Part shown: one piece after another, positions 1-64,000 of the stretch
Layout: every line of letters starts with the position of its first letter
How positions within the stretch are numbered: position 1 is the first letter of the stretch
Assembly: GCA_002104905.1 (NCBI GenBank)
Contig: MCFE01000172.1
Location: 1 to 64,000, forward strand
DNA length: 64,000 nt
Direction of reading: 5' to 3'
Source of the DNA: Basidiobolus meristosporus CBS 931.73
Lineage: Eukaryota > Fungi > Basidiobolomycota
The notes under the pieces: model-generated
The model's database searches: none
What the model saw: only the letters and a program-made list of their open reading frames with translations
Told to the model about the DNA's origin: nothing
Made by a program: the position numbers and the translations under genes

Positions 1-1030
1 TGAGCAACAGACGTTGGGCAAGCCTTGCTGTACCAAGAAACTAATATAAGAATAGCAGAAACCATCCAAGAAAATGAATAGGGGTACCATTGCAAAAAGC
101 AAGTGACTTCCATGTGATCCCATCACAAAAAGGGCTGAAGGCTCTACACTAGTGGCAAAGAGATATCAGGTTGCCAGAAGAGTAATTGTTAGGGACAATT
201 TGGCAGGAATGGACATATCAATGCAGCATCTATCAAAGAAACACTGTAGAACAGTACAAGAAGCACTCAGTCAAAGTAGTAGTCAAAAGACTTGTTCCAT
301 CGTATTGTGCCAGGGCGCGCAGCGTGATCCGCGGTCGCAAAGAATGATTGGGCGCAATATCATAGCTACCAGAAGGCAGGATTGTTCTTGGACAATTTCA
401 CACTATGCGGGACAATCTTGCACACTATGGCACAATCTGACACGATGAGGTTGGCGCGGATGATTGCGCCAACTCATAATGTTTGCATCACATGCGCGAT
501 TGGATACCGCTATAATGGCAGGTAAAATCCGGTATTTGGATATGTTTCTTTAACGTAAATGGAAACAAATGTGTATCACACTATAAACTACACTGATACT
601 TACTATTTTGGTTACCCTCACTCCAATTGGACGGTATCTCAGTGGTTAATTGGTCCAAAAGTATCCTGAAGCTGGCAGCCCCCAATTGGCTCATTGACTA
701 CTGAAAAAGTTACCTGATTTGCCATCAAATATCCCATTTTGCCCATTGAGCAAGTAAATCCCTGATCCTAGTGATTGGACAAGGTGTCCTAGCTAGCACG
801 CAAGCAATCGTGTAGGTGCAAAACAGATCCAATAGCTGCACTGGTATTACAGATGACGTATATATATGCAGGGTGTTTATTTATAGGGGTTCTGTCTTAA
901 ATGTGAGACGACCTTGATATTACTTATATCAAAAATTTGATGATCACTGATTTGCGATGGCTTGATTTGGATCGCAAAAAAAAATGGTTGTTGGGATCAT
1001 TACGAATGTGAGCAATTCAAAGCAATTGCA

Positions 1031-2263
1031 TCATCTTCTCCTGGGTTTTTTTCTCACAGGGATTACTACTGAAGCATTTGGTAGCGACTCACTTTGCACA
1101 CCTATACTACTTCCGGGCTGACTATCATCTTGGCTACTTGTGTATTTGTAGTCAGTATTTTGCCTCCTAGTTGATGAGTGCAATGCTGCAGCTTGGCCGC
1201 GCTGAATTGCTCCAACTGAACCAACTGAACCGGCCTGTAGTGCCACGCGCTGACGCGTTCTTTTACTTGCCAAGGGCTCCGGTGGTTGAGGCACTTCATG
1301 TTGGTCATCATCAGTCAGTTCACCAGAAGTAACTTGCTGATGGTCAGGCAAAACAGCACGCACAGGCGCGCCTTGACGTGTTGAGATGGCCCTTGGCTGA
1401 GTTCAATGTGATGCCGCATGTTGACGCAACTCGGTCCGCTCCAATGGACTCGTGTCTAAATGAGCAGTTTGGCGAGTTCTTGTAGTTTTGCTCTGAAGCG
1501 CGCGCGTTGACTCAATGCGGGGCGTTCTAGTAAAGGGTGTTGGCGTGGTTGGGACTGACATGAGCCAGCACGCTGTGGTTGCAAGAGAAGGTAGGGAATC
1601 CAGCGAGGCGTGCTGGCGCAATCTGGACAATGTTGCTGGCGGTCTGTATTCTTCCTCCTGAAGCTCACCATCTGATTCCTCAAGGTATTCACTTACCCTC
1701 TGTCTGATACTTTGGAGCTGTTGCCTGGATGAGTCCTGTGTATATTGTTCTCGGAAGCCACTTAGCTCTACTAATATATCACGTAGTACATTAGTCATTT
1801 GAGGCAAAAACTCATTCAAAATCTCTTTGGTTCCCAAAGTTGAGGCACAAACGGACGCGTCCGGCCCGTACTGTGCAAATTGCGCGCAAAATTGTTCCCA
1901 CGTGGCTTCTTTGTCAAATCCCCTCACTCTCAGCTCATTCTTGATTTCAATACTTGTCTTGTTATATATCTTTTTACATACATCGGCTGGCATCTTGATG
2001 TAGAACTCATGCCACAGCTTTCTACTCAAATTCTTCCATCTTTGTTGACTCTCTGAGGTATCTAGTTCTGCTAGATTAATCAGTAGTGCCCAAATATCTG
2101 TATGAAGGCTCATCATAGACACTTGGCCCATACTAAAATCATTTGGCGAGAACTTGAACGGATCCGACATTGTCTTTTCCGGTCCGGACCACGCTTGTGA
2201 GCTGGGGGATAGGTTTTGTCTGGGTTGTACTAAAGATGAGTTGAGGCTTGGTATGGGGACCAT
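1031..2263 (-). CDS. Transposon partner protein with Myb/SANT(trihelix)-like segment; interrupted by one in-frame TGA at 1403-1405
   Basis: WKNLSRKLWHEFYIKMPADVCKKIYNK resembles the trihelix/MADF pattern. ORFs 1403-2263 and 1031-1363 are in the same frame, separated by a single stop. Ends in basic PVRKKPRRR. Confidence 0.6.
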
Positions 2264-2622
2264 AGCAACGGATTTGGATACTTATACAGCAGTATATTGG
2301 CATCAACCTGGTCTTATATGAAGTATATATGAAAACTAAAGTGATTGTTGAGTTTTCCATATATTATGCATGATGCATCTTGGATTGCGTTGACACAGAT
2401 CAGATCACATCAATTGCAGATTTCCTATTTGATTATAGACCTCTGATTAAAGCATCAATAAAAGTACCAAGGCATTGTTTGCGGATGATTTTTGCAACAT
2501 AATGATGGGATACATGGCAATTGATGGAGATTTAACCATAATGTGTTAAAAATCAGATAAATAACGCAGATTGTGCCAAATCAATTCAAACCGCCTTCAT
2601 ACAATCATCCATCAATTTTAAT

Positions 2623-3507
2623 ATGACTTACTCATCTGAATGGTCTTTTCTCATCAATCCCATCACTACCACTGGATTTCCTTTTGACACACTGGAGGAG
2701 ATCTATACCAAGTACTGTGGACCATCAACCCCAATCTACTCAAGGAGATCCCTTGTTAAGCTTCTCTGCTATTACAAGAACTATTGCCCCACAAGGTTTC
2801 ATCCCACCATTCATGGCAACAAAAGTCCTAGAAGCTTTCATTCCCAGCTGATAGCAATGGAGAACCACCTTGCAGAGGGTATGAATGACTTAGAGCAAGC
2901 TTGGAATAGTAGGTTCAGAAGCTCCAATAGACTTCCATATCCCAGAGTGTTCAGCAACAGGTTCCATATCAGGAGTATTTTGGATACCTTCCCAATGAGG
3001 ATTAACAGACCTTCTAGAGGGCAGAGGCACTTTTATTCTGGCAAGTACAAGGCACACTGTGTGAAGTTTCAAGCACTGTCTGACATTGAGGGTAACACCA
3101 CCTGGTTTAGTGGGCCATTTGCTGGAAGTAGGCATGACAAAGCACTCTGGGTAGAGAATCATCCTGAATTCAGCAGAGAGGAGAAATGTATGGCAGACTT
3201 AGCCTATATAGGAGAGGATTGTCAGAGATTAGGATGTATTACAGCTTATAGGAAGCCAAGGAATGGTGTGCTTAGCAGGAAGCAGAAGCTCTACAATGAG
3301 ATATTTAATCATTTCAGAGTAAGGGTAGAGCACACATTTGGATATCTGAAGAGATTCAGCATATTGGCAGGTAAATACAGAGGAAAGTCATATATAGGTG
3401 AAAACAGCAGAATAGGTAAAATAGTTAAGATACTTATCAATGCACAGTATGTTCATACAAGAAGACATCCACTGAGAGAAATGTGTCTGGAGCACTATGA
3501 AGAGTAA
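2623..3507 (+). CDS. DDE transposase (DDE_Tnp_4-like; IS5/ISL2-Harbinger type), 294 aa, intact
   Basis: Motifs ILDTFP, YSGKYKAHCVKFQ, GSRHD, MADLAYIG and YNEIFNHFRVRVEHTFGYLKRF give the catalytic D/D/E. Confidence 0.9.
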   Translation: MTYSSEWSFLINPITTTGFPFDTLEEIYTKYCGPSTPIYSRRSLVKLLCYYKNYCPTRFHPTIHGNKSPRSFHSQLIAMENHLAEGMNDLEQAWNSRFRSSNRLPYPRVFSNRFHIRSILDTFPMRINRPSRGQRHFYSGKYKAHCVKFQALSDIEGNTTWFSGPFAGSRHDKALWVENHPEFSREEKCMADLAYIGEDCQRLGCITAYRKPRNGVLSRKQKLYNEIFNHFRVRVEHTFGYLKRFSILAGKYRGKSYIGENSRIGKIVKILINAQYVHTRRHPLREMCLEHYEE

Positions 3508-5170
3508 ATAAAGCAAGGAAAGCACTATTCTGAGCAACATAAGTAAGATTGAGTAAAATTACCAGTAACTGTATCATACCACTGGCATCATGGTAGAAAT
3601 TATAGTGCCAGATGGTGCTGTAGAGTGCCAGATCAATCTGGCACTATAAACAGGCTGGCACTATGTGGCACTATCAAACAGAACAAGTCTAAAGACTGGA
3701 CAATGATAGTAAGGTGAAGGGAAATAGAAGAGAAAAAATATCTATCCATTCCAGAGACAGACAGCTGTGAGAAAAGCTGCTGCTATAACAAATTAATGCT
3801 GTCAACCTGCAACATTCCATATTAAAAATATTTTGGCCTGCAGGTGGATCTGATCCAGATCAGCCCCCAGGATTCAGTAGGGAGTCTGTCATAATGCTGA
3901 CAGCTTGAAGTTATTGCCCCTTCTCACAATATCATTACTGGATTTTAATGGCATTTTGTTAATTTTACTGCCAAATGGCATAAAAACTTAACAACAAAAC
4001 TTAAGCAGTTCTTGGACCATAATTGCATGACATTACAATGATCTTAATGTACAATTTACTTATTTCAGCAGACCTAGCCAGCCAATACATCCAATTGCTT
4101 TATATGGCAAGAAACTTGATGGTTTTATGACAGTCTCATTCCTCACCTCTGAAGGCATTATACCCTATGACAAATAATTTGGTCCTGCTGGTGGATCTAA
4201 TCCAGATCAGCCATGAAGATCCTTTTTAGCACCAGCAGCTTGGAATTAACAACCCTCACACAGTTGTATGATGGGATCACAAGGGCACTTGGCTAATTTC
4301 ACTGCCAGATAAAGTTAAAAAACAAAATAGTGTTTGGGCAGTGTTTTGCCAAGGGTGGTGTAGCATTGATGCAGTCTTGGTGGACTCTACAACTATTTGA
4401 GTGATCTAACTGGCCAGTACATCCAATTGACTTGTACAGCAAAAAACCTGATGGTGCTTTGACAGCCTCATTGCAAGCCTCTGATTGCATTCTGACAGCA
4501 GTGTGGTAGCCTACAGTTAATTCTCTATATTGCTACTATACCAATTTACCAAATGATATATACTTTTTCTACTTACCCTTGCACAATTCAAGTATACCAC
4601 TGTAAAATCCCCCCACTTTATTTACTTAACCACTGCTACCTTGGGTATTCCACATATAGTTTGAATCAAAAAATACTATGGCTTCCTGCTCACTAACCTC
4701 TACAAATGTACAGACCTGCCACAACTGACATACTTCTATCACCTCAACTTTACGGCTTTTTAGTATGATACTTGCAAGTTGCCATATACCTTGAATTGCT
4801 GTTAACTTACAAATCTTTGAAACAAATGCTCAGTTGCCACCACTTCTGCCATGAATACCTCCTAAATATCTGCAAAGAGCTTTTTGGTATTTAGCCATTC
4901 TATTCCTTCTCCCTGCTGGATTCTAGTCTCTCTTATAGGTGCACTCTGGTTCTTATATGTGTGAATTCTGTTTTAAGTGGTGAAGAGATTTGCTTGTGAC
5001 CAGGACAAATCTGGCATACCTTGGTATTGTTTTTTTAATAAAAATTAGTTGCATGTTGCACCCAACTCAATTTTCCATTGCTTAACTGATAACCCACTCA
5101 TTGAGGCTGCTTAGCTTCTTAAAGCCATAGGCATAGGTGTCTCCATGTGCACATCTGTCCTCAGTATATT

Positions 5171-5904
5171 AGACTTGTTCCGTCGGATAGTGCCACATTG
5201 AGCCATGAGTGCCAAATGATGCCATAGTGTGCCAGAGAGGCCAAGTGAGCCTCTACCTGGCCACAGAGTGTGAAACATAGCTCTGCATCTTCATGCAAAG
5301 CAGCCCCTGTGTTTCACCCATTGTGTTGGAGAAAATCCATTTTTTGACCTTTTTTTTTGGATCAATGTTGTGAAGGATGTGTTAGAGCACAAAAGAATTG
5401 AAGATATGCATCTGGTACTCAATACCCATGGCACTCTGAATCTAGCTCCTGTAGCTTGTATCATGTCACAAAAATGAATGGCACTATCTTGGTCCACTGG
5501 TACTATCTGGCACTATAAGTGCTTTGTATAGATCTTACTTTAGGTCTAATATTTAAATATAGTGCCAGATAGTACCAGTGGACCAAGATAGTGCCATTCA
5601 TTTTTGTGACATGATACAAGCTACAGGAGCTAGATTCAGAGTGCCATGGGTATTGAGTACCAGACACATATCTTCAGCTCTCCTGTGCTCTCACACATTC
5701 TGAGCTACATTGATCCACAAAAAAAGGTCAAAAAATGGATTTTCTCCTGCGCAATGGGTGAAACACAGGGGCTGCTTTACATGAAGATGCAGTGCTATGT
5801 TTCACACTCTGTGGCCCAGTATAGGCTCACTTTACCTCTCTGGCACACTATGGCATCATTTGGCACTCATGGCTCAATGTGGCACTATCCAACGGAACAA
5901 GTCT
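5171..5904. mobile_element. Non-autonomous foldback element (MITE-like), ~347-bp inverted arms, 40-bp spacer
   Basis: 5171-5517 is the reverse complement of 5558-5904. Termini are AGACTTGTTCC/GGAACAAGTCT with an ATT TSD (5168-5170, 5905-5907). The array unit resumes after the element. Confidence 0.92.
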
Positions 5905-5959
5905 ATTATCATTCTTCTAGGCTGACCCTGTGTGCCAACTCATCACATCCATGATGGAC

Positions 5960-6730
5960 TTGATGATAATATTCTTGATAGAATTGGGATGTGGTAGTAC
6001 ATGCAACTTTGCTTGTCTTCCTATCTCCTCAAACATTTGCTCCACAGGAAATTCCCAAAAGGTGCAGCAAGGCCCAATATTCTCTACATGCCAAGCAGGA
6101 TGGAGTAGTGAATGGATACAGTAGCAACAGAGATCTACATGTTCAGCTTTGTGTTTGTTGTATAGCCACTGAAGTCCTGTTACAAACTCCTTGCACAAAG
6201 CTGTAGAGGCATCAAGTTGGTATTGGTGATCTGCTTCTGGATAAGTATTCTTACAATGTCCACATATGGCTCCCAATGCTTCCAACATACTCTTGGTGGA
6301 AATAGCTTCAGATGGCCACTGGAATAAATAGACTTGTTCCATTGTGCCATTGGTCATAGTGCCAGAAAGTGCGGTATATTTTGTTATTAATTTGATATTT
6401 TAGGGTCATATGCATGTCAATTTTGATCCCAAATTGGCACTGTATGGCACTATCTGGCACTCTGTGGCATGATCAGGCACCATCTGGCATGCTATGGCAC
6501 TATTGGGCACTATTATCAGCTGGAATGATGGAACAAGTCTAATACATATCCAGTTCATCCAGTCCTTGAACTTGCATTGTTGCATATACATATGATTGTT
6601 GATTGGAGCCTATGTGGTGTATTCTGGATAGCATATACTCTGTAGTATCTTGCTAATTCTTTCAAGCTTCTCCACTGTCTTGAAGGGCTCATTCAGTTCA
6701 AAATACCTCTTGTACAACTTGGTCATTGGT
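5960..6730 (-). pseudogene. CACTA/EnSpm-like (CMC) transposase C-terminal fragment
   Basis: FKDWMNWICIYS..KHWEPYVDIVRILIQKQIT and CKEFVTGLQWLY..IHSLLH..IGPCCTFWEFPVEQ match the conserved C-terminal pattern of fungal EnSpm-like transposases. Frameshifted and interrupted by a MITE. Confidence 0.65.
6330..6540. mobile_element. 211-bp MITE of the AGACTTGTTC family
   Basis: AGACTTGTTCC...GGAACAAGTCT termini, AAT TSD (6327-6329, 6541-6543), and a run of ~10-bp TGGCAC(T/C) subterminal repeats. Confidence 0.88.
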
Positions 6731-8461
6731 AAACCCTATGAAAAATAATTTGGTTCTGGAGGTGAATCCAATCCAGTTGAGCCAAGATGATCCCATCAGG
6801 AGACTGCAACATTGTTAGCAGCTTGGAATCAATAACTATCTACATGATCTTATGACAGGATCACAACATTGTTTGGCTAATTTTACAATCAAATAAAGTT
6901 AGAACATGACAGTGTTTTTATGATATTTTGCTAAGGGTGGCATGGCATCTTTGCAGTCTTAGTATACTCTACAACTAGTTGAGTGGATCTAACTGGCCAG
7001 TACATCCCATTGCCTTATATGACAAAGTACTTGACAGTGTTCCAATGGCCTCATTGCAAGCCTCTCATGGCATTATTACAGCAGTATGTGGCCTATAGAT
7101 GGTTCTGTATAATGCTACTGTACCTACTTACCAAATGATATTTCCTTTTCTTACCTCCTCTTGTGCAATTCATATATTCCACTGCAGAATCACCCTACTT
7201 TATTTACTTGCCCACTACTACCTTGGGTATTACACATATATTCTGAATCAGTAAATACTATGGTCTCCTGCTTACTAACCACTACAAATACATGCACCTG
7301 TCACAATTGACATACTTCTAGCACCTCAAATTTATCACTTTTTAGTATGATACTTGCAAAGTTGCCATATATCTTATATTGCTTCATCTTGCTAACATAT
7401 ACTTGGTGACCACCACATCTGTCATAAATACCTCCTGAATATCCACAAAGTACTTTCTGGTATTTAGCCAATATATTCCTTCTCCCTGCTGGACTCTAGT
7501 CTCATTATAGGTGCACACTGGCTCTTGCTTGTATGAATACTGTATTAAATGCTGTAGAAGTTGGCTTGCAACCAAGAGAAATCCTGCATACTTTTGAAGG
7601 GTTTTCCTAATAAGAATTAGCTGCTTGTTGCACCTAACCCAACTTTGCATTACTTAACTGATTACCCACGCATTGGGGCTGCTTAGCTTCTTAATACCAT
7701 AGGCATAGGTGACTTTATGGGCACATCTGTGCTGAGTATGTTTGAATTCTTCCTGGCTGTCCTCCATGTGCCAACTCACTACAACCATGACAGACCTGAA
7801 GGTAGTCCCTATAAATAATGATTTGTACCCATGGGTGGATCCAATCCAGATCAGCCATCAAGATCCTATCAGGAGGCTGCTATAAAACCAGCAGCTTGGA
7901 ATAATGACTCTCTATGTCCAGTTGCCTATATGGCAAAAACCCTGACGGTGCTCTCACGGCCTCTTTGCAGGCCTCTGATGGCATTATCATAGCTGTATAG
8001 TGGCCTACAGCTAGTTCTGCATAATGTCACCATACCAATTTACCAAACAGTATTTCCTTTTTCTGCCTCCCCTTTTGAAATTCATATTTTCCACTGTAGA
8101 ATCACCCCTTTTTATTTGCCTACCCACTACTACCTTGGGTATTCCACATATAGTTTGAATCAAAAAAACTATGGCCTCCAGCTTACTGACCTCTCCAAAC
8201 ACACACACCTGCTACAACTGATATACTTCTATCACCTCACTCTACAGCTTTTTAGTGTGATGCTTGCAAAGTTGCTATATACATTGTATTGCTGGTAACA
8301 TACACATCTTGCAAACAAATGCTTGGTTGCAACCGCTTCTGCCATGAATACCTCGTGAATATCTGCAAAGAGCTTTAGGGTATTCAACCAATATTTTGCT
8401 ACTCCCTGCTGGATTCTAGTACACCTTATGGGTGCATTCAGACTCTTGTTTGTGTGAATTC

Positions 8462-8967
8462 TGTTGTAGTGGGGTGACAGTGACACCCACTGACAGATGT
8501 GCTCATTCCCATATTTTCTTCTTCCCTATATCTCTACTACACTTATTTTAGTTTTATCCCATTTGTCTTACCTGATCAGTACTATCCCATAAGCTGGTTG
8601 ACTATCACATCTGCTCACCTTATTGCATAAGTTATCCATCACTTTATGTAAGATTACTAGCTATAAGTGCTTCTATATTAGGCAGGTACCCATGTCAGTA
8701 CCCATGACAAATGATCAACCTGTGTCACCTTCCCTACCATTTCCATACCATATATGGTATTCCTATGTTACACAGGTTTCAGTGTACTTATTCCTGATTG
8801 GTTAGATGAGCTGTGCCTCTTATAACCTTCTGGCACCTACTTGGAACATTCTTAGGTCATTCTGATGGCATTAAGATTTCTATTATTATCCAGAACCTTC
8901 TGGAACACCATGATTAGTAATCACTTAGCCAGTAAGAAAAGTATGTAAGGGAGGCTATCCCTCAACA
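8462..8967. mobile_element. Candidate solo/partial LTR (second family)
   Basis: TGTTG...CAACA termini; it truncates the last array copy. No TSD found. Confidence 0.45.
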
Positions 8968-10093
8968 ATAAATCATCATCCCTTTTATCAATACACCAAC
9001 TTGTTGATAAGTGTGATCACTGCTACCTGCTGCTACCTGAACTTTCAACCCCAGACCACAGGACACTACCAGGAAACCACACTTACTGCCAACTGACCTT
9101 GGAGGCACTACCTGTGAGGAATACTCAGAGTAGGTATCTTTTATTACATTTGATTCTTTCCCAAGTTTGTTCTTGTACAGGCAAAGATACTTTTCTGTCT
9201 TTGTAACTATTGACCACAGCTGCATTCTTATCAAGTCCCTGCTGGTGGAGTTTACAGTTGTTTTGACTTTGGAAGCTTTAGTACATTGTCATCTCAAAGG
9301 ACACTGAATCCAGCACATACTTTTGTTAAGATGCCAACTAAGTTGGGGATTGTAGCTCAATAGTTTTCCCTTGACAAGCTTGTGGCTTTATTCCCCTTCA
9401 CATTAGATTAGAGACAGAACCCAAGTATTCCTAGCAAGCTTTTGCCAGAGGTTATTGCACCCAGTGAACACCCCACACACAAAACACTTGAGAAGTGTTG
9501 GAAGTATCTCTCCCTTGGACCTATACACCACCACACCAGTCTGATGTGTGTCCTTTCCTTTTGCAGTAGTTACAAAACAGGTTGCTGTTGTCTTTGTAGG
9601 GTTATGGGTACCTCCTTTGTTGGTTAACATTGCTTATTAAAGCATTTTCTTCTTCCTTCCTATTTACGCTTGAATTTCTTAATTCTTCATCCAGGAGCCT
9701 CCCATATACATAATTTAAGGTCAAATCTTCAGTTCTGGACTCTAGGGCTGATACAAGGCCCTGAAAACTGTCTGTCAGGCTATTCAGGATGGTAACTATC
9801 ACATCCTCATCAGTAGTTGGTATGCCCACAGATTCCATCTCATCTACCAGTAGGGTAATTCTGTTAATTAGATTTTTCATTTCTTCTCCTGGCAGCATCT
9901 TTGTAGTAAAGAATTTTTGTCTCAAATACATTTTCTTAGCAGCTGAACATGACTGGTAGGTGTCTTCTAATGCCTTCCAAGCATTCTTTGCTGTTTTTAC
10001 TCTTGAGCATTGAGTTGGCAATTTGTCTTTAACATTAAGGCAAATGCAGGATCCAAAGCAAAGTATACACCAAGAGGACAGGACAGCAACCTT

Positions 10094-10106
10094 GGGGCTG
10101 ATAACC
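10094..10106 (-). promoter_or_regulatory. Copia primer-binding site GGTTATCAGCCCC
   Basis: Directly abuts the LTR end and resembles the canonical copia GGTTATG(A/G)GCCC PBS. Confidence 0.6.
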
Positions 10107-10456
10107 TGTTGCAATATTCTGAGGAGTATTGGAAGTGATGTGGAGAACTAGAGGATTTACATGTTTTTCACTTGTAGATTTATTGATCAAAAGTATGATA
10201 TTTATACTTTTGATAAAGTAGAGCAAACAAACGTGTAGAGTTTGCTAAGGAAGGTCCCAGGAATATGTGTGCAAAGTTTGGGGGCTTTTGGACAACTTGG
10301 AGAAAGATCATAATCTGGGTACCTGATAATTTGGTGAAAATATTCTAAGTAAATCCCAACAAGAAATTTGGTCAGGACAAAAATGCCAATCAAGGAATAA
10401 GGTCTATGTGACTAAGTTAGTATGAATATTTTGGTGACAACTTAATAATTACAACA
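10107..10456 (-). mobile_element. Copia LTR (350 bp)
   Basis: TGTTG...CAACA ends; similar to 10630-10944 and 34089-34437; PBS immediately follows on the minus strand. Confidence 0.8.
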
Positions 10457-10629
10457 CTTTGTTCTTTCTTCTGGTACTTTAAGGCTTCCTCTCCCATGTT
10501 TTTAGGAGGGCATTCTTCTCCCATGACAATATCCCAAAGCCCTCTTTCTTGTAGCAGCATCTTCATCTTCACCTTCCACACTTGGTAGTTAGATCCATCC
10601 AACTTTTCAGCAGAGTAAAGAATTCCACC

Positions 10630-10944
10630 TGTGAACATTCCAGAGAGTTTGGGTAGTTTCACATAATGATTTATTGAATGCAAAAGTAGTATTTATACTT
10701 TTACATGGTCTTGGCATATCAGACACACAGATTATGTTTAGGAAGGTCCCAACAACATGTGCAAAGTTTGGGGCTGTTTGGACAACTTGTAGATTTCCAA
10801 TGCTCTGGGCACCTGATGTTTTGGTGAGAATATTCCAAGTGAATTCCAACAAGGAATTTGGTCAGAACTCTCTAAGATATGTAGATAATGATTTAAGTGA
10901 CTAGGTAAGATGAATATTTGGGTGCAATTATGAAATCTACAACA
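10630..10944 (-). mobile_element. Second Copia LTR copy
   Basis: Shares GGAAGGTCCC..GTGCAAAGTTTGGGGCT..GGAATTTGGTCAG..AAGTGACTA..CTACAACA with the other LTRs. Confidence 0.75.
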
Positions 10945-11616
10945 TCAGTGACTATGAGCTTGAGATTCATACTGGTAGATCATATTAGCCCAAGAACAAA
11001 CTACAATGTTTGTGGTTATGTTCCTGGAGGGGTCAAGAGAATCCCTCACTAGATGATATTGGGGACCATTTAAGCTACTGGCTTGCATTGTTGTACATGC
11101 AGCATCGCAGACTTGTCTGGAGGATAGAATCTTTGGGCTACCATGAAGCCATGTAATCCTTTGCGGCTTAATAGAGTTTGGGCGGAAATTTATATCCGGT
11201 AGAATACCAGGCAATTCAAAACAGTCTCCTCTGTTACTGTAAAAGCTGAGGCTAAATGAAAACCTGCCTATTGTATCAAAAGGAATCTATGATGATGATG
11301 ATGACGATGACGATATGCTTGCAGTGATATAGGGCCAGTACAGGTATCAGGAATGTCTCCAGTAAAGGAGGCATAAAGCGATGACACAGCATCATTCAGA
11401 TTCATGGTTTACATTCTTTTACGGATGGACAAACTGAGAAATTATATTGGTTAATTATTTGGAAATGGATTATTATATCTAATGGTTCAATTGTTGGAGG
11501 TAAAATGGCAATGGTTGATTGACGATGCATTAGCGTGAACAATCAGGGCTATGCATGCTGGTGCTACAAAATCAGGTGATGGTAATGCAAATACAGGAAA
11601 TGTTGACCATAGAAGC

Positions 11617-14136
11617 TCACTGATCTACATGTATTTTGATTTGATCAGCTTCGACTATCCTTTGCTCGACTGTCTCATGAACCTCTTCGCCCTGTGGCTG
11701 ATACATTGGATGACCATGCTGGTCTATCATGATACATCTTAATGCGTCTCGGATGCTGAGGTGAAGGTACCGATGGGATTCTTCTGGACTATCGTCAGGA
11801 TGCTTGGTGATACCGGAAGGTTCAATACGTCGCAATACGTTTGACTTCAACCCAACGAAATGCAACTCAAAGCCTCGATTACCAGCGTAGTCGCTCAGTT
11901 GCGCTTTCAAATCTAGCAGCCACTGCAACCCCGCATAGTCCACATGGTTGACTCCGCTGAAATCCAGTATCACTGCTCGAAGGGTTGGGAATCCTTTATC
12001 AAAGAATTTTTTATCCGGCCCCTCTGGTAGGTTTGTCGAACGAGCGTTCACGCTGTGTACGGACTTGTCCCGATCATCATCCGGGTAAGGGAATGCGTTG
12101 GCAGGCAACCTCGGGGTGAAGAAGTTCCTTACCCGCCGAATGCGGGCATCTCGATCGTCTGACCAGTTTCTTTCGGACCATGAGGCGGCGATTTTCTCGG
12201 ATGGATCAGTTGCGAAATAGGTCGCGTTGAGCACCTTGTTCTTGAAATACTCTCCGTTCAGAAAGGTGATCGACTCGGAGAATCTGAATATAACCACTCC
12301 TGGTGGCGCGGGGTATGTGGCCCAATCACTGGACCATCTATCTACATAGATATCCGTGTCATCGACCGCTTGTCCTAGCATTTGCCATTTGGGTCGGGCA
12401 ATTCGATGGAGACTGACGATCAAGGAAAATCCTGCTGCTACACCAATGCCTGTTTGTATATTGGTGAATATGGTCACCAGGAAGGCTAACAGACAGGCAA
12501 GCGTGTCTGTCTCTAGAGATTCCGATTGCACAATCAGTACATGTATACAAGGCCAGTTCGCACGCAATTGCCTTTGCTCTGGAGAAACCACTTACTTTGG
12601 ATCCGCCATAACTCTCTGTATACCTTGTATCCACATATCAACGGAATGATATTGACGATAATCACGGATGCGAGCGTTGCCTTAGGGACGTAGTATAAAA
12701 CTGGTGGCAAGAAGTTGATGCTAAGCATGACAATGAGACTGGAAAGAATTCCGCTGGCTGGGGTCTTGACACCTGATTGGGATATCACAGCTGAGCGCGA
12801 CAAGGCTCCCGTCACCGGGTATGCGCTGAAGAAACTGTTTGCAATATTACAAACCCCCAAGGCCAACATCTCCTGACTACTATCAACCTTGTAATGGTTT
12901 AGGCGAGCTGAAATCACAACATGATGTAATCATTAGCACAGGTTCTTGTAACAACGGATTCAAGGGAAACGTCAACATCCAGTGGACGTACCGTAGGTTC
13001 TAGCACCAGATATGTGCTCCATGACTGCCACTAAAACAGCCACCGCAGCTGGAACAATGACCTCTGAGGCGAAACCACTGTCCAAGCGGGGGATCGCTGG
13101 ATTAGGAAAGCCCTTTGGGATGTTACCAACTACAGTGATCACCCCGCTACCCTGGGCCTTGAACACTATGAACGCAAGTAGGGTGTAGATGATGACCACA
13201 ATTGCAGTACGTCCAATCCCTATCATCTTGATTGCGGGGTGGACGTGGCTGAATCTGTTTGCAAGCCGCTTGAGAATCATCATCATGGCTATCCCACTGA
13301 ACCCAACCAGTGCGTCTTGCCACCGGGTTCTACCCAGAGCGCTGATGATTGCCCTGAGAACATCGATAAGTGGGCCTTGAGCCTTGACACCAGCCATTCC
13401 CAAGAGGGATGGAATCTGCAGGTATGGGAATGTTGTTAGGTAGATCCTACGGGATACTCGGCCTATGGAACACCTTCGAGCACCATTTGCCATCCACATT
13501 GAGCACTTACCTGGCTGAAGAAAATCGTTACTGCGGCGCCAGCTGTGAATCCTTTAGTGACCGGGATAGAGATGAGGTCAAGTATAATCCCGAGCTTCAA
13601 GATTCCCATGCCCAGAAGGATGCATCCCGAGAAAAAAGACATCGTGATGGCGCACTGAACCGGGTCTAATCCTTTGGCAACAAGCGAATCCAGTGTGATC
13701 CCGATGTAAAGAGAAAGCACTGCAGAGGGACCCATGGAAATATCTCGAGAGGTCCCGAAGAAGCAATACAAGGCCGTTCCAACAAAGCTAGAGTAGAGGC
13801 CATACTGAAGTGGAACCGTGGCGAGTTGTGCGTATGCCAAAGCCTAAAAACGCCCGGAAAACGTTGGTTAGCCCCTATGTAACGGAGAAGGTCTCATTCG
13901 CGTAGGGAAGGGAGTGTTTCTTTGGTGTGCGTGGTAACAAATCAAACTCATGCCAACGCCCATACCTGTGGAACAATCAAGATACCGATGGTTAGTCCAG
14001 CCACCACATCACCCATAAGCCATTTTTTGTTGTAATGCGGAGCCCAAGATGCGAACGGAAAGAGGCGTCGGGCAATATTTGCTGCATTGAATTCTCTAGC
14101 TTCAACAACCTCCTGTATGAATTCGGGGACTTTCAT
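11617..14136 (-). CDS. SulP/SLC26 sulfate transporter with STAS domain (multi-exon)
   Basis: GDVVAGLTIGILIVPQ, AYAQLATVPLQYGLYSSF, GTSRDISMGP, QEMLALGVCN..YPVTGALSRSAV, VILDFSGVNHVDYAG. Confidence 0.93.
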
Positions 14137-15839
14137 CCTTGACCGAGTTCTTTTTGGTTACGAAGGAGCGAATGTAAAGAGTGCCACTGAATGTAAGGGA
14201 GATCGTACTACTGCTGTCGTACTCCGGAAAGGGACTAAATGCCTCGATAAGAACGATCCAAGTCACACTTCACCAGCCGTCTCAACATCCAAATATATAT
14301 TCATTTGCACTTGTAAACATTCACCCGGAATTTACACAGAACCCAAGCCCCTGTAATTCAATTGTATTCCATCCCTTCTAACCTGCCACTTTAGGCCACA
14401 ATTGGTACTGCCCTACTCCATAATTATAGGCTCGAAAAAGCAGGCATAGTAACTTGATTCTTATTGTGTAAATATATGGCTTAATCACATGAACCCAGGG
14501 GATTAGATATGAAACACTGACTTCAACATCCAAAGCAAAGGCCTATATTACTCGACCAATGGAAGACGGGGCTGCGTTCACCATCCGTAGCACATTAGCT
14601 AACGGTCAGTTCCATCCACTCCTGATCTGCTCACAGTAGCACCAGATACGTGAGTAGGGATGCGGGACATTCGAAGAAAAGGCGTAAGGGAAACCCCACG
14701 GCCACCAGAAGCACGTAGGCCATTGGGAACAAGCTTGATGGCGAGAAGCCAAATAGAAGCGAAAGGGCAAGCATCTGTGAGATACCAGTCTACGGGTGAC
14801 AAGGCTGAGCCTACGTAGGTTTCTGGGCCATATTTGGGATTCGTCGGTAAACATCATCCCCTTCTATGCCTACACAAAGCGGAACAACATGGCTCGAATC
14901 AACCGGCAAATCTTGTTCTCGAGCAGAGAGCATATGGCTGTTTCAAAACTACTGCGCCTAGTTGGTAATGGGCTGATCGATCATTTGCCATGTTTCTTCG
15001 TACTAAGACGCTGGGCTGGTGCCTTGCAAATCAATAAAGAGTGAGGATTGGCATACCTACTATTGCTCAGATAGTTCTGGATGAGGATTCACCGAGTATC
15101 CAGAGGCCAAATTCAGCAGGATAAGAATGCTACGCTCATACAACGATTGCTACCCGGTTGTAATCAAGTTTGATATTCCATCAGCTCCTTGGTTTACCGC
15201 TTGGATGTCAAGGTATCTGCCCTTGTTAGGATCGGGGAATGACGCAATTCATTAAACAGCCTGATTCCCACTGATTATGGGTCTTTCGTCGAGTACCACA
15301 CCAGCAGATATGGTTTGCTCATGAGACTATCGATCGAAGATAAAGCCTATTACATGGCTCATTTGGACAAATCTAAGCCCAATCTGACATCTTGACGTCA
15401 CCCCATATCTTGTATGCATGTTGGTTATGTGCGCGCTACCTGCATGTTTCAATATGTGTTGGTTCTGAATCGATTTCTGCAAGGGCGGTACTCTGTAACA
15501 TTGGTACTTGGAAGTCGTACTCATGGATGTCTTCAACTGTGTATGGATTTGGTAGCCATATCACGCCCACGATCATATTCAAATAGGATATTTGGAACCG
15601 CATCTATTGACGTATTTGATGCCCCCCTCATCAATAGACTTCCTGGTTCAAACGAAACCACTTCACTATCGCTCCAATGAGTGCTGACCCCGCACGTCAA
15701 ATGAACAACGGCTTCGAATGACTATCCGAACACCTGCCCCACATTAAGCAATCTGGCACAAGCGAACTCGTAGCTTGAGAGAAATGGATTTCTAGACACT
15801 TTATTGATAAACGAAACCAGCTCCAACCAAGTGGAATGC

Positions 15840-16237
15840 TTAGTTTTTGCCGGATTGGGACTTGATAACCTTCTTCACAATCTTCTGTTCTTCAATAAGG
15901 AAGGCACGGACAATACGTTCACGGACACAGTGGCCACAGCGACTGCCACCATAGGCACGTTGCACAGTCTTTTGACGCTTGGAGATACGGGCGTACTCAC
16001 GGGGACGAAGGGCAGGGACCTATGTTGATGACCGTTAGAAACCTGGGGGTGACACGACATATTCTAAGGCCCACGTACACCAGCGAGGGCAGATCCGCAA
16101 TCACCGCAACGAGGAGCGCTGCCGGGCTTCTTCTCGTGCAAGTAGGTAAGCTTGCCACCGGGAGTCTTGACGATTCTCACACGGTTGGACTTTGTGTTGT
16201 AAGAAAGACGACGACGGTATGTGACACGTTGAGCCAT
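15840..16237 (-). CDS. RPL34: 60S ribosomal protein L34 (eL34), 2 exons
   Basis: [40 protein letters not shown]|[39 protein letters not shown]. Not shown in the ORF track; translated by hand. Confidence 0.95.
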
Positions 16238-16792
16238 TGTGACAGCTACTATTAGTTGGAAAGCATATTAGCTCATCGGGATTGCAAGGCGGATTGCTGG
16301 AGATTCGTCTGTGTGAATGGATGGATTCAACCAAGCAATAGATATATAGGTCGCAACAAACTTCTCGTGTGGGGAGATTAAGGCGACGTGTAAAACCTAA
16401 CACAACTGGCACTCCAACAATGCTGAAAACGCGAAACCCTTTACGTACCTGTTGAGTATTTCAACTGGATGTAGTCAAAAGGAAGAGCCTAACCGCATAC
16501 AAACTTCCCTTTTGTATTCACCTTGGACATCCCTTCGAATTCGAGCACTTCTCTCGCTGGTGATTGGCTGCTGGGGCCCCTTTTTCGAGATTCCCTTTTT
16601 TTTACTTTGATTCACTTGAACATTTCCCAATGCCGGCGCCCGTCAAGTGGCGTCAGCCAACAAACATCAGAGAATGGCTGAAGCCAATGACACGCAAATC
16701 CCATACAGATAAACAAAACATTGCCCGATTCAATCCGTACACTTGTTTCTTTGACAACCTCGTTCTACCTGCTCAACGTACTAATCACCACA

Positions 16793-17104
16793 ATGGATAA
16801 ACCAACACCACGCATAAACTCCTCCATGCTTGGGCAACACACCAACAAGACCGTTCGCATCGTCGGTAAAGTGATGCAGCTACAGGAGGGCAGTGCCTTG
16901 ATCGAATCCTCTGATCATGGCCAGATCAGCGTCAGCCTGAATCCCGGCACCACCTTCTCCACACCATATGTAGAGATCATCGGGATCGTTCAGCAGGATC
17001 TCTCCGTCCAGGAGCTTACGTCTTCCGGTTTCGGAGAAAACTTTGACCTAGACAACTACAATTCGCTTGTCGAGCTATCCAGAAAGTACACGGAAATCTT
17101 TTAG
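16793..17104 (+). CDS. RFA3: Replication protein A 14-kDa subunit
   Basis: MDKPTPRINSSML..TVRIVGKV..SDHGQI..YVEIIG..FGENFDL. Confidence 0.9.
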   Translation: MDKPTPRINSSMLGQHTNKTVRIVGKVMQLQEGSALIESSDHGQISVSLNPGTTFSTPYVEIIGIVQQDLSVQELTSSGFGENFDLDNYNSLVELSRKYTEIF

Positions 17105-17699
17105 AGTTTTCGCAGGAAACTATATATAAACCTATTGAACCCAACCTATGCATCTTGTTTTTTCTGGTTTACTGCTGCGCTGGAAGTGGTTGGTTTTCTT
17201 CAAGGCCACCACTTGCCAAGGTCCCTCGATGGCGTTGCAGTGGTTTTTGAACTCTAGGCTTCGCTGGTTTGTTTCTTACTTGTGTACTGTGCGAGGGTCT
17301 TTAACGCTTCTTTCATGAAAACATATGGTCATGGTAGCTACGGGTGTGAACAACGAGGTATTCACTATTGGAGCAGTGTTGCTTTATGAGCCTTCCATGA
17401 GCAGCCATACAGATACCTCTACAGAATACAGGCTCATTTAAGTGTTGGATTCCTTGGACTCGTATATTGAGAACAGATGCATATTTTTATTAATCTACAG
17501 TACAAAAGGTAAAATCAATGGACCAAGAGAAAGAACGCAAATCGAGGAGAGCAGGCGCCTAATTTACAAGCCAAGGCGACCTGAGCGTGAAGGAAATTCT
17601 GAGCCATATTATCTCTGCAACGCCTTTGGGGGAGAAGAGGCGGCCAAACATTGTACCTGTGATGCAGGACTGGGCTCGCGTATTAATCACCCAGCCAAT

Positions 17700-18996
17700 T
17701 TACCATTCGAAGTCACCACTGGCTTTTTGGAACAAATATTCCTTTCCGTTGATGAACATAATCCCATCTTTTAGCACGCATTTCCATTTGTTTTTCGTAC
17801 GGGTGACCTTATCATATTGACATAGTACGATGTGATCCACTTCTCTACCGTCTTCTCCGCACCCGTCTTCATCTGTGTCATCCAGATCGGAATTGATGGC
17901 GTCTTCGAGGTTGTAATCATGAGCGGCTTCATCTTGGGGATCGTCAGTCTCTCCTCCATCAACCTGAGGGATCTGTTGCGGGGATCTGGGCCAGATCTGG
18001 GAAATCAGAACTTCATCCACCTCCTTGGTCAAGGTAAGTCAGGGCGGATATATGGCTGGCAGTAGTATATATCACTTACCTGAGGATTCATGTATGGCGG
18101 GCCATCAGTTTGTGGAATATTTGCACCCAATCTTTGATCTGCGAAGGATGACAACTGGTTATGATTTGCTCTAGTCAAAGTAAGAATCGGCTAATTGCTC
18201 ACCACTTCCGGGAGGAAGTATGAAGGATTCACAGTAAGAGGTAACTGGTGTCTGGCCAAGCCAAGAGTCATTGGCAAGTTCAGCCTGCGGCGTCAAAGTT
18301 TCCATACTCAACGACTGCAACAATGCAGATATCCATGGGCAGATGCTACGATACCTGATAGGTTTGCGATGCACGTACGCTATTACCGAGTCCAAGGCCA
18401 TTGCTAGCCGACGCTAATGCCGCTGTATCGTAGGAGTATTGCTGGTACTGTTGTTCGTACGGATACTGCTATGAAGTGTCAACCCAAGTCATGTGTGGAG
18501 TAGGGCTGACCATGGCATACCTCCTGACCTTTATTGGATATAGGCGAACGCTGCTCGATGGATTCATCGGGGTTACTCGACCCATCAACATAGGCACTAG
18601 CATATCCCTGAGTCGCCGAAGCTTTGAGATTAGGAGCCCCAACATTGGCGATTTTGGTTTCCCATGACTATAGAACATATTTGTAATAGGTCACAAATAA
18701 CACAGGGTATTTTCCAACATACCCATTGTAGACTCTGGAGGATCGATTCATCAACGCCAACCTCCTCGAAGTCTCGCTGGACAGTGGTTATGACGTCGTC
18801 AATGATGTGTCTGTAGACACTGGCCTTGGATTATGGGAGAAAGATTAGCTTCGCCGGTTTGGTTTGAAATAGAACAGATGGCTACGAGGTTCACAAAGCC
18901 CATTGCCTTCACTTGGCGACTAAACTTCACGTAAATAAGACCACAAATAGTTGGCCTGTAGCGTAGCCAACTACGTACCACGATACTGCTTGACAT
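17700..18996 (-). CDS. TOA1: TFIIA large (alpha/beta) subunit, multi-exon
   Basis: N-terminal MSSSIV/..VYRHIIDDVI; C-terminal AINSDLDD..IVLCQYDKVTRTKNKWKCVLKDG..GKEYLFQKASGDFEW. Confidence 0.92.
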
Positions 18997-19051
18997 AGCA
19001 ATCTATGTTTAATATGCGCGCGACGGAATCCCTACTTATCCCAGCCTTCCG

Positions 19052-20060
19052 TTAAGAAACTATACTGTATCCAGGAAGATACCAAGCAACGAGGCAAATG
19101 AAGGAGCGTATCAACCAAACACGTTTTCGTAAATCTTCAGCTTGCGCCTGAACTGACCGGACTATTTTGATAACTTCCGCCGGCCAATATTCAGATACTA
19201 GATTTTCTGCTCCATAATCGAGAGCTTCTTGGTATTTGAGGGGATTGATGGTCCACTTCCTGATCTCCAGTTTGACTTGGAGAGATTTTGCGACGAACAT
19301 TAGTCCCATCAGGCCCCACTGAGACACTTCTCTCTTCATACGATCAGGTATTTAACCTCAACTAAGGATGCAGACAAGTTGAGACAGCTGATAAGAAACC
19401 TGATGATCAGAGTGAATCAGTGAACTTTGCATTCTGGGCAATTAGTTGATTTCAAATAGACGGGTTCGAGAGGCGTCGGGTTTGGTGGCGTTGTGCAATC
19501 TCTGGCTTTCGCCCTACATTGACTGATTGTCTACGGAGGCGGGGAATCAGCAGGAATCCCGGACATCCTGTTGATGATGTACGAATACGTCTTCACCCTT
19601 CAGCGCTCAGGATGAATAGCCAGTCGCAGTGCCATGACCATTCAGTATAGTTACCTGAAGCCAGCTTGATCAGTCATGGAATATCCTGGCTAATCTACAG
19701 ATAAGCAGAAGGGAATCCTCAGTGCATAATCAATTCTGAGCGCCACATACGGTGTCAGATGTATGGATAATCTCTTCATTTAATAGCCTCTAATTATTCA
19801 CTCATTCAACTTGGTGAAGTTCCCGTGATGAAGACCCTTGCGAGTTACTCGCTAGTGTGACTTCAAATAGCACATGGTGTGTTGGTCATCAGTAGTGTTC
19901 ACCAAGTATGGAATGCGACTGAAGAGCCTAATGCCTTTGCAGCACCTTGGTAAACATTTCCGACTCAGTCAACGGTTATTACGGACCCGTCGTCAGCCAC
20001 TTCAATGGAATGCGCAGCGATGATTTGTTCTGGTGACTTGGCCGTGAGATTATCAGCCTA
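19052..20060 (-). pseudogene. Unassigned decayed coding region
   Basis: Long protein-like minus-strand frames with scattered in-frame stops run into ORF 19052-19339; family not recognised. Confidence 0.25.
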
Positions 20061-20506
20061 CAGAAATTTGCAGGTGTTTTCATCCATCTCAAGTCGCACG
20101 CATCTCGAACTTGAGTGGATACCCGGCTACAGCTAACGCAGGCTCATGGTGGAGACTAAGATGAGGGGTTTTGGATTGAATGCGCCTTCTGTGGATTCCA
20201 CCAAACATAGGCTGGGCATAGATAATCTGTGGGGTTGGGAGACGCCCTTACTCTTCAATGATATCGATCCCATATCACGGATGACGGACAAGATTATCGT
20301 GCGGTCAGCATATCTTTGTCAAAACAAGTACCACCTTACTGTGGCTTCGTTGGATGGATATTCGTTTACGACGATGAAGCGAACCTTTAAATACCAAGAA
20401 CCATCCCACTTCCATCAATCAATCTGCTTAAACTTGCCAACCTTTCACCACGACCAACCAAGCAATCCAGCCTATTAGAGATCACCAAGCCAAGCACACT
20501 CTATGT

Positions 20507-21377
20507 ATGATTCCAGGTACGTAGCTTCCTCCACATCTGGCTGCCCCCAGCGACTCTAACATGTCTTTTGATCTAGGCCCTATTGAGTTTCACGAGGATG
20601 TCCTTGAGGCCATGACTGTCGGTGCGACCTCTCATGTTGATCCTGAATTTATCCATATTTTCGGAAAACCCATCGAGATGGTTCGCAAGGTGGTGCTTTC
20701 CAAGAATGCTCGGCCATTCATCGTTGCCGGATCAGGCACCCTTGGTTGGGATATGGTGGCCACCAACCTCGTCAAGTCCGGTGAAAACGCTCTGGTCATT
20801 AGTAATGGCTACTTTGGAGACAAATTCGGACTTTGCCTTCAAAACTACGGCGCAAACGACACCTTTCTTCATTCCAGCACGCCTGGAGATCACCCTAGCC
20901 TCGAAGCCATCGAGCGAGAGCTTCTCCTGAAGCAATACAAGCTGATCACCGTCACTCATGTCGATACCTCCACTGGGGTTTTGTCTGATATCGCTGGGAT
21001 CGGTCGCCTGGTCCACCAGAAATTCCCGGAAACCTTGGTGGTTGCAGACGGAGTCTGCTCCGTTGGGTGCGAGGAAATTAAGTTCAATGACTTTGGCTTG
21101 GATATCGTTCTGACTGGCTCCCAGAAGGCCCTGGGCGCCCGCCAGGTTGATCGATCGTTGTTGCTTCTCACCGGGCTATCCAAGCCTTCAAGTGTCGAAA
21201 GTCCCTGCTAGCTGTTATGCCGGCTGGAACCGGTGGATTCCGATCATGCAGGGTTATGAGTCTCGTAAACCAACCTACTTCACCACTCCAACTGTCGAGC
21301 TGGTGATGGCACTGAATGTTAGCTTGAAGCAACTGCTAGCTTATATATTGTCTACGGGACTCTATTCACTAACATAA
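20507..21377 (+). pseudogene. AGX1: Alanine-glyoxylate aminotransferase (class V PLP) pseudogene
   Basis: MIPG|PIEF split by an intron, AGSGTLGWD, THVDTSTG, DGVCSVG, GSQKALG. Then a frameshift plus TGA near 21140-21150, a second frameshift, and loss of the C-terminus. Confidence 0.8.
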
Positions 21378-21663
21378 ATACCCCAAGTCATAAACAAGCT
21401 ATCCCTCACGCGTATCTATCCCATTTATTTAATCCAGGTTTGTATCTAACCATAAAGATGGCATAAAATAATAGTTACAGTATAAGAATTATCACACTTG
21501 GATAGAAACGGAAACGAAATGACGGCCCGACACTAAGGGTTTGGTTGGCGTGAACGTTCCAACCACTATTATGTACAACAACACGGACTTCGACCTCAAG
21601 AGGCGTTCTTCAACGTAAATAAAAGGGGTGACACGCTTGTTGGGAGCGCAAAGTGGTGGTGGA

Positions 21664-22035
21664 CTATTCGTGACTCTCGGATTTTGGTGTGGCGCCTAGC
21701 GAGCCTTTAAATATAGGGAAGTTCAGGTATCTTCCCAATTGTTGCTTTTTGAGTTTGAGCTCTTCTGTGTCCTTAGCCAAGAGCTCTTTCTGTTGCTTCC
21801 GACTAAGTTCCGAGCCTGGAAGTTCATCTAACAACCGATTCAGATATGTAAGCTTCTCTTTAAGCTGACTCAACATATTTGCCGCCTCTTGAATGTCATC
21901 TCCTTTCTCGAGACAATCTATGGCGGGTGCAAGATAGGAGAGTAAGGTGAAGTCCTCGCGGGTGTAATTTGTAGGTGATGTATCTGTTGGTACAGAAACG
22001 GAGGGTGTACCCGGTGTAGAAGGATTAGTATTCAT
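21664..22035 (-). CDS. MED9: Mediator subunit 9-like
   Basis: EDFTLL..QLKEKL..LLDELPGSELSRKQQ..L..ELKLKKQQL resembles the Med9 helical pattern. Confidence 0.65.
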   Translation of the reverse strand: MNTNPSTPGTPSVSVPTDTSPTNYTREDFTLLSYLAPAIDCLEKGDDIQEAANMLSQLKEKLTYLNRLLDELPGSELSRKQQKELLAKDTEELKLKKQQLGRYLNFPIFKGSLGATPKSESHE

Positions 22036-22289
22036 GGTACGTGAACGTGGCAAAGCTTGAGGCTCTGGTGAAGTGTTTCGAACAAACGGTGTAATAATAT
22101 CGACAAAAAAATTCCATCACTTGATTCAATCAAAATATGATCAAAGGATGAATTACCATATGAAGTCCCGGAATCCACCTACCAATGACGCAAGCATGAC
22201 AACGAACACTTGAAATCAATATTTACGAAAGATGGGCAAGCTATTGACTTCGAGCGAGTTATTTCGTAGGGCCTTTCTATATCGACAAA

Positions 22290-23260
22290 ATGGCAGGCTT
22301 GAAACCCGGTGAGGCTAACTTGGGAGTAAGTGGATGAATTCTGGCGTTCACTTTTCACACTTCTAGATACTCTCTTTCTCAACTCGTCCTTTCTATATGA
22401 TCACAGACAACCATTATGGCTGTGGAATTCGACAAAGGGGTGATTATTGGCGCGGATTCACGTACGACAACTGGTGCATACATCGCGAATCGTGTCACGG
22501 ACAAGTTGACCTCAGTTCATGATCGCATATGGTGCTGTCGATCTGGAAGTGCGGCGGACACTCAAGCAGTAGCCGACATTGTACATTATTATCTGCAGAT
22601 GTATACGTAAGTTGAAGCAGCCCAGTAGTTTTGCAAGCAGGCGTCATCCTAATCGTACAATCTGGCTGCTTTAGGGCACAACATGGCGAAGCTCCCTCAA
22701 CCAAAGTCGCCGCCTCCCTTTTTCAAGAACTCTGCTACAGCAATAAGGATGCTTTAATGGCCGGAATCATTGTTGCTGGGTGGGACAAGCACACCGGTGG
22801 TTCGGTGTACAACATTCCTCTCGGAGGCTCACTTCATCGAGAACCATTCGCAATTGGAGGTACATTCGCATTTGCTGGCACTATGTTTACTGGAGCGCTA
22901 AATTGGATTATCTCCAGGTTCGGGATCTGCGTACATTTATGGCTACTGTGATTCTACTTTCAGGAAGGGAATGAGCCAAGCCGACTGCTTAGAATTTGTT
23001 CGAAACGGTAATGGGAGACTTACTTTTCACACATAATTCAATTTATTGAGCCCTTTCTTTTTCAGCGGTTTCTTTGGCCATGGCGAGAGATGGCTCGTCA
23101 GGTGGTGTGATCCGCATGGCTATCATCACGGAGGCTGGGGTGGAGCGCATCTTTGTTCCAGGAGATAAGCTTCCAGGTAGTTTACAGTTCATCGCATTCA
23201 AATATAGCTTCGAAGTGTTCTAACCCATGTGTTACCTGCCCAGTCCATTGGGAAGGGTAA
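22290..23260 (+). CDS. PRE3: 20S proteasome subunit beta1 (multi-exon)
   Basis: LG|[48 protein letters not shown]|[22 protein letters not shown]. Confidence 0.96.
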
Positions 23261-23574
23261 ACTGCATCTACTCTATGCACATACCTCAGTATTCACAGCA
23301 AAAATCAGTGTTCTATTGATGCCATCCCAACACACATGTGATTTTACCTCGTAGTATTCTTTAGAGATGCAGCCGTAGCCAGTAATTTCAATCTCCAATT
23401 TAATAAAATCGTTTGACCAACAGAATTTGTGGTGGGCGTGCACGCAAACACACTTGTTTAGGGGCAATAATGGATTATTTACTTTTTAATGAACAACCTC
23501 TATAATCACAGATGTATACCAGCGCACAGATATAGGTAGCTTCACGTTGATTTCGAGGATACATCTGGTTCTGG

Positions 23575-26500
23575 TTAATCGGTATAGTCTAACGTATTCG
23601 CTAGCTTGGGATCACTTATCAGCCTTGCAATGTCTTCAACCAATTTGGCCGTCTCGTCAATATCTTTGATGATGTCATTAAACTCAGCACTGAAGGCAGT
23701 TAACGTCATACGCTTGGCCAGTCGACGGATGCACTCACCACGAAGCATTGCTGAGCGCTCTCGCTGCTCAATTGCCTTCGGTGCGTAGAATCTGTATGTT
23801 CTCACAATCTCGTTTGCGGTCTCTGGTAGATAATCCGTTGCCATTTGGGTCAACAACCAGTACTCGGCTACGAGTTTGGGGTATTCAAGCAGATATTTAT
23901 CTGCAAAGTCAATCAGCGATAGAATATGAACCCAAGCGGTTGAGGAAGGTATCAGTTCTAGCAGCTCCGGCTCCGGGGTCGATTGGCAACGCTCAACGAT
24001 AGATAAGAAAAGCGCGAATTCGGGTGACCGAGTCTCTTGCAACGAGATGACGGATTGTCGGGATTCTGCGTATTCGCCAAGCAACATCACCTTAAATATG
24101 GGCGAAACGGCTGATAGAAGATTCCTTGACACCGTAAACTCGGCATCGTTATCATGAATCAGCCTAAAGGTTACTTGGTCGCTGACTGCAGTAGCGGAGC
24201 TCTTATCGCCATCAATTGCAATTAAATTCTTGAAGCTCTTGCTCTCCACATCCAATTGGTATTGTCCCAGCAGCTCTTCGTACTGCCGTGCATGGAGTTC
24301 TCCGTAGGTTTGAGCTAGGTACTCTATCGCCTGGGCCCCGGTGCGCCGCCTATTGACGGATTCGCCGTTCAACACAGTGAGCATGTTCTCATCCTCCTCC
24401 TCCTCAAACTCGAGCTCAAACACAGCCATTTTACAAATGACCGAAAAAATCGATGTGGCATCAATCAAATCATCCCCATTGCTGAATCGCTCTGCCCTAG
24501 AAATGACAACGGCTGTGAAGGAATCAGGCTGGGTTGAATACACAACCGCTACGGCAGCGTACTCGTGAAATCGGACCAGGTTTTCCTCATGTTTGCTGAA
24601 TCTGTACAGGTCACGCAGCTCCTGGTGAACGGAGTAGATCGATTGCTTCAGCTCTGTAAAGTGGGGATTATGAGGATTCAATTGGGCGGATTTTAGAAAT
24701 GGTTGAAACACTTGAGTGAATATGTTGTTCAACGTAAGTTGTTGCAATAGATCTTTTTGGGTGATGATACGTTTAAGTGCCGCAACTATGGAGTGTGGAA
24801 AGCTGCTTGATGGGTGGGACAACACTAGCGTTTTGGAAAGGTCTAGGATAGCGTCAGGGGTACTGGCCAAATACCGTCTACACTCGGGCGCTTTGGTAAG
24901 GTGGTCTACAAGGCGAGCCGACTCAATGAGGATCTGGTCTGCCTTGGAGAACACGGGAGATTCTTCACTCACAGTCAGATCGGCGGCTTCCTCAGAATCA
25001 CTCTTTTGTAGGGTGGGTAACGAGTCAGCTGCTTCCTGAGACCATGTCCAGTGGCCGATGATATGTAATAGCGAGGGGATAATGCTGATTTTCCCAGTCT
25101 CCACAAAAATCAGATCATCCGCAGGAGTTATCGTTAGTTTCGATAGAGGCTCGCACTTGGAAAGTATAGACAAGGCGTATTTGTCGTAGAAGAAATTAGA
25201 AATGATCTTAAGGCATCCTACACCGGTTATCCCCGCTATTCTCAACTTGGTGGCGGACTTTTGCTCTATCAGCTTTCTCACCTTGTTTAATATCTCGATG
25301 ATGGAGGAAAGTATTCCATAGTCTTCTCGAATCTTCACCCGAACAGGCGCATCTAGAGAAAACAGGTATAGTAGCTCTGTGTACAGCTTTGCTCGCTCTG
25401 GAGGATTAAGCTCCTCCAGTGATAGTAACTCAGGAATGTAGTGCTCTTTAATGGTAGCCAGGATATCCATGTCGATAAGGATTGTACGGCTTCGGAGATT
25501 TCGACAAGCGAGGGATAAGAATCGTAGGCTGCGAAAGGAAATGACGGAAGCCGAGCGTGTGGAATTATTTTCAACCGTGTTGAGGGAGGTGGCGATGAGT
25601 TTCTTGAAAGCGATTTCCATCACAGGACGTAAATTATCACCAAAATGATCGATTGCCTCCGGCTCACTAAACAGCTCAAGTAGCATTTTGAGCGTCTTCT
25701 CGAATATCTCCTCCTTTTGCTGTTGGTCATAATCAAGCTCTGTTGTAAGCAGAGTAGATAGAACATACACGATATGGGTATCAAGGGCGAATTTCTGGGC
25801 TTCTTTGGACTGCGCCATACAGCTCGAGAGTAAGGTAAGCAGGTCTTTTAGAGTGGCTGCGTGGCGTATCCAATGCGTAGCGTCCAGATCCTTAAGTTCG
25901 TAATTTTCCTGAAATTCCTGGATTGCCAGCACAGCATCAACATTTGTTGGATCTGGTTCGTAAGAGGTGATTTTGCTGAGGATTCCAACTAGAAACTGTA
26001 GCAGTATTGAGTGTCTCGCCCCGAATGTTTCGACACATGCCGGGTGCTTATCTACCGACACGATAATAAGCAACCTGAGGATATAGTCGGATGTTTCTAA
26101 ACTTCGCTCCAGGCTTCGCTCTATTGTTTTCGACTCTCCATTTTTATTGGCGATGGTAAGCTTGGAAATACGCTTTGAAAAATGCTTCAACAACCCAATG
26201 CCCAGTTCAAACCCACTATTTCTGACGAATATCACACGGGAGGTTTTGATACTGCGGCAGATGCAGTACAGGATGTTTGTTAGATCAAGAAATGGCTTTT
26301 CGAACACGTCGGCAATAGCTTCCGGGGCGCCTCTTACTTTTGACACAACACCACACCAGATCTTCATGAGAGATTCAACATCACTTGTGCTGACCGATTG
26401 TGAAGCGCTCTCCACGAGTCGAAATAGATTGGCCAGGAGAGTTGTAGCCAGCGCTATAATCCCAGCTTCTGCTTTGATTTCCTCGACGGTCTGTTTCTGC

Positions 26501-27174
26501 TCCATTGATTGTCCCACAAACGCTAGCAACAGATAGATTCCTTTGGCTTGAACGATACGAGTAGCAAAGGTCCTGGTATGCGAAGACAAACCTCGCAAGG
26601 CGTAATTTTGTATATCCCTCATCGCTAGACTCAACAAGGATAACAATCCAGGGATTCCCTCGTGCTTTTTGAAAGCCTGGATTGTCTCGTCCATAGTGAA
26701 GCTTTTTCCAAGTTTGCCCTCCAGAAGGTTGCACAATAATTTCGTCGCATACACCCTCACCTCGATTCTTCTCACCTGTGTACACTGTATCAACTCGTAT
26801 ATGTATACGTCTATTACCTCACTCTCCAATCCGACATCATTGGATTTGTTGGTCAGTGTTTGTAAGGTTATCTGAAATATCAATAAGGCCCTTAGTAAGC
26901 TTTGCTCGGTAACCCTGCCCTCGGAAAAGCTGATTTTACGAAGTTCTCTTAGCCTGGGCTTGAGGAGTTTCAAGAAGTAGATCAGGGACTGAAACTCCAG
27001 GTCATTTAATTTAGCTGATATATGAGAGCTTCCAACAGCAGGTTGGCTGAGTTCTATGATCAGATTGTTGAGCTTTTGTGTGCGACCACTTTGACCAGAA
27101 GTAGTCGAGTCCTTGGAACTAGCACCGTCTAGGCGAAGTCGTTTACTAGGCGGACCTGAATTGTTGATATCCAT
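23575..27174 (-). CDS. Armadillo-repeat protein with C-terminal BTB/POZ domain (ARMC5/ARIA-like architecture), intronless
   Basis: ~1200-aa helical-repeat ORF. C-terminal DQVTFRLI..FTVSRNLLSAVSPIFKVMLLGEYAESRQSVISLQE..ADKYLL is BTB-like. N-terminal NLS-like PPSKRLRL. Confidence 0.75.
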   Translation of the reverse strand: MDINNSGPPSKRLRLDGASSKDSTTSGQSGRTQKLNNLIIELSQPAVGSSHISAKLNDLEFQSLIYFLKLLKPRLRELRKISFSEGRVTEQSLLRALLIFQITLQTLTNKSNDVGLESEVIDVYIYELIQCTQVRRIEVRVYATKLLCNLLEGKLGKSFTMDETIQAFKKHEGIPGLLSLLSLAMRDIQNYALRGLSSHTRTFATRIVQAKGIYLLLAFVGQSMEQKQTVEEIKAEAGIIALATTLLANLFRLVESASQSVSTSDVESLMKIWCGVVSKVRGAPEAIADVFEKPFLDLTNILYCICRSIKTSRVIFVRNSGFELGIGLLKHFSKRISKLTIANKNGESKTIERSLERSLETSDYILRLLIIVSVDKHPACVETFGARHSILLQFLVGILSKITSYEPDPTNVDAVLAIQEFQENYELKDLDATHWIRHAATLKDLLTLLSSCMAQSKEAQKFALDTHIVYVLSTLLTTELDYDQQQKEEIFEKTLKMLLELFSEPEAIDHFGDNLRPVMEIAFKKLIATSLNTVENNSTRSASVISFRSLRFLSLACRNLRSRTILIDMDILATIKEHYIPELLSLEELNPPERAKLYTELLYLFSLDAPVRVKIREDYGILSSIIEILNKVRKLIEQKSATKLRIAGITGVGCLKIISNFFYDKYALSILSKCEPLSKLTITPADDLIFVETGKISIIPSLLHIIGHWTWSQEAADSLPTLQKSDSEEAADLTVSEESPVFSKADQILIESARLVDHLTKAPECRRYLASTPDAILDLSKTLVLSHPSSSFPHSIVAALKRIITQKDLLQQLTLNNIFTQVFQPFLKSAQLNPHNPHFTELKQSIYSVHQELRDLYRFSKHEENLVRFHEYAAVAVVYSTQPDSFTAVVISRAERFSNGDDLIDATSIFSVICKMAVFELEFEEEEDENMLTVLNGESVNRRRTGAQAIEYLAQTYGELHARQYEELLGQYQLDVESKSFKNLIAIDGDKSSATAVSDQVTFRLIHDNDAEFTVSRNLLSAVSPIFKVMLLGEYAESRQSVISLQETRSPEFALFLSIVERCQSTPEPELLELIPSSTAWVHILSLIDFADKYLLEYPKLVAEYWLLTQMATDYLPETANEIVRTYRFYAPKAIEQRERSAMLRGECIRRLAKRMTLTAFSAEFNDIIKDIDETAKLVEDIARLISDPKLANTLDYTD

Positions 27175-28397
27175 AATGATGGATAGTGTGAATAAAATGA
27201 AATGTATCTCCCCATCTGACACCACTCACTACCCTCTGCCATTTCCCGACTGGAATTTGATAGGCAGAAGTGAATTATGCATTTTTAATGCTTAACTGCT
27301 TAGCTAAGTTAATCAATTTGCAAGGGTCCGCAAATAATGCTGCCCAGCAAAGATCAAGTTGGCTTTTCACCTTCAAATGATGAAAATAAGAATGTATGCA
27401 TGTATGCATCATTGATCATTCATGTTTGTTCACAAGATCTGCTATCTCTTGTTGGAAGTGGCAGCCTACCTAATGCACGCAGAATTACCCATTGGCCTGT
27501 CTATCACTCATGTGCCCATTCCTCACCTGCTTTCACCTCCCTACCAGCCAATCTGCACACGAATATCATTTGCTAAGGGCTTGCGGGAAAAACTCTTCAT
27601 CCGCAACCCTGATACGGAAACAGTAATTCCACGCTAGCAACTTCGTTAGTTGGATTTCGGTACGGTTCGTGTGGTACAAGGTGGATCATTTCGGGACTGC
27701 TTGTGAAACTTTACTAATCTATGGTGAGGCAGACTAAAATAGGAAGCCAGCGAAGTAAGATCTGTGTTCCGATTTATGCTTCTGTATTTGCGAATCAATC
27801 ATATGATGTATAGCAAGCATCACCCAATCCCGTCAATGGGTAATGGACAACATAGCAATTAGCATCAATGCATGTAGTGGTCGTGTCATATGGACCCTAT
27901 ATGGAGAGGTGGCTTTGGCAGGTGTACCATTTTCAACGGAGTGTTCCCATTCAAGAATGATTTGTGTCCGTCCACTGATTAGTTGAGGGCTGAGCTGGTT
28001 TTGTAGTGTTGTACACTATTCGGCTTGTCCACATGACAGTTGCGGCATTGCGAAAAACTACGAGCGAAACCTATCTTTGTAGGTTAAATTACAGACTTCG
28101 TATTATTCTCACTCAACACTACAAAGATTAGAGGTCTGGTATGGTTGGTGTATTTTAAGGGATCTGTCGTGATCTGGATGTTCTGAATATTAGCTTCGTG
28201 GTGAAGAAACGAAGGAATAATTACATAAAATTGCGTGTGTAAACTGATAAATATGGAGATTCGTGGAACTAATGGTACAATGAAGTGTTCAAAATCAACA
28301 GATAATCCTCACAATAATGGAAAAGCTAGAGAAACCGGAACAAACTTCGTACAAGCAGGATACTACTATCTACGAAGATTCAGTATTGCAGTCACGT

Positions 28398-30718
28398 CTA
28401 GACTGCACGAGGTGGTATAGCTTCTGAGGCTGGTATGGACGAAACTGTAGTGGAGTTGAGCCTTTGTCCGCTAGAGTGTACGAGTTCAGAATTTCGAACG
28501 GGGATTTCGTACTCTGACTTTCTGTTCTGTCTGCGATTTGCTGCCTTTCCCTTATTGGACTTGTGGTCATCTGTAATCATAATGGGTGGAGATATTCCGG
28601 TAGCGATTTCCTGCCCAAGGTAATCCTTCAGTATGAAGAAGATACTAGAGTAGAGACGTGTAAATAACCATGTCTGAGGATGAACAAGAGTTTCTTAACT
28701 ACGTACCAAAAGCCCACCTTCTCATTATGGTGTCTGCAATAGCAAGTAATACGAGCAGGTAAGATCGTATCACCACTGCTGAAATCAACCAACTCGCTAC
28801 AATTGAATAGCAAAATCCTCCGCTGCTCAAGTTGAAGTGACTACTCATTGCAAAAATTCAATACACAATCTCATGAACTAGTGTTATAATAGACAAGAAC
28901 TTACCTGTTCATCATCCATGCTTATTCCCGGCTCATTTACTGGTGAGGAGGCTCTACTGGCACACGGAGTATTGTCCACACTGGCCTGTTGGTTCCTTGA
29001 TTTACTTTCCCTCTTTCGAAGAGCTCTCTTTCTCTATGGTTGCTCCATTAATGAGTGAGATATTGTAGCGTGTAGCTTTCAACTAACCTCGCGCTGCACA
29101 CACGATATACAGGTATACACTTTTCGGGTAACATCAGAAGCACAAATAACGTTCGTTTCTAAATTCAGAACATTCTGTTCGGTTGGACTCGTCTGGTCTG
29201 AAGACAGTGGGATTTACAGAGATTAAGTGCTTGGACTTACTGACACTATCGCATCACTCCATACCTTTGGCATTTTTGCGCTTGAATTTTTCTTTGGCCA
29301 CCATAAACTCCGGCAGACGAAGATGAGACCACAATGAGACCTTCTCTCCACGATCGGTCACTAACTGGAGGCAGAATTTCACTTGCGTCTCAACACGGGA
29401 TTTGGCGCCAGATTCTGGAACCCCCAAAACTCGAATTTGTAACCTGGCGTTATAAGCATTTAGCATGGATCAAAGGCCTCCACCATAGCACGAGTTACCC
29501 TTTTCCGATTATGTTCCTTGTTTGAGGTGTGTTGAATCCGGTGACATGGGGAGGAAGTGTATTACTGGCAAAAGGGGTTATAAATCACATAGACTCATAT
29601 GTCCAACAACAAAACAACTTACTTTCTGTTTTGCACGTATTTAGAGACACCTTCAGGTTTCTCGGGACTGTTTGAGAAGCTCATGGAACTAGCGGAGCCG
29701 TACTATCCAAAAACAAAAATTAGACATAACTCATATGGGAACAAACTATAACGAGTACATTGTCAGCAAAAAGATGGGAGTACATCGAATCAGAGCTTAA
29801 TCCTGAATGAAGCTCCACTCGATTATTCTGGGGTGTACTTGCCGTATCAAGTGCCAACATGTCACTGATAGAGACCATTTGTAACGGCTGTTGCGACGAT
29901 CCTACTTGTGTCATGTTGAAGAAGGCGCCGTCGAGTGGCTGCTGCAAAGGAGAAGGAGGTCTCGATAATGATTCGATATCCTGTGGTAGATAAGGATGGG
30001 TAGCGGTTATAGACGGAGATGCCATTGGCGTGGCACTTGGCGATACAGGACCCGAAGGAATAGCGAATATGTTCCCATGAGCATCCATGGATAGTGGTAC
30101 ATTCTGTGGCATATGAGTGTTGGGTCCGGAGTATTTCAAGGAGAAGTAAGGATGACGTTGAGGTTGGTGAAGAGGCGACGATGGTTTAGATAAACCCGGT
30201 GATACAAAGCCTTGAGTAGCAGTAAGCGGAGGGGTGGCCATAGGAGTTGCCGTTGGAGAGAGTGGTTGCGATAGTCCAAGGAGTATGTCATCTTCTAACG
30301 AGAAGTTCAATGGTTGAAATGAGGCATTGGGCTGGTGGCCATAACCGGACTGGAGAAAAGGACTCTGGTATGGAGAAGGCGGTCTTGGTGGATATAAAGA
30401 ATTCAAATTGTTGGGCACAAAGGCCTTGTTGAAGCCCGCCAATGAAGGTGAGGCCATAGGGGTGGCATTAGGGGTTGCTTGAAGCGACGGGGCGAAGTTA
30501 AGTGGACCTTCTGTCTGAGAATTTTCTGTCTTTGAAGCATAGTTGAACTGGGTAGGGAGGACGGTGTAGTTGAAATCAAAGCCAGAAACCTCTTCGGAGG
30601 GGGTATTGACTGCTGAATCGAAGGTATTGAAATGTGGCGAGTTTGACCTTTCCTCCTTGAGGGTAGGAAAACAGTGGCCCAAATCAGACTGCCGCTGGCT
30701 AAGGCGATTTTGATGCAT
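28398..30718 (-). CDS. Spt23/Mga2-family transcription factor-like protein lacking IPT/ankyrin/TM (5' end uncertain, may extend to ~31019)
   Basis: LQIRVLGVPESGAKSRVETQVKFCLQL, VYTCISCVQRE|RKRA, ILLFNC..LPARITCYCRHHNEKVGF and GISPPIMITDDHK are Spt23/Mga2 N-domain motifs. Hand-spliced exons end at a TAG at 28398. Confidence 0.8.
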
Positions 30719-31693
30719 GCTACTGTAAACACTGTCGACACGTTACAAGAACTTAGTGTCGAGACTATTTTTGCTTCTGGGAGGTAGCCTTCAAAACAAC
30801 CTTGAAGTTGGTTAAGATGCAATAGTCAGCAATTATTATACAGATAACGAAGTTCGGTGAATGTTTAATATAATTCTTAGAGCCCAGAAAAGAAACCGAA
30901 GTCTGACAGCTTCCTTTGCCCACTTTTCGTAATGTGCCACGATGATTGGGTAGGACGCTAATCGTCAGCTGACACCGGTTAACAAATTGAACACTCGATT
31001 GGCTGGCCAAACTACACATGGCTTATATGTTGTTGGAAAGGATCCATTAGTTGTCTATTAGATATGATATATATAAGGCTAATATATGCATATATAAAGC
31101 GTGAGAGCGTCGATGTTATATATCTGCTTAGATCATGTTTTGTGGATTCCGGTTTAATTACTCCAAACAGATATTCAATGATTCAATCGTTGCGAGGCTG
31201 AAGATGATGAATGTGCCTCATTTGATGCTCAGGTCTACCATATCTGGCCATATCTTAATTCGTATTAGCCAATCTGGTATTCCACAGATGGTGCCCTCGT
31301 TCCCTAACCTTTTTACTTTAATCTATATTTAAGCTTATGTAGCGAATGCCACTTGCCAATTCCAGATTCCAACACAATGCGCTTTCGCTGCTGGCGGAAT
31401 CTACTCTGGAAATGGATATACACATGCTATCTCCATTGACAGATCCGAAGTATTTCGCTACACTATTGATGATATAATCTCCAATCCACCTTCTCAATCT
31501 ACCGAATCTCGCTGTTGTAATTAGCGCACTTCGTTAATCATCTAAATATAGATCCAAATCAGATCAATGTAGGCTCTGTGACATCTGAGATGAAGCTACC
31601 GCAGCGAGCCATCGCCACAGTATACAGGAAATTTTTTCTCTCTGTGGAATCCTATCTTCTAACAACGGCGCCCACCTTCGTTGACAATACAGT

Positions 31694-32750
31694 ATGGCTC
31701 AACAAGCAGCAAATTTCTTGAAAGGCAATGGCAAATCCTTGTTCACCGGTGCCGGGGCCCTGATCACCTTGGGTGCCTTGGGCTATGGTATCAATGCTTC
31801 ATTGTTTAACGGTATGCTCTCATGACCTTGGTATGTTCTATTGCGTATGGCATATTAATCTTATGCCTGACAAAGTTGATGGTGGTCACAGAGCAGTCAA
31901 ATACTCTAGGATTTTTGGTGTCCAAAAAGAGATCTATCAAGAAGGTACACACATCGTTATTCCTTGGTTTGAGACTCCTATCATCTACGATGTCCGTGCG
32001 AAACCAAGAAATATCGCCTCGCTTACTGGAACGAAAGGTCCGTATGGTATTTCAAGCGTAGGGTTAAGTTCTAGAAATTTATGTTTTGCCTCCAGATCTT
32101 CAAATGGTCAATATTACCGTTCGTGTTCTTTCTAAACCAAACGTCGAAGCACTGGACACCATTTATAGAACCCTTGGAACCGATTACGATGAACGTGTTC
32201 TTCCCTCTATTGTCAACGAGGTTTTGAAAAGTGTGGTTGCCCAATTCAACGCTTCCCAACTTATCACACAGCGTGAGAGAGTTAGCAGACTAGTTCGCGA
32301 AAATCTTCTTCGTCGCGCACTTCGTTTCAATATCGTCTTGGATGATGTCTCCATCACACATGTTGCTTTCTCTCCAGAATTCTCTTCAGCTGTTGAAGGC
32401 AAACAGATTGCCCAGCAGGAGGCTCAAAGAGCCTTCTTTATAGTGGAGAGCGCTAAGCAAGAGAAGCAGTCAACAATCATCAAAGCCCAAGGAGAAGCTC
32501 GCTCTGCAGAACTTATAGGTGAAGCGATTCGTAACAAGCCTGGTTTCATTGCTCTCAGAAAGATTGAGGCTGCTCGTGAGATTGCTCACATCATTGCAAA
32601 CTCGAACAACCGTGTCATGTTGGACGCTGATACATTACTGTTGAACGTTCAGACCAACATGTAAGCAAATGTATTAATATGCTAATCCCTAGCAATTACT
32701 TATTTGTTTCTCTTTTCTGTAGCTCGAGCGCCACTACAGTTACCGAGTAA
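31694..32750 (+). CDS. PHB2: Prohibitin-2
   Basis: [30 protein letters not shown]|[47 protein letters not shown]. Confidence 0.96.
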
Positions 32751-33261
32751 AAGATCATCAAGCTCAGTAACACATATGGTCGTATCATATAAACATTCAA
32801 GATATTTGCCTATATATTATTGTATAAGACAAATAAAACCGCAATCTCAAAATAGGAATTTTTATTGAAGCCAATAATGAGAACTGTGAGAGTACTGATT
32901 CCCATGGTTAATACTTGAAGATTTATTGAAAGGGATGATTTATGTAAAGTCTTGAAATATAAATCATAATACGAATGGTTTGATGAAATATTGACTATCG
33001 ATTAATTGATATGTTTTGAATGAGCACTTGATTGTATACTATCAAACGACCTGATAAGGTGTGGTGTTTGCTTGTTGGTTATGGGGACGAACCAAGTATC
33101 TAGACCTCTGATGAACTTGTGAAATACACTGGAGATCTTATAGCACTATGCACAAACCCCTCTTATTTTAACACTGGATCTTTCGATGGTACTCAAGCAT
33201 ATTCAATATAGCATTGTTATGGTATTTTGCTCCATAGATAGACAAGAATTTTGTGTTTTTT

Positions 33262-33770
33262 TGTGATGGGATTTTGAAGACATTGGAAGTGATTTGAAGA
33301 AAGAGTACAATACGTGGCTTCTGCTTAATGATATATTGAGTGTACAAGCTGTATTTATGCTTTTAAAGCATGTATAATATACTTAAGTGGATTCAAGAAG
33401 ATTCTTATGAAAACAAACCCAAAGAGCAGCAGATATCTGATTTTCCTTAAAGTTAGTGAAATATACCAAACATTTCCCAACATGAAATTTGGGCAGAATT
33501 CTCTAGAACTTATATAATATTACCCAAGTGACTAAGTAGATACTTAAGTGTAATTACAAAACTACAACACTGGGTAGTGTTGGAAGTGATTTGGAGCACT
33601 AGTAGAATTGCATGGTACTCACTTGTCATATTGAGTTTCAATAAAGTGTTTATACTTTTGGGGGAACTTTGTAAGACTAATAAATAGAATGCTTTAAGAA
33701 AGGTCCCAGGAAGCTGTGCGCAAAGCTTAGGGGCTTCTGAATGAGTGTGAGAATATTGGTAACTTCCAGG
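33262..33770 (-). mobile_element. Two degenerate tandem LTR copies of the 10.1-kb Copia family
   Basis: ATTGGAAGTGA, AAGTGACTAAGT..TAATTACAAAACTACAACA (ends 33569), then a partial copy with AAGGTCCC..GCAAAGCTTAGGGGCT. Confidence 0.6.
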
Positions 33771-34088
33771 CCTGCACTAATTCAAAGAATTAGCTAATAT
33801 GTTACAAACTAAGTCTTAAATTAATAATTCATCACTTGGCAATAAGCCAGGTAGAATCTTACGTTATTTGAATGGTTTAGGTGTGAACTAAATGTTGACA
33901 TCAAACTGGTGCTTATGTTGCCAATTTCAGGATAAATAGGGCCATAAATATTTATGCATAACTTGGCATTACCGACGACATGATTCATTCCTTCCCAACC
34001 ACTCCATATGATGTATAACCAAAATGCACAGTTGTGTATAGCTCAGGGATGAATTCATTGAGAGTAAAATTGGGACTGAAGTAATTAT

Positions 34089-34437
34089 TGTTGTAAGAGT
34101 CTTGGAGATATTGGAAGTGAGTGGGAGAACAAGTAGATTATGTGGTTTTCACTTAATGATTTATTGAATGTAAAAGTAGTATTTATAATTTTACTTAGTC
34201 TTGGCATTACAAACACGTAGAATAGGTTAAGGAAGGTCCCAAGAACATGTGTGCAAAGTTTGGGGCTGTTTGAACAACTTTGAATATTTTCACCAAAATA
34301 CCAGGTACCCAGAACATGAAAATTTGATAAGTAAATCCAGACAAGGAATTTGGTCAGTATTCTCTAGGATTTGAGGGTAATGATCTAAGTGACTAAGTTA
34401 GGTGAATGTTTAGGTGGAATTACAAATTTCTACAACA
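34089..34437 (-). mobile_element. Solo LTR with 5-bp TSD
   Basis: TGTTG...CAACA, flanked by ATTAT on both sides (34084-34088, 34438-34442). Same family as 10107-10456 and 10630-10944. Confidence 0.88.
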
Positions 34438-35949
34438 ATTATTAGGTTCTTGTCTGTATAGATATCTCTAAACATGGTACCCCACAAGATATAGTGGAAG
34501 GTCATGGAAAGATGTGGCCAAAGCCTTGGTTCAGTCAGTAGTGGCCTTATATCTGAAGTGATCTTCATCTAATTCTAAGTGCAAAATCATCACAAAGATA
34601 ATCAAATAGGAAGTCAAAATATATGGCTGATTTGAGGTTACAATAAAATACACTTGGGCTCCAATGACTATCTTTTCAACATTCGCGCAATGCAGACGAA
34701 TTTTAAGAAATCCCTTTGGTAATTCTTCGAGCAGATGGGTGAAATTAAAGTTGATGAGGTGGTATTGAAATTTGCAACTTCACTAAACATCTAAACTTCA
34801 TAACAGGGTGTATGCTTCAACAGAATGCCTAGTTTCCTTTAGGATGCTATCAGAAGTGGAAATAGACGATTAATAATAGAAGCCTTGAATTTCATCATTT
34901 GTAGTATATTCATGTCTAGCAATCAGTTTACAGACATCAAAGGAATTTCTCATCATAGAGCTCCTCTGGGTGATGGAGCAAGGCAACCTCATCTTTCGCA
35001 TTCCCATGCCAAATTCTGGCTTTCTGATTTTTCCACCCCTCACATAGCACAAGTGATGTGTTTTGCACTTCGTGGGTTCGCAGTCCGAATTTAGATATGA
35101 CGGTGCAGTCTTTAGGTTGGATTCCAATTCATAGTTCGGTTTGTAGCCTGCAGGAGCATGGCCTGTGTATCGATATTTATGCCGAAATATCTCGCTTCAC
35201 TCCTCTACACCGCATACAGACTTGCGGCCTCAAGAAAGTGATCTGATGCTATTCATGGCCGAGCCAAAGGCCAGCTGCTCACTCTTTAGTATGTATGTCT
35301 ACGTACTTCATCAGCATCGGCTCCTTGGTTGCACAGGGAATTTAGGGTCTAGGCTCCGATGGTGTGGAGGGCATCAATCTCCTCACATCGGGTTAATAGC
35401 ATGATTGTTTGAGTAACCATCAAGTTATGATATTCTTCATTGTGTGCACCCAAGCCCCTGGTTTAGCAATGGTAGCAATATGAAAACAACCATCATTACG
35501 TGCAATGCTCATCCTAGCCACAATAACTGATATTCCACTTTCGTGCGAGTGATTGCCGCTTTTGCTCCCATCAGTTGGCGCCCTTGAACACCAATCATAT
35601 GGTGCCAATTCAACAGACTGCGTTGAATTTCCTTGTGCTTATGTAGCAATAAGGAAATTGAGTGATGGATATAGCAACTTGCGATCATTCATTCCATTCA
35701 ATTCGCATGATTTAATGCTACTGTGAATGAGATAATACCCCAATGATGCTTCGTCAATAATTAAACTAGGGATTTGATTTGATACGAATCAGTTTCTCAA
35801 AAGGTATACATGGAGGTATTGAGCTAATTTAGCTCATTCTGTCTTGGAATCATCTAGTGAGGACATACCCTAACTATATTAACGCTCTGCTTCACTCCAG
35901 TTCACGGCATCGTTCATTTCCACTTATCCCACTTATCATTGATAGAAAT

Positions 35950-37540
35950 ATGCCTTCAGTACTTGTCTTGGGTGGTGGTAGCTGTGTGGGCCGTAATATC
36001 GTCACTTATCTGGTAGAGAACCAATTGGCAAAGGAGATTCGAGTGGCTGATAAAGTGCTGCCCGAAACGGCCTATTTTTCCAAACGCTGCAAAGATGCCT
36101 TTTCCAAAGTGCAGTATATGCAGGTCAACCTATACAATCCTGGTACATTAGTTCCCACTATAGTTGTCATCTGGGCTTGAGCCTCGGTCGATGTTTTCTC
36201 TAACGATACTCTCGTTCACCTGTGAACTGATAGCTTCCTTGCACCGAGTATTTGAAAGAGAAAGCGGCACTTGGGACTTGGTGTTTAACGTTGGGACCGA
36301 AACCGGCTTTGGGCACAACGAGGCTGTAAGTATTGTTACCGTTTTTCTCGCCGTGGCGGGTGTCAAGTGCTTGTCATGCTACCTGCTGCAGCCCTATTAA
36401 TCGATTTTTGTGTGGGGAAAGATTTACAAAGACCGTATCTATACATACTCGGTCAATTGCGCCAATGAGGCAGTGAAGCACAATGTGAAGTTGTTCGTCC
36501 AGCTTTCCACTGCATCCATCTATGAAAGCGACAAGGTATTTGTTTCTTGCGACGTCCATTGGACTTGGCCGGATAACCAACCCCGATTCCCGCAGAAACG
36601 CAACAAGGAGGATGGCAAACTGAATCCTTGGACCTCAATGGGCAAGCACTTCGCCGCGATGGAGGAGGAGGTTCAGAAAATCCCAGGGTACGGCTTTCTA
36701 GATTTCCGTCTGATCACAAACTCATCCTCACATGCGAATCAGGTTGAATATGGTTATCCTGCGCACAGCGAATATCTACGGTCCGGGTGATATGACATTC
36801 TCCAGTAGGTAGCAACTGCTTCATGTTCAAGCGCCATCCGCTGATCCCCTTCGATAGCTCCCCGCTTTGTGATCGCTCGTGTTTATCAGCATCTAAACGA
36901 GAAAATGACCATGCTTTGGGACAAGGATATGCGAATCAACTCGGTTCATGTTCTAGACGTTGCACGCGCATTCTGGCATGTCTCCCACTGGTACTTGGAC
37001 AACCAGAAATCCGGAATAGAGATCTTCAACCTTTCAGACCCCGGAGACACCAGTAGGGCCCGGCTCCTTTGCATACGAGCGCAATCCATTCATATACTAA
37101 ACACCCTTCCTTCATTTGGCTTATTCCAGATCAATACTCGCTGAACAACGTCCTTGCCGAGGTTTTCGGAATCAAGACCGGTTTCCAAAATGCCTTGATT
37201 TCTACCTTTGCCAAGGTACCTTACCCGTCAATGATCGGATAATGACATCGACCTTACACTTTGCGTTTGTTTTTAGAGTAATCTTGATGTGGTTTTAGAT
37301 GAGATCAACGAAAAGCATCTGAAGCCTTGGGCAGAGCTGCTCAAGGCTTCCGGCATCCATCATACCCCTCTCACACCGTACCTCGACCAGGAGTTCATCT
37401 ATCCCCACGGGATTGCGGTCGATGGCTCCAAAATCACCGAAGTCACCGGATTTGAATATGAGGTGCCTGTCATCACTCCCGAGAGAGTCAAAGAGGTGGT
37501 GCAAGAGTTTCAGGGACAAAACCTGTGGCCGCAGAACTGA
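35950..37540 (+). CDS. NAD(P)-dependent epimerase/dehydratase-family (extended SDR) protein, multi-exon
   Basis: VLVLGGGSCVGRNIV, VQLSTASIY, ILRTANIYGPGD, NSVHVLDVARA, IFNLSDPGDT. Confidence 0.85.
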
Positions 37541-37940
37541 AGCCGTGACTGTGGGGATTCGTCCTTGGTGACCTCAAGAGATCTATGAAGACGATTAATT
37601 ATTGCTATGATTATTTGCTTGTTGTTATGAGCGGCAGGAAAGAATTATTCACTAAAATATTCACCAACAAGACCACCACCACCGCCCTGTTGGGCATGGG
37701 TTGTTTGGAGGGGCCTTTACGGATTGCTGTTTTTCGGTCGCCATCTCCCGCATTCACGGGGACCGGGGATTTTCTTTGAGCAGTTCCTTTATTTTTGAGG
37801 GATTTCTTAGCCACGAATGTACAACATTTCGAAAAGATGTAACTACGGATTTCCCTTGGAGAGTCTCCATCTACTGGATGTCAATAGCAACGATCATACA
37901 AAACAAAGCAGGGATAAATACAGGCGGGACAAGCATTCGA

Positions 37941-40457
37941 TCAGGATGTATGTTGGGTGATATTAAAGGTTCGGGATGTTTGGTCGGGTTTGAGGTTGGG
38001 GTAGAAAGGAGCAAAGTTAGAGCCCATTTGCTCCGGAATGCTATTAGGCGACAACCCGGCATTTTCAACAGCTACAGCTTTCTCGGTGCCCAATGGTGGG
38101 TTGCCAGCGAACCTTAGATCCATTCCACCGTCGTATTGACCTACATAGTCATTCCATTCATCGAAATCGAAGGACAACGGGACATTCCAGATGGGGATGG
38201 AATTCCCTTGGATATTAGAATTGTTGAGCACCTGAGTAAGGCTGCTTTGATTGTTTGCCGACATCTCCGTGATTGTGTTTGTAGGCACAACCGGGTTGAA
38301 GCCGACCTGGGAAATAGAATATGGGCCTGAGGGTGATAGTGTTGTGGGAATCCCGATGGACGGAGATTGGGAGGCGGAGATATACGGTTGCGGAGAGAAA
38401 TCGGAGGTCACCCTTGGATACATATTGTGCTGCATTTGTAGCGTATTTGCGCCAGGGTTGGTGTCAGTGTTTACAGCTGTCAAAGGGTTAACTGGATTTG
38501 GATTCGATTGTGCCACACGAAACTGGTCATTAGGTGGCAAAACCTCCGAGGGGCCACGGTTGCTGGCTTCTGGGGCAGGCTGCTCTGTCTCTTCCTCAAG
38601 CTCCATTCCACGAGCATCAAGAAGATCCTTTAACACCACAAAGTATTTTCCGGCACTTCCCCAGAGCCCCCTCACTCTCTCCAAGATTTTAAGGTTTTTG
38701 CTCAAGCATTTCTTCGCCGGCTTTCTTAGCCAAGGATCGTTGGATGTAGCGTTGATCAGATGAACAGTGCTGGAGGTGAACAGGGGGAACAGCACTAGAG
38801 CAAGGAACTCTTCAAAATCTGGCTTGCCATCGCACGCACCAGCAATCGCTGTAATACTATTTGCGGAAGTGGTGCAAATATGCAAGGATGGGTAGGGCGA
38901 TGGAAGGACCTTGGGTTTGGGCTTGGGGATATATGGACGATGCAGCAAGATCAATGCGTTGTGGTAAAGAATATGAATATACGCTACGAGTGGGGAGGAG
39001 GGCGGGGTTCCCGCAAAATATTCAGACGGCTCGTATTTCATACTACTAGGCAAGGAGATTAGCCAGGTGTGTAGTGCTGAATCGAGCTCCAAGAGGATCG
39101 ACTCGCTTCGGATGGGATTCTCCGTAGACACCCCACGGATAGCATATATATTGTTTATAATGGATCCGATGACCTCATATAGTTTGATAGTTTGTACGAA
39201 CACCTTCATGCAGTAGCCCGCTTCTGGATTGGACATTACTTGTGGTGAATCCAGTTCTTGTGGTGGAATGGTAGGATAGCTGGTGTCACAGTGGCGATCA
39301 TCTATACAGAGCGGTCTACCCATGGATGCGCTAGCCCCACGATCCAATATATAACAGGCCCACCACACTCGTTTGCGAGTCTCTCGAACATTGTTGGATA
39401 GCTGTTGTATTTGCCAGGAATCAGGATTGCGATGCAACCCCAGATCTTCAGCAAGACGAATAGCCATGCCACTATAAATCCAGGACTTGATGCCCCCATG
39501 GGTGATCCGGAAGCAGATTGATAGAAGAATCAGTGCCTGAACATTCTCCAAAGAAGTCACATCATAGGACTCGTTCAGCAACTTCTTTGCTCTGCTATAG
39601 AATACTTCAAAGCGCGCGTTCCCCTTGTGAAGCCACTCTCTCTGGCGAGACAGATTTGAAGATAGCGCGAAAATAGAATTCAGTAACAAACGCGAAACCG
39701 AATTTACATCCACGCGAAGCTGCTCATAAAACTCGGCCTTGTTTAGCAACGGGAAAAAGGGGTTGATATATGTGAAGTAAACTTCAAGCAAATGCTCAAA
39801 TACGAGCGAGGCAGGCAGTAAATCAGAGCTTTCATCGGTGGCTTCATTATTTGTCGTCTCTTGAGTGAAGGAGCGGAAAGAATCGTACGAATCCTCCATC
39901 TTCACATTGTCTTGAAGGAGATAAAATCCAGAGCTACCGCCCATGTATCTTACGCGACCTTGGTCATCAAAGGTCAGTTGACTTGTATCGTCACGCAAGG
40001 ATTCTATAGCGTGATCGGAAACCAGGCTGGGATGAGGACTGTTTTTTGACGAAGTGCTTATGGGGGAATTGTATCCAGACTCTGACGAGTCTTTGCCCAA
40101 CTGAGGAGTCTTAAGATGGTCGTTCAACTTGCTAGAGCGTTGTGAATTGATTATGGCGGTGGAATCGTCAACCTCAATCTTACGAAGCTCTGCCATGATG
40201 TTTTCCGCCACACGGGGATCGCTCTCTGCAAGCCCGCCCAAGAGATGCTCCATGCGATGTAAACGGTTTTCGATGGCTTCGATGTAGCCTTTGGGTGGGC
40301 CTCTTTTTTTGGTAACGTCTAAATATGTACACTCGATATTGAGGATTTTACAGTGACCGCAACAAGGCTGAACACCATCACATCGGACCTTTTTTCGCCG
40401 GCAGTGATCACACGCGCGGCTAACTCGTTGTCTTTTGCTCTCGTCACCACTGGTCAT
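37941..40457 (-). CDS. Zn(II)2Cys6 transcription factor with fungal-specific TF (MHR) domain, intronless
   Basis: RACDHCRRKKVRCDGVQPCCGHCKILNIECTY; YFTYINPFFPLL; GMAIRLAEDLGLHR; RKRVWWACYILDR. Confidence 0.95.
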   Translation of the reverse strand: MTSGDESKRQRVSRACDHCRRKKVRCDGVQPCCGHCKILNIECTYLDVTKKRGPPKGYIEAIENRLHRMEHLLGGLAESDPRVAENIMAELRKIEVDDSTAIINSQRSSKLNDHLKTPQLGKDSSESGYNSPISTSSKNSPHPSLVSDHAIESLRDDTSQLTFDDQGRVRYMGGSSGFYLLQDNVKMEDSYDSFRSFTQETTNNEATDESSDLLPASLVFEHLLEVYFTYINPFFPLLNKAEFYEQLRVDVNSVSRLLLNSIFALSSNLSRQREWLHKGNARFEVFYSRAKKLLNESYDVTSLENVQALILLSICFRITHGGIKSWIYSGMAIRLAEDLGLHRNPDSWQIQQLSNNVRETRKRVWWACYILDRGASASMGRPLCIDDRHCDTSYPTIPPQELDSPQVMSNPEAGYCMKVFVQTIKLYEVIGSIINNIYAIRGVSTENPIRSESILLELDSALHTWLISLPSSMKYEPSEYFAGTPPSSPLVAYIHILYHNALILLHRPYIPKPKPKVLPSPYPSLHICTTSANSITAIAGACDGKPDFEEFLALVLFPLFTSSTVHLINATSNDPWLRKPAKKCLSKNLKILERVRGLWGSAGKYFVVLKDLLDARGMELEEETEQPAPEASNRGPSEVLPPNDQFRVAQSNPNPVNPLTAVNTDTNPGANTLQMQHNMYPRVTSDFSPQPYISASQSPSIGIPTTLSPSGPYSISQVGFNPVVPTNTITEMSANNQSSLTQVLNNSNIQGNSIPIWNVPLSFDFDEWNDYVGQYDGGMDLRFAGNPPLGTEKAVAVENAGLSPNSIPEQMGSNFAPFYPNLKPDQTSRTFNITQHTS

Positions 40458-41901
40458 CGTGAGTATGAGGATATAAAAGGGTTGTAAATTTTTTACCGGC
40501 AATGAGGGATAGGATTAGTCAGGGGAGTTCAAGAAAAAGGGCTCCTGAAAGGTGTACAAGAATTGAACAATAAACAGTTTATAAGATTACTAGTCAACGC
40601 TGGGGCGGAAAACAAAAAGATAGGAAGGGAAGCGTCGGTACACTTCCAACGTCAAGTACAGTAATTAAATAGCAATGTGTCAAAACTTAAGCAGACTCAG
40701 GAATCTTGGATTCATCTAAATACAAATGACCCTCCATGCTTCATTTAGAACCCTGGAAAAAGAACATAATATAAGAATCAAAAAGGTATTTCTAATTTGA
40801 CACTCCTTCAGATGAGGGCAAAAATTTCGGAACTGACAAGATGACCTGTAATCAATGACAGCTATGCAATAACAATCACTCCTAACTAGCTCCACCAACC
40901 AACAGTTTCCAAAACCTTGGACGTGCAAGTGTATCTATTTCGGGAGTCTGCCTGAGTCTTCCTATGAGCAGCCAGGAGCAATGGCGCCACGATTTCAGAT
41001 AGGCCATTGAGAATTATTGGTAGAGAGCTGAACGGATGAAGGATAGATCCCAGATAGCGTCTCTCTGATTGGGATTTTTGTTTAAAAAAGTCAAAACCCA
41101 GTTAGAATACGACAACCCAGATTAACCGTTATAAGAATCGAATCCCATTTTTATGCGCGGATAGATATGGTAGTCGATCGATTCACACCTGCAGAGATTG
41201 CTTGGTTAGGGATGGCAACGACACCGACTGCTAAGCATTATCAACCATAGTTACACGAGCCCTTCGAGCCAGCCATGTACTATATTGGGTAAGCCATCCA
41301 AAATGATAGAAACGTTTGCGGTATTGCCATGATACACGCTCCACACCCGAAACCACTTCAATCCCAGACCGGCTCCCGCATCTGTCAGAATTTCCACTTT
41401 GGCGTTGAATTCATCCGAGTTGCTTCAGATATAGATGCGTGGGTATAGCCAGATTCCGCCATACGAAGCGCATGCACTCGTAGCAATCGTTTTACCTAGT
41501 TTCCCGAATTGTTGGCAAGCGGTAGACGTTCTATCTCTAGACTCCTATGCTGGCACCGATGTCGGTGAGTTTATTATGTAAACCGTGCACTGATCCAGGA
41601 TTATTTAGGCAGCTGTTTTCATCCTGATAAGCTTTCCCTTTCTAGTTTTTGGGGGTCTGATCGCATAGATCAAGAATGGGGCAGCCTTCTTCGTCTGTGA
41701 TCTGCTCATGGCCTATTGGTGGGGGATATGAGCGCAAACGATGGATAATTGGTTTGGACCAAGGCATAGAAATCAACGGATCTATTTAATGAGCAATTAT
41801 AGCAATATAGCTGTTTCGAGAGGTACGTGGTAGTGTGAGGGTGAATTATGTGGGGCAGTAGATAGCATAATATCGTCGTTACGTTCATGGTGTGGTGCGA
41901 T

Positions 41902-44900
41902 CTATGCCAGAATGGAAGCAATCTTCTTTTGCTCTTTGGCGTTCAAATCACGCTCACAAATTTGGATAAAATGAGAGGTATTCTGAGCGACACAGTTACG
42001 GAAGAAATCGCTGAGATAGCTCTTCACGTTGGTCTGGTAGATAGGATCACTGGCCAATTCCGGATCATCATCCTCGTCCTCGAATTCAGCACCATTGTCG
42101 AGCAGCTCAGAGAGGAAATCGTAGTCCTCGGCGGGAGCAAATGGACTTTCGTTTTCGTCATCCTCCCATTCCCCGTCCTCGTCAGATTCTTGGCCTTCCA
42201 GATTCTCGGCTCCACCAAAAGTAGGTTGTTTGGTATACATGCTGTCGATGTCGTTTTGGAATTCAGAGATCAGAAGTTTGACAATCTTTGAAGGCACGGA
42301 GATTGTGGTGTACATGTCAGGATTGGAGCGTGCTCTGGAGCGGGTGACGATTCTGTTGGAGTTGTTGGGGATCAGGTCGCCCTTGACTTGGATTGCCTCG
42401 ATGCGAGGATCGGCTTTGACGAACAATTTCGCCAGCGCCAAAGTGCTAACCTTGATCGCGTAGAAGCCGCTGAAGAATTCGCAGTTATCGCACCAGGCTT
42501 GCATCAAGATATCCAATCCATTTTTGCCATTGATATCGAAGCTAGCTAGGAAATCAACAACTGTATCAGCATTAATATGTATCAAGTGGGCAAAGACCAA
42601 TACTAGTGATTGGACAAATGTGGATGTTTGTGCTTCGGCAAGGCGCAGGGTAACGGCCTTCAAGAGATCAGGAATTATAGGAGATAAGCGATCACCACCC
42701 TTTTGAATCAATTTGGCAATCAAATCGCCTACAAATAGGGCGGCGGACTCGGATTGTGAGGGGTGCAGGAGTTTGGCAATGAACTGGACAACATAGTCGA
42801 GTCCAGTTTTGTTGTGTTCGTCTGTCAAATGGAGGATTTGATCAAAGTCCTTCTGCACAGCGAAGCGAAGGAACTCTGGGCCACTTTGTAAAACATCTCG
42901 GTCCTCGGTAGTCATGAGTACGTTCATGAGGTCAGGAAGCACAGCGGCAATGTAGCCTTGAGGGAGCGGGGAGGGCCCTCCTTTAACTAAGCTAGCAAGG
43001 AGATCTATGGCTGATGGAACGATAGCAGGGTCCTCGCCCGGGTTCCTGATGACATTCATGAGAATAGGAACTGATCTGGATTGAAGGGGACCATAAATCA
43101 ATGGATTGCTTGCCAGGGCCTCAAACAAGTCCATTACAAGTCCGGCGATCAGGTGATCAGCGGGGTATCTGGTCCAAATGTTCATGACCAGAGGACAGAT
43201 AACTCCCTCCTTGGCAGCAGTGACTTCGGGGTTGATCTTGACAGCCGAGAGCAGTGTCTCGAGAACTAAAATCAACGTCTCCTCGGAGGAATCATCAACC
43301 ATCTCTGCAACGCCCTCGAGAATGCCTGCCTGGAAAGGTGCCACATACTGTGGGTCCATGTAGCGGCAGAAGTTCGAGAGTGCCATCAGAGCAGAAACAC
43401 GGATAGGGACAGGCTGGTCCTTTCTGATAGCATTGACGGCAAACGAGATATATTGGGTGGCTAAATCGGCAGGAAGGATCTTGGCAAACTGACTGGCAAA
43501 TACAAAGGCACGGCCTTGCAAGAAATGCTGATCGCCACATTTCATATGGTCCAGCACAACATGGTTGAAAAGGCCTCCGATGTCAAACTGAACGCCGGAT
43601 TTAGGATCCTCTAGACCTTCGATGATTTCGCTCGAGGCTTGGCCAATTGCAAGTAGACAGGCTTCCTGTACCTTCCACCAATTGGGATTGTTGGCAGATC
43701 TTGCGCTGCTTGATTCATCAATATGACGCTGGGCAGCCTCTCCTAAGGAGGTGATGGTTTCCAGTGGATATCTTTCAGTCAATGAGATGAGAAGATCCTT
43801 GGCGGCAATTCTGACGTTGTAACTGAAAGTGTCCTCTTCTTCGTCAGCAACAAATTGGTTCGCGTCCTCCTTCCAAAGTTCTTCCTGATCGTATGTTATT
43901 TGCATATAATCTATGACCACATAAACCAGCTCCTTGATGAAACTAGGGATACCAGCTTTGGAAGAGTTGGAAAATAGGTGCTTCAGGACCTTCTTCCGAG
44001 AGACCAAACTGAGGAATTCGAATTGGGCGTAGATTAGAGAGTCGAAGCCAATGTCTTCGCCGTCAGAGTCTTGGGCAACCTCAACATCGTCAGGAATCTC
44101 AACTTGCTCTTTAATAAACTTCGCCTTCAAGTTGACTAGATCATTCCAAATGGGTTCAATGAATCCAGATAGGTAAGGGGAAATCAACTTCGAAAATCCC
44201 TGGATAGTCAAGTTCAAGGCTTTGACGATCTCCAGCTTAAGTCCGAACTGGCCCGCTTGCTTCTCAACATCACCGGTCACTTGGCTGCTTAAAAGTTTGA
44301 GGAAAGCCTCCATCCAAGTAGGAAGAATAGGCTTGAGATAGCCATCAATGGCAGCAGGATTCTCTTCTTTGACCATGAAGAGCATTTCAATGCAATTTTT
44401 GAAGATAGCTACTGAGCGTGCTCTAGTTCTGTACGAGTAAGCTTCCTCGGATAACAAAATGCGAAGAAGCTCGGGAAACAGAATGGGGGCCAAATGTGGA
44501 AATTGCTGGTCGGTGATGTCGTTACGAGCAAACTCGGCAAATACTCTCATGGCACCGTGAACTTCAGCGGGATTACCATTCTTCAAATTGCTCATCAGTA
44601 GCTCAAACAAAGTAGGCCAGTCTTCAGGCCAGTCCCAATGAGCAATTTTCGATACAACATAGGCAGCTGCAACTCTAATGCGGTTTTCAGCATCAGAAAG
44701 TCCTTGGAAGATAGTCTGTCTAACAAGAGACTTGACCTCAGCATTAGGCTCAGGGCCAACGAATTTCTCTGATTTGGAAGTCCAATGGGTATCTATATAA
44801 TTTTTCAACGTGAGGGCTGCAGATTGTCTTTGGGAAAGCTCACAATCCGGAGAAACCGTCAATTTGGCCAGACTAAGAGGAAACTCTTGGGAGCCACCAA

Positions 44901-44988
44901 GTTCTCTGAGTTTGAGCTCGGCAGCTATACGAACATTTGGGTCAGCAGAAAGGATTTGAAAAAGTGTCTCGTAAACTGCTTGGTCCAT
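41902..44988 (-). CDS. KAP114: Importin-9 (Kap114-like), intronless
   Basis: IBN_N-type N-terminus, IAHWDWPEDWP, EDANQFVADEE, FLQGRAFVFASQF, acidic C-terminal loop. Confidence 0.9.
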   Translation of the reverse strand: MDQAVYETLFQILSADPNVRIAAELKLRELGGSQEFPLSLAKLTVSPDCELSQRQSAALTLKNYIDTHWTSKSEKFVGPEPNAEVKSLVRQTIFQGLSDAENRIRVAAAYVVSKIAHWDWPEDWPTLFELLMSNLKNGNPAEVHGAMRVFAEFARNDITDQQFPHLAPILFPELLRILLSEEAYSYRTRARSVAIFKNCIEMLFMVKEENPAAIDGYLKPILPTWMEAFLKLLSSQVTGDVEKQAGQFGLKLEIVKALNLTIQGFSKLISPYLSGFIEPIWNDLVNLKAKFIKEQVEIPDDVEVAQDSDGEDIGFDSLIYAQFEFLSLVSRKKVLKHLFSNSSKAGIPSFIKELVYVVIDYMQITYDQEELWKEDANQFVADEEEDTFSYNVRIAAKDLLISLTERYPLETITSLGEAAQRHIDESSSARSANNPNWWKVQEACLLAIGQASSEIIEGLEDPKSGVQFDIGGLFNHVVLDHMKCGDQHFLQGRAFVFASQFAKILPADLATQYISFAVNAIRKDQPVPIRVSALMALSNFCRYMDPQYVAPFQAGILEGVAEMVDDSSEETLILVLETLLSAVKINPEVTAAKEGVICPLVMNIWTRYPADHLIAGLVMDLFEALASNPLIYGPLQSRSVPILMNVIRNPGEDPAIVPSAIDLLASLVKGGPSPLPQGYIAAVLPDLMNVLMTTEDRDVLQSGPEFLRFAVQKDFDQILHLTDEHNKTGLDYVVQFIAKLLHPSQSESAALFVGDLIAKLIQKGGDRLSPIIPDLLKAVTLRLAEAQTSTFVQSLVLVFAHLIHINADTVVDFLASFDINGKNGLDILMQAWCDNCEFFSGFYAIKVSTLALAKLFVKADPRIEAIQVKGDLIPNNSNRIVTRSRARSNPDMYTTISVPSKIVKLLISEFQNDIDSMYTKQPTFGGAENLEGQESDEDGEWEDDENESPFAPAEDYDFLSELLDNGAEFEDEDDDPELASDPIYQTNVKSYLSDFFRNCVAQNTSHFIQICERDLNAKEQKKIASILA

Positions 44989-45841
44989 GGCTATCTAGGA
45001 AATGAGTTCAACAGAGGGTTTGAACCTGCTACGACTAAACTACAAGTGGGTTTTTTTCAATCACAAACGTCTGATATATTAGATGGCACTCCAAAAAAAA
45101 AATATAGATTCAAAATTTTTGTAGCACAAACATCGTTCAAACCAATTGTAGCATACTAAATTAATAACATGTTCTCAATGATATTACTGATTGCCTCAGC
45201 CAATTGGATGGCCCACCATATCGAAGTAAATATGTACAAACTCAACGGCGGTTCATATGCCAACCAGCCGACTCCACCGATGGTTACATTATCATTTTCT
45301 AAATGCGTAGGAGTTGATCATCCTTGAATGCATTTGTTGAATTAAAAGTGATCTTGAAAACCAGGGGGCCTCTGAGTCCATCGTTGTTTCTCCAGGACGT
45401 TCTCTGACCCTCACCACTAAGTCCCACCTACTTTCCACGCGGTCTGTAAGCTAGTAGGCTGTTCATTTATACAAGGCTTAATGCTCAGAAGTATCTTTAG
45501 TTTTTGTATAATTCAGAAACAGGCCATAGAAGTATTGTGTTATATGCTAATCGCAGTGGGGACAACTAACAATCTCAGATAGAGCAAGCTGGCATTCTAC
45601 CATTGTAATGCTATCAAGCGATGTTTCAGCTCTGCTCCGCCACATTGAAATCTGTATGTGGTAGATACCACTTGGAATCACTCACATTTCCAAGGAATTG
45701 CCTAACCAGATCGACTGTGTAACATGAAAACTCTATTTGCCAACTTGGGAAGGAATTGGGCCCCCTCAAATTCGAAAATTTTTACTGAAGTGATAATTAC
45801 AGAGACAGCTGTTAATATGCATCTTGAATTTCAGCTATACT

Positions 45842-46822
45842 ATGTCCGCCGAAGTTGAGAATTCACAATTCAATCCAAATGAGGGTTCTTCTTGGAAGTC
45901 TTTCGTGGCCGGTGGAGCAGGAGGTGTTTGCTTGGTATTAGCTGGACATCCTTTTGATTTAATAAAGGTGCGTTTACAAACTGTTGCTAGTCAACAAAGC
46001 ACTTTTAGCTTGGCGAAAACCATTTTGATAAAGGAGGGTCCGAGAGGCCTTTACCGAGGCGTAGTCCCACCCATCATCGGTTCAACTCCAATCTTCGCCA
46101 CCGCCTTTTGGGGTTATGACCTTGGCTTACGCATTATGAGGTATAGTACCGGCATGCCTGCCAATACTCCCAAAGACAAAATGGAGTTATGGAAGATTGC
46201 CGTTGCCGGTGCATTCTCTGCCATACCCACTACCGTCTTACTTGGGCCCGCTGAGCGTGTCAAAGTCATGTTACAGGTTCAAGGATTGAATGGGGAGAAA
46301 TCGTTAGGTACAACAGAGATTGTGCGCAAGATATATCGTGAAGGCGGTATCAGGAGTGTATTTCGAGGTACCTGGGCTACCTTAATTCGAGACGCTCCAG
46401 GCTCTGCAGTTTATTTCGGCGTTTACGAATATCTCAAAAGAGTTGCTACCCCAACGGAACCTGGCAAAGAAGTTAGCGCCCTGTCGATCTTAACTGCTGG
46501 AGGTACGGAATTTCAATTATTTCCGCAATAGAGCGTACTAAATGTATTGAACTAATCTTTGTAAACTTTAGGCGTTGCTGGTATTGCCAGTTGGTTATTC
46601 ATGATTCCTATTGATACTGTGAAGTCACGTTTACAAACTGCAAAGGAAGGCGCCCATTCCGGAATGGTCGATGTTTTTAAGCACTTGATCCGAACTGAAG
46701 GGTACCTCGGTCTTTACCGAGGGATTTTCCCGGTTTTATTGAGAGCTTTCCCTGCAAATGCTGCCTGCTTTGGTGGCATGGAAGCCACGCTCAAGATTCT
46801 CAATTCACTAGAACGCATATAG
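45842..46822 (+). CDS. CRC1: Mitochondrial carnitine/acylcarnitine carrier, 2 exons
   Basis: GHPFDLIKVRLQT, PAERVKVMLQ, RDAPGS, IPIDTVKSRLQ, RAFPANAA. Confidence 0.88.
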
Positions 46823-47472
46823 ATTGAGCAGCCAGTGCACCCTACTCTTTCTTTTTCAACATATAATTCATTCCATCTCATACACTCATATCTTTAGTGA
46901 ATTCTTCGACCAGAGGGAAAACTCCAAATTTGTGAGGGATTCTTTTGAATGATTCAAGCAATCTTTTAGATGTCAGACATATGGAACTCTTGATACTTTC
47001 ATCATCGTACAAAAAATCAAATAACATCACAGTTCCGTATTCCTGAATTATTTTCCAACATTGCAAGCAGACTGAGGCATTGTTGTGGGGGGGGGTAGGC
47101 CTGGTCGATCGATCTCTAGATCTTAGGATTGTGTTCAAAGATCCCATATGGTGTCGTAGTTGGGCTTATACATAATGTGATGTTTATTTAAAGGGAAACA
47201 AGATTTCAATTATAGTTTGAGAGGCTCATCATCTAAAGCTAGACACGAGCAAATTAGTGCTGTGGAGGGAGCGGGTGGAGAACATATGAACGATTAAGTT
47301 TAGAGAATTAAAGGTTGCTCTAAGCAGTGTATTGTTTGCTTTTCTAATAAAAAAAACCGTTTTGTTTGATAAAAAGTTGGTTTAAGCAATGGGAATGAAT
47401 GGGGCCAGCGATTCACTGGAAGATTTAAGTGCTTTGAATGCTACATGTCTTAGCCGACAGGTCAAAGTTAAG

Positions 47473-48457
47473 TTAGATATTGGTATATCTTTTAGTAAAC
47501 GGCACGGAGCTTAAAAAGCTATGATAGTTTGGGTTTAGCATTGGGATAGGCGTGTGGGATAGGCGTGGGACACTCACCTCTAAATCATCAAAGAGTGAGA
47601 GCCTGGGGATCTCTGGTAGGTCGTACGGGTTTAGCGGAGTGCTTAAGCGGAATCCAGACTTTAGCAACTTTGTCGGATTTATGGTTGCTGAACGGTGCTT
47701 GTGTCTGGTATCTTTGCCCTTGGATTGGGTGGCTTTAGATTGGTAAATCTCAATAAGATCCTGCAGGATCTCTGGATTCTCCAGGAGAGTGTTCTTGTTG
47801 AGCTTAGTGGTAGATAAATCCACTTCCGGGTCAAGGGTCTATGAGCGTTGATTTAGTTTTTTTTGATCTCCCTTGAACACATACAACTCTACCCACTGTT
47901 ATCTTTCCAGTAGAAACATCGAAGCTGATGTGTGCAGTATGATTAAAGTTCGTGGGGCTTGAGACACCTTTCATCGGGGAGCGCTACACAATTGGTTAGT
48001 CAGCTTGAAAACCGGAATACAGCGAGAAACAAGCACCTTATAAATCACATCCATCCAAGACCACATTTCTTCGTCCGACTTGAAACTTAGAAACAGTGTT
48101 TTCAGCTCGGTTACCACCTTGATGCAGTAAGTACGACTGTCACTGCGCTCCAAGTCCCGGATTTCTTCGAAAAAAAGGGTCTCTAACGCTTTTTCCTCAC
48201 TCTTTTCACCATCCAGTGGGGGGGGGGTTAATGAAAGTCTTTGAAGAAGTAATTGGATCCATCCTAACCTGCGGCTTGTGAATGGTGATGCAGGTGTTTT
48301 TTATCATCACCAACCGTTTGGACCACAACCAACTAGTCATCCCAGTCCCTCGAATCGACAAAATATCACGTTTGATTGCCTCAATGGCTACGGCATTTTC
48401 GGGAAACTCGGGGGGAATACTTATAGTACTAGACGAAGTCGAAGGATATTCACTCAT
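47473..48457 (-). CDS. Cla4/PAK-like PH-CRIB protein without kinase domain (4 exons)
   Basis: PH: SWLWSKRLVMIK..ERSDSRTYCI..LFLSFKSDEEMWSWMDVIY. CRIB after splicing: VSSPTNFNHTAHISFD. Then ENPEILQDLIEIY; stop at 47473. Confidence 0.75.
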
Positions 48458-49756
48458 CCTCAAGGAATGCGAAGAACTATTTCACACCAATGATTACCAA
48501 TGTTTCTAGGTTCAAAATAAGTAAAAATCTATATATATCCACAGGGTACTAAAAACTCTTGACGAGAACAAGGAAAGAATGTCGCAAGCTTTTAATATTA
48601 TATTTACGAATTCACAATCAAGTTGAAGTGTTGGCCAGGTAAACTTGCGAAGTGAGATATGAATGAAAGAGATCAAAGACAGCACTCGACGTTGTAAGAG
48701 GGTTTTAAGTAACTGGGATGTAGGTGAAGGATGTCGCTTGATCAACCTCCTACATACACCTTGCCTACATCTCCCCACCTGGAATGATTTTCCTGCTCTA
48801 TGACAATGTGCTTGCAGAACATATGACTGTTAAAACGCAGCGTCGCAAAAGTGGTGTATCATGGGATATTCGTAGTGTTCCGTAGTATTGGCACGTTCTA
48901 TAAGTCGGCATGTACTTGTTGTATCAGATGTGTAGCTCGTACAGCGTGGAATTTGTTGATGGAGGCTTTGAAAGACTGATTAGATTTGTTGCATACATTG
49001 CAAGGCACACGACATCTAGGGAGATCAAAGCCTATTCATCCAAAAGAGTCGAATCTCATTGGAGCAAATTCTACAACTTGATTACCATCAATGATATATT
49101 TATTTAACTCGCATTATCTTGCCGCCTTGACCAGACATCTGAGAACAAGATCTGCTCTGATGGTCTTGCATAAAATCAGGCTGAGAAAAAGGAGAAGATG
49201 GCTCTCATGGCGACCAAGGGTACTATTTAAATATATGCATGTCCAAACTGGGCAATAAATGAATAACGAGCACTATACATGCACGTTCTCTTTGTGAATA
49301 CGGCTCCTTTAATTCCATCATATTGGAGCATTTTTGCTTAGTTCAGCACGCAACACTATCCTGTACAGGCTCTACCACACTCAGGATTTTCTGTAAGCCA
49401 AATATCTGTTAACAGCACGTAATCCTGCTCACGTATTCACATCAAGCGATATTTCTGGCCTTTACAGTTGCTATGACCATTCAAATACTTGATGCTCCAG
49501 GGCCAGCATGTATGCAAAGCTATTGACATGGCCTTCAATGCTGCCAAATCTTATACACGTATAATGGATGGGTCTATTTACTGATTTGATCAACTGATTA
49601 CTTCCGGAATTAGAAATTCTGAAATATCCTATTTTAGAACATTGTATATAGGAAATATGGCGATTTTTTTAACGAAAAAAATAAACAATGCTTTGAGGAA
49701 GCCTTACTTTAGTTGACACGAGATATTCGAAGCTAGAATCCAACTGGATTGACAAG

Positions 49757-52640
49757 ATGGACTTCAACGCTAATACAGAGCTCTCACAATTGCATAAGGA
49801 ATTAGAAGAAGATGCTGTTAAATATTCCCCTGCCCAGTTTCACCTTACTCCTGGCTTGATCCCAGAGGGAACAGTGGAAGAATGGAATTCGCGCAGCAGA
49901 ACTCTGAAAGCCACCATGAATCAAGCCGGTAACGAATTGACCGTATATGTTGGAGGGAAAAAGGCCAAGGAGCTTCTCAAGGTTATATTGACTATCTTTT
50001 GGAATTGTTATATATTTGTTATTTTACTCATACATTCAACTATGTTTTAAAGTCCGATTCACAACTCAAATCTTTTGAACAAGATCAGCAAATCCACACC
50101 GTAGCATGGAATAAATTTTCTCAAAAGAGGCGTCCTGTAAGTATTTTCTATCTGCCTCCTAGTGATGTTGGTTGATCTTTACTCGGACTCTCTAGTTCAT
50201 CAACACCACCTACGGTATTTTCCGTCTGTACCAAACATTAAACTTGGAGAGCGGAGCGCGTGACGAATACCAAGCGTATGTTGTTTCATTAACTTTCCTA
50301 GATTTATCTAAGGTTAACAATCTCACGTTGCTTATAGTAAAGTAGATGCACATACAATCAGCCAATATTATTCGGAGGCACTTAAAAATCACTTAGTCCT
50401 TCTTCAAGTAATTCCCCTAATGGCTATTCTATTCTTTGGCGGATACTAAAAATTACGTGAAATTAGAGCGATGGTCCAGACAAAAACGCTAGTGAAGTCA
50501 TTCTCTTCGAAGGGATTTATACTATTTGGAATCTCTGCGAAGTTCTTTATCTCTCTAAAAATCCTGAGGCTCCGATAGCAGATAACTATATACGGTGGTT
50601 GAATTTTAACTTCCCTGGTTTGCTTCTTTCTTAAACATCAGCAAAAGTACATTTCATTAATATTGAGTCCTATAACAGCGCCTTCGGTGCAGGAAGGGGA
50701 AGAAATCGCACAGGCACCAAAGCCATCTCAACACCCTCAGTACTGGAGCTATTTGAACAAGTAAGATACTGGCATGCAATGTTTGCAGGTTTCTGGTATT
50801 TGAAACTAATTCAAACAAGATGCGTTGTACGTGGACTCGTACAGGCTGCAAAGAAACTATTAGAGTATCAACTAAATGACCGAAACTCTGGTCTAAACAC
50901 TGAATCAATGAATTCTGCCATGGTAGTTAGCTATTTAATATGGTGTCCATTTGAGTAAGCCGACTAATGTTTCCTGTAGAATTTATTAGACAAAATGCCC
51001 CGGGCTTCGAATCATAGATCCTATGGGGAGTTTGCAAAGAAATGGCGTATCTGGCGGGAGGAATGCCGGTAACAATCATATTTGTGACATACCAGTTTTC
51101 AGCCATAACTAATTATTTTTTTAGTCATTTGGCTATGCACGAACGCAACAAGAATTTTAGCACACTCTTTTCCATTTTATCTGGCGATGAGGAGACTATC
51201 TTGCAGGTTACAGAGTCTTGGGAGGAAGCATTAGGTGCGATGCTGCTTTATTGCTATCCCGCTGTAGAGGCCGATGGTCTACAGTAAGTGAATTGGTTTG
51301 ATTTATATTATACTTCCCCCTCCCTTACGCTGTTATAGGAATTACGTGGAAGCTTGCGTTGATCGCCATCCAGTGAACGAAAACAAAATTCTAGATAATG
51401 TTCTCTTGGCTATGGTACGACAAGATAAGAGTAAAATGATTAGATTGTGTAGTAGGATCGACTGGTGGCTAGTCGCCCATCTGACTGATATCCTCTACAA
51501 ATCTGGAAACTTGAACGACCTTCGTTTTGAGTATTGGCCTTTGCTGTATACTTAGCTTTCGAGTATGAACTCATTCATTGTTTGCATAATAGCGTAAGCC
51601 ACGTATGGGAGTTTTTCTTGGCCAGCTATGCCGAGATCCTTATTCCTCATCGCACTTTGTGGCATATTGGGATAGATTATTTGGCAGTATGCCCAAACAT
51701 TGGCAAGGCGTCAATAGAAGAGGTAAGTATCTACAAAGTTCACACCTATACGATCTATGTAGGCTAAGCATTCATTTGTGTAGTACATCATGCATATCCC
51801 TATTGAAAATGAAATGAAGGCACGCAAGGTTTTAGATATTTGCGCTCAGTACTGCTCTGAGCATGTCTTCAATACTATCAATAGAGTAAGCGTTAAACCC
51901 TCCTACGTCTTCACTACATAATGTTAAGATGTTATCTCTGTTTAGATATTAGCTAGCCGTAAACTCAAACAAGGCCAGTATGCAGCAGCCATTGCGTATT
52001 ATATTAATGCCGGCGAACCTAAACGTGTCATCACCATATCTGATATTCTGATTGACGAGTATCTCAAAAATGGTAAACTCAGCTCACATTTCTCGAATAA
52101 GATGCGTCTCTAACACTTCGCTAGGTGACATGTCTTGCATGGATTTAATCGATGGTATCGGTTATGATGCCGTCTTTAGTGATCGTTTGGTATTTTTGGC
52201 AGATTACCGCTCTTTCCACGAGCTGTATAAGGTGCGAATATGCTTAGTAATGAAGTATGCTTCAATCCATAAAACTGATTCTCCACTCTTCATAGGGAGG
52301 AAAATACTTGGAAGCCGCGAAGTTGCTACGGAAACTACTAGAAAGTGAATACGCACCCAAGAAATTCTGGCCTGTCCTATTAGTCGATGCAATCCCTTTG
52401 TTAGAGGGTGAAGAGATCGTATTTGATGTCGATGATACATACGAATTGATGAGATGTCTAGAAGAAATCACCCTCTCGCACCAAAAGGAATACTATCTAC
52501 AATTTTTACCCAGCTCCGCCACATCAGAGAAAGACATCACTGTGGACGAGAGGGAGCGCCAACTTGCTATCGTCAGATTAGCCCTCTCAAGAAACTTGGC
52601 CAGAGCTATGATCGTCTTTAACAATGGATTTAGCATGTAA
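49757..52640 (+). CDS. NUP85: Nucleoporin Nup85, multi-exon
   Basis: SWEEALGAMLLYCYP, DWWLVAHLTDIL, LWHIGIDYL, KFWPVLLVDAIPLLE..TYELMRCLEEI, RLALSRNLARA. Confidence 0.88.
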
Positions 52641-53062
52641 ATATCTGCTGAAATATTGGCATATATTAGCGAATTTACTTTGAATCCATCTTTCATGAAT
52701 AACTTAGTATGAACAACTATCTTTTTGTTAATCGAAGTCTTTTCAATAAACGGTCCGAGGATTTTGAGCTTCGATCAACATTAGTGATATAACAGATAGA
52801 AAATGAGATTCTATAGATTGTTGAACGTATCAACTTAAAAATGCTTGGAAATATCGTGGATCAGATATAGACCCCATTTCTAGATCTAGATAGATTTGCT
52901 TACGGTATTTCGTAAAGTGCTAGGTGATGTAGTCATTATTTTTAGAATATTTTAGACCCCATGTACTCGGGCTAAACAGCCAACTTCCATTAAATCTGAA
53001 CTACGACAAATAGTCCAGATATTTCTCTTTCTTCCAGACCCGCATCTTGCAAACAGCTGATA

Positions 53063-55158
53063 ATGTCTGGTGTTCAGGAAGCCAAGAGCTTCTTAAGCTC
53101 AATTTATCAACGGGCCGAGGAAAGCTACAAGAAACCCTATGTCACACTAACTTATGCCCAGAGTCTTGACGGCAAAATCGCTGGCTCAGGCGGCAAGCAG
53201 ATAACTCTAAGCTGCAACGAGTCGATGGCTGTGACCCACCGGTAAGCTAATCTCCACCATCCTCTCGTCAACTCTTATTTATTATCTTTCAACTTAGTCT
53301 ACGCACTATAAATGACGGGATTTTAATTGGCGTTGGAACTCTGCTCAACGATGATCCCCGCCTAACCGGTACTTATTTCTGTCAAATATCACCAGTCACC
53401 TCATCTAAAGCATTAGACTTTAGCTCGTATTGTGGAGCCTAACGAAATACCTACGCAACCCCGACCCATCATTCTCGATTCTAATCTCCGTTTCCCTCTA
53501 AAATCAAACCTTATCTTGAGTGCTTCTCAAGGTGGAGGAAAGTTCCCATGGGTGTTTTGTGCTCCTGATCATCCACCTCAACGTCGTCAGGTACCATATA
53601 GCGCTTATCATATCTCGCTTAGCATACCACTAATGTTAATACTCCCAGGCTCTTGAGGCTGCTGGCGTACAAATATTTGTTGTCCCTAGACACGGAGATA
53701 AACTATCCATTCCTGAAGTCCTTCGAAAAATCGAGGAGCTTGGTATCAGAAAGCTGATGGTTGAAGGCGGTTCCAACGTAATTCGTGAATTTTTGGCCTC
53801 TGGATTTGTGGATCTTTGTGTTGTAACCATTGCACCGGTCTACATTGGCGGGACTGGCGTGGCATCGGTGGCAGATGGAGATGTAAGCTTCTTCAATCCC
53901 TTCTCCTATATAGGTCAAGACTAACTCGCTGTGTTTAATGTAGAATCGCCCGTTGTCCAAGTTGAGCAATGTAAAGTACCATCAGTTTGGTACAGATATG
54001 GTTGTTGCTGGATATGCCTCCCCCACCGACCAAGGCTTTAGCCAAGGCGCTCAAAATTATAACCCACAAAACGCTTACGCTCCCAATGCATATCCACCTA
54101 ATCAACAATCGCAGAACCAAGGATATCCTCCTTCTGCAGCCTATCCACCCAATCAAGGTCCTGGCCAATCTGCTGCCAGTAACTACCCCCCTCCATCGCC
54201 CAATAATGCTTATCCTCCCAAACCGGCTGGCAACTACCCACCTCCAGGCCCTCCTACTGGTGGCTATCCACCACAAAGTCCCCCTGGTGGCGGTTATCCT
54301 CCTCAAGGCTCTCCAGTTGGTGGTTATCCTCCTCAAAATCCCCCAGGTGGCGGTTATCCTCACCAAAGCCCTGTAACTGGCGGTTACCCTCCACAAAGCC
54401 CCCCAGTCGGTGGTTATCCTCCTCAAAGTCCTGCAATGACTGGCTATCCTCCTCAAAGTCCTGCAACTTCCGGCTATCCTTCTCAAAACTCTGCAACTGG
54501 TGGTTATCCTCCACAGAACCCTTCAACAAGCGGTTACCCACCACTAAGCCCTACTGGTGCCTACCCTCCTCCAAGACCTCAAAATAGCGGTTATCCACCC
54601 AAACCTGATAATGGCCAGCCCCTTTCACCACGTATCAACGCTGGTATAAGCCCCCAACAAGGGTATCCTCCTGCTACCGGGCTGTATCCCCCTCCCAAAA
54701 CCACCCCTCCTATACAATCCCCCGACCGCGTAACATCACCTACTGGATACTCCCCTCAGCATGGTTCGATATACCCACCACCAGGAAATTCAGGCTACCC
54801 ACCCCAAGGAAGCTCTGGCTATCCCCCAAAGCCTTCCCAGACCGGCTATCCACCTTTCAACACTACATCTCCAGTTCACTCCCCACCACGCGTCTCGTCT
54901 CCCCCGAATGTATATCCACCACCACAGGGAGCCGGATATCCACCCCCAGGCTCTGGTTATCCACCTAAAAACAACCAAGGAGGATATCCTCCTGCTCAAT
55001 CGGCTCCATATCCCCCACAGAACAGCAATCAACCTCCATCACGTACTGGAACCGGCTACCCACCCGTTGCAGGCGGCTATCCTCCAGCATATCCTCCTAG
55101 CAACTCACCCTACCCGCCCCAGAACCCCACTGCACCTTATCCTCCGCCTTCTAAATAA
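53063..55158 (+). CDS. RIB7: RibD-C/Rib7-like pyrimidine reductase fused to ~380-aa Pro/Gly/Tyr/Gln-rich tail
   Basis: PYVTLTYAQSLDGKIA, DGILIGVGTLLNDDPRLT, PRPIILDS, LMVEGGS, VTIAPVYIG, QFGTDMVV. The last exon continues in frame to 55158. Confidence 0.8.
54259..54555 (+). repeat. ~10 tandem 30-bp coding repeats (GGYPPQSPxx)
   Basis: GGYPPQSPPG GGYPPQGSPV GGYPPQNPPG GGYPHQSPVT GGYPPQSPPV GGYPPQSPAM TGYPPQSPAT SGYPSQNSAT GGYPPQNPST SGYPPLSP. Confidence 0.9.
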
Positions 55159-56029
55159 TCCGGCACACTTGACCTCCTAAACTAGTTCACGATCTGCCAA
55201 ATTCAATGGAAAACGATGAAATATATATATATTTTCCAAGGTTGCAATAAATGAGATTTCTTTGGTGGGAATATCAGCATACATGGCATGATTCCACAAC
55301 ATAATGGATTACACTTGACTTGAAACTGTGCAAGTATGAGCCAGGGTATCTGAGCTTCATGGGGATTGGGGAGATTTCCCGCCATATTTTCATGGGTTGA
55401 TATTGTTGCAAGCTGCACTGCCACTGATGAGACCGTATGAAACAAAGATGAGTTGGTTTGTCGATGACCTGCATTTAGACACAATGGATTATTCCCAGCC
55501 AGGATTCCCTTGAGGATAAACCTTCTTGAATGGACTGCTATAAGAAGAGGACGATGGGACAACTAGTGTAACATATACTTGGCGTATTCCTTGAGACACA
55601 TACCTGAGCGCCTGCTTGGGAGTCAAATCTGACTGCACTAATTGGGAGTATTGGCTTGACAGGAAAATACCAAGAGGACACACGCCTTTTTGCGAGATGA
55701 TTGAGCTGGGAAGCCAAGCAACTGACTCTAATGGAACCTTATTGTGGCCTTATTTGGAATGCTATTTCTGTCGTAAATGCTATTTGTGAGTCAAGTTAGA
55801 ACCGAGTCTCTGGCTTAGCATCAAACCAACTTGATCATTGTCCATATAGCCTGTGTTCCAGCAACCATAAAATCGTAGTGGTAAATACCAATGGCTGGAT
55901 GAATGATCTCATCATATGAAATCCATTTGATACCAGCATCCACTCGTAGCGATATCCTGTTCTTCCTATATCAGAGAGCCGAGGGCATTTATTTAGATAC
56001 GTCTTACTTCGTTACTTGACCTTCAAATA

Positions 56030-57650
56030 ATGGATAAAGTTCACGCCAACCTCCCAGATTATGTTCGGATCATTAACCAACTGAGCATTCTGGCCAACGC
56101 CAAGAATATCTATCATGCGGAGACTGTGCACATAGAAAACTTAAAAACCGCTATCGAACAGAGAAAACAGAACATTGCCAGACTTCAGAAAATCTCGTAA
56201 CTATCCTTTTACTTCCTATTGCTATTCAGAGATTTTTCATAGTACTGAGCCCACTTGCCTCTCCGCTTCTTTAGGAAGAAGGAGCTGAAGGATGTTCAAA
56301 AGCTTGAGAGATTCTCTCTGTCCAAGTTAAAGGCCAAGTTGAAGGTATGTTCACAGCCAATCAATTTTGACTCTGTGCTGGTGATTGATTCCATATTTAG
56401 GGCGATCTTGAGCAACGAAAGGCCAAAGAGCAGAGAGAATTCTTAGCAGCACTTGAAAATGAAAATTCTGAAAAAGCTGCTCTGGAAGGTTTAGAAATTC
56501 AATTGAATGAGAGCACAGCGAAGGTATTTTTCGTGGTCGAAAAGATCTTCCCAACAGCCGAGTGCTGACCATTATAAACCTTTTTGTAGTGGCATCAAGC
56601 TGCAAGTGATAGCAAGAGGCACGAGACTCTAGAGAAAGAGTTGGCCAACCTATATTCCAAGGTGATAGCCTGTGTATTCGCTTAATACCTTCGTTGAAAT
56701 TTAACCTTTAATTCTGTCTAGACCTTCGATGGGCCGACCCCTGGTATGAGCAGCGTCTTGTTAACATGGTTCCATCTCAGCTTTATTGACAATCTGTGAA
56801 TGGACATTCAGACTTCCCCAAAGAGGATGTGTACGAAAGCCAGCTGAATCAAGCGTTGCAAACATACAATCAAGTAGGTAGATTCGGCATGAAGACTTAT
56901 GGAGGGCATCTTATCAAGTACAATCACTCGTATGTATAGGTTTCATCTGAGCTCAATGTTATGAGCCAAGTCAAAGTGCACATCTATAGAGCTGAAGAGA
57001 ACCTGCGGGGCGCCCTTGTAAGAATGCAAAGTGCTTTGAGTAGTGCAACATTCGACATGTTTACCCACAGTTCATTCATAGATGCAGTCAAATACTCAGA
57101 TCTTGGGGGTAACATTTTGGGCTTTTGATAGACCCCCATAATAACATCTAACATCTCGTTCTCTAGCTGCCAGAAACCTGGCTGCTTCAGCACAAGCTCA
57201 TATTGATCAGGCACGGAGACTGTTACCCACTATCCCGCACATCGGAAGTCTTGATGTCACCCAAGGGTCCATGCTAGTAGACGTGTTCTTTGACAATTTA
57301 CTCACCGACATGCTTGTTCGAAGTTAGTATATCCCACGGATTGACTGATGGTCAACCAACTAATCTCACCCTCATGTACAGACCAAATCCAAGAAAGTTA
57401 CAGTTCGCTGTGTGTCTCACATTCAAACCTGCAATCCATCCAACAATGGATTATACAAATGACGGGCAATTTGGAGCGCGCGCACCAAGAAGTCTCTAGT
57501 GAGCTGAAATTGAAGAGGCGAAATCTGAATGAAGAAAGGCATAATATATTCGAGAGCATCATGCGCCAACAACTTAACACCACAATCCCCCACGAGGCAG
57601 CAAGCTTTGGGCACGAGAATCCACCCCCAGCCTACGATGGTCACTTGTAA
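56030..57650 (+). CDS. Uncharacterised coiled-coil protein, multi-exon, C-terminal PPAY
   Basis: Hand-spliced exons MDKVHANLPDY..EKELKDVQKL..FDGPTP..SATFDMF..DVFFDNLLTDM..ENPPPAYDGHL*; canonical GT-AG introns. Confidence 0.75.
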
Positions 57651-60600
57651 TCAATCACTAAAACCTCCTGCCCATCTTCTCTACTAAACCCTTATAGTTC
57701 TATCTGGCTCTTTTTAACATACCCTGTATTATGTTGCTCGACCAAGTTAGTAAGTTGTTGTTCGCGTCTGTTTGAGAGTGAATTTTTGGAGCCCCTCTCG
57801 GCATAATGTCCATTTGATCACTAATTACAAAGCTGATGGAGAAAAATTCATTTTGTATGAGGCTAAATTTGATTAATGTTTTTTTGATGTTTACTCTCCA
57901 TTTGTACCGCTTCCTATAAAGACCAATTGGAATTCAGCACCAGATCAAATCTTAACTAACAGAATAACATTAGAATACATTTCAAATGTGACGGATCTGA
58001 AGCCAAGAGCATACTATTCAGATTTTGGCCTTGGTGTGAATCCATAATCAACTTCACTGTGCAACATTAACTTTTCAAATTCTAGATCACTTCTCTAACA
58101 TACTCCTTATCCTCTTCTATATTCATTGAAATACCTTGATGTAAAAGTCTAATTGGTTTGCTTAGTCACAAAACATATGGCTTTGATTATTTTAATATTT
58201 CCAGCTCACTTTATCTACCTGGCTGATATTTGCATAGTCTAACTTTTATATGAATTATCCAACTCATATCATTGTCAGATAGGATCTTAAGAATACTCAC
58301 ACAGCATATTAAAAGTCCTTTATGTACCCAAAAAGGCCAACTTGAGTGGCAAATATGAATGCTCCTCCCTTGAGTAGTATCATAATGCCATACCATAACA
58401 GACCTCATGATCATCGTTTTATAACCAGCAAGAAACAAAATAGTATGAATACTGCGAATCAACTGCTGTACCCCATGTCAGAAGCATGCCTATACTTGGG
58501 TACATTTCTGCATACTAAATTCTTTACCACTAGAGCTGGCTGTTTGACTTATCAAGCTCCGATAAACTACTGATGCCTTTAGAAGAGCTCTTGAGGCTTT
58601 TAATGTGAATATGTTATCAGAAATAATGCATATATCTGCTTCTTCCTCCATATAACTCTGTCAGTAGCAACAATATCAATCGATGTTAACACTGACAATC
58701 CATAAACTAATTATGCTCAAATTTTGGTGGGGTCTTAGTAGCGTGTGAATTTGGTCATACTGTGCTAATATGCTTCTTGATAGCATGTTACTAGACTAGG
58801 CAAAGGTACCAATTATACTAGTGTGATAAGCACCCAGCTCTCCAAAGATGGAATACTTGACCCCATTATACAAAACTCCGTCATTTATGATACAAACCTG
58901 AGTACTCATCCTTTTTGTGTCAGCTAAAATTCAGACACTCAAACCACTACTAAACTACTTTCCACTCTAAACGTTGTACCCCACTTCCACATGTAGTATG
59001 TCTTATGGAGGTTGACCTTTGGCAGTTAATTTGGCGTGTGTTTATTCATGCTGTCTGTTGGAGATACCGTTGAGGACAATGGAATCCTTAAGAAAACAAT
59101 TATGAAAAGGCCAGCGGCATACCATCATAATATCAGCTGAATTCCAACTTTTCCAAGATTAACAACTCTCAATATCTTATGTACTAGCTGCACAGCAGAG
59201 AAGTAGACATTCTTTCCAGGAGGAGACTAGGCCAACTAGCATTCATGCCAAAATTGGTAATCATCTGCTCACTACTTCCCACAAAAATTGCAACTGATAA
59301 TTTGAAGCAGAAGCACCAGCTGAATACCAGCTAAAAATCTAATGAATTCCAACTTTGAGATTTTTCATAGGGGAATATTAATATGTATGCTAGTCTATAT
59401 ATAAAGTGAATTATCGCGCATGCAATTATGTTTACATTTTATATTATTTCTACTTGTATCATACCCAAAATACACTCTACACATACCTTATTTTTACCGG
59501 AACCTTGGCAATGATATGAAAGCAGTTGGCAAGTTGCTAGAAACCCTGATCGTTGGCACGGAGACATCTGACCGCGGCTAAGGTACATGGCCACGACTAA
59601 TATCAGCGAAATAATCATCAGATTGATGTGTGCACATTGGCGAATTTCTTAATGTCCAATATCTTGGCGCCAGAAAGTTGGCACTATCGATGATTAACTA
59701 ACATGTGAAATATCCCGCTCCCTGATCAACGGATTTGGATCAAATGTAGATTCAGCGATCTTGGCTTCAACATATGGACCTAACCTAGGGGTGCATCAAA
59801 CCACGCTTATACCGAGTTTTTTCTAGTTTGACTCGAGCTTGGGGCTGAACCCCTACGCCCATCGGAAAAGTGGCACCTTTTGTAGCTCTAGTGGCAACAC
59901 CGCTTGGCCTTGCACGCGACATCAGCCTGCATCCAATCTACAAAGTAGTCTTCAAATCAGGGCCAGATAATTATTCGCGTTGATGTTATCAGCTCTTGGT
60001 GCCCTGAAGTGGGCGAACCAATCTCCACTACTTACCCAGAGTATCTTCACTAGATCATGCTACGGCAATGAACGAATCCACCCAAACACTCTACTTTACA
60101 AAATGCCCTGTTGTAACACTCCGGCACGCGCTAGTCGGGCCAACTGGTTAATCATCGAGATCTCCACGCCAACATCTGAGTGGTATCTCGAGCACCAATT
60201 CACCACTTAGTGGGTTTGGGGAATTATCTGGGCGATTGCGACCTGGGGAACGGAAATGCCATCAAAACCCGTTTTGGCGATATGCTACACTTGCGAAATT
60301 AATCCGCTGGACTCCATGCGGTTCCTTAGCAAGCTTTCACTTCTGAAACGATTGGTGAGGTATGTCCAACACGAAGAAAAACTGATTCGGGCTGGATCCA
60401 TCCTTGCTATTTAGATGATGCCGATGAGATTCAATCAATTGCACCCATTCATTTCATTAATGCTAGCAGAGTCACATATTACTAGCGAAGTCCCAGACCT
60501 CAGACAAATTTGTGCCACCAAGATCTATCTTGGACGGTCTAACACCATTTAGCCACATATGTTCTTGGCATGCATCAATGGGCCCCTGATAATAGAGGGC

Positions 60601-61468
60601 TCTGAAGACGGGTGATCTCGCTCCAGCCTCGCATGTTTCAACTTGGGTAACTCATCAAGAGCAAACAATGCTGAATATACTGATCCGTGTACTACGGAGC
60701 GCTCGGCCCCACCACGCCAATGAGCCTGTCTTTCGGCCTCTGCTCGACCTCTCGGCAAAGGCCGATGTGAGATCACTTCACGCAGCTCCAATCGCGAACC
60801 CTAACCCGCCCATTCCTGGAGCATGGAGATTTTGAGTTGTCGATGCAATTTAATCTACTTTATTATGGAAGGTGCCCAATATATCCGTCAGCAGAAATGG
60901 CTATGCTTACCTGATTCATCACGACCCTAATACTCCCCAATTTTAGGAACATCCTTCGCTTGGAACATGCCATTGTTCGGGCGGATGGGCCACTCCCATT
61001 GGCTTCGCTTGGCGAGCCCAAGGTTGGAAGGCGCCGGATTGGTTTTTCTTGGGTCATGATAAATGAGTGTGCACCTAACCAAACTTTGGAAATGAAATGT
61101 TACCTAATGCAAATGGGCCAATCCCTGAGAATCCCGCGAGAAAATGCCACGAAGCTCGTGAATTGCTGAAAATCTTTATTTTTGAACATTAAGAAATGGT
61201 CCGACTATTTCTGTACAAAAAATAATGTTGCGAAAACTAGATGGCTATTCATATGAGTGGGATTGACCAGGAGGTTGCCAGGGTGCGGCTATCGGAGATG
61301 ACGGATGGGTGTCTGCAACCACGCGTGCCTGGGTGCAAGCGCGGTGCCACCATGTTGGGGTATTTGGAGGGGAGAGGGGGATGTAGATGATGCGATCCGG
61401 AGTAGTTAATTATGTAACAAGGCGATGAAAAAATAGAGGCGTAAGAAATTACTGTATGTTCATTAGGA

Positions 61469-64000
61469 TCATTTGGATCCACGAGAATTGTAGCTACTCT
61501 CGCTATCCGGCTCACTTTGGGCAGCAGAGAGATTGACCGACGAGAGACGGGCCAGCTGACTGGGCGAGTGATACCCTAGCTTCTCGATGGAGGTGCTGGA
61601 CGATCCGTGCATCGATAATCCCGTTAGCGCGTTGCTGGTTTTACGGCGCTTTTCGCGCTCAAATTCCGACCATTTTTTCATGGTGATTCGACTAGAGTCA
61701 AATTCACCCTCCTTCGTGGAGTGATCGCCTCCACCAGCGGCCTCACCAGCGACCAGTCTTGTCTGGCCCCAGCTGAAGTCGTCGAAATGCCAGAACGCGT
61801 AGACTGGGAGAACCAAATTCCAAATCGGTAAAGAGATAAGATATATGAACATCCATCCAACGTACACCAATTTTCTGGTGGTCATCACAATCAAGATGGC
61901 GGGTAATCCCAAGATAATAGCCAGCAGGGTGAGGGGGATGACCGGAACGGGGGTTACGATGAAAGCGATAACAATCAGGTATATGGTAAAGCAGATAGCG
62001 GCAGGGAGGACGGTGGTACCAATTAGCTCCATGAAGATTACAAATTGCATAGAGAAACAGAATGTTCCGCAGAGGTCTCGAATGAGAACCAGCTCCAAAA
62101 GGTTGTGCACAGTGGAGTTGATCCAACGACGGCGTTGGGAAAGCAAAACCCTGAATGAATCAGGAACCACAGTTTTACACACAGCTTGGGGTACAAAGAT
62201 CATTTTACGCTTGGGGAAAGTCTTCAACATCAGGGTGGTCAGGTAGCGATCTTCACCCAGCAAGAGTAGATTCTTCTTGTGCAGAGTGTCCACTACATTC
62301 TCGGAGTAATGCTCAACGATGTCGGGACTGGCTAATACTGGCACCCAGAAATTGCTAGGGCCCTTCGGCGCCTTGATCCGATACATACAGAAGCATCCTG
62401 GGAGACAGGTAACGCCGCCAAATACCGACTCGAAGGCCTTGCTCAAGTGATGGGAGATGTAGTATTCGAAAACTTGAATCATCGACACCCAGCTTTGAGA
62501 TTTGTTGGCAATCTTGGTTTCTCCACACAGCCCCATAATCTTCGGATCGCGGACCATACAGGAGACCATGCGGGTAACAGAGTCTGGGTACACCTTAGTA
62601 TCAGCATCCACCATCAGAACAATCTCGAAATTATCCGGACTCACGCCAGTAGTACTCCAAATAGCATTGAACAGCTCGTATTCCATCTCAGTCATACGGT
62701 CGTCAAACATAACATGCTGAAGGAACGACATCAATATAATCTGACTGTCACGTTTACCGCGATTACCAGGCTTCGGTGCATTGGCCTCCTCAGGGGTTCC
62801 ACATTTGGATATCAAAATCATGGGCACACGTTGTTGCTTTTCAAACGGAATAGTCTGATCATCGAACTTGTAATAGCCCGCATAGACCTTGGCCATGTTG
62901 TGTCTTTTCGAGCCATCAGCAATAGCAACGTAAGAGTAGGGTTGGACATTCTCGGGCGCTATGACGAAGTCCTTCATCATTGATAAGCACACATCTGGAG
63001 TAGACATATCATTCCCGCTACCAACAATGATACCGTCCGCAATAACGAGGATAAGCTTGTGTGATTGAGGATAGTCGGTCAAAGCCAGAGAGTCCAGTGT
63101 GGTACGAATACCATCGGCGCCTTCGGAATAGCACGTAACAAGCAGAATAGTGTGTGCCAAATTGAAGTTAAATGGCTGGAATGATACTGGAGGAGGGGTG
63201 GGTGGAACGTGAACATTCGATACGAAAGTCGATGAGCAGTAGGATGATCGGCGAGATGCTTCAAGGCTCATAGACGTGGGGCGATGATGAATGTTGGGCG
63301 GAACTAACGAATTAGACGAATGCTTCATGTCAGGGCTGTATGGATTCAGATTGGAGGTCCCTCTCTTGTAACCGTTATTCATGTCGGCGTTCGGGTAGGC
63401 CGAGTAGCGAGAGGTGATCGGAAGGGACCCGGTAGATTTACTAGGTTGCGAATTATTGCCTCGAGCGACGCTGATTGCTAGATTTGATGGACTCTCACTC
63501 CATTGTTCAATAGCTTCCATACGTTTCATGCGCTCTTCATACGTTTCTTGACGGAAGGAACCCAATCTCCAGCTTAAGACCCAGCCGAAAAACACGGCAA
63601 AGACGAACTTAGTCAACACCACGCCGAGAATCACGATGAGAGAAACGTAGAGTACTACATTCGAAATGATACAACCCATCGAATTAGTATCAAGTGCTCC
63701 AACTCTGAATATCTCCATCGCACATTTGGCTGCCTCTCTGTGGTAGTTGTTCAGGAAGAGAGTGGCATCAGTGCCCCTGTAGGGAGAATTGAGGTCACGA
63801 AGCTGGGTGAATATGGCCGGTGGAGTGACCCCAGGTACAAGCCAGTCAACCAAGCCAAAGTCCAAGACATGGCCGTTGTAGACCACAAGGCTTTTTTGTT
63901 TGGATTGTATATCTTTCCATTCAAAATATACCTCACCGTCCAATGGGAGATTGGGTGTAATTACTTGATTGCCACCTGCGTTGTGTAGACAGTTATTTGC
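61469..64000 (-). CDS. Chitin synthase, class IV (Chs3-like); 5' part beyond window end
   Basis: [70 protein letters not shown]. The frame is open to base 64000. Confidence 0.95.

Follow-up and report, generated by a model that had tools for sequence, protein, structure and literature searches.

The closest described systems for the gene considered here are Saccharomyces cerevisiae RIB7 (ScRIB7; PDB 4HA7/4HA9) and other fungal and archaeal DAROPP reductases, proteins of 230–300 residues that have a RibD_C fold and no deaminase domain, and that carry a G-x-G-T...D motif, an E-G-G motif and a Thr where substrate preference is set. ScRIB7 requires the NADPH-site motif G-x-G...G-G as well as residues Thr79, Asp83, Glu180 and Gly182; its Thr35 is a substrate-preference residue whose bacterial counterpart is Lys, and its crystal structure places the dimer interface on strands β1 and β7–β9 (PMC3631187). 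RibD_C domains are also found joined to other parts. For example, in the bacterial RibD deaminase-reductases and in the GCHII-RibD_C proteins, hundreds of which were found at 40–45% identity in a domain search, the fusion partner is a folded enzyme of the same pathway and sits at the N-terminal side. A different kind of precedent is offered by the N-terminal regions of annexin A7/A11, penta-EF-hand proteins and copines, which are rich in Pro, Gly and Tyr, disordered, and built from GYPP units.

The Rib7 of the gut fungus Basidiobolus shares the fold and the motifs of the single-domain reductases but adds ~380 residues to them, which is 1.6 times the size of the enzyme. In contrast to the RibD and GCHII fusions, its partner is a disordered repeat, and that repeat is C-terminal; in contrast to the annexin, penta-EF-hand and copine regions, with which we detect no common ancestry, it is attached to a metabolic enzyme. 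Two deposited proteins of a different species, Basidiobolus ranarum (P0001 and P0002, an orthologue and a paralogue, respectively), have the same domain-plus-tail layout. Our literature searches, which covered riboflavin in Basidiobolus, extended Rib7 proteins and GYPP repeats, turned up no mention of a Rib7–tail fusion. Basidiobolus is a cause of human and animal mycoses. Since Rib7 has been put forward as a target for antifungals (PMC3631187), a feature of the enzyme that is specific to this genus is of some practical interest.

The gene under study comes from Basidiobolus meristosporus CBS 931.73 (assembly GCA_002104905.1, contig MCFE01000172.1). It lies in what we call the window, i.e. the whole 64,000-nucleotide stretch that was analysed, which from position 47063 onward matches the genomic locus of the deposited protein P0126. 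The gene occupies 53063–55158 on the + strand, with its ATG at 53063 and its TAA at 55156–55158, and its five exons are separated by four introns of 55–61 nt, all of the GT-AG type (Table 1).

Table 1. Features of the Rib7 gene of B. meristosporus, in window coordinates.
Feature	Position	Strand	Remarks
Exon 1	53063..53241	+	start codon and N-terminal part of RibD_C, including VTLTYAQSLD
Intron 1	53242..53297	+	GTAAGC...TTAG, 56 nt
Exon 2	53298..53368	+	G-x-G-T-x-x-x-D motif (GVGTLLND): NADPH pyrophosphate site and catalytic Asp (PMC3631187)
Intron 2	53369..53423	+	GTACTT...TTAG, 55 nt
Exon 3	53424..53590	+	middle portion of the RibD_C fold; identical to deposited P0126
Intron 3	53591..53648	+	GTACCA...CCAG, 58 nt
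Exon 4	53649..53882	+	RibD_C profile positions 116-170, including MVEGG (active-site Glu-Gly-Gly)
Intron 4	53883..53943	+	phase 0, GAT/GTAAGC...GTAG/AAT, 61 nt; read-through gives 13 codons, then TAA
Exon 5	53944..55158	+	404 codons, open frame to TAA
First 26 codons of exon 5	53944..54021	+	β8–β9 hairpin of the Rib7 fold; conserved YxxFGxDMV motif
Disordered tail, ~378 residues	54022..55155	+	32 YPP units
Ten tandem 30-nt units (GYPPQSPxxG)	54262..54561	+	exact period
Non-repetitive C-terminal half of the tail	54592..55155	+	best-conserved part of the tail, omega ~0.09 vs B. ranarum
Stop codon TAA	55156..55158	+	
AATAAA, possible poly(A) signal	55246..55251	+	88 nt past the stop; sole AATAAA in 53063-55500

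The assignment to Rib7 is carried by both profile and structural comparisons. In a Pfam search run exon by exon, exons 1, 2 and 4 gave hits to PF01872 (RibD_C) that are colinear with the profile (positions 1–35, 38–59 and 116–170; best E = 9e-14). None of the exons showed a deaminase domain, in keeping with the stand-alone reductase of the eukaryotic and archaeal type. The steps that call for a whole protein, such as the PDB search, the structure prediction and searches that depend on length, used the deposited orthologue P0001, residues 1–250 of which match solved Rib7/RibD chains at E = 3.5e-28 to 5e-20, with 4HA7 at E = 5e-24. GVGTLLND of exon 2 and MVEGG of exon 4 fall in invariant columns of a 39-sequence alignment, and the Thr of VTLTYAQSLD in exon 1 is the counterpart of ScRIB7 Thr35; VTLTY aligns with VTLTY in 4HA7 and with VILKL in the bacterial 7LRH. 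Judged by these residues, the catalytic apparatus is intact and Rib7 looks active.

The fold is finished in exon 5. The opening segment of this exon ends in ...YHQFGTDMVVAGYAS and lines up with the Y-x-x-F-G-x-D-[IM]-V strand at the C-terminus of other fungal Rib7 proteins. In an AlphaFold2 model of B. ranarum P0001, built on the 39-sequence alignment, the exon-5 residues form the strands E224-233 and E236-244 (pLDDT ~90), and the nine-strand RibD_C sheet, β8–β9 included, is complete only with exon 5 spliced in. An earlier note on this DNA had read a phase-0 intron ahead of the final RibD-C part, and the boundaries are exactly those it gave, with GAT before GTAAGC and AAT after the closing TAG. 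It had also held that exon 5 contains the last RibD-C strand and runs without a stop into the tail; the continuous frame stands, but the segment encodes two strands, i.e. a β-hairpin, rather than one. Read in its two alternative forward frames, exon 5 is broken by 7 and 11 stops. Since the Rib7 fold ends near 54021, about 378 residues are left for the tail.

A word search with exon 5 led to the two B. ranarum proteins, P0001 (594 aa) and P0002 (470 aa), which combine PF01872 with a like tail and are deposited under the name DAROPP reductase. Four loci were compared: the window, L001 (the A orthologue in B. ranarum), L002 (paralogue B of B. ranarum) and L003 (paralogue B of B. meristosporus). 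At all four, a phase-0 GT-AG intron with in-frame stops is followed by a single exon in which the last strands and the tail run on uninterrupted. The fusion of Rib7 and tail in one reading frame that had been proposed from the window is thus borne out as a single stop-free exon at each of the four loci examined, and the suggested look at a related fungus gave the same answer, with an equal domain-plus-tail layout at the B. ranarum loci. The tails are 230–382 residues long; because the repeat half varies in length over this range and L002 has an internal stop, tail length is not tightly fixed. The L002 stop (7647–7717) is a TAA in place of the Tyr codon of a GYPP unit, and the frame stays GYPP-like up to the end of the contig; it reflects either a truncation of recent date or an error in the sequencing.

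The surroundings of these genes place the duplication in time. L001 is syntenic with the window, having Nup85 upstream and the same 369-aa gene downstream, and L003 lies in a block paralogous to the window region, with a chitin synthase (L003 9464–11890) that is similar to the minus-strand chitin synthase at 61460–63900. Since the chitin synthases beside both Rib7 copies are paralogous, Rib7 sits within a duplicated multi-gene block, and the synteny of L001 with the window, taken with the paralogous block at L003, places the duplication before the split of the two species.

Is the tail part of Rib7 at all? The public annotation suggests otherwise. The deposited P0126 (230 aa) is identical to exons 1–4 and then continues for 13 codons of intron 4 (53883–53924) to a stop; because it reads into the intron, it is without the β8–β9 strands. 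The deposited paralogue P0127 (234 aa) has the same defect, reading intron 4 to a stop (L003 6826–6870) with the last two strands absent. The window tail, 54022–55158, carries no annotation in the public genome, and a separate 165-aa partial model, with neither start nor stop and in the tail frame, is deposited within the L003 tail (7184–7678). It could be argued from these models, two of which end in intron 4 and one of which lies in the tail of the paralogue, that transcripts retain or end in intron 4 and that the GYPP region forms its own gene or goes untranslated. We find this very unlikely. A 230-aa protein would be without the β8–β9 hairpin that is present in every other fungal Rib7 and forms part of the dimer interface, and this hairpin shares both exon and frame with the tail at all four loci. 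Nor does the tail look like a gene of its own; the paralogue-B tails have no Met, no Met position is common to the A tails, and the 165-aa model, to judge from its missing ends and its frame, is a fragment of the Rib7 open reading frame called as its own gene. Additionally, the sole AATAAA lies past the stop of the tail, and the annotation of B. ranarum, made independently, joins domain and tail in a single protein. We take P0126 and P0127 to be truncated gene models, and we are very confident that there is one gene and one protein here. On this reading, the public annotation of the reference Basidiobolus genome stands corrected for both Rib7 paralogues.

If the tail belongs to Rib7, does it matter to the organism? 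A neutral origin is conceivable; an old stop could have been lost, a slippery 30-nt repeat could have grown, and the read-on could have been tolerated because the tail hangs off the end of the fold. The first half of the tail is indeed tandem and differs in copy number between loci, with the 30-nt array of the window being expanded by ~nine extra decapeptides relative to the other three; paralogue B of B. ranarum has a stop inside its tail; no known motif is enriched; and the tail has no relatives outside the genus. The pattern of substitution, however, argues for selection. In a nucleotide-only alignment of exon 5 between the window and L001, all 21 indels are multiples of three, whereas the adjacent non-coding DNA, i.e. 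the 600 nt downstream of the stop, is at 41% identity. In the C-terminal half of the tail, the mismatches between these two loci fall at 0.14/0.11/0.53 by codon position, and in this non-repetitive half pS is ~0.7 (saturated) vs a pN of 0.14. For the tail as a whole, the comparison with L001 gives pN 0.21, pS 0.73 and omega ~0.09 (Nei-Gojobori), figures to be read with the caveat that, in low-complexity sequence, a protein-guided alignment makes pS too high compared with pN, for which the nucleotide-only alignment serves as the control; exons 1–4 of the domain give pN 0.07, pS 0.67 and omega ~0.04 (Nei-Gojobori, per-exon counts summed). In aligned columns the tail of P0001 shares 70% identity with that of the window, the two being separated by many in-frame indels, and the last 19 residues have a single difference between the A orthologues. 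Moreover, the tail has been kept through duplication and speciation in all four copies.

The view that the tail is real coding DNA, put forward from the window alone, is upheld by the in-frame indels, the third-position mismatches and the omega of ~0.09 relative to B. ranarum, and the synonymous variation claimed for the repeats is present as well, the ten 30-nt units having a pS of 0.56 vs a pN of 0.28. We regard purifying selection on the tail in the Rib7 frame as shown by these comparative data, and a functional tail rather than a neutral one is, in our judgment, quite probable, leaving the neutral origin improbable. A housekeeping riboflavin enzyme can bear a disordered tail larger than itself that has been selected since before a duplication and a speciation.

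What, then, is being preserved? The tail is 85% P/G/Y/Q/S/N/T (P 30%, G 13%, S 11%, Y 10%, Q 9% and N 7%), has <5% hydrophobic residues and no Glu, and carries a net charge of ~+8. AlphaFold2 gives residues 249–594 of P0001 a pLDDT <50 and no secondary structure. The building block is (G/S)-G-Y-P-P at a spacing of ~10 residues, and YPP itself occurs 32 times vs 3.5 expected from composition, a count that was reached in none of 2000 shuffles. The Tyr residues, one per 9.6 residues on average, are evenly placed; in the window tail, aromatic spacing has a coefficient of variation (CV) of 0.43 vs 0.91 in shuffles, with 0 of 2000 shuffles as low, and the CV is 0.43–0.62 across all four tails vs ~0.9 in shuffles. 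The tail thus shows the two properties of a sticker-and-spacer chain of the phase-separating type: predicted disorder, seen in the P0001 model, and, at all four loci, evenly spaced aromatics. The Tyr residues are also maintained over time; of 31 aligned positions, 28 agree between the A orthologues, and 15 of 20 agree when all four loci are compared. A six-frame scan of the 64-kb window picked out Rib7 exon 5 as the only YPP-dense open reading frame.

The combination of a RibD_C domain with a YPP tail appears to be peculiar to Basidiobolus. The earlier note had described Rib7 orthologues elsewhere as small single-domain enzymes, and so they are; fungal Rib7 proteins from many phyla have the Y-x-x-F-G-x-D-[IM]-V motif and then end, within 5–15 residues past the last strand. 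A profile of exon 5 from the four loci, searched against 1.84 billion representative proteins, gave a single strong match, to a Basidiobolus cluster (E = 8.5e-109), and RibD_C with a YPP tail was found in Basidiobolus only. The same search returned 79 weak matches, none better than E = 1e-19 and all within the repeat region, and among the top weak matches that were checked none had RibD_C and none came from Basidiobolus; they comprise OCRE, SpoU methylase, racemase, DM9, EF-hand, copine and bacterial surface proteins of unrelated organisms. Long RibD_C proteins do exist elsewhere, as bacterial GTP-cyclohydrolase II fusions or as doubtful merged models such as P0008 of Ambispora, which has an ataxin-10 domain. 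Within the genus, a domain search of the two annotated Basidiobolus proteomes found no tail-less Rib7, and so the tailed protein appears to be the housekeeping enzyme. Neither the protein database searches nor the profile search yielded a stand-alone homologue of the tail, which tells against the earlier suggestion of a moonlighting fusion with another gene.

The resemblance to annexin A7/A11 brings a more specific proposal into play, namely that a Ca2+-binding penta-EF-hand protein of the ALG-2 type or the WW domains of Rsp5 dock onto the tail, leading to membrane recruitment or ubiquitin-dependent turnover. The composition is GYPP-like, there are weak matches to an annexin (P0007), EF-hand proteins (P0251/P0252) and a copine (P0256), and the conserved extreme C-terminus contains PYP...PYP, which resembles the type-1-like site of TSG101 (PMC5037681). 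The motifs themselves, however, are missing or unremarkable. ALG-2 motifs are of type 1, PPYP-(x)n-YP, or of type 2, PxPGF (PMC5037681, PMC4346919), and none of the four tails contains the strict PPYP...YP or PxPGF, so that the analogy to ALG-2 binding drawn from the window does not carry over; the looser type-1-like pattern (PxYP or PYP, then YP) occurs twice vs 1.2 expected, i.e. with no enrichment. The PPAY near the end of the tail (tail residue 358), which had been read as a WW-binding site, is present but not conserved, and PPxY is depleted rather than enriched (1 vs 3.4 expected); there is none in either B. ranarum copy, and paralogue B of B. meristosporus has one PPPY at an unrelated place. 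Finally, the likeness is compositional and restricted to the repeat region, at E = 1e-19 or weaker vs 1e-109 within the genus. We consider ALG-2 or WW docking improbable.

The explanation that we prefer is a different one. On our reading, a single gene encodes an active 2,5-diamino-6-ribosylamino-4(3H)-pyrimidinone 5'-phosphate reductase that runs directly past its last β-strand into a disordered tail of ~380 residues. Since Rib7 forms homodimers through an interface that takes in the last strands, each dimer would show two tails, and each tail would present at least 30 evenly spaced Tyr-Pro-Pro stickers in a spacer of Pro, Gly, Ser and Gln. The tail may then be a selected multivalent interaction module, acting either by self-association (clustering or condensation) or by docking to a partner or surface that recognizes YPP, and it would do so without canonical PPxY/WW or ALG-2 motifs. 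As no known binding motif is enriched, it is composition and patterning that carry this mechanism, which we put forward tentatively, as one possibility. The idea of a condensate is compatible with evenly spaced Tyr in a Pro/Gly-rich chain predicted to be fully disordered. A bolder version, in which the YPP array would be a genus-specific module that gathers dimeric Rib7 into condensates or onto a surface or partner by way of a YPP reader that has yet to be described, is speculative, and we rate it as rather unlikely. If this bolder version is true, Rib7 would be a rare instance of a housekeeping vitamin-pathway enzyme with its spatial organization written into a large, selected, low-complexity tail.

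Taken as a whole, the explanation by a selected multivalent tail has our moderate confidence, a compromise between a strong belief in the single gene, a good degree of belief in the function of its tail and a weaker one in the mechanism. Rib7 with or without a regular Tyr-Pro-Pro array offers a clean system for the study of tail function, as the enzyme is a small dimer with a simple assay and can be used in yeast complementation.

Other patterns in the tail were considered and set aside. A CTD-like or proline-directed array of phosphosites, suggested by YPPTSP and by islands of SP/TP, was rejected, as [ST]P occurs 19 times vs 18 expected and falls below expectation in the other copies; SH3 ligands were rejected, with PxxP depleted in the tail; and the single matches to PTAP and YPxL are not conserved between orthologues.

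The neighborhood of Rib7 offers some minor observations as well. A gene for a ubiquitin-conjugating enzyme (UQ_con) lies 3' of Rib7 both in L001 (5964–6496) and in L003 (8128–8664), and the intergenic stretch 55159–56000 of the window showed no trace of such a gene. Upstream, Nup85 is a single 681-aa model in B. meristosporus (~49757–52640) and is split into models of 147 and 309 aa in B. ranarum (L001 69–2193).
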